From a virus: DNA of 64,000 nucleotides. The notes beneath the pieces were generated by a model that worked only from the letters and a program-made list of their open reading frames with translations, made no database searches and had not been told where the DNA came from. Shown here one piece after another: positions 1 through 64,000 of this stretch. Each line of letters begins with the position of its first letter. Position 1 is the stretch's first letter. The translations under genes and the position numbers were made by a program. The stretch covers positions 1 to 64,000 of the IMG/VR virus record IMGVR_UViG_3300035670_000137, one strand, 5' to 3'.

Positions 1-164
1 GTAGCATAAAAATTCCCGTCATAATTAAGACGAGTTGTATTTGATGGATTTGTAGTGCCACCATCAAATGTTCCTGCAGTTTTTGTAGTACCGTTATACT
101 TTATATAGGCTAAGCCTGTGCTACCGGCTACTAAGCCGGTAGATACGTCTCTTTGGTTACTCAT
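1..164 (-). CDS. Tail fibre-like protein, 5' part (runs off window)
   Basis: ATG at 164, open to window edge (MSNQRDVSTG...GTFDGGTTNPSNTTRLNYDGNFYA); follows fibre genes. Confidence 0.55.
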   Translation of the reverse strand, partial: MSNQRDVSTGLVAGSTGLAYIKYNGTTKTAGTFDGGTTNPSNTTRLNYDGNFYA

Positions 165-167
165 AGG

Positions 168-566
168 TTACTCACTTAAGGTTAATCTAGCAGCAGCTCT
201 CTTTTCTAATACATCTGCTGGTACTTCTTTACCTGTTTCAGCCTGCCTCGTTATATACCAGTCTGTTGTAGTAAGATACATCTGAGCTTCACCTTTTTCT
301 TTTAGTAATACCTCATCAGGAGTTAAGCTAGGAGATTCTACTTTAGCTTTTATATGACTCCAATCTACTCCAGCATATGGATCTTCTTTAGGACTTAGAT
401 CTGGAGCATAGCTAAGAATATAATTATCTAACTCTGTTCCTTGAGGTAGTGTACCATCTAATTTCTTATCTATTCTAACATTAAGATAAGACTTTTTTAA
501 GCCATCATCAGTAGAGTACTCTACTACAACATGTGGTGCTTCAAAATTAACTATTTTATATTTCAT
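168..566 (-). CDS. Tail fibre assembly chaperone-like protein
   Basis: C-terminal YLTTTDWYITRQAETGKEVPADVLEKRAAAR motif typical of fibre chaperones; position. Confidence 0.6.
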   Translation of the reverse strand: MKYKIVNFEAPHVVVEYSTDDGLKKSYLNVRIDKKLDGTLPQGTELDNYILSYAPDLSPKEDPYAGVDWSHIKAKVESPSLTPDEVLLKEKGEAQMYLTTTDWYITRQAETGKEVPADVLEKRAAARLTLSE

Positions 567-1478
567 TTAAGATACTGCTCCATAAACTGTTGCTGGCTGA
601 GATCCGCCTGACCACGTTACTGAGTAACCATTGAGGGCGATTGCTTTGCCGCCGGCTCCTCCTGAGTATCCACCACTACTAGATCCACCTGCCGCTCCCC
701 ATCCACCACCACCACCACCTGCATTACCTCCTCCAGACCCATTTCCACCAGATACTCCAGCACCTCCACCAGATCCTCCGGTAATAGAGGCACCGGACAT
801 CATCGCTCCACCTGTTCCTCCACCACTTCCACCATACCCACCAACACCATAAGAAAATCCAGTAGTCACTGTTGGGCCTGTTAATGTTGAGGACGGAAAT
901 ACTCTGCCACCTCCTCCGCCTGTAACGTGATTAGATAAATACATTAGAGATGATGGATATCCATTTGCTCCACTATTGCCAATAGACCCACCACTGCCTC
1001 CATAGACTTGCACTTGATTATTACAATCACCTCCAACCCCTCCACCAGCACCTCCTCCACCCCCAGAAATATACGGGTACGGTGTAACAATAGATTGCGT
1101 TCCTCCACCCCCTCCACCCCCTCCACCTATATAAGATGAAGCAGAATTGATGGTGCAATTGCATCCAAGAGAAATGGCATTTCCACCAGCGGCACCATTT
1201 AGTCCAAGGGTATTCCCTGCGCCTTTACCGCCCTTACCCATGATGAAACCATTGTTGATGATGGTCAGACCGGCAGGGAAAGATCCGGTGGTTAATGCCG
1301 GCGTTGCGGTGTTGTCACTCCAAATGTAGACACCAGATCCGATGGTGATGGTGGCATCGCCACTCCCTGAGTACCCGTTGGCATCCGCCCATGTACGCAG
1401 GTTGAGTTCTTGCTGATTGGTTGAGACGGTTGCCACGAACGGGCCACCTAAGCTCATAATCATCTGTCTAATGCCCAT
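567..1478 (-). CDS. Glycine-rich receptor-binding adhesin (T-even gp38-like polyglycine)
   Basis: Many GGGGG runs, INNGFIMGKGG motif, downstream of fibre gene. Confidence 0.65.
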   Translation of the reverse strand: MGIRQMIMSLGGPFVATVSTNQQELNLRTWADANGYSGSGDATITIGSGVYIWSDNTATPALTTGSFPAGLTIINNGFIMGKGGKGAGNTLGLNGAAGGNAISLGCNCTINSASSYIGGGGGGGGGTQSIVTPYPYISGGGGGAGGGVGGDCNNQVQVYGGSGGSIGNSGANGYPSSLMYLSNHVTGGGGGRVFPSSTLTGPTVTTGFSYGVGGYGGSGGGTGGAMMSGASITGGSGGGAGVSGGNGSGGGNAGGGGGGWGAAGGSSSGGYSGGAGGKAIALNGYSVTWSGGSQPATVYGAVS

Positions 1479-3451
1479 TACTTAGCTCCTGACATTATTG
1501 CCTCAGTGGCAGATAAGAACCAAATGGATGCTATACCTCTTAAAGGTATAGTTAAATTACCGGCAGTTGCTGATCCTGCTTTACGTAAGGTTAAACTAGC
1601 TCCCTGAGTAACGGTTAGGTCTCCAGCACTATTATTATATAAAGATATAATATCGCCGGCTGCATAAATATTTGCTGGAATAGTTATACCAGCAGTTATA
1701 GATATGCACTTACCTAGATCTGCCAGTACCGCTGTACCTGAAGTTGAGCTAACTGGTACACTGCGTAATCTATCTACATAAGCAGTTGTTGCTATAGTAG
1801 TGTTATTTGTGGCCCAAGCCTGGGTAGTTCCAGTAGCTGTACTAGATACAGTTCCTGAGCCTGTTAAATTTGTAGCATTTGTAGCATTTGTTACATAGTT
1901 AGTACTTATTAAACTAGTAATATCAGTACCGCTAGCGGCCGAAATACTACCAGAGCCAGCTCCTTTTAATATACCTGAAGCAGTAATTACTATCTGCTTT
2001 TCAGTAGCTAATTCAGCTAAAGCTGTTTGTACAGTATTACTGGCAATATCTCCTGACGGGGTGAATGATACATCTGATGCCGATGGATTATATACTACAT
2101 AACCATCAATCTCACACATTACCTGATCGCCTGCTACGCAGGCCTGCCCTAGAGTTACTGATGTTGTACTTGTTTCAGTATAGTCTGAGGGAAATAACCT
2201 TACGCCATTAACAAATATACGTGTTTGGCCCTTAGCTAATACATAAGTACCTGTAGTAAATACGGTTTGACCCGCTGTAGCAGTATACGTTAGTCTAGAA
2301 GAAGTTAGAGTAGTTCCAAAGTTGGTACCAGTTGCTACTGGAGTACCCCAGTAGTAGCTACCCACACCATTCGTCATTAGTACTTTACCGGACGTAGCTC
2401 CTGGAATCAAGTTATTAATGGCACTAGAACCATCTCCTGCACCTGTACCTCCGCGAGCAACTTCAACCTGATTAGAACCATTACCAGCATATGTAGCAAA
2501 ATACGCAAGAGCTAATGTAGTTCTTGCGGCCGTTGCATCTGCATCATCTAGTAAAGAACGTCCGAAAGATGTGCATGTTATTTCTTCGACTACACCTGCA
2601 CCTGCTGAGCTTCTACCAAGTAATTTATCAGTAGCTGATACGTTCTGTATTTTTGCATAAGTTACTGCACTATTAGTAATACCTGTAGTACCTACAGTGC
2701 CCCATCCGATTGTAGAGCCAGATTCACGTAGTACAAAACCAGATGATGGAGTTGCAGTAATATCTGCAACATTACCGATAGAGTTTGTAGATCTGCCAAT
2801 AACTGTAAGAGCACCGGACTGTCTTAACTTAGCATCTGTTACTACATTAGTTTGAATAGTAACTACACCAGTTGTACTTACGGTAGCATCTGTATTAAAA
2901 GTAGTAGTAGGTATAAAGTGCTTAGTACTGGCACCATCGCCTACTACTATTTTATCGTTAGTAGTATCCCACTGTATTCTACCTTCCGTAGTAGGTGTAA
3001 TGCCTGCTTCTAGTGTTAAAGTCGGTGTGGTTAAAGTAGGGCTACTATTAAATACTAATACGCCGGAACCGGTTTCATCTGAAACTACCCCCGCCAGTTC
3101 GGCCGAGGTAGTTGAAGAAAATACTGATAACTTATCAGAAGTAGAAGTAAGTGTAACACCTGTAGGTATGGTAGAACCGTTAACCTGAGCACTAGGTCCT
3201 ATATTAATATTGTATACAGACGCCATGTCTGCCCAGGTATTTAGATTTTGTCCGAGAGGTATACCTGTTGTACCTGTCCACAGTTCCCACTTACTAGATG
3301 CTGAATTCCACCTAGTTGAAAAATCTGGTTGGCCTGTAGCAGCAGTTCGTGCAGGATCTAAACCTACTGCCAGGTCATCAATACGAGCATCTAACTCGCT
3401 TAAAAAATTTGCATATAAACTAGTTAGTACTGGTTTACTATGATCGGCCAT
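1478..3451 (-). CDS. Tail fibre protein
   Basis: 657 aa T/S/G/A-rich with fibre repeat motifs; follows gpJ. Confidence 0.8.
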   Translation of the reverse strand: MADHSKPVLTSLYANFLSELDARIDDLAVGLDPARTAATGQPDFSTRWNSASSKWELWTGTTGIPLGQNLNTWADMASVYNINIGPSAQVNGSTIPTGVTLTSTSDKLSVFSSTTSAELAGVVSDETGSGVLVFNSSPTLTTPTLTLEAGITPTTEGRIQWDTTNDKIVVGDGASTKHFIPTTTFNTDATVSTTGVVTIQTNVVTDAKLRQSGALTVIGRSTNSIGNVADITATPSSGFVLRESGSTIGWGTVGTTGITNSAVTYAKIQNVSATDKLLGRSSAGAGVVEEITCTSFGRSLLDDADATAARTTLALAYFATYAGNGSNQVEVARGGTGAGDGSSAINNLIPGATSGKVLMTNGVGSYYWGTPVATGTNFGTTLTSSRLTYTATAGQTVFTTGTYVLAKGQTRIFVNGVRLFPSDYTETSTTSVTLGQACVAGDQVMCEIDGYVVYNPSASDVSFTPSGDIASNTVQTALAELATEKQIVITASGILKGAGSGSISAASGTDITSLISTNYVTNATNATNLTGSGTVSSTATGTTQAWATNNTTIATTAYVDRLRSVPVSSTSGTAVLADLGKCISITAGITIPANIYAAGDIISLYNNSAGDLTVTQGASLTLRKAGSATAGNLTIPLRGIASIWFLSATEAIMSGAK

Positions 3452-3454
3452 ATT

Positions 3455-6400
3455 TTAATATCCTTTTACAAACCAACTTACATTATACGTACCAAATGTA
3501 GGAGGTGAACCAGTTGATGAATTGAATAAATATACTCTAAAACTTTGTGGGTACCCTATTGCATTACCTGAAGTATTGCTACCAACTAGGGTAAATGTAA
3601 AAGTATTTGCTGTATAAGATGTTATAGTAAATATACCTGACAGTGCAGTACCTGAAGAGAAATAAACTCTTACATTCTGCCCCGTTATTAGTCCATGCCC
3701 AGTGGCTGTAACTGTGCAGGAATTACTAGTCAGAGTATATGCTCCGGTAAGTACCGTATCTTTATAATCATATACAGTAGTTAAAGAACTACTAGAGTTA
3801 GGTGTAACTATTAAGCTAGTAACATCAATAAACTCTTTATTAAAGTTTATTACTTGCCCTTGTGATGTTACTGCTGCTGTGGCGGCATCCGATATGGATT
3901 TAGCATTAAGTAGTACATTTAAATTATGGAACTGTACTACATCATTTGCATCAGCTGAATTAACAGTTAGAGTTATACGTACGTATCTAAAATTAACTCC
4001 AAATACTTCCCATACTCCTGGATACGCTTTATAACTAGTATCATTCCCCGTCCAGCGCTCTCCAGAGTTAGCCCAGGAACTAATCTCTATCTTAGGTATT
4101 ATAGTAAGCGCACCACTATCAACACGGTCTAGAGAAGTTATAATCTTACTACTTCCTAGTATTGTGCCAATATCCCAGGTTTCTGAATATGAACCACTTA
4201 ATACAGTTGGAGATATAAATTTAGTATATCCGTCTGAAACTTGTGAATCTGGAGATGTCCAAGCATGGGTAGCTACAGTTACTGTTAGTCCTGAACCACT
4301 ACCAGATACAGTTGTGGTAGTTGTACCAGCTCCCGGAGCTACTGTGTAGTTACCAGGCTGTATAATTTGTAAGGTTGCCGCCGCGGATCCACTTAAAGTT
4401 AGTACTTTAGCGTGGGCCTTAATAGTGTTAGTACCGCCATTAATTTCTACTATATCTCCAATAGCATACCCTGTACCACCAGATACTATAGATATACTAT
4501 ATACACGTAAACTAGTAAAATGTTGCTGGTACTGTTCTGTAATATTAACTGGTAGTACTACGGAGCCATTTGTATATGGATCATATACAGCATTTGTATA
4601 GTCTACCGCTATTGTATTGCCATTGGTAGGGCTATTAATTACGGCATAATTAGTATTAAGAATCCCGTGGTAAACGAAATCAGGTGGTTCTGCAACTTCT
4701 GCTGTTCTACTTATAGGGTCCGATTCTACATTATCTGTGTCAACGGTAGCAATCCAATAAGTATACGTTCCCTTCTTAAGTTCTGTAATAGTTGTGAACG
4801 CACCGTCCTTACGACCTAAATCTAACGCTGTAGCCCAATTAGCACCAGTTCTAATAACATAGTGACTGACGGGTAGGGATGTAGGTTCTGGGGAAGTCCA
4901 AGTTAACATGACTGTATTATCAATAACTTGTGGGAAGAAATTAGTAGGTGGAACAGGTTTTAGCTTTTCCACAGTTTTCACATACCCAGTAGACTCACGT
5001 CTTAAATTATCTACAGTATATATTGTGAACTGTCTATTTCCTACCCAATCTGCAGGAAGTGTTATAGTATTAGAATTTGTCACATACTCTGTACTATTAT
5101 AAGCCACCTTATAATGCTTTAGACCAAACTGAGGATTTAAATTATTTGACCAAGTTAAAGTAACAGTAGCTGATGTACTAGAAGTATCAAAATATGAGTA
5201 TTCCGCTCCAGTTATATTAGGTACAATATCTGCGGTAAAAGCTACCATACGAACTACTGAAGAATACTCATTATCTGTATCGATAGCTTTTATATACCAA
5301 GTTCCATTACCTGTTATAGCATTAACAGGTACAGTTACAGATGTAGCATTTCCTTTGTATATAAAGTTACCTAAGCCCCAGTCCTCATCTATAATACGTA
5401 CTTCATATGCCGATATTGGTAAATATCCTGAATTAGAAGAAATAGTAGGAGAGGGCCAACTTAATACTACTGAAGTCCCATTTACTGATACAGTGACCTC
5501 CCCGACTTGGGCAGGTCTATACCTAGTAATAGTTTTTGTACTAATTGCGGATGACACTCCATTATTATCAATTACATAAATACTAAAATCTTTGGTATCT
5601 ATCCAATTTGCTTGAGTAATAAAGTTAGTAGCAGTCTGTACAAAATCTAAACCACTATATACTATTCTATAGTACTTAACTCCAAATTGTGGTGTTGCTT
5701 CCGGCCAGTTTAATCTAACCTGAGCTGCTGTAGCTTGATCATCAAAGAAATTAACTGATATGTTGTCTGAAACTATAGGAGATATAGTATTATAAATAAA
5801 TTGTGTAGACTGTGCCGTTGACCAACGATTTGTAGCATCTCTAGCTTTTATATAATAAGTATAAGTCCCTGTAGCTAGTAAGTTTACTATTGTACTAGTA
5901 CTAGTTCCATAGTATACTCTGTCTGCATCATTGGTTCCCCATCCTGAATTAATAGTACGAACTTCATATGCAACAACATCCAATGACTCACTCTCTGTCC
6001 AAGACAACTCTAATCCACTATTTACAGCGTTATTTGCAAATAATGTTGGTGGTGATGGTGGAACTAAGTCATCTAGTAGAATAGATCTCGCTAATACACT
6101 ATAATTATTTCTTGTATCGAATGCTTTAATATACCAGGTCTGTCCTAAACTATTAATAATATTAGGAACAATGGCTGTATTAGCCATACCACTATAAATA
6201 TAGTTAGAATCTCCCCAATTTTGATCATCTACACGTATTTCATATCCAGCCACAGGTAAAGATCCCTGTGTAGGGGGGTCCCAGGTAAAATTCATCACTA
6301 CTTCATTACTAATCTTGGTTAGAGATATAGTAGGTGAAGGCATTTGGCCTGGAGGCCCAATAGTAAGTAATTTATTAGTTACGTTAGACCTATTACCTAG

Positions 6401-9400
6401 TTTATCTACTACTACCCAACTTAGAGTACGATCAGAGGTCCAGTTGGCTGGAATTGTTACATAGGTAGCATTAACCCTGATTGGAGTTTCATTACCGTTT
6501 GTAAACTCATAGTAGTCTAACCCAAATAACGGAGATATTTGGACCCACTTAAACATAACTGTAGAGCTTGAAGTACTAGTCTCCTGAAAATCTGTATCTA
6601 TAGTACCTAAGAATACTGTAGGTACTGGTGCCGAATAGAAGCTAGCACTATTAGATACTGAAGTCTTAGAGTCGTCTGAATGTGTTAATATATTACCATA
6701 ATTTCTTACGGATTCCTGATTAATTGTAGGTATATCTAAAGAGTATGTTACAAAATTATTACCTGCATTAGTTACTGTAAATACACCGTTATAGTTATAT
6801 GGTATAAACTCTCTAACTATAATTTTTGTACCTATAGGGTAGGGTGTATAAACATATGGATTAAAATATATTGTTGCTGTTTTTAGTATATTATCGTATA
6901 CTACACTAGTTGTATTACTAGATATCCCGCTATAGTTGCCACTAGAGTCAATAGCTTTAATGTAATAAGTATCTGTACTTAGATAAGTTGGTGGAGTTAC
7001 TTTGCAGAAAGCCTCGGCACCTCGATATATATACCCACTATCTTCTCCCCAGTTAGTATCACTAGTACGTACTTCGTATCCCCATATATCTATTTCTGTG
7101 CTAGGATTCCATGATACTAACACGCTTGTATCACTCACTGAAGTGTTTATTCCAGATATTTGAGGAGGTGCTAGAGTTTTTCCATATACTATTGCGGTTG
7201 CAGTTGCTGGTATTAGTGTTAACCTACCTATAGCATTAAGTGCCCACACCTTTACTTCATATGTGCCTGGTACTACATCATTAAGATCAGCTTGTGGAGT
7301 ATTAATAAATATTTCTTCTGACCAATTGCCTACATCTCGTTTATACATTAATTTGTATCTATTTGCAAACTGTACTGGCTCCCAAGCCGCAGATAGTTTT
7401 ACAACTACGTTGCCTTTAGTAGCATATAGACTTTCTACTAATGTTAGAGATTGTGGGGTGGCTGGATTGGCTGATAAATTTGAATAGTCTCTTTGTTCTA
7501 ATTGTGTGCCGTTTTCAATATAACTATATTTTGTTGGTTCGTGTTTAACTGCAGTAATAGAGAAAATACTATTATCTTCTTCAGTTACTGCTAGTACACG
7601 GAATTGCTGTATTTCGACAGTATCTGCATATGCTACCCATATACTGCCAACTTGTGGTAGTTCTGGAAGTGCAGTAGATAAAGTTAATATATTTTCAGAA
7701 TTAATACTAGATATAGTAGCTGACTGTATAGTGCCATCTGCTTTAAAAGCATTGAAAGTATAAGTTTCGCCTACATCCATCTCCATGGCTGAGTCTATTT
7801 TAATATGGGTAGTATCTATACTTTGTACAACTCTACCACCTAAACGAACTCCTGCTCTAGCTGGATCGGCAACTTTAATAATATTACCAGGACGAGCCGT
7901 TGCACCCTCTAGACCTGTCTTAAAGCTTACTACATCTGTCTCATATTTTTCAGTATATAGAATCCATTCACCGACTCGGTGGGCTTGCCCACGACTGGTG
8001 CAGCCTACTGCTATTACATCTGTCTCTATAATACCATACTGTTTAACGGCTTCATCGTCTTGCACATATTCTACCTTAGGACGACACATATCTTTCATGT
8101 CGTTCCAAGTTACTAATGCTACTGTATGCCTAGTTTTTTCACTAGATCCTGAGTATGTGAATACTCCATCAATTACGTTAGCCTGTGAGAATAGATGTGA
8201 AGCATCTGCCGGGGCATCTTGAATAGCTGTAATTGTACCTGCTGACCAGTATAACATGCCTCTAAAGATGGAGGCCATATCATTAAGTACTTTAAAAGCA
8301 TCCTCTCTAGATTGAATATACATATTACATGTAAATCTAGGCTCTATCAGCCCATCCCCTAATCCAGATATTACTGGCTCATCGCAGTACTGTCCTATAG
8401 TGTATAAAGCCCATTTATCAACCAGTGCGTCATCTATGTAGTTTCCTAATCCATATCTATCGTTGGTTATAAGATCATATAAACACCAAGCGGGGTTATT
8501 GGACCAAGCAATTTTAAATGTGCCATCCCATGGCCCAGTATACGTGCGTTTTAAAGGGTCATAATTTACAGGTACTTTAATCTTTAATAGTTTAACATCA
8601 TATGCACGATTAGGTATACTGTCAAACTGAGAGGAGTCTATACTAATACCGACAATAGCTGAGTTTGGATACCTGAATTTACCGTATGTTATCTCTGTTT
8701 CTAGATCTAACCAAGTTTGATTACCGAGACTGCCTTTAATACTCTCATTAGTATTACGGGAGACTCTAGTCATCCAAGTACCTGGCTGTCCAAAAGGAAC
8801 GAATACACTTCTTTGATAGCGACTGCTAGCCTTACCAGATATAGAAATCTTGTTATCGTATCCTAGTTTGTACATCATATAAGACGTACATATACCATTT
8901 CCCGATGTTAGTATACGTATAGCCCTATCTGCTACCGCACCTACAGTAGAATAAAACGTAAGGCTATGTACTTGATTGCTTGGTAGTTCGGGCATAACAA
9001 CACTAATTATACCGCCAAGTAAAGACTCTTGTGTACTATAATCTGCGGACAGTGTTCCTGTAGCTATATTTGTCCAAGCTCCACCATTAGTAGATTCTTG
9101 TATGGTATAAGTAATATCGTCATAAGTAATAATATTACCTAACAATTTAGAAAATATAGAATTACTATTATGCGAGAAATTAACAGAAATGTATAAACCA
9201 GTAGTGCTGAAAGTATTAGTAGTTATAGTTGTAGCATTAGTAGTATTTGTATAGCTTTGTGCATTTTCCCAAATTGTACGAATAGAAGCTGGATACCAGC
9301 CTGAATCTGCTCCCAGAGTAGTAATATGTCTAGCATGTACTTCTAACTCTACAGATGTACCATTAGTATCGCCGGTTGTTGTATCCTGTACGAATAGTTG

Positions 9401-10270
9401 AGGTACTCCTATGGTTAAACGTACACCATCTAACTCCCCATTACTATTAGAGTAGGTACGTTCTACAGGTTCGGCAGCTAGCTGTGGTAAACTACCGTTT
9501 ACTGGTGTAATACCTTTAATGCGAGTATTAACTTCGCGTACACTTTCTACATTACTAAAACCGGCTATATATGATTGCTGTTGTGTACCAGTACGTGTAT
9601 CCCAAGAGAATCCTGAAAAATTATAAGTACCATCGAAATTCATTAAAGGAACTTCATTTAGGTATATAGACTTTTCTCCTGCAACCAGTCCTTCTATTTC
9701 CCCCTCACATAGTAGATCTACTACTTGTGCATAAGCTATAGAGCGAAGACTATCTGGGGCTTCTACTGCTGGGCGACTACCCCCTCCACCTTTACCTCCA
9801 CCACCTCCTTTAGAACCAACAATTGGGTATCGTGCAGCATATCCACCATTATGTACTCTAACATTATTACATATAAAAGTATGGTTTGGCTCTACAGTGA
9901 GATTGTATACAGGTTCTGCTTCTAGTACTTCTGCGGATATTATTGGACGAAGATGTCCCATACCATCTACTAGAGCATCTTTATTAGTCATTCCACCAAT
10001 ATCAATAAAATTATTATATTGGTTTAATACCCAGTGGTTAGGAGTTATATCAATAGATCCGTTCCAAAATCTTACGCGCAGTAAAGGTTCTGGATCTTCA
10101 TGAAAATGTGTTTCTACTACTTTGGATACAAAAACTTCACCCTTCTCATTAAAGGATAGAATCTCATCTCCAATTTGTACTTCTTCAATTGGTTTAGTAA
10201 GGCCATGTTCTAATTGGACTAATGAGCCCCTTCTAAAACATCCGCCTTTTGATCCAATAATACTAGTCAT
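3455..10270 (-). CDS. Central tail fibre / tip attachment protein (lambda gpJ-like, Fn3 repeats) with N-terminal Hint domain
   Basis: gpJ motifs (DLLCEGEIEGL, WSNNPAWCLYD, GCTSRGQAHRVG); repeated YEVR...WG...YxG...YYIKAxD units. Confidence 0.92.
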   Translation of the reverse strand: MTSIIGSKGGCFRRGSLVQLEHGLTKPIEEVQIGDEILSFNEKGEVFVSKVVETHFHEDPEPLLRVRFWNGSIDITPNHWVLNQYNNFIDIGGMTNKDALVDGMGHLRPIISAEVLEAEPVYNLTVEPNHTFICNNVRVHNGGYAARYPIVGSKGGGGGKGGGGSRPAVEAPDSLRSIAYAQVVDLLCEGEIEGLVAGEKSIYLNEVPLMNFDGTYNFSGFSWDTRTGTQQQSYIAGFSNVESVREVNTRIKGITPVNGSLPQLAAEPVERTYSNSNGELDGVRLTIGVPQLFVQDTTTGDTNGTSVELEVHARHITTLGADSGWYPASIRTIWENAQSYTNTTNATTITTNTFSTTGLYISVNFSHNSNSIFSKLLGNIITYDDITYTIQESTNGGAWTNIATGTLSADYSTQESLLGGIISVVMPELPSNQVHSLTFYSTVGAVADRAIRILTSGNGICTSYMMYKLGYDNKISISGKASSRYQRSVFVPFGQPGTWMTRVSRNTNESIKGSLGNQTWLDLETEITYGKFRYPNSAIVGISIDSSQFDSIPNRAYDVKLLKIKVPVNYDPLKRTYTGPWDGTFKIAWSNNPAWCLYDLITNDRYGLGNYIDDALVDKWALYTIGQYCDEPVISGLGDGLIEPRFTCNMYIQSREDAFKVLNDMASIFRGMLYWSAGTITAIQDAPADASHLFSQANVIDGVFTYSGSSEKTRHTVALVTWNDMKDMCRPKVEYVQDDEAVKQYGIIETDVIAVGCTSRGQAHRVGEWILYTEKYETDVVSFKTGLEGATARPGNIIKVADPARAGVRLGGRVVQSIDTTHIKIDSAMEMDVGETYTFNAFKADGTIQSATISSINSENILTLSTALPELPQVGSIWVAYADTVEIQQFRVLAVTEEDNSIFSITAVKHEPTKYSYIENGTQLEQRDYSNLSANPATPQSLTLVESLYATKGNVVVKLSAAWEPVQFANRYKLMYKRDVGNWSEEIFINTPQADLNDVVPGTYEVKVWALNAIGRLTLIPATATAIVYGKTLAPPQISGINTSVSDTSVLVSWNPSTEIDIWGYEVRTSDTNWGEDSGYIYRGAEAFCKVTPPTYLSTDTYYIKAIDSSGNYSGISSNTTSVVYDNILKTATIYFNPYVYTPYPIGTKIIVREFIPYNYNGVFTVTNAGNNFVTYSLDIPTINQESVRNYGNILTHSDDSKTSVSNSASFYSAPVPTVFLGTIDTDFQETSTSSSTVMFKWVQISPLFGLDYYEFTNGNETPIRVNATYVTIPANWTSDRTLSWVVVDKLGNRSNVTNKLLTIGPPGQMPSPTISLTKISNEVVMNFTWDPPTQGSLPVAGYEIRVDDQNWGDSNYIYSGMANTAIVPNIINSLGQTWYIKAFDTRNNYSVLARSILLDDLVPPSPPTLFANNAVNSGLELSWTESESLDVVAYEVRTINSGWGTNDADRVYYGTSTSTIVNLLATGTYTYYIKARDATNRWSTAQSTQFIYNTISPIVSDNISVNFFDDQATAAQVRLNWPEATPQFGVKYYRIVYSGLDFVQTATNFITQANWIDTKDFSIYVIDNNGVSSAISTKTITRYRPAQVGEVTVSVNGTSVVLSWPSPTISSNSGYLPISAYEVRIIDEDWGLGNFIYKGNATSVTVPVNAITGNGTWYIKAIDTDNEYSSVVRMVAFTADIVPNITGAEYSYFDTSSTSATVTLTWSNNLNPQFGLKHYKVAYNSTEYVTNSNTITLPADWVGNRQFTIYTVDNLRRESTGYVKTVEKLKPVPPTNFFPQVIDNTVMLTWTSPEPTSLPVSHYVIRTGANWATALDLGRKDGAFTTITELKKGTYTYWIATVDTDNVESDPISRTAEVAEPPDFVYHGILNTNYAVINSPTNGNTIAVDYTNAVYDPYTNGSVVLPVNITEQYQQHFTSLRVYSISIVSGGTGYAIGDIVEINGGTNTIKAHAKVLTLSGSAAATLQIIQPGNYTVAPGAGTTTTTVSGSGSGLTVTVATHAWTSPDSQVSDGYTKFISPTVLSGSYSETWDIGTILGSSKIITSLDRVDSGALTIIPKIEISSWANSGERWTGNDTSYKAYPGVWEVFGVNFRYVRITLTVNSADANDVVQFHNLNVLLNAKSISDAATAAVTSQGQVINFNKEFIDVTSLIVTPNSSSSLTTVYDYKDTVLTGAYTLTSNSCTVTATGHGLITGQNVRVYFSSGTALSGIFTITSYTANTFTFTLVGSNTSGNAIGYPQSFRVYLFNSSTGSPPTFGTYNVSWFVKGY
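9848..10240 (-). other. Hint (intein-like, BIL-A type) domain, aa 11-141 of gpJ
   Basis: C1 (CFRRGSLV), block B TPNH, block F VYNLTV, terminal HN followed by Gly. Confidence 0.88.
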
Positions 10271-10279
10271 AGTATTCCT

Positions 10280-10882
10280 TTATGTATCTGAAGTTGATAT
10301 ACCCGCTGATATGACTGCTGATCCAACTATTAATCTTCCATACCCTACTGGTACTGGGTGTCCTTGGGCTGTAGTATTGACAGCACCTCTAAATAGGTAG
10401 CTTGGTTTATTCTCTGGTGCTTCTTGTATATCTTGTGCTGTTCGTGTAGGACTAGGCATTAACATTTGGGCTATCCCTCCCATTACTAGGGATACACCTA
10501 TATTTGCTACCATAGTAGTAGCTCCTGCGCTCATACCGAATAGACTTCCGGTTGCGAATCCCCCGGTCCCCCATGTAGCCCATATTAGAAAAGCACCTGC
10601 AGCAATACTAAATAACCCATCATCATCAGCACCAGCAACTGCTGGTGCTATTCTAATAATCTCTTTATAACTTACTGGCATAACTACATCTTTGGCATCA
10701 GTAACTCTAGTTGTGCCTGTCCATACTTTATATCCGTGAGGGTAGTCTACTAAATCTTGTGCAAACCCAGGATAATTAGCCTGCAGTGCTTTTAAAGCCT
10801 CTGCCAAACTATTTACAGCTAAATGGTGAACCTTACCGTATCTGTCCCCTAGCCAACCATACAATCTAATCTCTTTTAACAT
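10280..10882 (-). CDS. Tail tip assembly protein I (ubiquitin-like fold)
   Basis: IRLYGWLGDRYG N-terminus; SYLFRGAVNTTAQGHPVPVGYG C-terminus. Confidence 0.9.
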   Translation of the reverse strand: MLKEIRLYGWLGDRYGKVHHLAVNSLAEALKALQANYPGFAQDLVDYPHGYKVWTGTTRVTDAKDVVMPVSYKEIIRIAPAVAGADDDGLFSIAAGAFLIWATWGTGGFATGSLFGMSAGATTMVANIGVSLVMGGIAQMLMPSPTRTAQDIQEAPENKPSYLFRGAVNTTAQGHPVPVGYGRLIVGSAVISAGISTSDT

Positions 10883-11564
10883 ATTTCACCATTTTAATTG
10901 TATTCTTTCTGTACGCTCCACCGTATACGTCCCTACTAGACAATCTATTATACATATGGTGTATAATTTTATTATCTCCAATATATACCGCGGCATGGTT
11001 AACTACAGGACTATGTATCTGCATTAGCAGACCTACTCCATAATCTAATTTATCTGTTTCCTCAAATCCGGCTTTTTGAAAGTTTTCTAGATAAAGGTTC
11101 TGGCCTTTATGCCACCATCCTTCATCTCTTTCGAAATCTGGGATAACTATGCCCATTTCTATACGGTACCAATCACGTACTAAAGCATAGCAATCTAATA
11201 TACCATGGCAGAACTCTCTACCTATCAATGGGGGCTCAAAACCCTGTGGAGCAAACTCATGCCAAGCATTGGCTGGAGTTGCGTATATATACCATGTTTT
11301 ACGAGTTTTTTCACAACTAGATAAATCAGCCACGCTTGGCATGGCTGATTTATTACAATGGCTATGGAAAATTCCGACTACTTCGCCTTGATCTTCAGCT
11401 TCAGCATACTGCACAGGATCTATAATAAAATTATGTAACTCTCTTGAGGTATTAATACATGGAAAGAATACCTCTTTACCTTTACGTATAATAACTAATC
11501 CACACGCTTCTCTAGGATACTCTTGCTTAGCTAAGGCTTCAGCCTCGATCTTCCAATCTATCAT
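10866..11564 (-). CDS. Tail tip assembly protein K (JAB + NlpC/P60)
   Basis: EACG, HSH..PS..D (JAB); DCYALV, HAAVY, IIHH (NlpC/P60). Confidence 0.92.
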   Translation of the reverse strand: MIDWKIEAEALAKQEYPREACGLVIIRKGKEVFFPCINTSRELHNFIIDPVQYAEAEDQGEVVGIFHSHCNKSAMPSVADLSSCEKTRKTWYIYATPANAWHEFAPQGFEPPLIGREFCHGILDCYALVRDWYRIEMGIVIPDFERDEGWWHKGQNLYLENFQKAGFEETDKLDYGVGLLMQIHSPVVNHAAVYIGDNKIIHHMYNRLSSRDVYGGAYRKNTIKMVKYVKRD

Positions 11565-12256
11565 CTTATAAGTCCTACTGAGGGGAATCCACCATAAGGC
11601 AATTCTGCGTTATTTCCCCATCTTAATTGGCAACTGGTTAATTTCTTACCACATACATCGTTAGCAGAATTGGTAGGGTTATCATTAGTGTCAAAATAGT
11701 TTGTACCTGTATAACCACATTCTCCACCACGATAAACCCATGCACAAGTATTTTGCACAATCTGACGTCTAGGTAATTGTACGAATGATACATCAAATTT
11801 TGCAGCTAATTCGAACTCTATTATAAGTTTATTTTCTGTAGCTTTTCTATCTACATAATAGTAATCTCTAGGTAGTTCAGCATTAGGGTCTGCAGTGGGA
11901 TTAGTTCCACTAGGGAAATTTACAGCATCTAAATATTTTAGAAGTGTTCTGATACGAGTTACTTTAGCACCTAACATATCATTATAGTCCCGTACTAACG
12001 TACCTATTAGACCACTAACATTGGCCACCCGTAGGGTTGGCCTGGGTAATTGACCTTTTCCACTAAATTCGAAGCCGCTGGCCTCAATAGGAAAAAAGTT
12101 ATACACATTGCCTTTCCAGGTTACGTTAGTTCCTAATTCATTAAGTCCGTTATGGAAGCGTATTGTATCGCCCTTAAAACCCGTTGGCAGATTTAACTCA
12201 AATAACTCTATAATACTACTTGGATTAAGGGATCTTAAATCTTGAGATAGTGTCAT
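11561..12256 (-). CDS. Minor tail protein L
   Basis: C.W.YRGGECGY...CGKKLTSC Fe-S cysteines, LPYGGFP. Confidence 0.92.
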   Translation of the reverse strand: MTLSQDLRSLNPSSIIELFELNLPTGFKGDTIRFHNGLNELGTNVTWKGNVYNFFPIEASGFEFSGKGQLPRPTLRVANVSGLIGTLVRDYNDMLGAKVTRIRTLLKYLDAVNFPSGTNPTADPNAELPRDYYYVDRKATENKLIIEFELAAKFDVSFVQLPRRQIVQNTCAWVYRGGECGYTGTNYFDTNDNPTNSANDVCGKKLTSCQLRWGNNAELPYGGFPSVGLIR

Positions 12257-12630
12257 AGTGGATCAAATACCTGTACAAAAGTAGTAGAAAGCGTTCTACT
12301 AATAGGAGAGGAATACTCTACATCCCAACCTTCTGGACATATTACTTTATACTGGGTAGTCTCTCCAGGTGGAGTCCAATAGAATGGATCAGTACCTTTC
12401 TGCGTCTTTAGAAAGTTTTCTATATTAGCAATTACAGTAAGAGACTGATCCTTCCAAGTTAGCTTCCAAGTAGCTGGCATATAATTTATGCCAGCTACTA
12501 CACGCTGTTCATACCCATCGCCAAAGGCTACTCTATTGATAGTAGTTTTAGTATTTTTAGTAAATCCAATACTTGGAAATATTGTTTTACCAGTACTATC
12601 AACAATTGCCGTATTAAAGTTACTAGGCAT
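12253..12630 (-). CDS. Minor tail protein M (distal tail)
   Basis: FGDGYEQR...FYWTPP motif. Confidence 0.88.
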   Translation of the reverse strand: MPSNFNTAIVDSTGKTIFPSIGFTKNTKTTINRVAFGDGYEQRVVAGINYMPATWKLTWKDQSLTVIANIENFLKTQKGTDPFYWTPPGETTQYKVICPEGWDVEYSSPISRTLSTTFVQVFDPL

Positions 12631-15600
12631 ATAGTAATCCTCCTGGACGTTTCTGCTTAACTATTTCATCCTTAACCATGCCAGATATATTCTTAGCAAA
12701 TTGATCTAGATTTGGTGAAGCGCTAGCTGTACCCTTCGCATCTGTCTCGCCGGTTTCAGCATTGACAGTAATAGATATATTAACATCTCCACCGCCGCCA
12801 CGAATACCAAGATTACCGCTGGCATCACGTTTTAGTGGAAGAATAGCTTCTGGGCCGGCTTCGCCCATAAGTCCTGCGCCTTTCGCGAAGGCGAACATAG
12901 TAGGTGAGGATACTACAGTTCCTGAGTACTGGGATAAGCTTGGTGAATTAAAGACGCCGCCTTTTGCTACAAAGGCCATAGAGGTCAGTATATCTGGGGC
13001 AACATTCTGTGCACCTATCATCTCTAGACCAAACCCACTACTACCTGCGGATCCGCCACCAAATAATCCAGTTATACCTCCTAGTATACCTTTAGCCCCT
13101 CCTCCTGCCATTGATAGGGCTGAACTTAAGGCTGGTACCAGCCAACCGAATAGTCTTTGCAAAGACCCGGTGGCAAATTCAAATACTTTGGACATTCCAG
13201 GGAACATAGTATCTATAGCTTTTCCAAAGCTTCCCACAGCTGTATCAAAAAATCCTGTAGTAGCTGTCTGTTTGTTTACTATGCCTTCTTGTTCTGCCAG
13301 CATTCTAGCTTGTTCGCTATTAGGGTCTATACCATATTCCTTCGACATATCTTCAATACTTCTAGAAGGTATATCTCCTGCTGAAGCAATAGGCGTTTTT
13401 CCTCTGATCGCGTCCTCTAAACTCTTGAGAGCGCTGATAAGGGCATTTTGTGCTTTATCGGCTTTAGTTTCTGGAAGAATACCACTAAGAGCATCTTTCC
13501 ATGCATTCTTCATTACCTGTGAAGCTGCATCTCTGAAAGCATTAGATAGTTCTGTGCGGGCGAAGTCAATCATGCCCTTCATAGTTAGTTCTGACTTCTG
13601 CATCATATCAAAGAACTTATCAATAGAATTATCTGTAGCAGCTATTAGGCCTTCGTTAAATACAGAAGCCGCTGACTGCGCTGCGCGGCTGGCCGCGCGA
13701 ATTTTGTTGGTGAAATCTTCAGCAACCTGGCCCATATATTCACCAGTGAATCCCTGACCTGATTTCTCCATACTACGCATAGTTTCTTCTGTTTGTACTA
13801 ATGCTTTTTGGTACTCTGCTTGTAATATTATAGCGGTTTTATTAAGTTCATTAATTTTTTCTTGTTCAATACCTTTATCTTTTAATAATTGTAGTTCTCT
13901 CTCAAAGTTAAGTTTTAACTGATTGGCTGTGGTAGAATCTACTTGTTTTTGACCTAGAGCTGCGGCTTTGCTGGCTTCTTCTCTCATTTTGTCAGAGTAT
14001 TTTTTACGTATATCTTCTTCCTCTTTAGATAGAGCTAAACTTCTCTCTTTTGCATCTATTTGTAGATTTAAAAGATCTGTTTGCTTTCCAAACTCTATGC
14101 CCGAAGATTTAGAAATAACATTATTGCCTTCAAGAGTACTACTAATTGATTTAGCTGTAGAGATTTGTTGCTTTTTTAATTCTAGATTTAGACTTTGTAT
14201 CTCTAAATTACGTAGTATTTCTCGGGCTTCCACCTGTTTGTTTAAGTAATCTGTTTGTACTTTTAAAATATTATCAATACGTTTTTGTATATACTCTTGG
14301 TTTATGGTTTGCTTAGTAGCTTCTACCTGCAATTTTATAGCTTCTTCTGTTAATTTATATACTTTTTCATTCCCACCAGATTTATGCTTTTCTCTAGCAT
14401 CTAGCATTTCTTCTTCAGCTTTTTTATCTGCTAGGGTTAAGGCTAGCAGCTTGGCCTTGTTAAGTAATTCCTGAGGTATTAGTTTGTTTTTACGTTCGTA
14501 TATATCTATTTCTTTACTTACTTGATCTAATCGTGCCTTTCCTAGAGCTGACTCAGCTTGTAGTAAGTCTTTTCGTTGCTGTGTAGCCTCTTTTTGGGTA
14601 TCTTTTACTTTTATAATACCTTGTAGCATTTTTGCAAAATCCTCTGGATTACTGCCTTTCTTAGACTGCTCCAGTCTAAGTTCCTCTTCTAATTTTGCAA
14701 CAATATCTGTATGGAATTTTAAAGTAGCGGCGTCTAGTGCGAGATTACCTAACTTAACTTGCGTCTGTAACGTCTCTAGTACGCTCCTTCTGGCTTGTAA
14801 GTTAAATTCTAGCTCTTTTATCCTTAGTAATCTTGTTTGTACAACTTCTAATTCTTTTGTTATCCCTAAGTACGCTGTAATTTCTGGTGTAAGTTTAGAC
14901 AGAAAAGTATTATATACATTATTTCTTTGACCGGCGTCTACTTGGCTAATACCTTTTTTAAATTCTTCTATAGCATCATTAGCTTTACTTAAATTACTAT
15001 CTTTTATAGATTCTTTCTTTGACGCTGATAAAATTGCTTGTCCAAATTCTGAACCGGCTTTAGATATATCTTTTAATACAGATTCTGTATTCTTGGATTT
15101 TTTAGCCATTCTATCAAGACTATCCATAGCCATACCAACTGCAGTGCTATACTCTTCCCAGTTTTTTGTAGTATCCGCTACTTCAGACTTTAGTTTTACT
15201 ATTTGTGGTGCATCATTTTTATCTGCTTTAGCTAAAGCTGCATCTAATAACTTAAGTACTGCCAATCTAGAGGCATTTAACTGATTTGAGTCTAGTATCC
15301 CTTCTCTTTCAGATTTATAGTAGTTTGATACTTTTTCTGCCTCCTCCCCTAGCTGTGAGGATATAGAATCTAAAGTATTAGCGCGTAATGCCTGTAATGC
15401 TACTTCTTCTTCTATTGTTCTATTGGCTATACTATTTAACTTATTGTACTTGGCTAGACTAGCATAGGCTGTTTCTGCTATTTGGGCACTTTCTTCATGA
15501 GTTTTATTCAAGTCCTCGTTGCCTTTAGAATATAATCCCAAAGCTTTAGAGCCCCAATCAAATAGCTCAAATAAGATAGTTGCTGCTGTAGCTATAAGCC

Positions 15601-17572
15601 CTATAGCTCCTAATGCTTTATTAACTCCTGCTCCAATTGCTGATGCTGCCGTAGCAAATTTATATCCAGCTACTGTAGCCCCAACCATAGCCCTACCATA
15701 CCAATTTAATACTTGAGTAGTTCTTATAATACCATTAGACAAAGTTATCTGTGTTCTGGTAGCCTGCCCATTAGCTATTGCTTTCATTGTAGCGGCGGCG
15801 GCTACACGCTTTAATCCCATTTCTTGGGCACGTAGGTGTTCAGTACTACCCGATCCATGTAAATAAGCTGCCTGCTGTACATTGGATCTACTACGTAATT
15901 CTGCACTAATTAAACGAGAATTAGCTTTATCAGCAGCTAACTGTTTAGATATGTTGGGTTGACTATCTGGCAGAGGTTTATCACTAGTAGCTTTTCTTTC
16001 TTGTTCTAAACGTAATAATTCTTTCTCTTCAGCTATCTGATTATTTAAGGCACTATTAATTCTGGTAATATAACTTAGAGATTCTTGTAACTTTAATGCT
16101 CTTACCTGGGATAGATGTATCTCTTCCTCTAATAATAGTAGACCTTTTGTATTAAGACTATTAGATTGTCTTTCTTGATTTAATTGTACTGTCTTTTTTG
16201 CTATTATTTCGTTTTCTTTAGCTATAGATTGTGAAAGTGTTGTTTCTTTTGTTTTTAATGCTTTAATTGCTGCTGGGTTCTCTTGTAGTTCACTAAAAGA
16301 TCCAGCTTTTAAAATATTGGCTCTTACTTGTGTAGTTTTTCCAAATATAGGGGCTACCGCACTCTGAGCAAAAGATAATTCTTTAGCTCTCTGTACTTCT
16401 ACAAGTTTTTGTTGTGCTGTAATCTTAGATTTAATATCGGCTAGTTCTTTTTCTCTTAAAATTTTAGCATCACTATACGTAGATAATTTGGCTTGTTTAA
16501 TATCCTTTTCGGCATTAATAAGTTTATTTTTGGTAGCCTCTACTGCTCTAGGATCTACTGTAAATATTTTATTAATTTCTGGTATAGCTCTAGTTATTAG
16601 AGATTTTACCAAAAGTAATATACCTGCTACTACCAGGCCAAAATTATCTGCTAGTACTCCGGCTATTGGGGCTATTACCTTGTTGATAACATTAGCTATA
16701 TCAATAGCTGCATCTGTTACAGTAGCTAAAAGTTTTGTATATGGATTTATGTCTTTTAATTCTGCTGCGTCTTTAAACTTATCATTTAATTGTTTTTGTA
16801 CTGCTTCTGTATACGCTAACATTTTTTGATAACTAGTTAAGTTATCTACTGTTGTACCTAGGCTCTTGGCATATTCTCGCTGTGCTTCTGTTGCCTTAAC
16901 TGTTACACCTAGTTCATCAATTAGTTCTGGTTCTAATTTGGTAACACCTCTTATAACACGAGTAATAGAGTCTGACATATCTCTGCCTAAGGCTATAGAT
17001 GCCCCTTTGGCCCCTTTAGTTAGATTCTCTATCTGTTTACGTGTAAGGCCTGCAGAAGTTGCTAAAGTAGTTAATTGTAGGGCTTCTTTACTGCTGATGG
17101 CAAATTCTGTTATTTCCTTCATAGAATCGGCCATATTACGTATAGCTGCTCCAGTAGATGCCTCAAGTAGTTTTGCACCCTTTATCATTACTTCAAAGTC
17201 CATAGCAGACTTCAGCGCATTAAAAGCAGCACCTACAGCAAATATATTGGCAGCAAATGTAGCATATACGTGTACGAGCCCACCTAAGCCCTGCGATTGT
17301 TTGGCGAAGTCTCTGCCTGCAGCACCAGTTCCTACAGCCCCACGAGCTACGCCATATGAATTAAGTTCGTCGTCAACAGTGGCTTGTGCACGTGAGGCAG
17401 GAGCTGCTGCACGTGACGCGGCCGCACGACTTCCTGCCGTGCCACCGACATTCATTCTTGAAGCTGTTTGCTGAGCCCGGCTAAGATTTTGATTTAGCTG
17501 TTGTGCCTGTTGATTTACCTGCCCCAAATTGGTCTGAAGCTGTAACTGCATCTGTATAGTATTACCGGCCAT
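12623..17572 (-). CDS. Tape measure protein
   Basis: 1649 aa, helical; T5-like YATFAANIFA N-terminus and lambda-like GLMGEAGPEAILPL C-terminus. Confidence 0.93.
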   Translation of the reverse strand: MAGNTIQMQLQLQTNLGQVNQQAQQLNQNLSRAQQTASRMNVGGTAGSRAAASRAAAPASRAQATVDDELNSYGVARGAVGTGAAGRDFAKQSQGLGGLVHVYATFAANIFAVGAAFNALKSAMDFEVMIKGAKLLEASTGAAIRNMADSMKEITEFAISSKEALQLTTLATSAGLTRKQIENLTKGAKGASIALGRDMSDSITRVIRGVTKLEPELIDELGVTVKATEAQREYAKSLGTTVDNLTSYQKMLAYTEAVQKQLNDKFKDAAELKDINPYTKLLATVTDAAIDIANVINKVIAPIAGVLADNFGLVVAGILLLVKSLITRAIPEINKIFTVDPRAVEATKNKLINAEKDIKQAKLSTYSDAKILREKELADIKSKITAQQKLVEVQRAKELSFAQSAVAPIFGKTTQVRANILKAGSFSELQENPAAIKALKTKETTLSQSIAKENEIIAKKTVQLNQERQSNSLNTKGLLLLEEEIHLSQVRALKLQESLSYITRINSALNNQIAEEKELLRLEQERKATSDKPLPDSQPNISKQLAADKANSRLISAELRSRSNVQQAAYLHGSGSTEHLRAQEMGLKRVAAAATMKAIANGQATRTQITLSNGIIRTTQVLNWYGRAMVGATVAGYKFATAASAIGAGVNKALGAIGLIATAATILFELFDWGSKALGLYSKGNEDLNKTHEESAQIAETAYASLAKYNKLNSIANRTIEEEVALQALRANTLDSISSQLGEEAEKVSNYYKSEREGILDSNQLNASRLAVLKLLDAALAKADKNDAPQIVKLKSEVADTTKNWEEYSTAVGMAMDSLDRMAKKSKNTESVLKDISKAGSEFGQAILSASKKESIKDSNLSKANDAIEEFKKGISQVDAGQRNNVYNTFLSKLTPEITAYLGITKELEVVQTRLLRIKELEFNLQARRSVLETLQTQVKLGNLALDAATLKFHTDIVAKLEEELRLEQSKKGSNPEDFAKMLQGIIKVKDTQKEATQQRKDLLQAESALGKARLDQVSKEIDIYERKNKLIPQELLNKAKLLALTLADKKAEEEMLDAREKHKSGGNEKVYKLTEEAIKLQVEATKQTINQEYIQKRIDNILKVQTDYLNKQVEAREILRNLEIQSLNLELKKQQISTAKSISSTLEGNNVISKSSGIEFGKQTDLLNLQIDAKERSLALSKEEEDIRKKYSDKMREEASKAAALGQKQVDSTTANQLKLNFERELQLLKDKGIEQEKINELNKTAIILQAEYQKALVQTEETMRSMEKSGQGFTGEYMGQVAEDFTNKIRAASRAAQSAASVFNEGLIAATDNSIDKFFDMMQKSELTMKGMIDFARTELSNAFRDAASQVMKNAWKDALSGILPETKADKAQNALISALKSLEDAIRGKTPIASAGDIPSRSIEDMSKEYGIDPNSEQARMLAEQEGIVNKQTATTGFFDTAVGSFGKAIDTMFPGMSKVFEFATGSLQRLFGWLVPALSSALSMAGGGAKGILGGITGLFGGGSAGSSGFGLEMIGAQNVAPDILTSMAFVAKGGVFNSPSLSQYSGTVVSSPTMFAFAKGAGLMGEAGPEAILPLKRDASGNLGIRGGGGDVNISITVNAETGETDAKGTASASPNLDQFAKNISGMVKDEIVKQKRPGGLLYA

Positions 17573-17614
17573 ACGTACCTCGCTTTTTTCCGATACGGAA
17601 TTTCATTTTTCATA

Positions 17615-17645
17615 TATTATAGCACTGCACCTAGACAATGTCAAT
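17615..17645 (-). promoter_or_regulatory. sigma70-type late promoter for tape measure operon
   Basis: TTGACA-N17-TATAAT on minus strand. Confidence 0.75.
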
Positions 17646-17679
17646 GATAAATTTTTTAATGCAAAAAAGCCCACCAATT

Positions 17680-18051
17680 TTACTTGGCAGGCTTTTTTGC
17701 ATTAATTATACTAGAACGAATATTATCGATTATTTGAATTATGGCGAAACAGGTTTTTCTATCTTCTATCTCTGCAATACTAAATACATCGCTAATACCC
17801 GACATTACTTTACCCATATATACGCCATTCATTCCATCCCAATTATCTTGAAGCATATTATACACCATAAGGGCTTCTTGGACATCATCGGACAGATCAT
17901 CGTATTCTACAGGTATTTCTGACTCAACTGGTTCGTTACCCAGAGCAGCACACATTTCGAAATAAGTATCCTTAGTTACCTTTGCTTCCGCATTAAGGTA
18001 AAAGGACTTTATTTGCTCTTGGAGGGCGCTCCACTGGGCTGCTGAAAATTT
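17680..18051 (-). CDS. Tail assembly chaperone, frameshift extension (gpT-like)
   Basis: -1 frame open from slippery A-AAT-TTT (18045-18051) through ORF 17680-17955. Confidence 0.8.
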   Translation of the reverse strand, partial: KFSAAQWSALQEQIKSFYLNAEAKVTKDTYFEMCAALGNEPVESEIPVEYDDLSDDVQEALMVYNMLQDNWDGMNGVYMGKVMSGISDVFSIAEIEDRKTCFAIIQIIDNIRSSIINAKKPAK

Positions 18052-18440
18052 GAAAGTTCTGTGACTGTTTCGCTAACAAAAGAATCGAAAGAGGCACTAG
18101 CCTTCATTAGATATAGAGCATTCTCTCTTGAATATCCTAATGTATCGTCTGGATCCTGTCCGGATACATCGACTGGAGCTAGTTGCTCGAGATAGGAAAA
18201 CTTTAGGCCTTTCCACCCTTTAATACTTGCATCTACATACAACTGTAAAAAGAGGTCGTCGTTGAGGCTTTCAACTTGTTGACGATTTTTCCATTCAATC
18301 TTTGTGGCCTTTTTTCTGATTTTCATTAGCTCTTCACGAGATAGGAAAGATAGATTTAATTTAAAATCTGGAAGACCAGGATACTCTACCTCTACATCTT
18401 TGCTAGGAACTAGTAGGCTCTTTAGACTTACTTCTGACAT
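18009..18440 (-). CDS. Tail assembly chaperone (gpG-like)
   Basis: Between tail tube and tape measure genes; slippery site near 3' end. Confidence 0.85.
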   Translation of the reverse strand: MSEVSLKSLLVPSKDVEVEYPGLPDFKLNLSFLSREELMKIRKKATKIEWKNRQQVESLNDDLFLQLYVDASIKGWKGLKFSYLEQLAPVDVSGQDPDDTLGYSRENALYLMKASASFDSFVSETVTELSNFQQPSGAPSKSK

Positions 18441-18510
18441 TTATTATATACCTTTTATTAAAGAAAAAAGAGGGCAGGCAAGCTTATAACCTGCCCCCGT
18501 AAAGCATCAA

Positions 18511-19989
18511 TTACGCTGCGTAATAACGTAGTGTAATGTCGTTTGTGTTTTCAATATCGTAAGCTGCGCCGGTTACACCGATTAGATCGCTTGCAGTACC
18601 TTGACCACTAAATGTAATAGCGGTAGATACAACATCTGCAATATCAACACTTGGTACGCCAATAACTGCACCAGGCATTTCTAGCTCTACACGAGTACCG
18701 TTGCTACTACCACCTACTTCAACTTGCAACCAGTACTTGGTTTCAGCTGCTGTAGATATGTTGGTTAACATATTAGCTAGTAGGTCTGCTGCTTGGCCTG
18801 TTCCAGTACGTAGGTAAGCATTAATAGTACCAGATACTGCACGAGCACCAGTGAAGTAACCGATTGGAGTATTAACAGTACCAATATTATTTGGAGTAAC
18901 ATAGTTAATATTGTTAGCAATCTGAATACTACCACCAGTTAGAGCAATAGTATAAGTAGCTGCACCAGTACCTACGCCACCTAGTGTAGACTTCAACTGT
19001 ACCGTTGATAGCTTATTAGTGATATAAGCTGCATCAGTTACCTTAGTTGTAAAGTTACCAGCTAGGCCACCTGTTAAGGTATTGCCTGACAATGTTACAG
19101 CTGAAGCTATGTTATTTAATAGTGTACCCTTGGCTGACCAAGCTACCATAGAGATAGCATCTAGACCGAAATCGATCTGGGCACTATCAATAGCGCAATT
19201 GTCAATAGTATACCATGCATTATCAACGTTAAAGATAAATCCAATAGGTTGTAGCTGGTTTCTATTAGAATGTGCAGAAGTTATTAAACCAAATGGTGTA
19301 GTAATGCCTGTAGCTGTTGACTGGTCATTCCAAGCAGATTGGGTAAACTTAACTGCTGAAGAAACTGTAACGTTAGCTACTGTAACTGCTGCTGATGCAG
19401 GAGGTGCTGTCAAATATGTACCAACTAAAGAAGAACTTGTGCTAGAAGTAACTTTAAATGGGGCATTATAAGGTGCTGCCGCTGTACCTGTTAGACCACG
19501 CATAGTATAAATACTATTAGCTGTTAAAGCCGTCATACCTGAACCACTTAAAGTAAAGGTAGGTGACGATGTAGTAGATCTAACTAAAGTAGTGGCTGGT
19601 GTACCACCTAATGTAGTTGCTGTAACTGTATTAGGAACACCATCAGTTGTTCCCTCAATACCTACGTAACCTAGAAGGGCATTCCATAGAACTTTTTCTT
19701 CTGCTCCAACTGTAGCAGTATTATTCTTTGGACGAATATAGGTAGAGAAAGATATTTCAACTGGATTAAGAGCTGTATTGAATGCTCTGGATCCACGAAT
19801 AGGTGTAGTACCTGCTTCATTAATCTGAACATTGGTATTGTTAGTACCTTGAGAGAAGCTGAAACCATCTAGAACTTGAATCTCCCAACAATTAGTTGTA
19901 GTAAAACCAGTGGTTTTAACTGCTCCAGTCGCTGTATTCAAGTTAGTAGTAACAAACACTCTACTATTTCTTGATAAATTATATGCCAT
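18511..19989 (-). CDS. Major tail tube protein (T5 pb6-like)
   Basis: LSRNSRVFV...WEIQVLDGFSFSQ...RGSRAFNTALNPVEISFSTYIRP. Confidence 0.9.
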   Translation of the reverse strand: MAYNLSRNSRVFVTTNLNTATGAVKTTGFTTTNCWEIQVLDGFSFSQGTNNTNVQINEAGTTPIRGSRAFNTALNPVEISFSTYIRPKNNTATVGAEEKVLWNALLGYVGIEGTTDGVPNTVTATTLGGTPATTLVRSTTSSPTFTLSGSGMTALTANSIYTMRGLTGTAAAPYNAPFKVTSSTSSSLVGTYLTAPPASAAVTVANVTVSSAVKFTQSAWNDQSTATGITTPFGLITSAHSNRNQLQPIGFIFNVDNAWYTIDNCAIDSAQIDFGLDAISMVAWSAKGTLLNNIASAVTLSGNTLTGGLAGNFTTKVTDAAYITNKLSTVQLKSTLGGVGTGAATYTIALTGGSIQIANNINYVTPNNIGTVNTPIGYFTGARAVSGTINAYLRTGTGQAADLLANMLTNISTAAETKYWLQVEVGGSSNGTRVELEMPGAVIGVPSVDIADVVSTAITFSGQGTASDLIGVTGAAYDIENTNDITLRYYAA

Positions 19990-20052
19990 ATTTTATCCTT
20001 TTAATATGGTTGTGTTCTTTTTAGCTTGACTAGATATTTATCTGTACCTGCC

Positions 20053-20493
20053 TTAAAGAACTGGGTATTGAACCGTAATATTTACTTCACCTACACCGTA
20101 TGGCTCTAGGAGTCCCTCATCCGTAACTATGGAATTGATCAGAATTTCAGTAGTTTGAGCACCTGCGGTTTCAGTATCGTATACTAGAGTTCGATTCGTA
20201 TCGATAACCTTCTCTACATCTTCTAGAAGGTTTTCTAATTCTTGTGCGGGATTCTCTCCCTTTACGTACAACTTAAGGGATATACCAAGGAATCCCCATT
20301 TAAATCCGGCAGGAAGATACTCTCTAGTTTCTGAACCTGTGGACATGTAGATAGCTGGGAAATCTGATACTTCGTCCCAGAACTTCAATTTAGGGTATGC
20401 ATTACTAAATATATTAGTATTATACCCACCTGAACCATCTATTAACTTTAATTTCTCTGCCAATGCTTTGGCTATTGATGTTCTTACTGACAT
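20053..20493 (-). CDS. Tail terminator (T5 p142-like)
   Basis: SIVTDEGLLEPYGVGE motif; position. Confidence 0.8.
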   Translation of the reverse strand: MSVRTSIAKALAEKLKLIDGSGGYNTNIFSNAYPKLKFWDEVSDFPAIYMSTGSETREYLPAGFKWGFLGISLKLYVKGENPAQELENLLEDVEKVIDTNRTLVYDTETAGAQTTEILINSIVTDEGLLEPYGVGEVNITVQYPVL

Positions 20494-21200
20494 ACTCTCC
20501 ATCCTTTATGAGATTTTCTATGCCCATTTAGTACAGCACCTAAATTTGTATGTTGTAAGTTATGCTGCTTGGCAAATTCTTTTATATTATCAATATTTGT
20601 GAATACTTCTCCTGTTGGAGATATTAGATTAGGATTTATTTTTCCCAGTGCCTTTGAGGAAAATTTATGTCCTTTATTATGTATACCTTTAATACTTTTT
20701 AAGATATCATACTTATATGGATACACTTCCTCTAACCATTTATAGTTACTTAAACTGGCTATACTTCTAACTGTATACACAGATACAGCTGTAATGTCTG
20801 CAATATCAGATGCAGTCAAGTGCTGTTCATCTACTAAAAGATTAAATACTTTAAGGATTTGTTCGTTAGAATATTTGGAACATGGATTGTTAGTACCTCG
20901 TAAACCTAGGTGGCCCCGTCGTCCTCTTGACTCATCATATGTATTAAAACCATTTAATACACTATTAAATATATCTATAGCAATATTTTCATTCTCATCT
21001 AGTGTAGACTCAGTACACTCTAATAATATCTTTAGCTTAGGAATACCATACAGATTATATGCTTCCATTAACTTTTCTGAACTTGTATTATTTTTAAGGC
21101 TATATTTATGTTGACCGAATCTATATTCTATATTATTAGATTGTCCTATATAAACTTTATCTGTACCTTCAAATTCTAAACAATATATACCTATTGTCAT
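20484..21200 (-). CDS. GIY-YIG homing endonuclease (start ATG 21200 after AGGAG)
   Basis: GIY...VYIGQS...RF..H; NUMOD-like C-terminus (SPTGEVF...HKGW). Confidence 0.85.
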   Translation of the reverse strand: MTIGIYCLEFEGTDKVYIGQSNNIEYRFGQHKYSLKNNTSSEKLMEAYNLYGIPKLKILLECTESTLDENENIAIDIFNSVLNGFNTYDESRGRRGHLGLRGTNNPCSKYSNEQILKVFNLLVDEQHLTASDIADITAVSVYTVRSIASLSNYKWLEEVYPYKYDILKSIKGIHNKGHKFSSKALGKINPNLISPTGEVFTNIDNIKEFAKQHNLQHTNLGAVLNGHRKSHKGWRVCQ

Positions 21201-21277
21201 GGTTGTTCTCCTGAAAGAAATTGAGGGCTGTTGTTCAGGCAACAGTTAACGGCTCATGACTTCCGAACCCTCTTAAA

Positions 21278-22780
21278 TTATAATGATACTGCCCTTAATC
21301 TATTACCGACTATACCAGCCGCTATTTCTCTAATAGATTTAGATATTAAAGTTTTGGGATCTCTGGCTGCTGAGTATTGTTTTCCACCCTCTGAAAAAGT
21401 AGCATATGGATTTCGCATCCAGCTGTAAAAAGCAGTTATCATTCCTTGCCTTGACTCGCTTAAACGCTCAATTTTTGCCGATTCTGCAAGTCTGCCTGTT
21501 CTGTTTTGTAATCTAGGTTTGCCCATATTCTTTTTAATTTGCTGAGCAAGTGCCTGATTCAGCAGAGTCTGTAGATTGGCGAGACTGGATTGTTTAGGTT
21601 TTGGTTTAGGTATACTTTGCTTAGTTACTTTAGCAGTACCTGCGGTAGCTGCTACTTTTGGACCTTTTAACGGCTCTAGTTGTTTACTCTTAGGTATTTT
21701 CTTTTTAAGTACACTTCCTGGATCTATCTTACCATTTTTAATAATGGAAGCTACTCTATAGCCTATTTCTTCTTCTATAGATCTAGAAAAATGTACATTA
21801 GCTAATAGTTTTACTAGCTCTGCTTTTAGTACACCCTCTACCTGGGATCCCCATTTAATTTGATTTTCTAGGGAATCCTGTGGTACTACTATATTTATAT
21901 TTATTCCTGCACTAAGTACTGCTGCTCCAAAATCCTTAGATAGCTCAGATTCTATTAATGTACCATAAGAGTGAGTAGTCTGTAGTCTACCAATTAATGC
22001 AGATATTTCTTGTAAAGCCGAAGAGACTGTATTGGCACTACTTAGTTGAAAAAGTACACTATTAACTTCATCTGGCAGATCTATACTAGAAGCAACCCCT
22101 GTGGACTTTTCTACAAGTGCTTGTAATAGGGCTTCTGTAGCTCTCAACTGCACGTACAGGGGGGACTGCGCTTGATCTTTTAAAGGAGAATCTAATGGAT
22201 GGTGTATAACTACGTGACCTAGGTCAATACCAGCTTCTTTGGTGGTACCACGCTGCCCAGACCTAAGTTCAATAGTAGTATAGTCCGCTTTTACTCTGTC
22301 AATTAGCCCTCTAAATCTAACATTTAGGTCACTAGAGAATCTTTGGGCTTGGGCGAAATCTTTGAAAAAGACTCCATAAATTTCCCCGTCCTTATATACA
22401 GGACAAGGAAATGGTAGTAATCCAAAAGTTTCATTATTTAGGGGTGTCTTAGAATCTAAAATAATACCGCTAGGTAGTTTAATAGTACGTTGTGGTATAA
22501 ATGTACCACCTATTAAATTAATTGGATTAGCTCCCCCATACTTACTGCTTTTTACTAGATCCTTTATCTGAGACATTAAATATTCTTTAGTATCTACTGT
22601 TTTCTTATTGATCTTTATAGTATCATACAGTTTGCTAAGTAGGGGGCCTTCTAATATCTTAGTAGATATAGGTATAAAATGTGGTTTACTATCTAGTCTA
22701 GCTAGTAGAGGATTTGCTCCGCTTTTTCTAGCTTTAATTATCTTTTCTTCGATATACTTTAATAAAGTATTCGCATCCAT
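21278..22780 (-). CDS. Tail completion protein (T5 p143-like), long N-terminus
   Basis: C-terminal LQNRTGRLAES...PYATF...RDPKTLISKSIREIA. Confidence 0.7.
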   Translation of the reverse strand: MDANTLLKYIEEKIIKARKSGANPLLARLDSKPHFIPISTKILEGPLLSKLYDTIKINKKTVDTKEYLMSQIKDLVKSSKYGGANPINLIGGTFIPQRTIKLPSGIILDSKTPLNNETFGLLPFPCPVYKDGEIYGVFFKDFAQAQRFSSDLNVRFRGLIDRVKADYTTIELRSGQRGTTKEAGIDLGHVVIHHPLDSPLKDQAQSPLYVQLRATEALLQALVEKSTGVASSIDLPDEVNSVLFQLSSANTVSSALQEISALIGRLQTTHSYGTLIESELSKDFGAAVLSAGININIVVPQDSLENQIKWGSQVEGVLKAELVKLLANVHFSRSIEEEIGYRVASIIKNGKIDPGSVLKKKIPKSKQLEPLKGPKVAATAGTAKVTKQSIPKPKPKQSSLANLQTLLNQALAQQIKKNMGKPRLQNRTGRLAESAKIERLSESRQGMITAFYSWMRNPYATFSEGGKQYSAARDPKTLISKSIREIAAGIVGNRLRAVSL

Positions 22781-22781
22781 A

Positions 22782-23354
22782 TCAACTCACATTCGCTAAA
22801 TATAGGTCGAATACTCTTGCAATATGTGAAGGTAGTGTGTTCTTAGTAATATACTCAATCTGAACAGTATTGGAACCAGCGTCGCGCTGTGACTTAACTG
22901 CCATATCATTTTTCAAATAATATGTACAGAGATCCATTACTGCGATTTTTAAATCTTCAGGGATCTCTTCGAATCCAGCAGTATAAGTAACTTTGTACCC
23001 ATTAACTGCTGCAGGGAAAGATCCTTCACTATTAATTGGTACTATTACATGGTTAACTCTATCTGTAGCAAAGTCGGTAAATTCTGTAAGCGCAGTATAC
23101 GTTGCGCCGTAATCGCTTGAATACTCTACACTAGAAACTGCAACTATTGGATACTCGCCTAGTAGAAGGAAATCTCCTCCTTCATGTATTTCTTCTTTAG
23201 CATCACTAAAGTAATCAACAAATGTTCTACGGCAGTACGTTTTGCAAAGCTGACTAGCTTTTGGTATAATATTCTTAATTGCTGCATCTTGATTGGTGCT
23301 GGATATTCCGGCGTACGCTTTATATTCAGCTAATGTAAATAGATCAGTAGCCAT
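22782..23354 (-). CDS. Head completion / head-tail adaptor
   Basis: VTYTAGF..IPEDLKIA motif; position after capsid gene. Confidence 0.8.
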   Translation of the reverse strand: MATDLFTLAEYKAYAGISSTNQDAAIKNIIPKASQLCKTYCRRTFVDYFSDAKEEIHEGGDFLLLGEYPIVAVSSVEYSSDYGATYTALTEFTDFATDRVNHVIVPINSEGSFPAAVNGYKVTYTAGFEEIPEDLKIAVMDLCTYYLKNDMAVKSQRDAGSNTVQIEYITKNTLPSHIARVFDLYLANVS

Positions 23355-23438
23355 TATATCTCCTTATGAGCTTCTTGTATGAACACTATTTGTAGTGCCC
23401 ATACAAGAAGGGGGACAGTTAAGTCCCCCAATCTTAAA

Positions 23439-25358
23439 TTACGACCAACGTAATGTAGATACGCCTAGACCGTTGACTGTAGAAACCTGGGTCATACCAG
23501 TACGCATAGAGGCTACTAGAACCTTACGCTGAGTTTCGACTAGATCTTGTGTATCGAAGCGAACGCCGCGCTGATTACCAACAATGAAGTTAGCTGGAGC
23601 GATTGCAACGCCGCAGATGTTGGTAGTAGCGGTTGTAGTACCACCAGCCTTAGCACCGAATGCATCGGAAACTAGAACTGGAGTATTGCCAACCATACCA
23701 ACTTGACCAGTTAGAAGAGTAGCTGCAGAGCCAACCTTATCCATTGTCTGGAATGAAGTATCATCTAATAGATCGAAGTAAACATCGGTAGAAACAACGT
23801 AAACCATTTCAGCTGGGTCTAGGCCCCATACACCTAGATCCTTACGTAGTGAACGTAGGTTAGCGATAGAAGCAGCACCAGTATTTGTTGGGTTAACAGC
23901 AGAAGTTGCGTCGTAGATTGCTAGGCCCTTAACTGGGTCAGAACCAGAACCAGCACCTAGTAAGAATGCCTTATCGACAGCCTTAGCAACACGACGGATC
24001 ATACCATCACGGATGATTGGTAGAAGAACTAATAGAGCATCTTCCTCTTCTTCGTATGCTAGGTACTCACGGGTAGCAACCTTGTATGCGTTTAGAGTGA
24101 TTTCCTTTAGTTGATGAGTTTGAGCAGCACCAGCAGATTCAGTAGTACCGAAAGCTGTGTTAGCCATCCATGTAGCAAAACCAGCTTCTGGGTTTACTGG
24201 GATAGTCATAACGTTAGTCTGCATATTGATGTTGCGTAGTAGAGGAGCAACAACTAGGCGACGGCGAATCTCAGATTCCATGTTCATGGAAACTTCTAAT
24301 TCCCATGTAGCGGAAGGAACGTGAGCACCGGCCTTCTCGATTAGGCCATGACCGAACTTAGTAGCTTCGATGGACTTGCCCATGATCTTTGATAAGAAAA
24401 CGGCCTTTTCACGATCTGCATAAGCAGACTTCTCGCTGTTCTTATCGCCAAACTGCATCTTGCTTTGCTGGATAGCAGCTAGTTCAGCAGCCTTCTCCTT
24501 AAGAGCACCTTCTAGACCTTCTAGAGCCTTCTTTGAGGACTCAGCTTGGTCGTTTAGACGCTTCTCAACTTCAGCAAGTAGCTTCTCAGCACCTGATTCC
24601 TTAACTTCGATAGCTGACTTAACAGCAGCTTCGATTTCTGCCTTGCGAGCAGCTTCAGCAGCAATAGCGGCCTTCTCGGCAGCTTGCTTTTCTTCTAGAG
24701 CCTTAGTAGCAGCGGCAGCGGCTTCAGCAGCGGTTTTAGCTAGAAGTTGTTCTAATTCCTTTGGATCCATATTCCATTCCTTTTTTGTATTGTCAGCACT
24801 CTGTGCAGGCGGCTGAATCTCTTTAGCTTCTTCCGTCTTTGCAGTGTACTGCTTTTTAAAATTACTATATTCCTCGTCATTTTCGAATGACTTAGATAGA
24901 CTAAATATACTATCCTGGTTCGCAGGCACTGATACTACTGAAATTTCTAGAAGTTCTAGTTCTTTAATAATGAAAATGTCAGTTAGTGAATCATAAGTAG
25001 CGTCTTTAATGGCAAAGCCAACACTGAACGCCGTTAGTACACCATCTTTTACTAAATTAAATACGTCTTCAGCTGCTGCCGAAATACGTGCTTTTATCCA
25101 TAAACCTTTATCATCAACCCTATACTCTTCCATTCTACCACAAGGACTATCATGGTCATGATAGGCAAGGATAATAGGATTTTTTAAGTAGTTTTCAAGA
25201 GCTCCAGTCCACGCCGTCATTGGGATGACGTCGCCTGCTCTATCTAAAGTAGTAGTATTTGCATATCCTTCTACATAAACAGATTCGGTATCCTCGGACT
25301 TAGATACGCTCTTGCTGAATTGCTGATTAAGGTATAGTATCTTATCTTTTATTTCCAT
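23439..25358 (-). CDS. Prohead protease - major capsid protein fusion (HK97 fold)
   Basis: VEGYAN, ILAYHDH, FSVGF, EISVVSVPAN protease motifs; Ala/Glu/Lys-rich delta domain; T5-like capsid domain. Confidence 0.9.
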   Translation of the reverse strand: MEIKDKILYLNQQFSKSVSKSEDTESVYVEGYANTTTLDRAGDVIPMTAWTGALENYLKNPIILAYHDHDSPCGRMEEYRVDDKGLWIKARISAAAEDVFNLVKDGVLTAFSVGFAIKDATYDSLTDIFIIKELELLEISVVSVPANQDSIFSLSKSFENDEEYSNFKKQYTAKTEEAKEIQPPAQSADNTKKEWNMDPKELEQLLAKTAAEAAAAATKALEEKQAAEKAAIAAEAARKAEIEAAVKSAIEVKESGAEKLLAEVEKRLNDQAESSKKALEGLEGALKEKAAELAAIQQSKMQFGDKNSEKSAYADREKAVFLSKIMGKSIEATKFGHGLIEKAGAHVPSATWELEVSMNMESEIRRRLVVAPLLRNINMQTNVMTIPVNPEAGFATWMANTAFGTTESAGAAQTHQLKEITLNAYKVATREYLAYEEEEDALLVLLPIIRDGMIRRVAKAVDKAFLLGAGSGSDPVKGLAIYDATSAVNPTNTGAASIANLRSLRKDLGVWGLDPAEMVYVVSTDVYFDLLDDTSFQTMDKVGSAATLLTGQVGMVGNTPVLVSDAFGAKAGGTTTATTNICGVAIAPANFIVGNQRGVRFDTQDLVETQRKVLVASMRTGMTQVSTVNGLGVSTLRWS

Positions 25359-25367
25359 AAGACTCCT

Positions 25368-26555
25368 TTATGGTGCAACCTTATCTGGCTTTGGAGGGGC
25401 ACCACCCTCACTAGGATTAGCAGCTGATCCTGCTATATTTGCTGGCACTCTAATATCATCTTGACCCGAAATTGGAGCATATCGTAGTTCTTCTCTAGCT
25501 TCATTTGGTGTAATAACTCCACCATTTACTAATGTAGCGTGATAGGAGGCGATATCTTTCAGTTCAGGTTGTAGGGACGAGACATTAGAGGTCACAACTT
25601 CGACATCATATCCAAAGTATCTTTCTATAGCTGACGTAAACTTACGAACTACAGGTAGAACTGTCTCTAGATAGAATAATCTTAAATTAGGAGAAATATT
25701 GGCGTTGTTACCACCGTCGATCAGGACTTCTGGTACACCTAGGGCCATTAGAATCTTAGTATTATGGGTCTTGATAGAGTTATCAAAATCCATATCCTTA
25801 AAATTAGTATCTCCTATACTCTTTAATTTCATACCGCTATCCAATATCATTGGGCGGCGAGCACCGTTCTTAACTGAGTATTTCTGAGTCCATCCTTGAA
25901 TGGTTCTCTCTTTAGCCATCTGGCTAAGTGTATTTTCAGTCTCTAGAACGATGCCTGCGATAGCTCCGTTGTCAAAGAATTGATCCTGGAACTGTTGCAT
26001 CTTATAAAGAGTATTTAATGTTCTGTTAGCGGCGGCTAGTCTACTTGTTCCTCGGTATATCGAGGAGCTTGAGACATCTTTAATATGTATAATTTCATCA
26101 GGTTTAAACTTAGTAATGCCGTTATACTCATAACCCTTTACAAAAGTCTTTTCATCTGGCAGCACAACCATGTGTGCAGCTGGTAGATGGTAAAGAAAGG
26201 CTCCGTCATAGTAAATGAAGATATTACCTTCAATTATCAGATCTGTAAATAGGTGAGTTCTAAACTCTTGTGCAGACTGATACGGGTTAGGTCTAAAATT
26301 AAGTAGTGTATTTAGAGACTTTTGTCTAACTCCCTGTACTACACCCTCTGTAGTTTTATCTTTAATATCGTAATCTAAGCTAGCTGCTCCGGATACGATA
26401 AGGTTAACGCCACGACTTACTGTTTCTATTTTTTCGAATGCTTGACTGTACCCGGCTAATGAATCTGTAGCTACGTTGGTACCTTCGTTAAACATTATTA
26501 ATTCTTGTGCTGGATTCGCTTTTTCACGAAACCAGTTCATTGGATTCCAATCCAT
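25368..26555 (-). CDS. Portal protein
   Basis: HK97-type: RPNPYQS, GN.F, ALGVP, ITPNEARE. Confidence 0.93.
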   Translation of the reverse strand: MDWNPMNWFREKANPAQELIMFNEGTNVATDSLAGYSQAFEKIETVSRGVNLIVSGAASLDYDIKDKTTEGVVQGVRQKSLNTLLNFRPNPYQSAQEFRTHLFTDLIIEGNIFIYYDGAFLYHLPAAHMVVLPDEKTFVKGYEYNGITKFKPDEIIHIKDVSSSSIYRGTSRLAAANRTLNTLYKMQQFQDQFFDNGAIAGIVLETENTLSQMAKERTIQGWTQKYSVKNGARRPMILDSGMKLKSIGDTNFKDMDFDNSIKTHNTKILMALGVPEVLIDGGNNANISPNLRLFYLETVLPVVRKFTSAIERYFGYDVEVVTSNVSSLQPELKDIASYHATLVNGGVITPNEAREELRYAPISGQDDIRVPANIAGSAANPSEGGAPPKPDKVAP

Positions 26556-26563
26556 AGTATTCC

Positions 26564-26983
26564 TTAGTAGAAGGAGCTAAATAGTCCTTTAGGCTTTTCG
26601 CCTTCTAATCCCAGGGCTTTAGCTTTTTGCTTCTCTATCCACCGACACTGCTTTTCAGAACTATTTAATGGAGGAGCTTTGCCGAATATACCATGTAATT
26701 TTTGATGGTGCTTAAGGCAGAGCGTAAATACCCATTCATATATTTCCTGTCTATGGGACTCTATAAACTCATCTCTAACTGCTAGAATTCCTGCATCTGT
26801 GCTAATATCATAACCTTTTTCTTTGGCCCATTTTTCGAGTAATATTGTAAGAGATGTTGTATGATGTAACTCTAGTTCGGTTTTTGCTGAACAGATGAAG
26901 CATTCATCCTTCTTTTCGTACGCCGATTTAGCACGATCACGAACATGTTTTACAGCTACTCTTTTATTTGTATTAGCGCTCAT
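26564..26983 (-). CDS. Putative nicking HNH endonuclease (T5-like, next to portal)
   Basis: CFIC...LELHH...TLC..HH..LH; same position as in T5. Confidence 0.7.
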   Translation of the reverse strand: MSANTNKRVAVKHVRDRAKSAYEKKDECFICSAKTELELHHTTSLTILLEKWAKEKGYDISTDAGILAVRDEFIESHRQEIYEWVFTLCLKHHQKLHGIFGKAPPLNSSEKQCRWIEKQKAKALGLEGEKPKGLFSSFY

Positions 26984-27678
26984 GCAAGTATCCAACCTTT
27001 ATAGCTAGGTCTTTGTCTACGTAATACTTTTCCTAAATATGCTTTACAAATTTTATGCTCTGATGCAAATTTAGTTATATTTTCTACTTTATACACTGTA
27101 CCTTCTGGAGACATTATTTCTGGATACTCTATGCCTTTTCCCTTTGCGGAGCTTCGTATACTTTGTCTTAATATATTAGCCTTCTTTATATCGGCATAAA
27201 TTTCTGGATACTCTATTTGTAACCATTTATGTGTACGTCCAGTAGCTATATCTCTTACAGTAGATATAGAAATATTTGTTATTTCAGCTATATATTTATG
27301 AGTATGTGGATCTGTCAATAAAAGAAAACATTCTAATAACTGATCTTTTGTATACTTTAAATTACTAGACTCTAGTCCGGCTAGTCCCCCTACTGACTCG
27401 GTACCTCCAGTGGTTGAGTTAAGACCATTTATATAGGAATTATATACTTCAATAGCATTTATTTCCAAATCATTTAAATTATCTTCATTAGTTTCTTCTA
27501 TTAAGATACTAAAAGTAGGTGGCCCGAAAATATTATAAGCTTTTTGTAGCTTTTCAGATCCCTGTTGTAATCTTAGAGCATATAAATGTTCTTTGAATCT
27601 CTTTTCTATATGCTTCGATTGTCCAATATATACTTTATCGGTACCCTCAAACTGAAGGCAGTATATACCTATAGTCAC
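26980..27678 (-). CDS. GIY-YIG homing endonuclease (likely GTG start 27678), paralog of 20484-21200
   Basis: TIGIYCLxFEGTDKVYIGQS shared with paralog. Confidence 0.85.
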   Translation of the reverse strand: MTIGIYCLQFEGTDKVYIGQSKHIEKRFKEHLYALRLQQGSEKLQKAYNIFGPPTFSILIEETNEDNLNDLEINAIEVYNSYINGLNSTTGGTESVGGLAGLESSNLKYTKDQLLECFLLLTDPHTHKYIAEITNISISTVRDIATGRTHKWLQIEYPEIYADIKKANILRQSIRSSAKGKGIEYPEIMSPEGTVYKVENITKFASEHKICKAYLGKVLRRQRPSYKGWILA

Positions 27679-27841
27679 TATATTCTCCATAAAGAATTCT
27701 AGGGGCCTCTGTTATGGCAGAGGTTAACGGTTAATTAGGCCGATCCCCATTTATTTTTTCCACAAAATCTCATTTTCCATTATTGTACACCTCTAGCAAG
27801 TAAAAGTCAAGAACAAAATTTTTTATGCTACATAGAAACAA

Positions 27842-27869
27842 AAATACCCGCATAAAAGCGGGTATTTTT
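27842..27869. terminator. Bidirectional intrinsic terminator
   Basis: AAATACCCGC-ataaaa-GCGGGTATTT flanked by A/T runs. Confidence 0.7.
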
Positions 27870-27870
27870 A

Positions 27871-28407
27871 TTATATACGGTTAAACACTCTATCCCAGAA
27901 GCCACGATTGATTAACTCTGTAACCTTAGCATTACTTTCATTAAGTAAGCTTTTTGTTACCCATAACTCTTTCTCTAACTCCTGTAAAGCGGTACCATCC
28001 TTGACCCTAGCAAGCTCATCTTTTAACTTATCACGTTCAGTAGTTACATCGGACCACTGCATATAGTGCTCGAAGGTGCTAAGATCCCAAGCTGCATAAG
28101 GTACCCTATCTACTAGTTCTGTCTCTTCAATACTAAGTACATTAGGTCTAGTACTGTTAAGTATATCGTTAGACCAGTGCAGGTTAATATAGTAAGATTC
28201 TAGTATGTCTATATGGTGCTTATGACATAGACGTATAATACTAAACTGTGGCAATCCGCAGCTGTTATACGTAGCTTGTATGGCTTTTGTGTGTCGTCCG
28301 GACTCCATCTCACGTATGTGAGTCTTCCATCGGTTCTCAATGTTTTCCGATTTGCCAATGTAGTATGACCCGTCACTAAAGTCAAATCGGTATATTCCGC
28401 TAATCAT
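27871..28407 (-). CDS. GIY-YIG domain protein
   Basis: GIY...YYIGKS..IENRW..H; coiled-coil tail. Confidence 0.7.
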   Translation of the reverse strand: MISGIYRFDFSDGSYYIGKSENIENRWKTHIREMESGRHTKAIQATYNSCGLPQFSIIRLCHKHHIDILESYYINLHWSNDILNSTRPNVLSIEETELVDRVPYAAWDLSTFEHYMQWSDVTTERDKLKDELARVKDGTALQELEKELWVTKSLLNESNAKVTELINRGFWDRVFNRI

Positions 28408-29711
28408 AATGTAAATGTATATAGAGCGTATCTAATAGCGTCAGCTATGTGGGATGCGTCGTTGTGTAATGGTTTCTCGGTTATTAGGGATTCGTTAGGA
28501 TCCCACTGGTATTGGTCTAGAGCGTCTAGAACCCAGGTGCACTTGCGTAGCACTTTAAGTCGACCCTGCTGTACTACGGTTTGGCAGTATGCAATACCTT
28601 CTAGCACTTGCTTCTTAGCTTTAATTGTGGCGATATCGTATTGGTAGGCTAAATCTGCTGCAAACTGTGCAGCTGCTGAGTCGATAAATACGCTGTCTAC
28701 GCCATGGTGGTCTATTATCTCTCGCAGTTTCACGGCATGTTGAGCCGTGGTTTTCTCAGCTTCTAGATAGTCGTCCACAATACAGAAGTAATCCTCTTCG
28801 ATATTGTACGCTATTACTACGAATGCGGTTGGGTCTTTGTAGCCAGGGTCCAAGCCGCCGATGTATTCCCACTTTCCGATAGGTTGCTCGTCTAGTATAT
28901 GTTCTTCGTCTAGCGAGTAGATCTGGCCTTCGTAGCTGTTGAATGAGGCCATGTACTCCTGCTCGAATTCGGCAGCAGTCATGGTCTTTTTCGCTTCGTC
29001 CACGTCAGCCTTAGACATACGAGTATTTTCAGTCCAGTCCGCGATTAAGCTAACCCATTCAGGATACTCGTTACTATACCCACGCGCGTGAAAGCGAGAG
29101 AACCAGTTCTTTTTACCTCGAGGTGTTGAGATAAAGATAGCCTTAGATCCGGGTTTATCTAGCGTAGGACGCAAAGATACATTGAATGCAGCCTCACCAT
29201 CAGTAGATAGAGCAGCCTCGTCAAAGAGAATAAGATTGTAAGACCTACCGACACAAGAATCGACTTGATTGATAGAACCCATACGAATAGTAGACCCATT
29301 AGAGAGTTCAATTACTTTATCCTTTACGTTATCTCGTAGTACCTCTAAATCAAACGTCTGTATTAACTTACGCTGTAACTCGAAACTAATAGTACTCAAA
29401 GAATAGTTCGGCGACATAATTAGCACATTACAGTTAGGTATCAACATCACCATTTGTGCTATGATATTTGATATGTAAGTTTTGCCTAATCGTCGTGATA
29501 GAGCCGCACAGACGAACCTGTATTTAGGCGAGTTAATTGCGTTGATTAATGCAATTTGGGGTCTGTTCAGTTCTTCTAATACTGACCCTCGGCCGCTAGG
29601 CGATGGCAATAGCTCTAAATACTTCTCGATTGGTAACTTGATATATCTAACACCAACATCAAAGTCTACTAAATCATCAGCATAGACATCATCTCTGCTT
29701 ATTGTAAGCAT
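28404..29711 (-). CDS. terL: Terminase large subunit
   Basis: SRRLGKT Walker A, ILFDEAA Walker B, ISTPRG, DP..KD, DAIRY. Confidence 0.95.
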   Translation of the reverse strand: MLTISRDDVYADDLVDFDVGVRYIKLPIEKYLELLPSPSGRGSVLEELNRPQIALINAINSPKYRFVCAALSRRLGKTYISNIIAQMVMLIPNCNVLIMSPNYSLSTISFELQRKLIQTFDLEVLRDNVKDKVIELSNGSTIRMGSINQVDSCVGRSYNLILFDEAALSTDGEAAFNVSLRPTLDKPGSKAIFISTPRGKKNWFSRFHARGYSNEYPEWVSLIADWTENTRMSKADVDEAKKTMTAAEFEQEYMASFNSYEGQIYSLDEEHILDEQPIGKWEYIGGLDPGYKDPTAFVVIAYNIEEDYFCIVDDYLEAEKTTAQHAVKLREIIDHHGVDSVFIDSAAAQFAADLAYQYDIATIKAKKQVLEGIAYCQTVVQQGRLKVLRKCTWVLDALDQYQWDPNESLITEKPLHNDASHIADAIRYALYTFTL

Positions 29712-30916
29712 TTCTCAATCCTATCAAATACCACGTCCCAAGACTGAGGGTTATTAAATACGCGTATATTAGGATACCATACAGACGATCCAACCGAGGT
29801 ATTAACTGTACCCCATCTAAAGTCAGTCTCTTTATACGGTTGAATTAGCCATCCCTCTCTCCCGAGCGCACCGACCATGTGCATACTAGACGTGTCGACA
29901 CCAATAACGAGATCAAGCCCATTAATGTACTCTGCGGTTTCCTTCCACGTCCGTGGCTGTAGCCCCACAACATCCCGAGAGCCTTTAAAATCTGGTTGAA
30001 GACAATAAAGCTTCCCATACTTAGCAAACCGACTAAAGCGGCCAACAGTAGTACTACGATAAGCATCATTAGCATGAGTGGAATTACCACTAAATACAAT
30101 ACCAATGTGTTTACCAGGACCAAAATCGTGCGCACCATACTTACCTTCTAACCAATTATAATTACGTGTAACATCTGGAAAGCATTCTCCAAGGCTACAC
30201 ATAGGATAAGCTACAGTAGCATCACATTCACTAGCATCTCTAACAGTATGATATCCGGCTAACTCAAATACTTCGCCAAGATTATTATCACACTGTACAT
30301 ACACGCGTTCAAATTTTTCGGATAGCCTATCAAGGTACCTAGCAAACATTAGATTATCACCAATGCCCTGCTCCACTAGAACTACAATAGATGAACCACT
30401 AGAGACAGTATCCCAATACATGAGATTCTCTTTCATGTTCTTCATCTTGACTGGCTTAGCTTTTAAGAATCTAGCCTTATACATTTCCCAGCCATGGGCA
30501 AAATCCTCTAAATCACCACTAGTACTGGCAATTCGTAGCCAAGCGGTACTAGAGTTCCACCAGCAATCCCAAGCTTTAGGGTCTATGCGAATAGCTTTTC
30601 TATAACAATCTAACGCTGCCACATCATCTCCATACATATAGTAAGCTAGTCCAAGATTGTTTAATACTTGAACCATTATTGCATCTGGAGTTCCTAGTAA
30701 AGAGGGAGCATTTAATGCCTCCTTATAATACTTCCACATCATAGCATCTTGACCCACAGCTCGGTAGGCTACTCCAAGATTATTGCATACCTCCATGCAA
30801 GGATAAATATCGTAGGCTTTTTTAAGATATTGAATTGCTTTTTTAAAGTTGTTCTTTTCTAAATATATTACACCTTTATTGTAGATAGGTGTTACTTCTT
30901 CATGCGCTAAAATCAT
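29699..30916 (-). CDS. TPR + GT-B glycosyltransferase (GT9-like)
   Basis: TPRs (NNLGVAY, NNLGLAY); EQGIGD, LDLVIGVDTS..H..GALG, DFRW. Confidence 0.8.
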   Translation of the reverse strand: MILAHEEVTPIYNKGVIYLEKNNFKKAIQYLKKAYDIYPCMEVCNNLGVAYRAVGQDAMMWKYYKEALNAPSLLGTPDAIMVQVLNNLGLAYYMYGDDVAALDCYRKAIRIDPKAWDCWWNSSTAWLRIASTSGDLEDFAHGWEMYKARFLKAKPVKMKNMKENLMYWDTVSSGSSIVVLVEQGIGDNLMFARYLDRLSEKFERVYVQCDNNLGEVFELAGYHTVRDASECDATVAYPMCSLGECFPDVTRNYNWLEGKYGAHDFGPGKHIGIVFSGNSTHANDAYRSTTVGRFSRFAKYGKLYCLQPDFKGSRDVVGLQPRTWKETAEYINGLDLVIGVDTSSMHMVGALGREGWLIQPYKETDFRWGTVNTSVGSSVWYPNIRVFNNPQSWDVVFDRIEKCLQ

Positions 30917-31389
30917 TTTGATCCTAAAAGTTTACTTATCAATGAACCATACTTGGTTCCATCGCCACCAAACTCGTTCACTTGCATATTAACTTGCGTT
31001 TGAACCTTATTACCAGAGCGAATCTTCTCTAGCTGAATTTCACGATCTAGGATATCCATAGACATTTTGTGCGACATAGCTAGAAGATCTGCAATATCTT
31101 TAGATGAGCCTACTTCGGCCTCATCTAGTTCTTGCAACTTCTTCTGGATGATAACATCCATCACTTGTCTAAGTTTAAATCTATTATTGAACCCTAAGTC
31201 GGCAAATACAGTATTTATATATGCTCTTATTTCTTTTCTATCTAATGCATCTACAACGTAGTCTGGTGGCACTCCTAAAATATCGGCTACTTTTTGTATA
31301 TTTTGATTCTCTAGATAGGTATTTGCAACTTCTAAAAATTCTGGTGAAATTTGAAGGGCTTGTGCTGGGCTTGCGGTAGGTAAATTCAT
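30913..31389 (-). CDS. terS: Terminase small subunit (T5-like)
   Basis: ISPEFLEVANTYL...GFNNRFKL...SSKDIADLL; position. Confidence 0.8.
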   Translation of the reverse strand: MNLPTASPAQALQISPEFLEVANTYLENQNIQKVADILGVPPDYVVDALDRKEIRAYINTVFADLGFNNRFKLRQVMDVIIQKKLQELDEAEVGSSKDIADLLAMSHKMSMDILDREIQLEKIRSGNKVQTQVNMQVNEFGGDGTKYGSLISKLLGSK

Positions 31390-31390
31390 A

Positions 31391-32158
31391 TTATATACGG
31401 AAACATTCCGTTTCCCCTCCTCGATATTTAGGAAAAGTAGTTGGTACATACTTATACTCAGAGGTAGAATTTAACCACTTTTTTTCCAAGATAAGCGCTT
31501 CTGTCAGAGATAGACTAATATCTATTAATATCTCGTATGTTGGGTAACCTCTTAGTCGTTCTTTTATAGACCTTTGTGTTATACCTGCTTTAAAGAAGTC
31601 ATCTTCTAAAAAGTATACTAAGTATAAGATGGTCTCTCTATCTTTTATTAAAAATCCTTTTTTATTTGGGGGTACATTAGCTAACTCTAGAGCATTACTC
31701 CAGGTATTGAATCTATTTATGAAAGTATGCGCACATGGTATATTTTTATCTTTGATTCTATCAAAGTCTTCCATAGTGTACACTCCGCTACTGGCTAGAA
31801 TCTCCAATAACTCTTCATCTGTCCATTTTTGTATACCACCAGAACTTCTAGTTGTTTTACCAGCTAAAGAAACTGCAGTATTCCATGAGCCAAATCTATT
31901 TATGAAAGTATGCGCACATGGTACTCCATCAGTCCTATGTTTGTAGTTTGCCATTCTAGGATCTGGATCATTTTTTAAGAAGTTTATCAGTTCTTCGTCT
32001 GTGTATGTTTTATAAATTCGTTTTTGTAATCCAAGTCTTGCTCTTTTTACCTCTATAGATCCTTCTGATCTACCTAATTCTAAGCCTACCTGTTTATTGG
32101 TATAACCTTGTAAAAGAAATTCTTTTAATAAATCTTCTTCTTCTTGTGTCCATATCAT
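31391..32158 (-). CDS. Homing-endonuclease-associated repeat protein with GIY-YIG-like C-terminus
   Basis: Two PCAHTFINRFxxWxxA repeats; LYLVYF...KAGIT..SIKERL. Confidence 0.65.
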   Translation of the reverse strand: MIWTQEEEDLLKEFLLQGYTNKQVGLELGRSEGSIEVKRARLGLQKRIYKTYTDEELINFLKNDPDPRMANYKHRTDGVPCAHTFINRFGSWNTAVSLAGKTTRSSGGIQKWTDEELLEILASSGVYTMEDFDRIKDKNIPCAHTFINRFNTWSNALELANVPPNKKGFLIKDRETILYLVYFLEDDFFKAGITQRSIKERLRGYPTYEILIDISLSLTEALILEKKWLNSTSEYKYVPTTFPKYRGGETECFRI

Positions 32159-32189
32159 ATTAATTTAGTATAATTTATTAGTATAGGTA

Positions 32190-32220
32190 AAATTATAGCA
32201 TATTAACTAAATATTGTCAA
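32190..32220 (-). promoter_or_regulatory. sigma70-type late promoter
   Basis: TTGACA-N17-TATAAT on minus strand. Confidence 0.75.
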
Positions 32221-32404
32221 GTATATTTTTGTTGTATCCTACGAGATTAACAAAAATATTATTCAGTTTATAACACCTATTAGTATGTAGAATAATTCCT
32301 TTGGATACCGCGTGCGGGTGTGTCATTAGCTGGCACGGTTTATGCTAGTTTATTAACCGCCCTGGTCTATAAGCCTGGCTGATGGGAGCATAGAAAACTT
32401 TGAA

Positions 32405-32433
32405 TTGACATCGCAACCTGGCGCGACTACAAT
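32405..32433 (+). promoter_or_regulatory. Pre-early sigma70 promoter (others at 32624, 33217, 34453, 36210, 37521)
   Basis: TTGACA-N17-TACAAT; near-consensus siblings head each pre-early unit. Confidence 0.8.
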
Positions 32434-32465
32434 AACAACATCAGATAACGAAAGAGAAATAAAAA

Positions 32466-32621
32466 ATGTTTAACACTAATGGACACATGACACAAGATAA
32501 CTTTAATGCTGTTGCATCTAAGGATCTGTTTCGTGCCATCTGGATTGCAAAGCACATGGGCGTAGCTGATACGGTTATGCGTGCGTGGGTTGCTGCTGTT
32601 CTTGCTGTTCTGAAAAAATAA
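32466..32621 (+). CDS. Small pre-early hypothetical protein (51 aa, not in ORF track)
   Basis: ATG after promoter, open frame to TAA. Confidence 0.6.
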   Translation: MFNTNGHMTQDNFNAVASKDLFRAIWIAKHMGVADTVMRAWVAAVLAVLKK

Positions 32622-32681
32622 TCTTGACTTCTGATGTTGCTTGTTCTATAATATAATCTCACTGATACGAAAGGAAACGCC

Positions 32682-33029
32682 ATGACTGCAAAGACTGTTA
32701 ATTACACTCCTGAGCAAACCGCTGTTCTGATTTCGCGCTATGTTGATGAGAAGGTTAGCGTTGAGGCTATCGCTGCTGAATTCGGCAAGAGCGTGCGTTC
32801 CATTGTTGCCAAGCTTTCGCGTGAAGGCGTATATAAGGCTAAGGAATACACCACGAAAAAGGGTGATGCTCCGGTGAAGAAGGATGCGCTTGCATCTGAG
32901 CTGATGCTGTTGGTTGGCTTGACTGAGGCTGAAGCTGATAGCCTTGGCAAGGCTAATAAGACTGCCTTGGCTAAGATTCTGGCTATCGTTAAGGCTGCAA
33001 AGATTAGCAATGCTAATGATGTAAGCTGA
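32682..33029 (+). CDS. A2: T5 A2-like DNA-binding protein, copy 1
   Basis: KSVRSIVAKLSREGVY...SLGKANKTAL resembles T5 A2/D3 family. Confidence 0.7.
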   Translation: MTAKTVNYTPEQTAVLISRYVDEKVSVEAIAAEFGKSVRSIVAKLSREGVYKAKEYTTKKGDAPVKKDALASELMLLVGLTEAEADSLGKANKTALAKILAIVKAAKISNANDVS

Positions 33030-33094
33030 TGGATTATGGCACGGTTCCTGCTGTAAGCAGGGATCGTGCCAGGCTGAAAGAAAAAGGCCTTGAA

Positions 33095-33134
33095 AATCAA
33101 GGACTTAGGCCAGGGCCTGGGTAAGCTATTGATT
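33095..33134. repeat. Inverted IHF-box pair with 14-bp GC spacer (also 34273-34312, 36055-36094, 37396-37435, 38118-38157)
   Basis: WATCAANNNNTTA on each strand, identical spacing. Confidence 0.8.
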
Positions 33135-33163
33135 TATAACACTTAATTCTGCGCCTACGACCA

Positions 33164-33179
33164 TGGCACGGTTTTTGCT
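33164..33179 (+). promoter_or_regulatory. sigma54 -24/-12 box (also 36135 +, 37356 -, near-matches 32331, 33037, 33056, 38016, 38054)
   Basis: TGGCACG-N4-TTGCT exact consensus. Confidence 0.7.
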
Positions 33180-33263
33180 ATCCCTGGGCTTGTTACAATT
33201 TGTTACAATTAAGGGCTTGACTCTGCCATCCGATCAACTATAATTCAATCATAGCAAAACGAA

Positions 33264-33452
33264 ATGGAGATTGAAATGCTCAAGGTTATGTGTTCTGATT
33301 TGGCAACCGGTAATCGCAAGGTTTTCGCGGTTTGTGCAACTCCTAAAATGGCGCTTGGCATTCAAAAGCGTATGAATGAACGGAATGAGGAAGCTACTAA
33401 ATTTACTGGCAAAGCTATCCGTTTCGTTTATTTCGTTGTTCGTTCGAGGTAA
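33264..33452 (+). CDS. Hypothetical pre-early protein
   Basis: ORF right after promoter, GGAG SD before ATG 33276. Confidence 0.55.
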   Translation: MEIEMLKVMCSDLATGNRKVFAVCATPKMALGIQKRMNERNEEATKFTGKAIRFVYFVVRSR

Positions 33453-33550
33453 ATCATGGAATACTTCATTGGCTTAATTGTTCTGCTGCTTGTTCCTGAG
33501 ATCCTGAATTCGGTTATTGATGCCGTCAAAGAATGGGAAGAATTGACAAA

Positions 33551-33928
33551 ATGAAATACGACGTTGTTAAACTCCACGCTTTCGCTAATAAAATCGCCGT
33601 TGCTTTTTGGGATTATGCCAAGCAATATTGGCGTGAGGATATTGGCGAAATGCCGGAAATTCGGATGAATTCGCGATTGACTAGCACTGCCGGTCGCGCT
33701 TTTCTTCAAGATAACTATGTCGATTTGTCTTGCTATCTGTTGCAGAATAACCCCGAATATTTCCGCATCGATACTATTCCACATGAATTGTGCCATCATA
33801 TTGCTTTCCGTATTTATGGTGATCGTGGTCACGGTAAGGGTTGGAAATATGTAATGAAATCGATGGGATTATCCGGTGATCGTTGTCATACGAGGCAAAC
33901 TAAATATCAAGCTGAAAGGGCTAAATAA
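33551..33928 (+). CDS. SprT-like zinc metalloprotease
   Basis: RLTSTAGRA...HELCH...HGKGWKYVM. Confidence 0.8.
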   Translation: MKYDVVKLHAFANKIAVAFWDYAKQYWREDIGEMPEIRMNSRLTSTAGRAFLQDNYVDLSCYLLQNNPEYFRIDTIPHELCHHIAFRIYGDRGHGKGWKYVMKSMGLSGDRCHTRQTKYQAERAK

Positions 33929-34245
33929 TGTCATACGTTACTATTAATAAACATGATGCTGGTATTCTGTTTAATACTGCGGAATTGGCTGCGTTGGCCG
34001 TATTTAATAAATATGAGCAAACGATTAAAGAATACTATGCTGATAGGATTACAACTAAAAAGATTCTGGGGATTAGCTTTAAGGTTGATAATTCTAGAAT
34101 GCAGGACGAAATGTCAATAATTATTCCTAAATATAGGGTTAAAGAGACAATTGATAAGATTCGGCAATTGAATGCAATGCTTGAATACGCCGATGAAATG
34201 AATATTTCAACAAAAGACTGGGAAATTATTACTCGCTATATGTGA
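33928..34245 (+). CDS. Hypothetical pre-early protein
   Basis: TAATG-coupled ORF. Confidence 0.6.
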   Translation: MSYVTINKHDAGILFNTAELAALAVFNKYEQTIKEYYADRITTKKILGISFKVDNSRMQDEMSIIIPKYRVKETIDKIRQLNAMLEYADEMNISTKDWEIITRYM

Positions 34246-34513
34246 GCACTTACCAACCAAAAAGGTCTTTAGAATCAAGGGCTTAGCGGGGCCCTGGCCT
34301 AACCCCTTGATTTATAAGGGGTTAGGCCAGAAACGCACCAACCTGGGGCGCGCCGATTTTACCACGGCCGGCGTGGAATGTCAATAGGCCGCGGCATCAA
34401 ATGTTTTTATGGGCGCATAAAAATTACTTCGAAAAAATTTTTGCGAAAACGCTTGACAGCCTGGGGCAATGGGCGCATAATACGTTCATCAAATAACGAA
34501 AGGTAATAAACAA

Positions 34514-34987
34514 ATGTCAATTAAGCGTGTTCAGATTTACGATATGGATGGAACCATTGTGGATTCCACGCATCGTTATCGGACGATTTCGGAAAATGGA
34601 ATCGAAAAGATTGATCTTGAATATTGGCGTGCTAATGAATATCGCGCAATGGATGATTCATTGCTTCCGCTTGCAGATCAATATAAGGCTGATTTGGCTG
34701 ATCCTGAATGCTATGTTATTATCGCAACTGCTCGCGTTCTGAATGAACCGGATATTAAATTCATTAATGAAATTCTCGGGAAACCGGATTATATTATTTC
34801 TCGGAAACCGGATAGCAGCATTTCCGGCGGTGTTTTAAAGGTTAATGGATTGCGTAAATTCTTTAATCTCAAGAATTTCAAAAATGCTGCGTTTGTGTTT
34901 TATGAGGATAATGCAGCATATCTGAAAAAGGTTTGCGATACTTTTAAAATCTCCGGTGTATATTGTCCGTCTAATCAGGGTCACTAA
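34514..34987 (+). CDS. dmp: HAD deoxynucleoside-5'-monophosphatase (T5 Dmp-like)
   Basis: YDMDGTIVDS.HR, DSLLPL, IATAR, FYED. Confidence 0.8.
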   Translation: MSIKRVQIYDMDGTIVDSTHRYRTISENGIEKIDLEYWRANEYRAMDDSLLPLADQYKADLADPECYVIIATARVLNEPDIKFINEILGKPDYIISRKPDSSISGGVLKVNGLRKFFNLKNFKNAAFVFYEDNAAYLKKVCDTFKISGVYCPSNQGH

Positions 34988-34991
34988 AATC

Positions 34992-35687
34992 ATGGCTAAA
35001 AAAGAATATTTCCTCATTGTTGATACTGAAACGACGGCGAATGATACTGTTTTCGATTTCGGTGCGGTTGTTTGTGATCGCAAGGGTAATATTGTGCAGA
35101 AATGCGCGATTATCGTAAAAGAGGAATTGGATAAAGATTTGTTCTTTGATCCGAAAGCGGAAGGCATTTGGTCGCGTCAATATGCGAATAAGAAAAAAGC
35201 CGGTTATCTGGAAATGATTAATAATGGTAATCGGATGGTCGCATCTGTTGCCGCTGTTAATCGTTGGCTTGAAAAGGTAGCGGCTAAATATAATCCGACT
35301 ATTACCGCTTATAATTTCGCTTTTGATCGTGAGAAATGCGCGAAAACCGGAATTGATTTGTCGATGTTTAATTCTAGCTTCTGCCTTTGGCATTTGTCCT
35401 GCTCGATTTATGCTAAGACTAAGGCTTATCGGCAATTTATTCTCGATAATCATTATTTCGGTAATCGGACTAAATTCGGCAATATGACTTACAAAACCAA
35501 TGCCGAGGTTATGGCTCATTTTGTAACTGGTAATTATTCAGAAGAACCGCATACTGCAATTGAAGATGCTCAATATTATGAGCTTCCGATTCTGGTTTCT
35601 ATTCTGAAAAAGAAAGGCTGGAAAAATAAAATTGGAACCGCTTATAATTGGAAAGATTACCAATTAAAAGATAATTTTAAGGCTTAA
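34992..35687 (+). CDS. DEDDh 3'-5' exonuclease
   Basis: VDTETT, AYNFAFD, HTAIEDA. Confidence 0.8.
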   Translation: MAKKEYFLIVDTETTANDTVFDFGAVVCDRKGNIVQKCAIIVKEELDKDLFFDPKAEGIWSRQYANKKKAGYLEMINNGNRMVASVAAVNRWLEKVAAKYNPTITAYNFAFDREKCAKTGIDLSMFNSSFCLWHLSCSIYAKTKAYRQFILDNHYFGNRTKFGNMTYKTNAEVMAHFVTGNYSEEPHTAIEDAQYYELPILVSILKKKGWKNKIGTAYNWKDYQLKDNFKA

Positions 35688-36269
35688 TAGGAAAATATAA
35701 AATGAATACTTTAATTTATCGTGAAAATGGGAATATTGAACAAAAAGAATTCAAATCAATATATGAGGCTGCAAACTGGGTAAAAGAAAATACCGGATAT
35801 TTTGAGGCAAATGAGAATATTTTAATTGTTGATTGGAAAATGAAAGAACAGCAATGGTTCCAATTGCAATTAACTATTAAATTGGTTGAATTAGAATAAT
35901 ATTATAAATATGGCTGATATACTATTTATAATCTGGATAATATATTGGCTATATATTGCCTTTATTGCTGAATAATATTATAAATAGGTCTTATATAAGA
36001 CCTATTTTTTCGGCCAGGATGTAAGCGAGCACTCACTCCAGAAAAAGCCTTTAGAATCAAGGACTTAGGTGGAGGCCCCGCTAACCCCTTGATTTATAAG
36101 GACTATTTTTCGACTATCAATGACTTACAGAACATGGCACGCTTCTTGCTTCAATCCTGGCTCATAAGAAATTTTTATGCTAGGATAGAAATTACTTCGA
36201 AAAAAGTTCTTGACAAGATGAAACGGTCGGAGCATAATATGCCCATGTTAAACGATAGGATTAATTGAA

Positions 36270-36479
36270 ATGATTGCTTGGATTGGTACGATTTGCGGTA
36301 TTATTGGTGCTTTGCTTGTTGCCGCTAATAATGGTCATCAGGACATTGGTTATATGTTCTTTTTGGTAGGTGCGGGTTTTTCTCTTGCATCATCGATCAA
36401 AGAAAAGCACAAAGCGAATATCGCTCTTTGGTCGGTTTTCTTTTCGATTAATGTTTATGGATTGATGCGTTATGTCTAA
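36270..36479 (+). CDS. Small membrane protein
   Basis: Three hydrophobic segments; follows promoter. Confidence 0.6.
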   Translation: MIAWIGTICGIIGALLVAANNGHQDIGYMFFLVGAGFSLASSIKEKHKANIALWSVFFSINVYGLMRYV

Positions 36480-36825
36480 GAAATTGGAAAATGAGGTTAA
36501 GCGATTCGCTTATGATTTTATGGAAAAAATGGGCTGGAAACCTGTCCATATTAATCGGATCAAAATCTCTAATATGCGTCGTTATAAGGGATTGTGTATA
36601 ACTGAAGATTGCGAATCGGTTTATATCATCCTGAGCGAGCATACTCACGACAACAATAAGGATTTTTTCGCTACGCTTATTCATGAATTGATCCATGCAC
36701 ATTTGCTGATTAATAAGCATAAGTTTATGTCACATCATAAGCATGGCAAAATGTTTAAGCGTTACGCTAAAAAGGTTGAAAAGAAAACAAACGGATATTA
36801 TACTGTCGAGGAAATCGTAAAATGA
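36472..36825 (+). CDS. SprT-like metalloprotease
   Basis: TLIHELIHAH...HGKMF. Confidence 0.7.
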   Translation: MSKKLENEVKRFAYDFMEKMGWKPVHINRIKISNMRRYKGLCITEDCESVYIILSEHTHDNNKDFFATLIHELIHAHLLINKHKFMSHHKHGKMFKRYAKKVEKKTNGYYTVEEIVK

Positions 36826-37618
36826 AAAAGACTTTCGAGGAATGGAAAAAGCAGGTTGATCTGGAAATCGAAAAGCGTGCTTATGGCTTGAATTCTGACG
36901 ATCTGCCCGATTATGATTATTGGGCTGAATGGGAAGCCGGAGAATCTCCGGTTTTTACTGCAAAGGCTGCAATTCAAAACGCGAAGGATTATTAAAATGG
37001 AATTCGATCTAGTTGATGAAATGATGTGGGAAGATTTAATTGATTTTGAATCTCTTGAATCTGTCGGGCTTGAGGATTCATATTGTGGAGATACTGTTCC
37101 GGCGGCCCAGGCTGTATATTACTCGGAGGAAATGTGATATGATAAAACTCGTTATTTCTTTTGATGAATTCGAAGGCGTATTAGGTCATCTTGATCCGCA
37201 TTTGGATGCCGCTTGCCAAGCAATGGAAGCATATAACGATTGGCTTTGCGATTATCTGGAAAATCAATTCCCTGATTGGGATATTGAACTGGCATTTGAT
37301 TTTAATAATGCCGAATGGGATTTTGATAATACCGAGGTACATATTCCAATGATCGTGCAATAATCGTGCCAGCAAAACCCCGAAAAGTCCTTACAAATCA
37401 AGGACTTAGCGGGGCCCCTGGCTAACTCATTGATTTTAAAGGCTTTTTTCGGCGTATGACAGCATAATATCCTGGGCTTGTCCAATCAAATTTTTCTATA
37501 TGAGGATAGAAATTTTCGTGTTGCTTTGCCGAATCCGATTCTGTATAATTCTTTACATGGGATGACGAACTGGCTCAACGAAATCCCAAACCCTAAACCG
37601 AGCCACTAGGAAAATGCT

Positions 37619-37957
37619 ATGACCAAGACCGTCAATTATACTCCGGAACAAACCGTTGAACTCGTTTCCGCTTATACCGCGAATCCGTCGCAAGAAACTG
37701 TTGTGATGTTTGCCGAAAAGCTCGGCAAGTCGGTTCGGTCGATTGTTGCCAAACTCTCCCGCGAGGGCGTTTATAAGGCCAAGGAATACACGACCAAGAA
37801 GGGTGAAAAGCCGGTCAAGAAGGATTCGATGGCTGACGCTATCGGTGCGGTTCTCAAGCTGACCGAAGCTGAAACCGATTCGCTTGCGAAGGCTAACAAA
37901 ACGGCTCTTGCCAAGATTTTCGAGGCTCTTGCCAATTCCAAGCCGATCGACGGCTAA
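37619..37957 (+). CDS. A2: T5 A2-like protein, copy 2
   Basis: Near-identical core to 32682-33029. Confidence 0.7.
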   Translation: MTKTVNYTPEQTVELVSAYTANPSQETVVMFAEKLGKSVRSIVAKLSREGVYKAKEYTTKKGEKPVKKDSMADAIGAVLKLTEAETDSLAKANKTALAKIFEALANSKPIDG

Positions 37958-37975
37958 AAGCAAAAAGCATACCAG

Positions 37976-38000
37976 ATACCCGCTTCGGCGGGTATTTTTT
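37976..38000 (+). terminator. Intrinsic terminator
   Basis: ATACCCGC-TTCG-GCGGGTAT-TTTTT. Confidence 0.8.
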
Positions 38001-39139
38001 CGTCCCGAGCCAGGCGGGCACGATTCTTGCGCCCAAATTTTGTGCCAGCGCCTGGGCATGATAATTGCTAATAGGAATCGCACGTAACCCATTGATTCAC
38101 TAAAAATAAGCCTTTACAATCAAGCACTTAGGGCCGGGGCCCCATAAACCTTTGAAAGTCAAGACAATTTTTTCGAACCTTATCAGGCACTTACCTCCGC
38201 CGACCATCACCTAAGTTGCCGCCGCCAGCGCGCGAATCAAGGACTTACGTCACGAACCTCCAAAAATTCATCCATCAAATCAACCACTTATACCACCATA
38301 AATCCGCAGCTCCGCTGCGCCTGAGTGCAAAAACAGTGCAAATCCTAAATTTTCGAGGGCTGCCCCAAGCCTTGTCAAGTGCAAAAATCTCAACCTGCCA
38401 CCGCCGGACCGCTACACCAGTGCAGGTGCGAAAATTTTGAGGCCCCTGGCTGCGCCCATTATAAAGTGGGAAACCTGTGAGTGTCAAGACTAAATTTTCG
38501 AAGGTTGGACCTGGCGGCGAAATAAGTGAAGAACAATTAGTGCCTGGCTCGCGGCCTTCGCCGCAATTTGGCACGATTTATTTTCCATAGCGGCAATTTG
38601 GCACGATTTAGGGTCAAATTCAAACAATTTAGGACAATTTATGCGATTTGTGCGCTTTTTGCGACATAAGTACCGAATTTGGCACTTGTGCTCGGCGTGG
38701 TGGGCCGGATTTTAACCTATTCCAAACCGCTTCAGGCTTGAAATTTCTGTCTTGATATAAAAAACCGGAGCGACTATAATATAAAAATGTTGTGAAGCCC
38801 TGGCACTTTGGGAAACAATAAAAAATTTAGACTTGCGACACGGAGTTAAAGCGAATATAATATTTACATGATGTGAGAGAGGGGAACCAAGATGGATGAG
38901 GATAGAATCACTTCTTTTTGGTATGATACGTCGCTTGAATGGGGCGTTACCGTAGCAGAAGCATCAGATGAAAATGTTGTGTGTAGCATAGTAGCAGCGA
39001 TGTTTGAAGACGATGTACCGTTTTAACATCCTGACCCTAAATTGTAGCAAACCGTAGCAAATTGTTTTACACATTATCAATATTGGCTGAGGACTGCGAA
39101 GCCAAACAACCAAAACCAAATCAAGAAAGGCAGCAAATT

Positions 39140-39439
39140 ATGAACACGAAAGTCCAAAACTACTCCGCCGAAACCGTTGAAAAGATGGTGTTCGATTACA
39201 AAGCTGGTGTTGCTGTTGAGCAAATCGCTCAGGAAATCGGGAAGTCTGTCCGGTCTGTTGTGGCCAAGCTCTCTCGCGAAGGTGTCTACGTTGCTAAGAA
39301 GTCTGCTGCGAAGGCAGATGGCAAGGTCACCAAAGCTGATCTGATCGCTAAGATCGCCGCGAAGTTCGAAGTTGAGGCGGAAGTCCTGGCCTCCCTCGAA
39401 AAGGCTACCAAGGAAGCTCTCGAAGTTCTGGCAGCTTAA
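39140..39439 (+). CDS. A2: T5 A2-like protein, copy 3
   Basis: KSVRSVVAKLSREGVY...ASLEKATKEAL. Confidence 0.65.
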   Translation: MNTKVQNYSAETVEKMVFDYKAGVAVEQIAQEIGKSVRSVVAKLSREGVYVAKKSAAKADGKVTKADLIAKIAAKFEVEAEVLASLEKATKEALEVLAA

Positions 39440-39827
39440 TCAAATTTAGGGTCGGGTGAGCAAAAGATCCTGACCCTAAATTGCTACATGGGCGAAGTGA
39501 GAAATTGCTTTCCCTAAACCGCAGCAGGTTGATCACCAAGTGACCGGCTTGCTGCGATTAGAGTAAGAGCAATAAGTCTTAGGTGCGTAGAGACTATAAA
39601 AGTGACGCATACCGTAATGGGGAAAACATGTAGAAATTTTACATTAACGAAACCCGTCCTAGTGCTCACTAGAGATTTAACTGTTAGAGCTATGAGCAAG
39701 CTAACTAACGTCGGAGAAAGTAACCGACCCTAAATTGCAGCATATCGAAAGGTATGCTGCATTTTTTGTATCTACTCATTTCACCAAAGAAAAAGCCAGG
39801 TCTGATTTCTCAGCCTGGCTTTTTTGC

Positions 39828-40151
39828 TTACTGTTTCAATTCTCTTATACGTTGTTCCATCAGTATAAGTGCTGTTTTTGTTACCTTTTCACAAGATTCC
39901 AGCAAATCGATATTAATATCAAGAAGTTTTGCAATCCTCTCGATATACTCCTCTTTCTTAACTGGAGTTTCGCCACGCTTGTTGAGGTACTCTTTCCTCT
40001 TATAAACACCTAGCGAGCTTAACTTAGCAATAACTGAGCGAACTGGAACAACTTCAGTATCAGTAGATAACTTAGCAGCTAATTCCTCTACAGGAATACC
40101 TGCTTTATAATCTTCTATTAATTTATTTACGATCTCTAAAGTGTATTTCAT
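39828..40151 (-). CDS. D3: T5 D3-like protein (A2 family)
   Basis: VRSVIAKLSSLGVY; downstream of D2-like gene. Confidence 0.6.
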   Translation of the reverse strand: MKYTLEIVNKLIEDYKAGIPVEELAAKLSTDTEVVPVRSVIAKLSSLGVYKRKEYLNKRGETPVKKEEYIERIAKLLDINIDLLESCEKVTKTALILMEQRIRELKQ

Positions 40152-40152
40152 A

Positions 40153-40911
40153 TTAGATATCCCATTCTAATATAGTTTTAGGTGCTTTTACTTCAGTATC
40201 AATTAAGGAGGAAGGCATTTCATCCCAATTACTCGGATTTAGTACCATATACTCATGTCTAATTGTAGGATGAGCAAGCCATACCTGAGTTAACATAATT
40301 TTAGCCAACCTGGGTAAAGCATCGAATTCTTCTACACCGGTATGCGTTATAGTAGTAGTGCTAACAGGATTTTTGACTGTTCCAGCCTTATCTCCTGTTT
40401 TAATTGTAGATCCAATTACTCGTAGTTCTAGTAGTTCCTCTTTAGTATAGCTTGGACATACACAATACATAGCATTATATATATCTGGATCTACTAAACT
40501 CTTAAAGTTTACCCATTTAGAGTAGGGAATGGATTGATACTTCTTAAAGGCAGCTAAAAATAAAGGAACGAGAGCACTATAAGGCAACATATCCGGGCTA
40601 GTAGCTTTTACACCGGCGGGGATAATAATACCTCTAGGACTACTCATCAAGTATAGTAACAAACCTTTAAACCATTCTGACCCTAAATCGCAGCGAGTTA
40701 TTGCTTGCCTAACAGTTAGTACTCCATCATACATACCATCAGCATTCTTAACTGGTGTAACTTTACCCAGATAAGCTAAAGCTTGAGGTAGTGCCCAACT
40801 AGAATACTTTGCGAAGGATTTGCGTTGATTAGTACCTTCTGGACCATCTTCATAAACTAACTGAAAGGGTACCTCTTTTAACTCTCTTTTGCTAAAACTA
40901 AAAGTTGCCAT
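40153..40911 (-). CDS. D2: T5 D2-like protein
   Basis: ALVPLFLAAFK...PYSKW; TQVWLAHP...MVLNPSNWDEMP resembles T5 D2 C-terminus. Confidence 0.65.
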   Translation of the reverse strand: MATFSFSKRELKEVPFQLVYEDGPEGTNQRKSFAKYSSWALPQALAYLGKVTPVKNADGMYDGVLTVRQAITRCDLGSEWFKGLLLYLMSSPRGIIIPAGVKATSPDMLPYSALVPLFLAAFKKYQSIPYSKWVNFKSLVDPDIYNAMYCVCPSYTKEELLELRVIGSTIKTGDKAGTVKNPVSTTTITHTGVEEFDALPRLAKIMLTQVWLAHPTIRHEYMVLNPSNWDEMPSSLIDTEVKAPKTILEWDI

Positions 40912-41368
40912 TTTATTTCTTTCTTGGTGGGTGCGGCATTTTCAGCAATTTGCTATAGCCACTTAAATTAAAAAACAACCAAAAATAGGGGTATTTTCAA
41001 TTATTAAAAAACCTATTTTTAGCTTAAACAATAAATACAATTTGCCCCAAAAAGACAAATTATATTAAGTGTAACCGAGGTGCGAGCAGATTTAGAAAAT
41101 TTCTGAGAACATGATCTCTGGGATGAAGGTTTTCGTTTTAGAATTCGAAAAACGCTATCCCAGGAGTTCACAGAAATTTACAAATCTGCAACACCTCGGT
41201 AAAATTGAATTAAGTAATCCAATTTATATAATATTATATCATCTGCAGAAGCATAAGTCAAGGATAATTTTTTCTCAGCAGGTGAGGGGCGTTATTTATT
41301 GATAGTTATATTATACGGGTTTAAGCGATTAAAGTCAAGTGAGCTTTTGAGGTAGTGAAATTTTAGAC

Positions 41369-41397
41369 TTGAATTTATTAGCGGAATGGTGTATAAT
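41369..41397 (+). promoter_or_regulatory. Early promoter family CTTGAww-N17-TATAATAT (also 43614, 44998, 45901, 48934, 49028, 52051, 53433, 55481, 59191, 63680)
   Basis: Eleven aligned copies with 17-bp spacer. Confidence 0.8.
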
Positions 41398-41572
41398 ATA
41401 AAAATGGAGGGAGTATGTACGAGAGAAAATATGTTTCCGCTTTAGAGGATCTAATAATGGATGAGCTACTGCCTATGTATATAGTGGGCTGTAGATCTAC
41501 TGGTATTGATCCTAGGGCTAATGCAATTTTAGCAAAACTAATGGACGCTAGAAAACTACGAGAAGAAATACC

Positions 41573-41845
41573 ATGGATACTGAAGGCAGAATAGAATTTA
41601 TAGCACTACTAGACCAGGAACTGGCAGCAGTGCGAGCAATGTTAATTAAAAAGAACGAAGCATACGGCAATTCTGCTCTAAACCCTCTCCGAATTTTCGC
41701 CAAAGGCGATAGGTTGGAGGGACTTAGGGTCAGGATGGATGATAAACTTAGTCGGCTTGCCCGAGGCAATGCCGATGATGAGGACGTAGTGTTAGACCTG
41801 CTGGGCTACTTACTCATTTATAGAATCGCCCAGCAAGGTCTATGA
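41573..41845 (+). CDS. DUF1599 / nucleotide-modification-associated domain protein
   Basis: KKNEAYGNS...RMDDKLSRL...DLLGY. Confidence 0.7.
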   Translation: MDTEGRIEFIALLDQELAAVRAMLIKKNEAYGNSALNPLRIFAKGDRLEGLRVRMDDKLSRLARGNADDEDVVLDLLGYLLIYRIAQQGL

Positions 41846-41885
41846 TCGCTACGGGATCACTTTTAGTTGTCTAAGGAGACTAAAA

Positions 41886-42347
41886 ATGCGTAAAACACAA
41901 CTAATGGGAATGATTGAACTTTTAGACAGTCTGTCTGCTAATACATGGAAGCAAGTGGAAAGCTGGAAACAGAGTATTCCGAACTGGCCACCATATAATT
42001 TTAAGAAGACTGACGAAAATCATTATGTAATTGAAATGGCTGTAGCTGGCTTCGGCAGTTCAGACCTGGATATTACAATGGACAAGGATACTTTAGTAAT
42101 TAAAGGATCCATGACTCCTGACCCTAAAGTGGAGTATATTCACAAAGGTATTGCAGAACGTGCATTTGAAATGGCGTTTCCGCTGCCTAAAACTGTAGAA
42201 GTTAAAAACGCTTCTCTAGTAAATGGAATGCTGAAAGTATGGCTAGAAAACTTTGTTCCAGAGGATCAAAAGCCTCGTAAGATCGAAGTTAAGGAAGCTG
42301 TATCAGCAGATCTTAAAACTGTAGAAACGGCTAAAATAGCTGCTTAA
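41886..42347 (+). CDS. Small heat shock protein (Hsp20, IbpA-like)
   Basis: WPPYN...IEMAVAGF...HKGIAERAF...ASLVNGML. Confidence 0.9.
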   Translation: MRKTQLMGMIELLDSLSANTWKQVESWKQSIPNWPPYNFKKTDENHYVIEMAVAGFGSSDLDITMDKDTLVIKGSMTPDPKVEYIHKGIAERAFEMAFPLPKTVEVKNASLVNGMLKVWLENFVPEDQKPRKIEVKEAVSADLKTVETAKIAA

Positions 42348-43006
42348 GCAGGAGCGGGGGCTTTTGCCCCCGTTTTTATATGATAATAAAGACTATACAA
42401 ACTTATACTATTGAATACGAAGTTCCTGATACGGAACTAATGCGATTTGAACGTTGTCTAGCAGAAGGCGACGATATTAGTGATTATGAAGTTAACCAGG
42501 AGTTCTTAGGTGAGCACATCGTCCACAGAGAGAGAACTATCTCCGGACAGGCCTCTAGTTGGCCTTTTAGTTAAAGAAGTAATGAAACATTTAGATAATA
42601 ACGAAGAAGCAGCATACCGCATATGGTTACTGCTTAGTACCAAATTTGGAGCAGGACAGAAACTGTGGCACTAGTAGAAGAACTTTATCGTACTAACCGC
42701 AGTATTAGAACTGCCTGTGAGAACCTGGGTATCGAATTTGAAGCAGATATGTTAGAGGATCTAGAGCAGTGCTCGCACTGCAATATCTGGTATCATAGCT
42801 TTGAATTACTACCCGATTTAGACGACAATAATATTTGTAAGTTTTGTGAAAGCTATTATGGATTATGATACTAAAAGAATTTAATATACAGTTAAGAGAA
42901 AATGAAGTTAAAGTCCTAGTAGATATTTTAGGTGATTTACCAACTAAAATTGGTGTATATAATATACTTTCTAAAATTGTAGGGCAAGTTAATCTTCAAA
43001 TAGAAA

Positions 43007-43612
43007 ATGAAAAACGAGAACAAGACGATCCTGAGCCTGTTTGATTATTCTGGAAGGTGGAGTCGACCCTATAAAGAGCTAGGCTACGAAGTGTACCAGG
43101 TTGATATTAAATTAGGTATTGACATTCTAGAACTAGATGTTAAAGATATGCCCTTCGATTCTTTGCACGGTATTCTAGCGGCTCCACCTTGTACTGACTT
43201 CGCGTCCAGCGGAGCGCAATATTGGAAAGTGAAAGATGCAGATGGAAGAACAGACGCTTCGTTGGCTTTGGTCGACAAAGTACTCGAATTTGTGGACTAC
43301 TACAACCCTAAATTCTGGGTACTGGAAAATCCTGTGGGAAGATTACCGAAACTCCGTGGACAATTGGGGAGTCCCTGGTACTTCAACCCCAACGAGTTCG
43401 CTGGTTGGCTCGAGGGCGAGGAATCAGAGGCAGAGCGATATACAAAAAAGACTGGTCTCTGGGGTAGATTTAACAAACCTGAAAGAAGAAGTCTTGAGGT
43501 TACGGGCGCTTCTTGGATAATGAAGCTAGGCGGCAAATCGGAGCGAACTAAAGAACTCCGATCAATGACTCCGTTAGGCTTTGCCTATGCTTTTTGCGCT
43601 GCAAATCCTTGA
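43007..43612 (+). CDS. C5-cytosine DNA methyltransferase (compact phage type)
   Basis: LSLFDYSG, AAPPCTDF, LENPVGR. Confidence 0.8.
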   Translation: MKNENKTILSLFDYSGRWSRPYKELGYEVYQVDIKLGIDILELDVKDMPFDSLHGILAAPPCTDFASSGAQYWKVKDADGRTDASLALVDKVLEFVDYYNPKFWVLENPVGRLPKLRGQLGSPWYFNPNEFAGWLEGEESEAERYTKKTGLWGRFNKPERRSLEVTGASWIMKLGGKSERTKELRSMTPLGFAYAFCAANP

Positions 43613-43663
43613 CTTGATTTCTTAGCCTAGTCTTGCTATAATATTATTTCTGAGTCGGACAAA

Positions 43664-43739
43664 GCCCCGATAGTCTAGTGGATGAGGCAACGGTCTTCTA
43701 AACCGTTCTAGGTTGGTTCGAATCCAACTCGGGGTGCCA
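43664..43739 (+). tRNA. tRNA-Arg(TCT)
   Basis: Cloverleaf with CCA. Confidence 0.93.
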
Positions 43740-44234
43740 AATAAGGAGAAAGCATGTTTGATTTTAATTCGATCTATCGTGTAGAGTTTAGTGATCATGC
43801 AGTTCGTAATATGCTAGAAACTTTGGGTAAGGTATATGATCCTAAAGTGTTATATGACTTCTTTGATATGTTTGCAGGACAGGATAGTTTAAATGGATAC
43901 TCTCTCTAAAGCTATCCAGTTCGTAATGGAGTTCTATAAGATAGATTACGATACTGCTGTAAAGTATTACATGGATGAAATTGAAGCCTACATTAGAATA
44001 TTGAATTGGGAATATGATGAGCGAGCGAATTAAGGAACTTATAGCCCAGGCTATGATTGAAGCTCCACACGAAATGGGCGGCAAGTATAAGGCATTCAGT
44101 AAAGAGAAGTTCGCAGAGTTGATTATTAAAGAATGCGTCCATATCGCTAACGAATATGTTAGGGAAGGTGGTGCCAGTCAAACTGCTGAATCTCTGATTG
44201 GTAAACGAATTAAAGAACACTTTGGAGTAAAATA

Positions 44235-44576
44235 ATGTACGAGTATTATCCAGATCGCTGGGTAATTGTTAAACTCACCAATAAAAAAGGCATTAGCCAT
44301 AATCGTGTATTTGCAGGTTGGTATGGCGGATATACTGGTGGTGATTCCTGGAAGCTAAATTCAGGTATTGTTGCTGAAGAAGTTACAGAAGATTATTACG
44401 ATTTTGTTGGTGATAGCGGAAGTGTTTATCGCTGCTATAAAAATGCTTACGGTATGTCAGGATATATGGCAAGCGTATTAGCTAATTGGCAAAGCGAGGA
44501 AAACCCTACAGTAACTATTGAAATATATGGAGGAAAATATGAAGCGGAATGTTTACGCCAAGGAAGTAAGAACTAA
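44235..44576 (+). CDS. Conserved phage hypothetical protein
   Basis: PDRWV...GWYGGYTGGDSWKLNSGI. Confidence 0.65.
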   Translation: MYEYYPDRWVIVKLTNKKGISHNRVFAGWYGGYTGGDSWKLNSGIVAEEVTEDYYDFVGDSGSVYRCYKNAYGMSGYMASVLANWQSEENPTVTIEIYGGKYEAECLRQGSKN

Positions 44577-44667
44577 TCCGCTATATCGTATGAGGATTGT
44601 TAAGAGCAAGAAGTGTTTTAAGCGTCATGAAAAGCATAGGACTAATCATGCTCAAGCAGTTGAATGA
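44539..44667 (+). CDS. ArfA-like small basic protein (42 aa, not in ORF track)
   Basis: GGAGG SD; MKRNVYAKEVRTNPLYRMRIVKSKKCFKRHEKH aligns by eye to ArfA (N..A...PLFRQRV.K.KK...R..KH). Confidence 0.55.
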   Translation: MKRNVYAKEVRTNPLYRMRIVKSKKCFKRHEKHRTNHAQAVE

Positions 44668-46111
44668 TCGTCGTGCAGAAAACTTAGAGTTCCGGTTAGA
44701 CCAAGCTTATAGAGTAATAAACGAACTAATCGGTGCTCTAACTTGTCCACATGAAGAACTAAGAATGCTAGCTCGAGATGTAGCAGTTAGCTATATGGAG
44801 AGTGTAAATGAAAGCCAAACTGTTAGCCAAACTAGAAAGTGAATTGCTTAGGTACAACAAACTGCGTCAAGAACTAATTAGTATCAATTGGATTCGTAAC
44901 AAAAAAGAAGTAGATCGTGTAGTAGCTTTGCTGTATGAATCAAATAAGTTAATTGCTCAGTACAGAGCAGATTATAATGAGTTTATGAATTCTGATCTTG
45001 AATCACTGAGTTAAAGCCTGTATAATATTATTCATACGATGAGGGAACGCAGCCGACTCCGACATTCAAAGGACACGGAAAGCGTCGCAAGGCAAGTACG
45101 TCATCGGACATACCATGAGTTTTTAAGTCCAAGTTCTCAGAAAAACTTTTTAGTACTGACCTAGCTAACCACAATCCTGGACGCCAGGCGGCGGGAAGAG
45201 TCCAGTGGTCTTATAAACATGAGTTCCCGAACCTCAGAAAATCGGATAAGAGAGCATCACTAGAGTAAAGCGCGTATTCATCGTGAGCGACTCAACATGA
45301 CGGTGTGGAGAGACCACTGCCGAGTCTAGACAGAAAAATCAATAGGACGGTCAAGCACTCCTATCTCTGTTAGCAAGCCGAGCGAAACTTGACACGTTGC
45401 TGGCGTTCTAAATCGACCTTATAAATTTAGCGGATACGGGCTTCACGATACGAAGCCCCTTTAGTAAGTATAGTGTAAAGCGCGAGGATGTCGCGGTTAG
45501 TTGCAGCTAGCGAGGTAATTCACCTGCAAGTGTTTACTGACTTTTCACTGTACTTTCTAAAGGAGGTTAAGTATGCGATCATATGCAGTTATTTGTAAGA
45601 TTAATTGGGAAGTAATTGGTGAAGTATATGCAGCAACATATAACCAAGCACTGACCCTAGCCCGCAACAAGTTTTACTGGACTGAAGTGGCTGTAGCACT
45701 TGATTGTCCGGATTCACTCACTTTGGATGCAGCATGAACGAGTCTATTTCTTTGCACATAATTGTAACACCTCTCGACAATGGCGATTTTAGGATCTATT
45801 CGAAAGAGTGCAATGCTGAGTATGTAGTAAATAAAAACCAGGTGGAAAGAGAAGTAGGTTCTCTTGCTAAGTTCTGGTGGGCGGCACAAGAAATTTCATC
45901 TTGATTTTTCTTAGCGAACCGCGTATAATATTAAAATGATGTGAGAGAACGCAAGGGGAAACAATCGCGATGAGTACCCTTGCCGGCTCTTTGAAGATAA
46001 TTTAATGCAGTTCACTTGGTGTTCCTAGTGTTCAATCGGGAATATAAGAACTTAATTGGGACTGAAATATAGGCTACGGTTCCAGCCAAGTATACTGCCT
46101 TAAGTTATTTT

Positions 46112-46196
46112 GGGTGATCGGCAGAGTTGGAGGGCTGCGGCGGGCTGTAACCCCGTAACCACTGGTTAGTAGGTTCGAATCCTTCATCACCCACCA
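46112..46196 (+). tRNA. tRNA-Tyr(GTA)
   Basis: Cloverleaf, long variable arm, CCA. Confidence 0.9.
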
Positions 46197-46202
46197 ATCA
46201 AC

Positions 46203-46278
46203 GGAGCACTCGTCTATCGGTTTAGGACATCGCCCTTTCACGGCGGGAAGAGGAGTTCGATTCTCCTGTGCTCTACCA
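46203..46278 (+). tRNA. tRNA-Glu(TTC)
   Basis: Cloverleaf, CCA. Confidence 0.92.
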
Positions 46279-46561
46279 GTCAAGGAAAGCAAATGGATTA
46301 CTATATTGTATATAATTCAGACGGAAGAATAGTACAGAAGTTTGCTTTCCGTTCCAGTTTATCAGAATATATGAAGACCGCATATGATATGGGTAATAAG
46401 GTTACATATCGCAGATTTAAACTTTAGTAGAATAGGGGACACCTGGCGCTGTGCGAATCCCCCGCATGAAGTAGCCACCTAAATTACATAGACAATTTGA
46501 GTAATCAGACCGATCTAGTAGTCTTAGATGCCTAGGTCGCCGGACGCTGTAACCGGCTAAG

Positions 46562-46740
46562 TATATTTAGAAGGCCTGTTCCAGATGGTTGGAGTTAATC
46601 GTACTAGCCGGCCAGCTAGTAAGTGTCTTAGTGGTTTCTGTGACCGAGATCGCAAATCGGTACATCCATACTGAAGTCTGCAGCTTTACAGATGACACGA
46701 GATTAATGAGGTTCGACTCCTCACGGGCCTTCTAAGTATA
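46562..46740 (+). ncRNA. tRNA-like ncRNA with expanded anticodon arm, no CCA
   Basis: Long terminal stem, D-like hairpin, TGAGG-TTCGACT-CCTCA T arm. Confidence 0.6.
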
Positions 46741-46908
46741 TTTAAGGAATTAAAATGTCAGCAGACGACTTAATTATTATTTACAGGTGGGCAGATGGTA
46801 CATGGTGCGAGCCAGAAGAACTAGAAGATATGCTAACCTGGAAAAGTGATGACTTCGAAGTATTATCACTAACACTTGAAGAATTTCAAGACTTATTGTA
46901 AAGAATAC

Positions 46909-46991
46909 GGGCGAGTGGCGTAATTGGTAGCCGCGCTGGTCTTAGAAGCCAGTCCTTCGGGGTGAGAGTTCGAGTCTCTCCTCGCCCACCA
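46909..46991 (+). tRNA. tRNA-Leu(TAG)
   Basis: Cloverleaf, CCA. Confidence 0.93.
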
Positions 46992-47220
46992 AATCTATAT
47001 GAAAACATACGAATATACTCTAACATACTTAAAAGCAAATAAAGAAAGAACTAGATATATTGCTGGTTCTGAGGGTAAATATGTTCAGATAATGCAACAT
47101 ACCCTTGATGTAGTGGCGTACATATATGAAAAGCAACCTATAGATGTACTAAACGATTTTGCAGATGTTAAATTAGATAAATAATGGCCGAGTGGTGAAA
47201 TTGGTATACACAAGGGACTT

Positions 47221-47880
47221 AATTAAATTTGAGCACTAAGATAGGAATATTTTATGTGAATGTTGTCAAATTCGGTGAAAGCTAAGTCGAAAGATATGCT
47301 AATACCGAGCCAAGCTTGAGGTTGTATATGGGTTATGAAACTAAGTACGCTAACTGGAAAGAATTGGTAATTGAAGCTTCACAAACTACTAATTCAGCTA
47401 CAGAAGCAGCAGCTAAGTTAGATATTAAATACGATACTTATAAGAAGTATGCAATTAAGTATGGAGTATTTAAAACTAATCAAGCTGGTATAGGGGTTTC
47501 CAAACCTAAGCAGGATAATATAGGAAAAATACCGTTAATTGATATTTTGGAAGGAAAACACCCTCAATATCAGTCCAATAAACTAAGGCTTCGACTACTG
47601 TCGGAAAAGGTATTTATACATAGATGCAGTGGTTGTGATCTAGAACTATGGTTGGGTAATCCAATACCATTAGAGCTAGATCATATTGATGGTAATTCAT
47701 CTAATCACCTATTAGAGAATTTAAGACTACTGTGCCCTAATTGTCATGCTCTAACCTCTACATATAGAGGTAGAAATAAACTTCAAGAAGGTGTAGAGAC
47801 TAGATGGCAACCATCCAGACCGGATGAAGGTATAGTCCAGACCACGAAATGAACAGTGTAGTGAAAACTATAGTGGTATG
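47221..47880 (+). mobile_element. Group I intron
   Basis: P AAATTCGGTGAAA, Q AATACCGAGC, R GTAGAGACTA, S AAGGTATAGTCC; exon ends in U, intron ends in G. Confidence 0.9.
47328..47852 (+). CDS. Intron-encoded HNH homing endonuclease
   Basis: CSGC...LELDHIDGNSSNH..ENLRLLCPNCH. Confidence 0.9.
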   Translation: MGYETKYANWKELVIEASQTTNSATEAAAKLDIKYDTYKKYAIKYGVFKTNQAGIGVSKPKQDNIGKIPLIDILEGKHPQYQSNKLRLRLLSEKVFIHRCSGCDLELWLGNPIPLELDHIDGNSSNHLLENLRLLCPNCHALTSTYRGRNKLQEGVETRWQPSRPDEGIVQTTK

Positions 47881-47938
47881 AAAATCCCTCGCTTATGGCA
47901 TGCCGGTTCAAGTCCGGCCTCGGCTACCAGGAGATAAA

Positions 47939-48163
47939 ATGAAAGTACGTGTTGATCTTGATAGTTGTACGCAATTCTATATGCAGGATGAGGAAGTACT
48001 CTCTATTCTAGATCCTGATGGTTATTACAAGACTATTGAAGTACCATTTACCCTAGTCGCTGAATATCGCAGACTAGCTGAAGAAAACGATAAGATGCAA
48101 GCAATTCTAAAGAAGATCTATTATGAAAATTTCCGAGCTGATCTCAAAACTGCAGCAGCTTAA
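47939..48163 (+). CDS. Hypothetical protein
   Basis: AGGAG SD, open frame. Confidence 0.55.
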   Translation: MKVRVDLDSCTQFYMQDEEVLSILDPDGYYKTIEVPFTLVAEYRRLAEENDKMQAILKKIYYENFRADLKTAAA

Positions 48164-48325
48164 TCACGATCATTGGGCTGCAATGAAACAAGTAACTCCA
48201 ATGGGTCACCAAATTCCAGAGCCTGATATTTATGTAGAGCAGTGGGATGGGGTAGAAGGATTTCAAGGTTTCACTAAAGAAATCGACGTAATCCTAGACC
48301 TGGGCACTGGAGTACAGATTATTCC

Positions 48326-48335
<10 letters not shown>
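48123..48335 (+). CDS. Hypothetical protein (stop inside tRNA)
   Basis: ORF track. Confidence 0.55.
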
Positions 48336-48402
<67 letters not shown>

Positions 48403-48422
48403 GATAAAGAAAGGGGCATAGT

Positions 48423-48950
48423 ATGGCAAATATATTCTTTGCCTCAGATCATCACCTGGGGCATGAAAACATGCTCAAGTTTAAGAGAAATGATGATAGT
48501 CCACTAAGGGATTTTTCACACGTCGATCATATGAATGAATATATCATAGAACGACATAATGCTAGAGTTAGACCAGGTGATAAAACCTACTTTCTAGGTG
48601 ATGTAGTTATGTCACATAAGTGGCTATATCTCCTAGATAGAATGAATGGTGAGAAGGTACTGATTAAAGGAAACCACGATACTGCTAAACTATCTCAGTA
48701 TACTCCTTATTTCAAGGATATTCGCGGTAGTCATCAGTTTTCTGGCATTATAATGACTCACATACCAATTCATTCTGAGTGTCTAGCTAGATGGGGTGTT
48801 AATATTCATGGGCATCTACACTACCATAAAATTATGGATCAGTATGGTAGACCAGATAAGCGTTATTACAACGTAAGTATGGAATGCCTAAAAGATTATA
48901 CACCGATCAGCTTAGAGGAAATAAAATCTGAACTTGATCTCATGGCTTAA
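48423..48950 (+). CDS. Calcineurin-like metallophosphoesterase
   Basis: SDHH.GH, LGD, GNHD, HGHLH. Confidence 0.9.
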   Translation: MANIFFASDHHLGHENMLKFKRNDDSPLRDFSHVDHMNEYIIERHNARVRPGDKTYFLGDVVMSHKWLYLLDRMNGEKVLIKGNHDTAKLSQYTPYFKDIRGSHQFSGIIMTHIPIHSECLARWGVNIHGHLHYHKIMDQYGRPDKRYYNVSMECLKDYTPISLEEIKSELDLMA

Positions 48951-49060
48951 TCTTGCTATAATATTATTTCTGAAGTGCGGAAGGCAATATGAATGAGATA
49001 CTTCGTTAGGCATTCCAAATTTCAGACTTGATTTTGTTAATCGAAGCCTGTATAATATTC

Positions 49061-50470
49061 ATATACACTGAGGAAAGCGAATAGCGCTTAACGACGGTTA
49101 AGCTACTCGGGCGCAAACGGCGGGTGACGCGTCCTGATATAATCAGACCTCCGCTACGGACAGTTAGCTGCTGACTCCCAAATTGGTCACTTAGTGTATA
49201 ACTTAGTAGTGTGGACTAGTGCGAAGCAGGTATGAAGTGAGGCTCAGGCGGAACGGAGTCTGTGAACCGGAGTGAAGCATACTAAGATAGCTTTATTAGG
49301 GAGCTTAATATCCTAGTACGGTGGTAGTAGTCGGAACTACTCCAACGCTTGAAGGTAAGTGCTTGCAGAACTGGTGTGACAATCGGTCAATATTCTGCAT
49401 AAACCTTCATTAGTTAGTACGATAAGCCTGTTGGGGTATTCAGAATATCCCGTTCAAAAGGTTCAAATCCTGGTTAAGCATGGCGTGCTGAACAGGGCAA
49501 GATAAACTAACTAATATAAACCTACTGATGATCTGAGGTGGTAACTCAGTGAAACGGCAGACAATCTAGCGAATAGTCGCGAACTACTCAATATAGTTCC
49601 CTACATAGCGGTCTGTCCGTATAGGTAAACCAAGAAGTGTGGATAACTGCCATGCCACTAGCGAGGAAGTCAACGCTCCTCAATATATGACAACGATAGT
49701 ACGTTGCATTGACCCAAGGGTTAGGGGCTATAGTTCAAAATGGCCTGTCTTACTTAACCCGATCCCTATCGGCATATGTTGCAGAATAATATAGAACCTT
49801 GGTAAAACGGGTTGTGCTATCCGGCCTATAGAAATAAGAGGATAGCATTGGTGAGTACTATAAGTTCGCAAATGTTCCTATAGTAAAGGACGATTGGAAA
49901 TCGACCACCTGGTCATAAGAGCCGAGACCTTATAAATAGGCAGTTTCCGTGGCTTGAAGCGGATTAGAGTGGGTATTGAGAGTACAGACACTATAAACAA
50001 GCAACTCTCTAGTGGTGCAACCCACTATTGAAAAACTAATAGTGCAACATTACGGAATTTAAGCACTTTAATCCTAGAAATTCCTAGGCCATGCCACAAG
50101 CCGAATATAACTGTAGATTGCTTGAGTCACCCGTACTCAGACACACACGGTAGGATACTGTCGACGTCCCGTAGAGAAGAGTTTTAAACTAGTAGTGTTT
50201 CTGCTTCTATCTGACTACGAAAAACGGTAAATCAGTTTCAGATAACGTGTAACTCCGTATGAAACGTCTATTAGATGCCTTTGTACTTTGAGCATTAATC
50301 AAATGTTGACTAGCCTGACGCTGGCTACGAGTCCCGTAAGGACAGTACGTAGTGATGGGATCCTGACCAAGTCACTAAAATCTTGTGGTAAGGGGCAAAG
50401 GCTGGATATTCGTATCCGGCCTTTGTTTTCTCTAGGTATTATTAGTTTAGTACCTAGAGAAAACAAAGGA
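49061..50470 (+). ncRNA. About 1.4 kb structured non-coding transcript(s)
   Basis: Own promoter, no plausible ORF, serial stem-closed domains. Confidence 0.7.
49520..49626 (+). ncRNA. Hammerhead-like ribozyme (type I)
   Basis: ACCTA-CTGATGA-stem II-GAAA-stem III-GTA-TAGGT. Confidence 0.65.
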
Positions 50471-50701
50471 GAGCCTAAATGATTGAATGCATGAACGCTA
50501 AAGAATATATTACTTTCGACCCTAAATTGCAAGAACACCTCCAGGCTTACTACACTCTCCACTATCGTGGAAAGCAGAGTAATCTGAGATTTCGCTTGGA
50601 GAAACCCTTTACTAACGTAGTTGCTATGATGCAGCATAAGATCTGCGAAATGCAACTGCAGCAATCCATTAAAGGATTTGCACTCGACCTGAGGTATTAA
50701 T

Positions 50702-51454
50702 ATGCTAGTCAAACTGCTATCGGATCTACACCTGCACGGTAATAATCCGTTTCGCTATGTCGATCACGGAGAGCACGTTTGCATCCTAGCAGGTGATATT
50801 TCAGAAGGTATGCATGGTGTGGAATGGGCGCTGGCTCGTATTCCTCGCCATATCCAGGTACTGTATGTTCCTGGCAACCACGAGTATTACGGGCAGGACT
50901 ATCCTGCTCTTAATGCTCGCTTTGCACATCATAATACCTTAGGTACTCATGTGCACGTTATGTTGAATTCAGTATTTACCAAAGACAATTGGGACGTAGA
51001 ATTTGTAGGAACTACGCTTTGGTCGGACTTCAACCTGTATGACAACCCTGTACGCCATGCTATTTCTTGGAAAATGGGTCTTAATGACTCTAGGTGGATT
51101 AAGTGCAATTCGCATACGATCACGCCTCAACACTTCCAGAATTGGAATAGCCAGGCATTAGTGTTTCTGAAGCAAGTTGCAGAAACCCCCACAAATAAGT
51201 CTCGTGTACTTGTAACACACTACTGCCCCGATTTGTCGGTGGCGCCCAAGTACCGAAACGATCCGCTAACTCCTGGATTTGCTACGCGTATTCCTGTGGA
51301 TACGCATGAAAAGTTCCAGTACCATTTCCATGGGCATACTCACTCTAGTATGAATTACGAGTATAACTATGGGACTAAGGTAGTCTGTAATCCTAGAGGA
51401 TATGGTTACGAAAATATGTCAGGATTTAATGAGGAGTTAGTGTTAGATATTTGA
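50702..51454 (+). CDS. Metallophosphoesterase
   Basis: SDLH, AGD, GNHEYY, HGHTH, NPRGY. Confidence 0.9.
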   Translation: MLVKLLSDLHLHGNNPFRYVDHGEHVCILAGDISEGMHGVEWALARIPRHIQVLYVPGNHEYYGQDYPALNARFAHHNTLGTHVHVMLNSVFTKDNWDVEFVGTTLWSDFNLYDNPVRHAISWKMGLNDSRWIKCNSHTITPQHFQNWNSQALVFLKQVAETPTNKSRVLVTHYCPDLSVAPKYRNDPLTPGFATRIPVDTHEKFQYHFHGHTHSSMNYEYNYGTKVVCNPRGYGYENMSGFNEELVLDI

Positions 51455-51464
51455 AAGGAGTTCT

Positions 51465-52049
51465 ATGGAACCCATGTCTAACTACTACTTTAACGGTAAG
51501 TGTTATGTAAAGCGAAGTAAATGGCCTAGACGAATCAGGGCTTCAATATCCGCCCTGTTCGTCGCCTTTGCGACAACTTTTACATACGAACCAAGTTATG
51601 CACAGTATCAATTATTCAAGAGTGATAAAGTTAAGTATGTGGAATACATACAAGACAATAACCCTAGAATAACAGGATCAGAAGCTCGAGAAATAGCAAT
51701 AGCAGCTATTAAATGGGCGCAAGAGTTTAAAGTGGATGAAAAACTGCTTCTAGCGATGGCTAAAGTAGAGTCCAATTTTCATAAGCATGCCATTAGTTCA
51801 TCAGGAGCATATGGCATAATGCAGGTAATACCAGTATGGCACAAGCCCAAGATCTTGGAGGCACGTAACAAGCTAGGAAATCCAGAACTTTTTAATATAA
51901 ATACAAACCTATTCCTAGGTGCTTGGGTATTTAGAGACTGTACGTTAAACAGTACAACTTTGAATAAAGCATTACTCTGCTATTCTGGACAAACACCAGG
52001 CTACGACCAAAAGGTTTTGGCGGAGTACAATGAGCTTAAAAAATTATGA
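51465..52049 (+). CDS. Lytic transglycosylase (SLT domain)
   Basis: VESNF..AISSSGAYGIMQV. Confidence 0.85.
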   Translation: MEPMSNYYFNGKCYVKRSKWPRRIRASISALFVAFATTFTYEPSYAQYQLFKSDKVKYVEYIQDNNPRITGSEAREIAIAAIKWAQEFKVDEKLLLAMAKVESNFHKHAISSSGAYGIMQVIPVWHKPKILEARNKLGNPELFNINTNLFLGAWVFRDCTLNSTTLNKALLCYSGQTPGYDQKVLAEYNELKKL

Positions 52050-52100
52050 CTTGATTTTATTTTACATCAAGTGTATAATATTATTTTAAGTGAGGAAAAC

Positions 52101-52307
52101 ATGGCAAAGGCTTATACTAAAGAGTTTTTGATTGATGTTTATATGCACAAGTATATCAAGTGTGGATTTATTCCTATTGAGGACTTGTGCAACCTCGAAG
52201 AATTAGCTATCAAATTCTACGATAAAGTGGGACGAGATGAATTCAGAAAATACGCAGATGTCACCCCAGAAAGAATCAAAGACTATAACCTACAGGCTAG
52301 TGTATAG
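52101..52307 (+). CDS. Hypothetical protein
   Basis: Promoter + GAGG SD. Confidence 0.6.
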   Translation: MAKAYTKEFLIDVYMHKYIKCGFIPIEDLCNLEELAIKFYDKVGRDEFRKYADVTPERIKDYNLQASV

Positions 52308-52406
52308 TGATGAATCTGAAGTGATTAAAACATTCGCTTCTGAAAAAGAAGCTGCATGGTTTATTCACAATGAAGGTGATCATATAGTATATTGCAATAG
52401 AATTGT

Positions 52407-52482
52407 CGCAGGCTAGAGAAACGGCATCTCGCCACCCTCATAAGGTGGAGGTACCTGGTTCGACTCCAGGGCTCTGCAACCA
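52407..52482 (+). tRNA. tRNA-fMet-like (CAT)
   Basis: C1:A72 mismatch, CAT anticodon, CCA; lacks GGG/CCC anticodon stem. Confidence 0.8.
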
Positions 52483-52484
52483 AT

Positions 52485-52554
52485 AGAGATAGATCAGGGA
52501 TCACTAGACTTTCATAAGGTTTACAGTTGGGATCGTTACCCAATGTCTCTACCA
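52485..52554 (+). tRNA. Atypical tRNA-Met(CAT), shrunken D arm
   Basis: 7-bp acceptor, GATC-AGG-GATC D arm, TTCATAA loop, ATCGTTA T loop, CCA. Confidence 0.65.
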
Positions 52555-52562
52555 GTTTTTGT

Positions 52563-52638
52563 TGGCAAGTAGCTCAGAGGTAGTAGCGATGCGCTGTTAA
52601 CGCATTGGTCGTAGGTTCGATCCCTACCTTGCCAGCCA
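52563..52638 (+). tRNA. tRNA-Asn(GTT)
   Basis: Cloverleaf, CCA. Confidence 0.93.
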
Positions 52639-53090
52639 CAGAACATAGGTGCCTCCGGCTATGTTGTCCATCCCTAGGACATTATCCGCAACGTGGGCGA
52701 AAAATAGATATGTAGGCAGGGTTCATATCTATCCTTATTAAGAACTGCTGAGGGTCGTCGCCCAACAGTGAAAAGACTAGCAGAACATGAACTTTAGGGA
52801 GTTCTATAGCTATCCCATTCGCAAGAGTGGGTAAATTAAACCTGATCCTAAAGCGTGTCAGATTTCGTGTTCCCACACGACAACAGACCTAATCAGGACA
52901 CATCCGAACTAAGACGGTAGTACGGCCTCCGGGAAGAGTTGCTCATATGTAGCGTAAAAATTCTTAGTCAGGTTTAATTTATAAGTGTGGCCCTACCCAA
53001 GGGGTGTGAGACAGTGGTTGGAAGGATCTCACTGCATCTAGGAGTCATCCGGTGACACGGAACCTAGTAAACCTACCACACAGGATTTTT

Positions 53091-53165
53091 GGGGGATTCG
53101 TATACTGGGTATTACTCCTGTTTTGCAAGCAGGAAAAAGCGGATCGTAACCGCTATCCTCCACCA
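53091..53165 (+). tRNA. tRNA-Ala(TGC)
   Basis: G3:U70 pair, CCA. Confidence 0.88.
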
Positions 53166-53176
53166 TAGTTTTAAAT

Positions 53177-53260
53177 CGGAGTGTCGGCCAGCCTGGTAGG
53201 TCACTAGCTTTGGGAGCTAGCGCGAAAGCATCGCACGTTCGAATCGTGTCACTCCGACCA
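53177..53260 (+). tRNA. tRNA-Pro(TGG), extended variable arm
   Basis: Cloverleaf, CCA. Confidence 0.88.
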
Positions 53261-53266
53261 ATCAAA

Positions 53267-53342
53267 CCCAACCAAACTAATCTGGTGAAAGTGACGGTCT
53301 GAAAAGCCGTAAAGCGAGGATCGAAACCTCGGGTTGGGACCA
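53267..53342 (+). tRNA. tRNA-Phe(GAA)
   Basis: Cloverleaf, CCA. Confidence 0.85.
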
Positions 53343-53344
53343 AG

Positions 53345-53418
53345 TACGGTGTAGTATAAAGGCATTATGACGGTCTCCAAAACCGCTGATGGGGGTTCGA
53401 TTCCCTCCACCGTAGCCA
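53345..53418 (+). tRNA. tRNA-Trp(CCA)
   Basis: Cloverleaf, CCA. Confidence 0.9.
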
Positions 53419-53484
53419 TAAAAAATTTTGACTTGATTTATATTATCGAATAGCGTATAATATTACTTTAAGTCGCAGTTCTAT

Positions 53485-53706
53485 TAAATAAATCAACTGC
53501 TGCGTAGTGAGAATTTAGGATGAGGCCTATAACCCCTCTACTTTATTCGCCAGGGTTACTTCATATACTATGAGCCGATACTTCCTGCAATAGAAGGGGA
53601 AGAAAGGGGAAGAAAGTGACGAAGTCTCCACTACATATGTCCGTTAAGCTGCGTTCGTTATAGCGCGCAAAGAACCTTGCACGACATTTCTCAGTTGATT
53701 TATTTA
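53485..53706 (+). ncRNA. Y RNA-like ncRNA 1
   Basis: 15-bp terminal stem, GCTGCGT...GTTACTTCA...TTTCTC module upstream of Ro60. Confidence 0.65.
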
Positions 53707-53801
53707 GTATTGCTGCGTATATAACAGTTACTTCATCTCCAAATAATGATGGAAGGCGTGATGGCCTCCAGTCTCTGTTATAACCTTTTTCTCAATACTA
53801 A
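53704..53801 (+). ncRNA. Y RNA-like ncRNA 2
   Basis: TTAGTATTG/CAATACTAA stem, same module, ATAACAG/CTGTTAT inner stem. Confidence 0.7.
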
Positions 53802-53805
53802 TCTT

Positions 53806-53880
53806 TTTTCGCTGCGTCTTATACAGTTACTTCAATCTATGGTGATTACAACAATACTGTATATAACTTTTCCTCGAAAA
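53806..53880 (+). ncRNA. Y RNA-like ncRNA 3
   Basis: TTTTCG/CGAAAA stem, same module, TATACAG/CTGTATA inner stem. Confidence 0.7.
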
Positions 53881-53887
53881 TTCCAAA

Positions 53888-55441
53888 ATGACAAAACTAA
53901 ATCCAAAAACACAAAACACTATTGAACACGCTATCTCGGCCAATGGCAATCTTCAGATTGCTAAAGATCAGGGACAGACGTTCTTTGAGACCCTTGTCGG
54001 ACATATGTACGGCAAGGATCGTTTCTACACTAGCAATGAAGATGTTGCAAAGCGTTTGCTTTCCGATATCCAAGTCCTCGTTCGTAAGAATAAGTTGGAC
54101 TATATTGCTAATGTAATTCTGTATGCTCGTGAAAAGGTTTTCATGCGGTCGATGCCTATTCTAGCTACAGTTTACTTTGCTAAGGCATTGCGCGATTCCA
54201 AAGTATCCTTTCCACAACTTCGTAATCTAGTTTCTTCGGTCATTCAACGAGCTGACCAGGTAACTGATATGTACGCTGTTGCCTTAGAGGTCTTTGGAGA
54301 TAAGCGTAAAGTGCCCAATGCCATCAAGCGCGGTGTATCGGACGCCATGAATAAGTTTACCGTATATCACTACGGTAAATATAACCGTGAAGCCGGTGTC
54401 ACATTCAAAGATGTGGTGCGTATCGTACATCCAGAACCTCGCGATGACAACCAAAGTCAGACTTTCAAGATGATTCTTGAAAACAATCTGCCCGTGCCAT
54501 ATACGTGGGAAACTGAACTCTCCCGCAACGGTCAACTTCCGAAAGAAGTTCAAAAGACTAAGGCTCAGCTATGGGCCGAGCTCGTACAATCCGGCAAACT
54601 CGGATATATGGCATTACTTCGTAACCTTCGTAACATAGTTCAGTCAGGGGCTGACGTTATCGGTGAGGTGGCGAAACGGCTAGTCGATGCAGAACAAGTT
54701 CACATTTCTAAGCAGCTTCCCTTCTCCTACCTAAAGGCTCTAGACGCCGTTAAGGACGCCCCCGCAAAGCTGAAGTGGGCAGTAAGTGAGGCTCTTGATG
54801 TATCCTGTGCTAACGTACCTGCACTAGGAAAGAAAGTGTGGATCATTGTCGATGGTTCCGGCTCTATGTTGGGTTCCCATTATGGACGCATGGGACGCAA
54901 TGAGGCGCTAGGTGAGTGTCCTTTCCAGACCGCGGCTGTATTTTGTGCAGCCCTGGCTAAATCAAATCGTGATGCTAGTGAACTAGCAGTTACCATCTTT
55001 AGCGACAACGCTCAGATGGTTGATCTGAACCCTCGTGATTCAGTATCCACAATGGTGGAGAACCTCACGAAGAAAGTTCAAGGTGGTGGAACTAATCTAC
55101 AGGCAGCCTTGAATATGAAGTCACGGTTAGGTTTTGAGCCAGACACAGTTGTAATCCTCTCAGATATGGAAGTTAACCAACTGTCAACTGGATCGTATGG
55201 TGGAGGCTATTCTTGGAATAGACAAGACAATACGATTGCAAACATCAGCAAGATGTTTGACAAGAACTGCTATAAAGTAGCAGTAAACCTAGCTAGCGGC
55301 GTTTCAACGCCGGTTCCAAAAGAGCATGGCTTTGTCCAACTAGCAGGGTTTAGCGAGCGAATCTTCGCCCTAATCCCAGAATTGCGAAATAGTCGGACTA
55401 CGGTTGAAACACTGTTCAGTCGACCATTTGCAGCAGTTTAA
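53888..55441 (+). CDS. rsr: Ro60 / Rsr RNA-binding protein (TROVE + vWA)
   Basis: VIQRADQ, KYNR, PYTWETELS, LGYMALLRNLRN, QLPF; vWA DGSGSM, GGTN, LSD. Confidence 0.93.
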   Translation: MTKLNPKTQNTIEHAISANGNLQIAKDQGQTFFETLVGHMYGKDRFYTSNEDVAKRLLSDIQVLVRKNKLDYIANVILYAREKVFMRSMPILATVYFAKALRDSKVSFPQLRNLVSSVIQRADQVTDMYAVALEVFGDKRKVPNAIKRGVSDAMNKFTVYHYGKYNREAGVTFKDVVRIVHPEPRDDNQSQTFKMILENNLPVPYTWETELSRNGQLPKEVQKTKAQLWAELVQSGKLGYMALLRNLRNIVQSGADVIGEVAKRLVDAEQVHISKQLPFSYLKALDAVKDAPAKLKWAVSEALDVSCANVPALGKKVWIIVDGSGSMLGSHYGRMGRNEALGECPFQTAAVFCAALAKSNRDASELAVTIFSDNAQMVDLNPRDSVSTMVENLTKKVQGGGTNLQAALNMKSRLGFEPDTVVILSDMEVNQLSTGSYGGGYSWNRQDNTIANISKMFDKNCYKVAVNLASGVSTPVPKEHGFVQLAGFSERIFALIPELRNSRTTVETLFSRPFAAV

Positions 55442-55538
55442 GATAAGGGCGCGTTAGCAATAACGTGCCCTTTTTCTTTCTTGATTTCATTCCTTATAAA
55501 GCGTATAATATCTTTATTGAGTGACATTTGGAAAGAAA

Positions 55539-56015
55539 ATGAACATATTCATTCTTGATGATGACGTAGAGCAGTCTGCCAAGTATCACTGCGATCAGCA
55601 CGTTAATAAGATGATCCTAGAGGCAACGCAGATTATCTGTACAGTACGCACTTTAAAAGGTTGTAAGGATAGTCCATATAAGGCTACACATCCTAAGCAT
55701 CCTTGCACTATTTGGGCAGGGTCTGCACTAGAGAATTATATTTATACACTAGACTACGCTTGTTACCTTAATGAAGAAGCAAAGCGTAGGTATAATAAGA
55801 AAGTTAACCATAAGTCTTATGACGTACTAATGGATCTAACTTTTCCTGACTTTGAACTAATTAACAGAACACCGTTTGCTAGAGCAATGCCGGAACAGTT
55901 TAAACGTATTCCTGATACTGTAGAAGCGTATCGTGAATATTACAAAACAAAAGAGTTTGCTACCTGGAAAACAGGCAAACCTAATTGGATAGCGGATATA
56001 CGTACCGCCTCCTAG
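55539..56015 (+). CDS. Pyrimidine dimer DNA glycosylase (DenV-like family)
   Basis: MNIFILD...HCDQHVNKMILE...HPCTIW...AYREYY. Confidence 0.8.
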   Translation: MNIFILDDDVEQSAKYHCDQHVNKMILEATQIICTVRTLKGCKDSPYKATHPKHPCTIWAGSALENYIYTLDYACYLNEEAKRRYNKKVNHKSYDVLMDLTFPDFELINRTPFARAMPEQFKRIPDTVEAYREYYKTKEFATWKTGKPNWIADIRTAS

Positions 56016-56108
56016 GGCAAATATGACGTATCGACAGTAGTGTCCGAATAGCTACCACCCCTTCAGATGAAAAGTATCTGACCAGACGCGGGTAACCTGG
56101 AAGAATTC

Positions 56109-56203
56109 GCTCCTTAGCACTGGTGTGCGGCGAACCCTTATAAAGTTCGGAGACTGGCTAGATGGGCTGGAACGGCTGAGATCGAAACTCAGGAGGAGTA
56201 CCA
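56109..56203 (+). tRNA. Atypical tRNA-Ile(TAT), long variable arm
   Basis: GCTCCTT/GAGGAGT acceptor, CT-TAT-AA loop, CTGAG-ATCGAAA-CTCAG T arm, ACCA. Confidence 0.65.
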
Positions 56204-56379
56204 TGCAAACTGCATTTGTTGTAACTATGATAGCTAAAAGATCCAACTATCACTATGTACTAGGTGTATTCTCTAATGAGACTTTAGCTATACTAGCTGG
56301 AAGTAGAGAAGAAAGAGTATACGAGGGTGAATTTCAGTATACAATAGATAAACTAGAGGTAGATAGGTATGCTAAATAA
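56203..56379 (+). CDS. Hypothetical protein whose SD is the tRNA acceptor strand
   Basis: AGGAGGAG-TACC-ATG. Confidence 0.5.
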   Translation: MQTAFVVTMIAKRSNYHYVLGVFSNETLAILAGSREERVYEGEFQYTIDKLEVDRYAK

Positions 56380-56576
56380 ACTAATGTTTAAGATAAAAGA
56401 TCGTGAAGTTGAACTAACATATGATGAAGCTAAAGCATTGTGGAAGGACCTGGATCTGATTTTTGGTGTACGAGTACCTAATATGCCGGTATATCCTCCG
56501 ACTGTGATGCCAACGTACCCTCCGTACACTGGAGATCCTGTAAAACCTTTTGTAACATGGTGTATGTAAGATTAAT

Positions 56577-56651
56577 TCTGGCATAGCTCAGTGGTAGAGC
56601 AGTGTGTTGATAACGCATTGGTCGCTAGTTCAAATCTAGCTGCCAGAACCA
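56577..56651 (+). tRNA. tRNA-Ile(GAT)
   Basis: Cloverleaf, CCA. Confidence 0.92.
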
Positions 56652-56652
56652 A

Positions 56653-56744
56653 GGAAGAGTGGCAGAGTCCGGTTTATTGCAACAGTCTTGAAAACTGTCG
56701 GTCATGAAAGTGGCCCGTGAGTTCGAATCTCACCTTTTCCGCCA
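56653..56744 (+). tRNA. tRNA-Ser(TGA)
   Basis: Cloverleaf, long variable arm, CCA. Confidence 0.93.
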
Positions 56745-56765
56745 AATAACCTATTGGAGATTATC

Positions 56766-57329
56766 ATGTCCCTAGTACTAGGCCTAGATCAAGCCGGTAC
56801 TCCCCATCGTTGGATTAATATCGAGGAAGCTGCCATTTATTACGCTAAAGAAACTGTGGCGTGGGAGGCAGGCAGTTCTTTTGTAACACTGCGTGGGGGT
56901 GTAAACGCAAAGTCCCACTGTAGATCAGAACTTAATATTAATTCAATCATTGCAGTAAAGGGCGATGATTACTTTAGTAAGAATTACGACACTAACATAT
57001 CTATTAGTCGTAGAATGCTGTTCAAACGTGATAGAAATATGTGTGCATATTGTGGATCAATATTGCACGATAAAGAACTAGAACTTGAACACGTAACGCC
57101 AAAGTCAAAAGGCGGAGCCACTAGCTGGACTAATATTGTTAGTGCTTGCCGTCATTGTAATAGTAAAAAAGATGATCGTACACCTGAACAAGCAGGTATG
57201 GAATTGTTATATGTTCCTTACATCCCTAACAGGCACGAAGCATTTATTCTAGCCAATAGAAATATCCTGGCAGATCAAATGGCCTTCCTTCTCCAGGGTG
57301 TACCAAAACATTCAAGATTGCTGGATTAG
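56766..57329 (+). CDS. HNH endonuclease (McrA-like)
   Basis: RD..MCAYCG...EHVTPKSKGG...NIVSAC..CN..K. Confidence 0.88.
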   Translation: MSLVLGLDQAGTPHRWINIEEAAIYYAKETVAWEAGSSFVTLRGGVNAKSHCRSELNINSIIAVKGDDYFSKNYDTNISISRRMLFKRDRNMCAYCGSILHDKELELEHVTPKSKGGATSWTNIVSACRHCNSKKDDRTPEQAGMELLYVPYIPNRHEAFILANRNILADQMAFLLQGVPKHSRLLD

Positions 57330-57394
57330 CTCAGCGGTAGAGCAACGCCCTTACAAGGCGAAGGTCGTTGGTTCAACCCCAACATCCAGTACCA
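57320..57394 (+). tRNA. tRNA-Val(TAC)
   Basis: Cloverleaf, CCA. Confidence 0.92.
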
Positions 57395-57398
57395 AATT

Positions 57399-57473
57399 AG
57401 CGGGATAGTGTAGTTGGAAACACAGCAGACTTTGACTCTGTTATCTCAGGTTCGAACCCTGATCTCGCCGCCA
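57399..57473 (+). tRNA. tRNA-Gln(TTG)
   Basis: Cloverleaf, CCA. Confidence 0.9.
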
Positions 57474-57486
57474 AAAAGAACTAATT

Positions 57487-57690
57487 ATGAAAGACTATTT
57501 ACCAGTATCACATTTTATGCATGACTATCCACCAACTAAAGCAAAGCTGATGCTAGTAGCATTAGTAGGTAGTGAAGAATTAGCTATAAAGTGGTGGAAT
57601 AGTCCAAATGAAGGTTTTAATAAACTTTGCCCGAAAGACGTACCTATTGAAGAAGTCTATAGTTACCTCCTAGGGCATCTACAAAGATAG
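57487..57690 (+). CDS. Hypothetical, Xre/MbcA/ParS antitoxin C-terminal-like
   Basis: KWWNSPN..F...P motif. Confidence 0.45.
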   Translation: MKDYLPVSHFMHDYPPTKAKLMLVALVGSEELAIKWWNSPNEGFNKLCPKDVPIEEVYSYLLGHLQR

Positions 57691-57764
57691 TACCGTGGCC
57701 TGAACGGTGAGGGAGCGGATTGCAAACCCGCAGTATGTCGGTTCGAGTCCGACCGGTACTTCCA
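57689..57764 (+). tRNA. tRNA-Cys(GCA)
   Basis: U73, CCA. Confidence 0.9.
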
Positions 57765-57770
57765 TAAATT

Positions 57771-57848
57771 GGCACGTTAGCATAGATGGCCTAATGTACT
57801 TGCCTGTCACGCGAGAGATCATGGGTTCGAATCCCATACGTGTCGCCA
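57771..57848 (+). tRNA. tRNA-Asp(GTC)
   Basis: Cloverleaf, CCA. Confidence 0.92.
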
Positions 57849-57872
57849 TTAACTTTAGTGAGGAGTATTATC

Positions 57873-58910
57873 ATGGCAGAACCAAGAAAGATAGTACCTA
57901 CTAAAGCTGGAAGTGAGCTTCCTAAGGAAGTTACGCTCCAAGATGCAGCTACACAGGAACTAATTGCAGAAAATGCAGTTACAAATCCTAGTGAACTAAA
58001 CGCTATAGTAGTTGGTTTAGGACGTGGCAAGGTTGAAGATCCTAGTAAACCAGTGCCAACACAAGTAGTAGAATTTAATAGTCTTTTAGAAGAAGATGCA
58101 GCTGCTGCTGGTTTATCCGGTGGTGGTAGTGATGGGGGGCATTCTTTTGTATCCCTTCTGCGAATAGTAGAAGGATTAGACCCCACAAATTATAATTTCC
58201 CAATAAACGGTACAGGCGTTCCACCAGAAATACGTGGAGAAGTACTAGCTCTATTACCTGATATTGATGATATTGAAATACCTTTAATACCTGACACTCC
58301 TGTTATTCCCGATCTACCGGACGTACCCGATACGCCAGAAGATCCAGAAGATCCAGAAGATCCAGAAGATCCAGAAGATCCAGAAGATCCAGAAGATCCA
58401 GAAGATCCAGAAGATCCAGAAGATCCAGAAGATGAAAAAGGTAATAACGGCCACGGCAATAATACAGACGGACAGGATGATAATAATCCTGGCCAAGGCG
58501 GTGGCGGACCTAACTCTGACCCTAAGGATGGACAAGATGAAGACGAAGGAAATAAAGGTAACCAAGAAGACTCAACGCCAGGAGTCAACGGCGGAGGGAA
58601 TAATTCTAGTAATCCTAATCCTAGTGAGCCTTCTAGTCCTCCTGATATAGATAAGGGTGGCCCTAAAGGTAACAATGGCTGGGGTAACGGGGATCAGGAT
58701 GCACCTGGAAATAGCCTAGAAAATAATAATGCAGAGAATAACCAAAACGGTACACCAGCTCCAAAACTTAAGTTTGAAGACATGGTTGCCCCGCAGGATG
58801 ACATATTTGCAGGTGGCAGTAACTCTAGCCACGGTAATGATTGGAATATGCCTGATTTGGATACTAATATTCATGCTAAAGTAGTAGAACAGTTAAAAAA
58901 TAGTCATTAA
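57873..58910 (+). CDS. Acidic protein with a LapA-type retention-module motif
   Basis: LLEEDAAAAGLSGGGSDGGHSFVSLLRIVEG; (PED)11; two KGNNGxGN repeats. Confidence 0.6.
   Translation: MAEPRKIVPTKAGSELPKEVTLQDAATQELIAENAVTNPSELNAIVVGLGRGKVEDPSKPVPTQVVEFNSLLEEDAAAAGLSGGGSDGGHSFVSLLRIVEGLDPTNYNFPINGTGVPPEIRGEVLALLPDIDDIEIPLIPDTPVIPDLPDVPDTPEDPEDPEDPEDPEDPEDPEDPEDPEDPEDPEDEKGNNGHGNNTDGQDDNNPGQGGGGPNSDPKDGQDEDEGNKGNQEDSTPGVNGGGNNSSNPNPSEPSSPPDIDKGGPKGNNGWGNGDQDAPGNSLENNNAENNQNGTPAPKLKFEDMVAPQDDIFAGGSNSSHGNDWNMPDLDTNIHAKVVEQLKNSH
58335..58433 (+). repeat. Perfect 9-bp tandem repeat (CCAGAAGAT)x11
   Basis: Read directly from the sequence. Confidence 0.95.
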
Positions 58911-58959
58911 GACTTTTCCAGGCGTAGAAATACGCCTGGATTTTCCAAAGGAGTTTATT

Positions 58960-59112
58960 ATGATTGCAGAAGTGCAAGAAGAAAATGGTGAACTTTTTAT
59001 AGAAATCCCAGAGGAAATGCTCAAAGAATTGGGCTGGAACATTGGTGATGAGCTTCTTTGGGAAATCCAAGAGGATAACACAATAGTTTTAAAACGTGCG
59101 GGTATCGTATAA
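58960..59112 (+). CDS. AbrB/MazE-like DNA-binding protein (50 aa, not in ORF track)
   Basis: AAGGAG SD; LFIEIPEEMLKELGWNIGDELLW. Confidence 0.7.
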   Translation: MIAEVQEENGELFIEIPEEMLKELGWNIGDELLWEIQEDNTIVLKRAGIV

Positions 59113-59171
59113 TGGTATTACTGTAGCCTTCCAAGCTTCAGACGTCAGTTCGATTCTGACTACCCGCTCCA
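59098..59171 (+). tRNA. tRNA-Gly(TCC)
   Basis: Cloverleaf, CCA. Confidence 0.92.
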
Positions 59172-59279
59172 ACAGATAAAAATTACTGACTTGAAAAACA
59201 TTTCATAAGAGTGTATAATATTACTTTAGATGGGAGAGTTCCTGTCTAAAGCATTTTAACTTAAACTAAAGAGAAAACA

Positions 59280-60642
59280 ATGACTACAATGTACTTTGGA
59301 CATATTTCGGAAGACGTGCTGGAAATGAGTGATGGCTCCTGGGAACCGTTCTACGATAACTACGGCAATGCCTACGAGTTTCAACTTACCATTGAGGAAG
59401 ATCAAATTACTTTGACTGATTCTATTGGACGCCATGTACCAATCGGGCTGGACGCCGTAGCGTCGATGTCAAGGGCTGTAAAACAAGCTAAGAAAGTGGC
59501 TAAGGCATACACCAAGCTGCAAGATATGCAAGATACGGAAGTTATGTTCTTCCTATGATATTTTTTGAATCTAATGTAAATCCACTAAAAGAACTGATTG
59601 GGTCTATACCATCAGACGGAATAGTTATTGCTAAAGAATCTTTAGATAAGATAGCACTATTCTTCAGTTCTGGGGGTATTAGATTCGAGAGTTATGGAGA
59701 AGTACTACACGCACTACACGCATTTTGTGATTGGTATAACCTAACAACACTAGAACCATACAACGATACTCTAATCTTAAAAAGGATAGACAATGGCCAC
59801 CAAATCTCGTAGCAAGCATCAAGAAGGTCTTTACAAGGCTTATCAAGCACAGAATCGCCAAGCAGCTAATCGCAAGCGTAAGCTTACCAAGCTGGCAAAG
59901 CAGTTCCCAAACAATGAGCAAATTACTCTAGCTCTGAAGAATATTTCTTACCGCCGTGGAACCCCTAAGACTTCTATGTGGTCACATACTAGCAAAGCAT
60001 GGGCCCAGATGAAAAAGGAGTTCAGTAAGCCTGGTCATGGTTCTCAGCGTAAGGTCTCCGAGAAGGAGATGTTCAAGCTGCGTGCGCGAGCGCACGACGC
60101 TGAGGGGAATCTGATTTGGAATTCCTAAGCGCATACGCATTCTTCGCCCTAACAACCTCAATTGCCTCACTTATTATCCTAGTAGGTCCGGTAATTGAGG
60201 AATTAAAATCAGTTAAACCAGATAGTCCAATACTAGATAGTCCGTTTATAACATATACTACTTTTATGGTACTATCTCTGTTAATTGCTCCAATTATTTT
60301 TATTGCCTGTATCTTTCCCTCATCTAACGAAAAGTTTAAAATCGGACTGCTAAATAGCCTAAAGGATTAAATATGCCCATTCTGACATTCACCTATACTA
60401 AGGATACTGGAGAGGTTAGTAACCGAACCCTATTCGCTTTGGAACAGCCTGGCGCAAAATACTTCGGTATTGATATGTCAGAACTAGATCTTGAGGATCA
60501 AGTAGCATTCTCAGTAGATATGGATAAGATTGAAGAAGAAAAGCAGCAAAAGATTAAAGATCTGATGGCTCAGTATGATATTAAACATAGTTTTCGTACA
60601 TTCCTGCCATCAAAAATGTCAGACGTTACTATTGAAGATTAA
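59280..60642 (+). other. Operon of five small hypothetical genes (59280-59558, 59555-59812, 59793-60128, 60116-60370 membrane, 60373-60642)
   Basis: Abutting/overlapping ORFs after promoter 59191. Confidence 0.6.
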
Positions 60643-60650
60643 GTGATTAA

Positions 60651-61037
60651 ATGAATAGTAAGGATAAGGGTAATGTAGGTATTAGTGCAGCTATATTCTA
60701 TTTTACAAAATTAGGATACACGGTATCTATACCTCTTACAGATAGCCAGAGTTACGATATAATAGTTGATATAGACAGTGTACTGTATAAAGTACAGGTA
60801 AAGTATACTTCTATCAAAGCTACTTCTGGAAGTTATGTACTATCTCTAAGATCAATATCAGGAACTACTAAAAAATCTTATGCAACTATAAAAGATCTAG
60901 ATATTGATTATGTATTTGTATATACAGCTGCAGGGGATCAGGTATTAATTCCAATAACTGAAATAACTAATACTTCTTCCCTTACATTAACCAGAGATAT
61001 TATTAAAAAATATAGTGGGTTGGATGAGCTGGCTTAA
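60651..61037 (+). CDS. Free-standing PD-(D/E)XK homing endonuclease (I-Ssp6803I-like)
   Basis: KG..G...GY.VSIP...YDIIVD...KVQVK. Confidence 0.8.
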   Translation: MNSKDKGNVGISAAIFYFTKLGYTVSIPLTDSQSYDIIVDIDSVLYKVQVKYTSIKATSGSYVLSLRSISGTTKKSYATIKDLDIDYVFVYTAAGDQVLIPITEITNTSSLTLTRDIIKKYSGLDELA

Positions 61038-61109
61038 ATCGGCGTCCTGCTAAGACGTTGGCTATGGTGAACCCATGGTCCGAGAGTTCGAATCTCTCAC
61101 CCACTGCCA
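61014..61109 (+). tRNA. tRNA-Ser(GCT)
   Basis: Cloverleaf, long variable arm, CCA. Confidence 0.92.
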
Positions 61110-61160
61110 ACTAACATAAGGAGAATATCATGCGATTGTAGATAATTACAGGAGCATAAT

Positions 61161-61508
61161 ATGTCTAGAACTTATAGAAATCACACTTTCTCACATTGGT
61201 TCAACCCTTTGGAGAAGTTAGTAGATGGGTGGGAACCCGGCAATGATATTTGCTATGTTTGGGGTAGTACTGTCCGTTCGTGGAAAAAGATCGACCCTAA
61301 ATCGGAGCAAGGTCGTAAAATCCTAGCGAAAGCTAAAAGAGATAAGACCGTTCGTTTTAAGGAACCAGGTCCTGCATGGTTTCGTAACCTTTTTGAAGAG
61401 CGTCCTTTGCGTCGTTCTTCAAAGCGTGAGCTGCAGAAGTTTATGGCTGATGAGGACTACGAACCAATCATTGACGCAAGGCAGCGTAAGCGTGTCTATT
61501 GGACCTAG
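61161..61508 (+). CDS. Basic hypothetical protein (MSRTYR...)
   Basis: AGGAG SD, ORF track. Confidence 0.6.
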   Translation: MSRTYRNHTFSHWFNPLEKLVDGWEPGNDICYVWGSTVRSWKKIDPKSEQGRKILAKAKRDKTVRFKEPGPAWFRNLFEERPLRRSSKRELQKFMADEDYEPIIDARQRKRVYWT

Positions 61509-61639
61509 TATGGGAACGACTACACTACATAACCGAAAAGAAGCTGAAGTGTCCGGAACTTGCAGTGGAAGGCGTAGGAAGATAGGGTCGGCGTTGGTTC
61601 AATCCCATTCCCATACTTTGGCCTACCATATTCGTTGAT

Positions 61640-61937
61640 GGCAAAGTAAAAGTATTCAAGACGGGAGGGGCAGTGCCTCCCCTGGTCCACCAATAAGTAG
61701 CTATAAGAGTGACACAGTAGGGTATTAGCAGACGTCCTAGTACCTCTGGAGTAATCATAAACTTAGCTACTTATTAATGGGCCAGTAATAGATTCGATTG
61801 GGTATGAATAGCAATGCTGGAGAATCGTCAAGAAAGACGTAAAAATCACAATAATAAATGCAAACGATTCTACGTTCGCTCTAGCCGCTTGAGCTAGATA
61901 AGGTTTCGGGACTGTCCCTTATTACCAATACAGTCCC
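61640..61937 (+). ncRNA. ssrA: Circularly permuted (two-piece) tmRNA; tag ANDSTFALAA
   Basis: Acceptor piece ends CTGGTCCACCA (61692) upstream of the GGGCCAG start (61779); G3:U70; tag 61860-61892; 5' limit approximate. Confidence 0.88.
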
Positions 61938-62231
61938 ATTTTATAAGTACACTATGTAGGCGAGGGTCCGGTTCCCATAAGCACTCTATCGCTAGTATTT
62001 ATCGAGAATACTATACGAGTTTAGTGTACTTTTAAAATTTAAATGGAGTAGTTATGGACGATAAACTTATAGAAAAGTATGTGGAGGATGAGACTAAAAT
62101 AGCTACTATAAACGGTCTACTAATGGCGCAAGCCATATGCTCCAGAAAGTTGCAAGATGTATATAGTAGAGATATTCTTGATATTATGAGAGTAATAGCT
62201 CTATCTATAGAAGATATAAAGAATAAATAAC

Positions 62232-62307
62232 GCTACTTTAGCTCAGTTGGTAGAGCACCGCACTTGTAATGCGGGGGTCGTCAGTTCGAATCCGACAAGT
62301 AGCACCA
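62232..62307 (+). tRNA. tRNA-Thr(TGT)
   Basis: Cloverleaf, CCA. Confidence 0.93.
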
Positions 62308-62308
62308 T

Positions 62309-62384
62309 ATCCCATGAAGTGTAATGAATTTGCACGCAACGCTACGGACGTTGAAGAACGGTTTGATTCCGGCATGGGGTGCCA
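62309..62384 (+). tRNA. Atypical tRNA-Arg(ACG)
   Basis: 8-bp acceptor, weak T stem, no D-loop GG, CCA. Confidence 0.7.
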
Positions 62385-62389
62385 AATAT

Positions 62390-62463
62390 GGGGGTAAAGC
62401 TTTAAGGTGAAGCAACTGGCTTTTAACCAGTAGAACAGGGGTCACTACCCTGTACCCCTACCA
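62390..62463 (+). tRNA. tRNA-Lys(TTT), atypical T loop
   Basis: Cloverleaf, GTCACTA T loop, CCA. Confidence 0.82.
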
Positions 62464-62592
62464 TTTAAGGAATTATACGGGTAAGACGTCTTATCGGTAT
62501 AATTTGAGCCGGGGAAGTGGAATCTAGTAGTGACCGGCACTAGATCTATTGGATAAATAGTACATGAAAGAATTCCACCCTAAATTAACAAT

Positions 62593-62668
62593 GCGTGCTT
62601 AGCTCAGCTGGTAGAGCGGAACGTTGCCAACGTTCAGGTCGCAGGTTCGAACCCTGTAGCCCGCGCCA
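62593..62668 (+). tRNA. tRNA-Gly(GCC)
   Basis: Cloverleaf, CCA; G73. Confidence 0.9.
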
Positions 62669-62682
62669 AACACATACAAAAT

Positions 62683-62789
62683 TATACGCTGCACTTATAA
62701 GAGATACTTCATAAGTTCGACTCTTATATCCGGGGCCACTATCCCGGATACGCCGTTGGTGGCATACTCTTATTACCTTTTCTCGTATA
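62683..62789 (+). ncRNA. yrlA: YrlA-type Y RNA (permuted tRNA-like domain)
   Basis: Same module as RNAs upstream of Ro60, enclosing T arm, closed acceptor hairpin and D arm in that order. Confidence 0.8.
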
Positions 62790-62799
62790 TACCAAAATT

Positions 62800-63138
62800 A
62801 TGAAACTATATATCGCCGTATTAGATGAAGTACCAGACCATATGGTTCCTACACTAGTAGCTCACACTGTATTAGGTGCAAATGAAGCCTTTAGATTTTA
62901 TCCTGCGTATCAGGAATGGTTAAATACGTCTTTTAAGAAAGTAGTACTAAGAGTTAATCGTAAAGAGTTTCAAAAGATAACGGAACTTGGTGGAGATAAA
63001 GTATATTTAGGGTATGAAAATACTACTCTAAATGCTATATACTCTTGTGCTATAGTACTACCAGGTACTCAGGCCAACGTACTTAAATTTGCCAAAATGT
63101 GGAAACCTAAGTATGAAGACAATTTTCCTAGATATTGA
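62800..63138 (+). CDS. Peptidyl-tRNA hydrolase (Pth2-like)
   Basis: KLYIAV...VAH...W....FKKVVLRV. Confidence 0.65.
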   Translation: MKLYIAVLDEVPDHMVPTLVAHTVLGANEAFRFYPAYQEWLNTSFKKVVLRVNRKEFQKITELGGDKVYLGYENTTLNAIYSCAIVLPGTQANVLKFAKMWKPKYEDNFPRY

Positions 63139-63583
63139 CGGCGTACTAAACAATACAGCTACTTACATATATAATAGACAACAAAGCCCTAGTAAAAAGT
63201 ATATAGGGTACAGCCATAGACATATGGATGAAGTAGACCCTAGGTTGCTAGGGTTAGTGCGATACATAGTAGATGAAACAGGCGCTAAGATAGTAATATC
63301 TTCTAGTTGGAGAATAATCCATACGCAGAATGAAATTGCACAAGTGTTTGCATATAATGGGTGGCTAGACGCTCCTATTATAGATATGACTCCTAAGTCT
63401 ATGGACGCTTTTAGAGGAAATGAGATAAAGGCTTGGTTAGATAGCGATGAGTACACTACTAAATACGCTATTTTAGATGACGGAACAGACTTTTATGAGC
63501 ATCAGCCCCTATTCCGTACAGATGCTACAGTAGGACTTACTTTTATAATAGCTCAGAAAGTAATAGAATTTCTCAATAATTAA
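63113..63583 (+). CDS. HAD phosphatase (RNA-repair 'Swiss army knife' type)
   Basis: FLDIDGVLN, IVISSSWR, RG.EI..WL, ILDD. Confidence 0.85.
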   Translation: MKTIFLDIDGVLNNTATYIYNRQQSPSKKYIGYSHRHMDEVDPRLLGLVRYIVDETGAKIVISSSWRIIHTQNEIAQVFAYNGWLDAPIIDMTPKSMDAFRGNEIKAWLDSDEYTTKYAILDDGTDFYEHQPLFRTDATVGLTFIIAQKVIEFLNN

Positions 63584-63584
63584 T

Positions 63585-63659
63585 GGTGCTTATAGTGTAA
63601 TGAGAGCATTTGTCTCTGTGAAAGACAAGGACTGAGATTGAAACTCAGTAGGCACCCCA
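63585..63659 (+). tRNA. tRNA-His(GTG)
   Basis: G-1:C73, CCA. Confidence 0.88.
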
Positions 63660-63714
63660 ATAGCTCAAAAAATTCTGTATTGAAAAATTTTTGCAAAAGG
63701 CGTATAATTTAAAA

Positions 63715-63984
63715 ATGGCAAATGAGAACAATCCACGAAAGTTTAAAGTTTGGGATACAGCAGCACTCAATACTGCCATGTATAATGCAGCAGAAATTAA
63801 ACATAAGCTAGAGGAAGTATGTAATAAAGCAGGACTTCCATTAGATGAAATTAAGCCGACCCTAATATCTTCAGAATTGCTTTATCTCTTAGCAGAATCT
63901 TATTTAGAAGCATATGACGCATTACTTAGGGAAAACCTAATTCATACTACTAGCCCACATAAAACAAAACCCACAATTCATTAA
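63715..63984 (+). CDS. Hypothetical protein
   Basis: Follows promoter 63680. Confidence 0.55.
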   Translation: MANENNPRKFKVWDTAALNTAMYNAAEIKHKLEEVCNKAGLPLDEIKPTLISSELLYLLAESYLEAYDALLRENLIHTTSPHKTKPTIH

Positions 63985-64000
63985 GGAAAATAAATGGCCT

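What the first reader, a model, noticed from the sequence alone, without database searches (positions are those of the whole stretch)
53433..55441. Ro60 operon led by three Y-like RNAs with one docking module and different payloads
Seen: promoter, then three tandem units directly before the Ro60 ATG, each with terminal stem-GCTGCGT-...GTTACTTCA-[variable domain]-...TTTYCTC-stem; units 2 and 3 also show a clear 7-bp inner stem. Units are about 220, 98 and 75 nt. The same module encloses a tRNA-like domain at 62683, identifying the family as Y RNAs. Known: Y RNAs tether Ro60 to effectors such as PNPase, and some phages carry Ro60/YrlA. New: four RNAs with swappable effector domains, i.e. an RNA-programmable Ro60 adaptor set within a tRNA-repair/ribosome-rescue island. 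Unit 3 ends 7 nt before an SD-less ATG, suggesting autoregulation.
Basis: partly seen in the sequence, partly recalled or inferred. Interest (0 to 1): 0.86.

Follow-up and report, generated by a model that had tools for sequence, protein, structure and literature searches.

The report
Phage Ro60 gene with Y-RNA array
An uncultured phage carries, between one promoter and its Ro60 (RNA-surveillance ring protein) gene, three back-to-back small RNA genes, plus a fourth 7 kb away, that share one conserved stem-loop-stem "handle" and are divergent relatives of the bacterial Y RNAs that partner Ro60: a real but expected kind of system.

Summary
Between a TTGATT-17-TATAAT promoter (53433-53461) and the ATG of a full-length TROVE+vWA Ro60 gene (53888-55441) lie three tandem units. 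A fourth sits at 62683-62790. All share: closing stem, G-YUGCGUAG loop, 7-8 bp inner stem, UUACUUC, variable domain, return strands, YUUUYCUC.

A covariance model built from these units finds the module beside Ro60 genes in about 110 of 165 viral and metagenomic loci. Of 305 hits, 304 lie on the Ro60 strand. Bacterial chromosomal loci gave 61 of 61 on that strand. A control of 866 kb of unrelated viral DNA gave none. Both helices covary strongly (95% paired against 57% shuffled).

Units with a T arm, closed acceptor stem and D arm overlap full-length but sub-threshold Rfam YrlA matches. The module is therefore a variant of the published YrlA/YrlB Ro60-binding region.

These are Y RNAs of a divergent subfamily. 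Arrays of two to six units are common, and close relatives swap the middle cassettes. Ro60 binding, processing, effector tethering and autoregulation remain untested: no RNA data exist.

The SD-less start 7 nt after unit 3 is real and recurs after unit 4. This scan has already noted similar "handle" RNA arrays beside Ro60-like genes in other phages.

The parts
53433..53461 (+). sigma-70-type promoter-like site, TTGATT-17 nt-TATAAT
   Evidence: 10 of 12 matches. The same hexamers and spacing recur at 55481-55509 before the next gene. The relatives L002 and L200 lack this promoter: there the array follows tRNA-Trp directly.
53482..53709 (+). Unit 1 (U1), a large Y-like RNA. It has a 10-18 bp closing stem, CUGCGUAG, a 5' insert hairpin, an inner stem CAGGGU/ACCUUG, UUACUUCA, a roughly 110-nt multi-hairpin domain, and CACGACAUUUCUC.
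   Evidence: Orthologues in L002, L200 and L295 keep the closing stem with a compensatory C-G to U-A change, and keep the inner stem and hairpins with covariation. No Rfam match.
53704..53801 (+). Unit 2 (U2). It has a 9-bp closing stem, CUGCGUA, an 8-bp inner stem, UUACUUCA, a two-hairpin domain, and ACCUUUUUCUC.
   Evidence: R2 67.1 bits, E 2e-14. The orthologue in L200 shows four compensatory double changes in the 8-bp inner stem. Fold z = -2.4.
53806..53880 (+). Unit 3 (U3), a minimal Y-like RNA. It has a 6-bp closing stem, CUGCGUCU, a 7-bp inner stem, UUACUUCA, and a short hairpin.
   Evidence: R2 64.9 bits. Fold z = -3.3. Orthologues sit last in the array in L002, L200 and L295. Units of the same 70-80-nt size are present in many loci of the 39-47% Ro60 clade.
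53881..53887 (+). 7-nt A/U-rich spacer (UUCCAAA) with no Shine-Dalgarno sequence before the Ro60 ATG
   Evidence: L002, L200 and L295 are also SD-less. Most other + strand genes of the phage have GGAG, GAGG or AGGA.
53888..55441 (+). Ro60 orthologue (517 aa): TROVE plus vWA with a MIDAS motif (DGSGS)
   Evidence: Pfam TROVE 1.8e-21 and VWA_2 3e-9. PHROG 850 RNA-binding protein, 5e-46. Matches PDB Thermus phage phiLo Ro60 (9KOP/9L5Y) at E 7e-16. D322, S324, S326, T402 and D426 are invariant in the family alignment.
55445..55480 (+). intrinsic-terminator-like hairpin with a T tract, ending the operon
   Evidence: 12 pairs, 6 of them G-C, followed by TTTCTTTCTT.
62683..62790 (+). Unit 4 (U4). Same module (CUGCAC, inner stem UAUAAGAG/CUCUUAU, AUACUUCA, CCUUUUCUC) around a degenerate permuted tRNA-like domain: a T-like hairpin UAAG-UUCGACU-CUUA, an 8-bp closed stem, and a D-like hairpin GCC-GUUGGU-GGC.
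   Evidence: R2 49.5 bits, E 1e-9. Fold z = -3.0. The orthologue at G001:108908-109018 shows compensatory changes. No Rfam YrlA match even at E<=10.
62800..63583 (+). Genes directly downstream of U4. ORF 62800-63138 (112 aa, PHROG 5822, function unknown) has an SD-less ATG 9 nt after U4. It is followed by a HAD_SAK_2 (RNA-repair-type HAD) gene, 63089/63113-63583.
   Evidence: In the relative G001 the U4 orthologue abuts the HAD gene directly, again without an SD.

Best explanation
This is a Y-RNA gene array co-transcribed with a phage Ro60 gene.

One promoter drives a precursor that carries U1, U2, U3 and the Ro60 mRNA. The precursor is cut into discrete small RNAs. Each RNA presents the same lower module: closing stem, asymmetric internal loop G-YUGCGUAG / CGAYUUUWYCUC, inner stem, then UUACUUC. 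This is the variant, in this lineage, of the YrlA/YrlB Ro60-binding region, and phage Ro60 docks on it. The differing apical domains give each ribonucleoprotein a different partner, substrate or stability. Those domains are a large multi-hairpin domain (U1), two hairpins (U2), a minimal hairpin (U3) and a degenerate tRNA mimic (U4). The likely purpose is to redirect host RNA decay or repair enzymes during infection, as Y RNA tethers Ro60 to PNPase in Deinococcus and in Thermus phage phiLo.

Shown here: the RNA structure (by covariation), the exclusive linkage to Ro60, and homology with YrlA.
Inferred: Ro60 binding, processing, and partner recruitment.
For: - The protein is Ro60.
- All four units carry the module.
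- Covariation is strong: 95.1% of cells paired against 57.3% in shuffles and 39-54% in slid registers. There are 699 double-change cells against 205 in shuffles, over 131 units from 66 loci. The result is the same on the first 26 units.
- Linkage to Ro60: 304 of 305 R2 hits (E<=1) around viral and metagenomic Ro60 genes are on the Ro60 strand, just upstream or downstream. In bacterial genome loci, 61 of 61 are.
- Control: 0 hits in 866 kb of other viral DNA.
- In whole phage records of 77-230 kb the module occurs only near Ro60.
- Homology: tRNA-like units hit by R2 coincide with full-length but sub-threshold Rfam YrlA matches, for example L205 484-607 at 47.9 bits and L200 5024-5133.
- Bacterial versions read G-UGNCGUAG, one letter from the published GNCGAAN0-1G, and UUAC fits the published YUAY (PMC4201824).
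- Precedents: M. smegmatis YrlA+YrlB upstream of rsr from one precursor (PMC4201824). phiLo Ro60 binds two upstream Yrl RNAs and PNPase (PMC12135203).
Against: - There is no expression, end-mapping or binding data. No RNA run holds the sequence.
- Rfam YrlA does not match any unit of the window, even at E<=10.
- U1-U3 have no tRNA-like domain.
- The strict GNCGAA motif is absent from the window.
- U4 lies 7.2 kb from Ro60, outside the 4-kb rule used by Chen et al.
- Nothing identifies the partners of the apical domains.
- The R2-based alignments are fitted to the model, which inflates pairing somewhat.
Confidence: 0.8

Rival explanations
1. The units act mainly in cis, as a structured leader. 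Ro60 binds the repeated modules on its own mRNA, above all U3, which ends 7 nt before an SD-less ATG. Binding blocks or gates translation. Alternatively, cleavage at U3's 3' end creates a near-leaderless mRNA. On this reading the array is an autoregulatory or titrating leader rather than a set of trans-acting RNPs.
For: - The Ro60 start is SD-less and 7-9 nt after U3 in the window, L002, L200 and L295. Most other genes of the phage have an SD.
- The same junction occurs after U4 (ORF 62800). It also occurs after the U4 orthologue in G001 (HAD_SAK_2 gene) and in the unrelated locus L262.
Against: - In most loci the last unit ends 17-95 nt before Ro60, and a normal SD is present.
- Many arrays lie downstream of Ro60 or kilobases away.
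- Relatives of these RNAs are stable trans-acting RNAs bound by Rsr (PMC4201824).
- This reading is compatible with, rather than exclusive of, the main reading.
Confidence: 0.3
2. The units are tRNA-derived decoys or processing substrates that work without Ro60. They might be baits for host anticodon nucleases or tRNA-modifying and processing enzymes. On this reading they sit next to Ro60 only because both belong to the phage's tRNA/tmRNA region.
For: - U4 and many related units hold T and D arms.
- One unit in L002 is called tRNA-Arg(tct) by ARAGORN and scores 42 bits as tRNA in Rfam.
- The locus lies among 22 tRNA genes and a permuted tmRNA.
- Published YrlA RNAs are substrates of tRNA enzymes (PMC4201824).
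Against: - The invariant part is the module, not the tRNA-like part. U1-U3 and about half of the 131 units have no tRNA-like domain.
- The module is absent from the rest of the tRNA regions and from whole phage genomes except next to Ro60.
- It also flanks chromosomal Ro60 genes away from tRNA clusters.
Confidence: 0.08
3. The repeats act at the DNA level, as protein-binding sites, recombination sites or miniature mobile elements, and are not functional RNAs.
For: They are tandem repeated motifs in an intergenic leader, and cassette content differs between close relatives.
Against: - Compensatory changes, including G-U pairs, preserve two helices in 131 units while the primary sequence of the stems varies freely.
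- Strand bias relative to Ro60 is strict.
- The units lie inside a promoter-to-terminator unit.
Confidence: 0.02

Closest known systems
Bacterial and phage YrlA/YrlB Y RNAs with Rsr (Ro60): Salmonella rsr-yrlBA-rtcBA, M. smegmatis, mycobacteriophages, CcrColossus (Chen et al. 2014, PMC4201824; Rfam RF02553)
   Same: - Encoded beside Ro60 and on its strand.
- 5' and 3' ends pair.
- A conserved 5' motif in the lower stem or loop region is followed by YUAY.
- Some RNAs enclose a permuted tRNA-like domain (T arm, closed acceptor stem, D arm), while others (YrlB) do not.
- Two RNAs upstream of rsr come from one precursor in M. smegmatis.
- R2 hits coincide with sub-threshold YrlA matches, and R2 also hits CcrColossus.
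   Different: - The motif reads G-YUGCGUAG instead of GNCGAAN0-1G, and the almost invariant UUACUUC replaces AUGCUU/CUAC.
- No window unit reaches Rfam YrlA at any score.
- There are three tandem units plus a distant one.
- U1 carries a large conserved non-tRNA domain.
- The window's only tRNA-like unit (U4) is degenerate.
Thermus phage phiLo Ro60 with Yrl1 and Yrl2 (PMC12135203; PDB 9KOP, 9L5Y)
   Same: - A phage Ro60 preceded by tandem Y-like RNAs with a stem, internal bulge and stem.
- Ro60 binding and ternary complexes with host PNPase were shown in vitro.
- It is the only solved structure matched by this Ro60.
   Different: - phiLo has two units defined by a CGAA motif.
- R2 finds no match in the phiLo locus.
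- Protein identity is about 25%.
Deinococcus radiodurans Rsr-Yrn1-PNPase (RYPER) and Yrn2
   Same: It is the model for how this system would work: a Y RNA tethers Ro60 to an exoribonuclease through its apical domain, and one species has more than one Y RNA.
   Different: - Yrn1 has a different tRNA-like topology.
- No partner is known for the present RNAs.
- There is no evidence that PNPase is the target.
Listeria phage CKA15 (P100-like): three highly abundant RNAs within 2 kb upstream of an Rsr-like gene (PMC12282133)
   Same: Three strongly transcribed small-RNA regions lie upstream of, and co-oriented with, a phage Ro60-like gene. The authors proposed them as Y RNAs.
   Different: Neither sequence nor structure was compared here. 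Those RNAs are expression-defined, whereas the present ones are defined by sequence and covariation.
Metazoan Y RNAs (for example four in humans)
   Same: Several paralogous RNAs share a conserved Ro60-binding lower stem and differ in the upper loop, which binds other proteins.
   Different: They are Pol III genes with La-binding U tails and no tRNA-like domain. No sequence relation was tested here.

Membership tests
Ro60/Rsr (TROVE) protein | TROVE (HEAT-repeat ring) domain followed by a vWA domain with a MIDAS motif | tested here: met
   Pfam TROVE 1.8e-21 and VWA_2 3e-9. DGSGS, T402 and D426 are invariant. The PDB phiLo Ro60 matches at E 7e-16 over residues 38-433.
YrlA-type Y RNA (Rfam RF02553; Chen 2014) | Encoded within 4 kb of a Ro60 gene, on the same strand | tested here: met
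   U1-U3 lie 7-400 nt upstream on the same strand. U4 is on the same strand but 7.2 kb downstream, so it fails the 4-kb rule.
YrlA-type Y RNA (Rfam RF02553; Chen 2014) | Score at or above the Rfam gathering threshold (69 bits) | tested here: not met
   No YrlA match in the window or the whole record, even at E<=10. Related units elsewhere score 30-48 bits over the full model length.
YrlA-type Y RNA (Rfam RF02553; Chen 2014) | GNCGAAN0-1G motif near the 5' end | tested here: not met
   - The window units read CUGCGUAG (U1), CUGCGUAU (U2), CUGCGUCU (U3) and CUGCAC (U4).
- The family consensus is G-yuGcGuAg.
- L124 units read CUGCGAAG.
- Bacterial relatives read G-UGNCGUAG, one letter from the published motif.
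- This is a variant of the motif, not the motif itself.
YrlA-type Y RNA (Rfam RF02553; Chen 2014) | Permuted tRNA-like domain: T arm, closed acceptor-like stem-loop, D arm, preceded by YUAY | tested here: inconclusive
   - U4 has all three hairpins in the right order, but in degenerate form.
- U1-U3 lack them, which makes them YrlB-like.
- UUAC fits YUAY in all units.
- Canonical T and D arms are present in related units of L200, L205, L130, L124 and G001.
Y RNA in the functional sense | Bound by Ro60 in vivo or in vitro | not testable with these tools
   Only the genomic linkage bears on this: 304 of 305 and 61 of 61 hits on the Ro60 strand next to Ro60, and 0 in the control DNA.
Y RNA in the functional sense | Exists as a discrete, stable small RNA | not testable with these tools
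   No RNA sequencing run holds the stretch. The structure is supported by covariation.

The most novel reading that the evidence does not exclude
The phage uses a cassette-like library of Y RNAs: a constant Ro60 handle with exchangeable heads. It has four in this phage and six in its complete 112-kb relative. These programme one Ro60 ring towards several different host or phage RNAs or enzymes. The same handle also works in cis. Where the last unit abuts an SD-less start codon (Ro60 itself, ORF 62800, or the HAD_SAK_2 RNA-repair gene in the relative), Ro60 binding or handle-directed cleavage sets translation of that gene. This would couple Ro60 dosage and RNA-repair functions to free Y-RNA occupancy.
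Probability: 0.25. Interest if true: 0.7.

Novelty: new variant of a known kind. Interest (0 to 1): 0.5.

Why it matters
Phage Ro60 systems are barely studied: there is one structural paper, on Thermus phage phiLo. How Y RNAs specify Ro60's partners is an open question.

This locus, and the covariance model derived from it, define a divergent Y-RNA subfamily that Rfam's YrlA model misses. The model shows the following:
- The handle is conserved from uncultured phages to Flavobacterium, Clostridium and Caulobacter phage CcrColossus.
- Arrays of two to six handle-sharing RNAs are common.
- Close relatives exchange the middle cassettes while keeping the first and last.

This gives a compact, testable set. 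It comprises one 517-aa protein, a 75-nt minimal RNA (U3) and three RNAs with other heads. With it one can ask what the handle contacts on Ro60 and what the heads recruit. The recurrent "handle, then SD-less ATG" junction is a concrete hypothesis for cis-regulation by Ro60.

The finding does not reveal a new kind of system.

Tried and rejected
- Rfam at gathering threshold and at E<=10 gave no Y RNA or YrlA match in the window. RF02553 run on the whole record also gave none.
- blastn of the locus against 50,697 phage records found no match. By protein, all cultured phages are under 32% identical.
- An exact-pattern scan of viral contigs with TGCGT-N(2-30)-GTTACTTCA was too unspecific: 118+ single chance matches. 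None of 100 such loci holds the module by R2. I reused them as a negative control.
- No RNA holder was listed for the stretch. I did not use read laying, because DNA contigs cannot show RNA ends.
- MAFFT alignments of the units misplace the 3' motif by 1-2 columns. I therefore seeded the model from the two U2 orthologues only and rebuilt it from model-fitted hits.
- The GACGAAG inside U1 looked like the published CGAA motif, but it is not kept in L200 or L295. Rejected.
- The second GCTGCGT inside U1 (53648) is part of a hairpin and not a further unit.
- cmscan's alignment of YrlA stem 1 onto the inner stem leaves YrlA stem 2 unpaired. I judged it an artefact. Aligning CGUAG with CGAA, and UUAC with YUAY, fits better.
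- I could not fetch Salmonella or M. smegmatis rsr loci to run R2 on experimentally proven YrlA/YrlB.
- The review PMC10870794 is not held.
- Pfam on 22 neighbouring ORFs found no RNA ligase, kinase or RtcB. It found only HAD_SAK_2, PD-(D/E)XK, HNH, Hsp20, Pyr_excise and similar.
Full report
**What is there.** The window is the first 64 kb of a 76,781-nt IMG/VR virus record, estimated 73% complete. ORF 53888-55441 (+) encodes a 517-aa protein:
- It has a TROVE domain (E 1.8e-21) and a vWA domain (E 3e-9).
- It belongs to PHROG 850, "RNA-binding protein".
- Its only match among solved structures is the Ro60 of Thermus phage phiLo (E 7e-16).
- Its MIDAS residues (DGSGS, T402, D426) are invariant among relatives.

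It is a bona fide Ro60 orthologue. A promoter-like site, TTGATT-17-TATAAT, lies at 53433-53461. A terminator-like hairpin with a T tract lies at 55445-55472.

**The four units.**
- U1: closing stem 53490-53499/53692-53701, extendable to 18 bp.
- U2: 53704-53801.
- U3: 53806-53880.
- U4, of the same build: 62683-62790, directly after a tRNA.

GTTACTTCA occurs three times on the + strand of the whole record, all in this leader. U2, U3 and U4 fold better than shuffled controls (z = -2.4, -3.3, -3.0). U1 does not (z = -0.96).

**Relatives.** Cultured phages hold only distant Ro60 homologues, under 32% identity, and the DNA has no match among 50,697 phage records. Uncultured relatives carry the same leader:

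| Locus | Ro60 identity | Source |
|---|---|---|
| L002 | 76% | complete 112-kb virus contig |
| L200 | 75% | metagenome contig |
| L295 | 76% | Lake Erken MAG contig |

The arrays read:
- Window: U1-U2-U3
- L200: U1-U2-Uc-U3
- L002: U1-Ub-Uc-U3
- L295: U1-U3'-Uc-U3

The first and last cassettes are kept and the middle ones are exchanged.
- Ub in L002 encloses a body that ARAGORN calls tRNA-Arg(tct) and Rfam scores as tRNA at 42 bits.
- Between orthologues, the stems change by compensatory substitutions: four double changes in the 8-bp inner stem of U2, and C-G to U-A in the U1 closing stem.

**A covariance model and its reach.** I seeded model R1 from the two U2 orthologues. It found 26 units in 12 loci, and I rebuilt it from those as R2. 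Results with R2:
- Over 165 viral and metagenomic Ro60 loci (1.1 Mb), R2 gives 305 matches at E<=1, of which 304 lie on the Ro60 strand.
- The matches lie just upstream or just downstream of the gene. About 110 loci have a hit at E<0.01.
- Over 80 loci from bacterial genomes (Flavobacterium, Sporocytophaga, Chitinophaga, Clostridium and others), 61 of 61 matches at E<=0.01 are on the Ro60 strand.
- In 866 kb of unrelated viral DNA, even though it was preselected for part of the motif, there is no match at E<=1.
- In whole phage records the module occurs only around Ro60. There are 3 model hits (plus U1) in this record, 6 within 9 kb in the 112-kb relative, 3 in a 198-kb record and 4 in a 230-kb record.
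- W_U1 is found only with filters off (15.8 bits, E 9e-4), because 170 nt are inserted. Its L002 orthologue scores 48.6 bits.
- Arrays of 2-6 units are common, for example six in L141/L250 and L139, and five in L144.

**Structure.** On 131 units from 66 loci, the two helices form standard pairs in 95.1% of cells. Shuffles give 57.3% and slid registers give 39-54%. There are 699 double-change cells against 205 in shuffles, and all 14 pairs show compensatory change. The first 26 units give the same picture. The alignment is model-fitted, which inflates pairing somewhat, but the margin is large.

The consensus, in 5'-to-3' order, is:
- a closing stem whose last pair is an invariant G-C;
- the loop yuGcGuAg;
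- an 8-bp inner stem whose last pair is G-C;
- UACUUC, 99-100% invariant;
- the variable domain;
- the return strand of the inner stem;
- cG..U.U..CUC;
- the return strand of the closing stem.

Variable domains fall into two main size classes. One is 9-40 nt (a hairpin, like U3). The other is 65-93 nt (a T arm, a closed acceptor-like stem and a D arm with canonical loops). A few are longer.

**Relation to known Y RNAs.**
- Rfam's YrlA (RF02553, gathering score 69) matches nothing in this record.
- It does give full-length but sub-threshold matches that coincide with R2 hits on tRNA-like units. Examples are L205 484-607 (47.9 bits), L255, L218, L224 and L200 5024-5133 (30.8 bits). There are also three matches upstream of the TROVE gene of Caulobacter phage CcrColossus, where R2 finds a fourth unit.
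- The architecture of the Rfam consensus is the same as here: stem 1, internal loop, stem 2, YUAY, the tRNA-like three-hairpin domain, then the return strands.
- In bacterial relatives the 5' loop reads G-UGNCGUAG, one letter from the published GNCGAAN0-1G. L124 units read CGAAG. UUAC fits the published YUAY (PMC4201824).

The "docking module" is thus a lineage variant of the region that Chen et al. proposed as the Rsr recognition site. It is not a new element. Relevant precedents:
- Chen et al. reported 355 YrlA-like sequences in 254 bacteria and 22 phages.
- M. smegmatis YrlA and YrlB lie upstream of rsr and come from one precursor (PMC4201824).
- phiLo Ro60 binds two upstream Yrl RNAs and forms complexes with host PNPase (PMC12135203).
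- Listeria phage CKA15 has three abundant RNAs upstream of an Rsr-like gene (PMC12282133).
- Jumbo-phage surveys mention TROVE proteins with a tRNA-like partner (PMC7824862).
- Other agents of this scan have repeatedly reported arrays of handle-sharing RNAs beside Ro60-like genes in other phages.

**How it most likely works.** One transcript from the 53433 promoter carries U1-U3 and the Ro60 mRNA. In the relatives, the transcript reads through from the upstream tRNA array. The units are excised and bound by Ro60 through the handle. The heads differ and presumably select partners or substrates. All of this is inference by homology.

U1's extended closing stem overlaps U2's 5' strand, so the two cannot both form in the precursor.

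**The start-codon junction.**
- The Ro60 ATG follows U3 by 7 nt (UUCCAAA) without an SD, although most + strand genes of the phage have GGAG, GAGG or AGGA.
- L002, L200 and L295 are the same.
- U4 is followed after 9 nt by the SD-less ATG of ORF 62800.
- In the 112-kb relative, the U4 orthologue abuts the HAD_SAK_2 gene without an SD.
- An unrelated locus, L262, has the same junction.
- In most other loci the spacer is 17-95 nt and holds an SD.

An A/U-rich leader read without an SD, or a near-leaderless mRNA after cleavage, would explain the data equally well.

**Context.** The region holds 22 tRNA genes and a permuted tmRNA (98 bits). It also holds a HAD_SAK_2 gene (E 5e-27), PD-(D/E)XK and HNH nucleases, a pyrimidine-dimer glycosylase-like gene and an Hsp20 gene. 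I found no RNA ligase, kinase or RtcB among the ORFs scanned. "RNA-repair island" is only partly supported.

**Verdict.** It is a divergent, Rfam-invisible variant of a known system. Its modest new features are array size, cassette turnover, a large non-tRNA head and the SD-less junctions. Function remains inferred.

Noticed in passing
window 49030-50450: A TTGATT-17-TATAAT-type promoter is followed by about 1.4 kb without a credible ORF and with no Rfam match at gathering threshold. It may be a large structured RNA or a run of small RNAs. R2 does not hit it.
   Followed up: no
L002 2710-2818 (IMGVR_UViG_3300035670_000065): One Y-module in the 76% relative encloses a non-permuted tRNA-like body. 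ARAGORN calls it tRNA-Arg(tct) and Rfam scores it as tRNA at 42 bits. The module's inner stem serves as the acceptor stem, so the handle can flank an ordinary-topology tRNA as well as permuted mimics.
   Followed up: partly
window 62790-63583; G001:C1:108908-109060: U4 is followed after 9 nt by an SD-less ORF (112 aa, PHROG 5822, function unknown) and then by a HAD_SAK_2 (RNA-repair-type HAD) gene. In the complete relative the 112-aa ORF is absent, and the U4 orthologue abuts the HAD gene directly, again without an SD.
   Followed up: partly
L281 2845-3793 (Caulobacter phage CcrColossus, JX100810.1 upstream of gp139): Three sub-threshold Rfam YrlA matches and one R2 match lie in a row upstream of the TROVE gene. 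None is annotated as a Y RNA. A tRNA-Gln annotation (L281 3008-3075) overlaps one of the YrlA matches.
   Followed up: no
L328, L333, L340, L349, L364, L365 (Flavobacterium), L352/L355 (Sporocytophaga), L319/L370 (Clostridium): The same handle flanks chromosomal Ro60 genes, with 2-3 units per locus: downstream in Bacteroidota and upstream in Clostridium. In these bacteria the 5' loop reads G-UGNCGUAG (Bacteroidota) or GCAGUGWAG (Clostridium).
   Followed up: partly
window 61630-61892: A permuted (two-piece) tmRNA gene scores 98 bits in Rfam RF04321. It lies within the tRNA-rich region and hints at an alphaproteobacterial, betaproteobacterial or cyanobacterial type of host.
   Followed up: no
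window 53482-53712: The 18-bp extended form of U1's closing stem uses 53703-53709. These bases are also the 5' strand of U2's closing stem, so the two pairings exclude each other in an unprocessed precursor.
   Followed up: no
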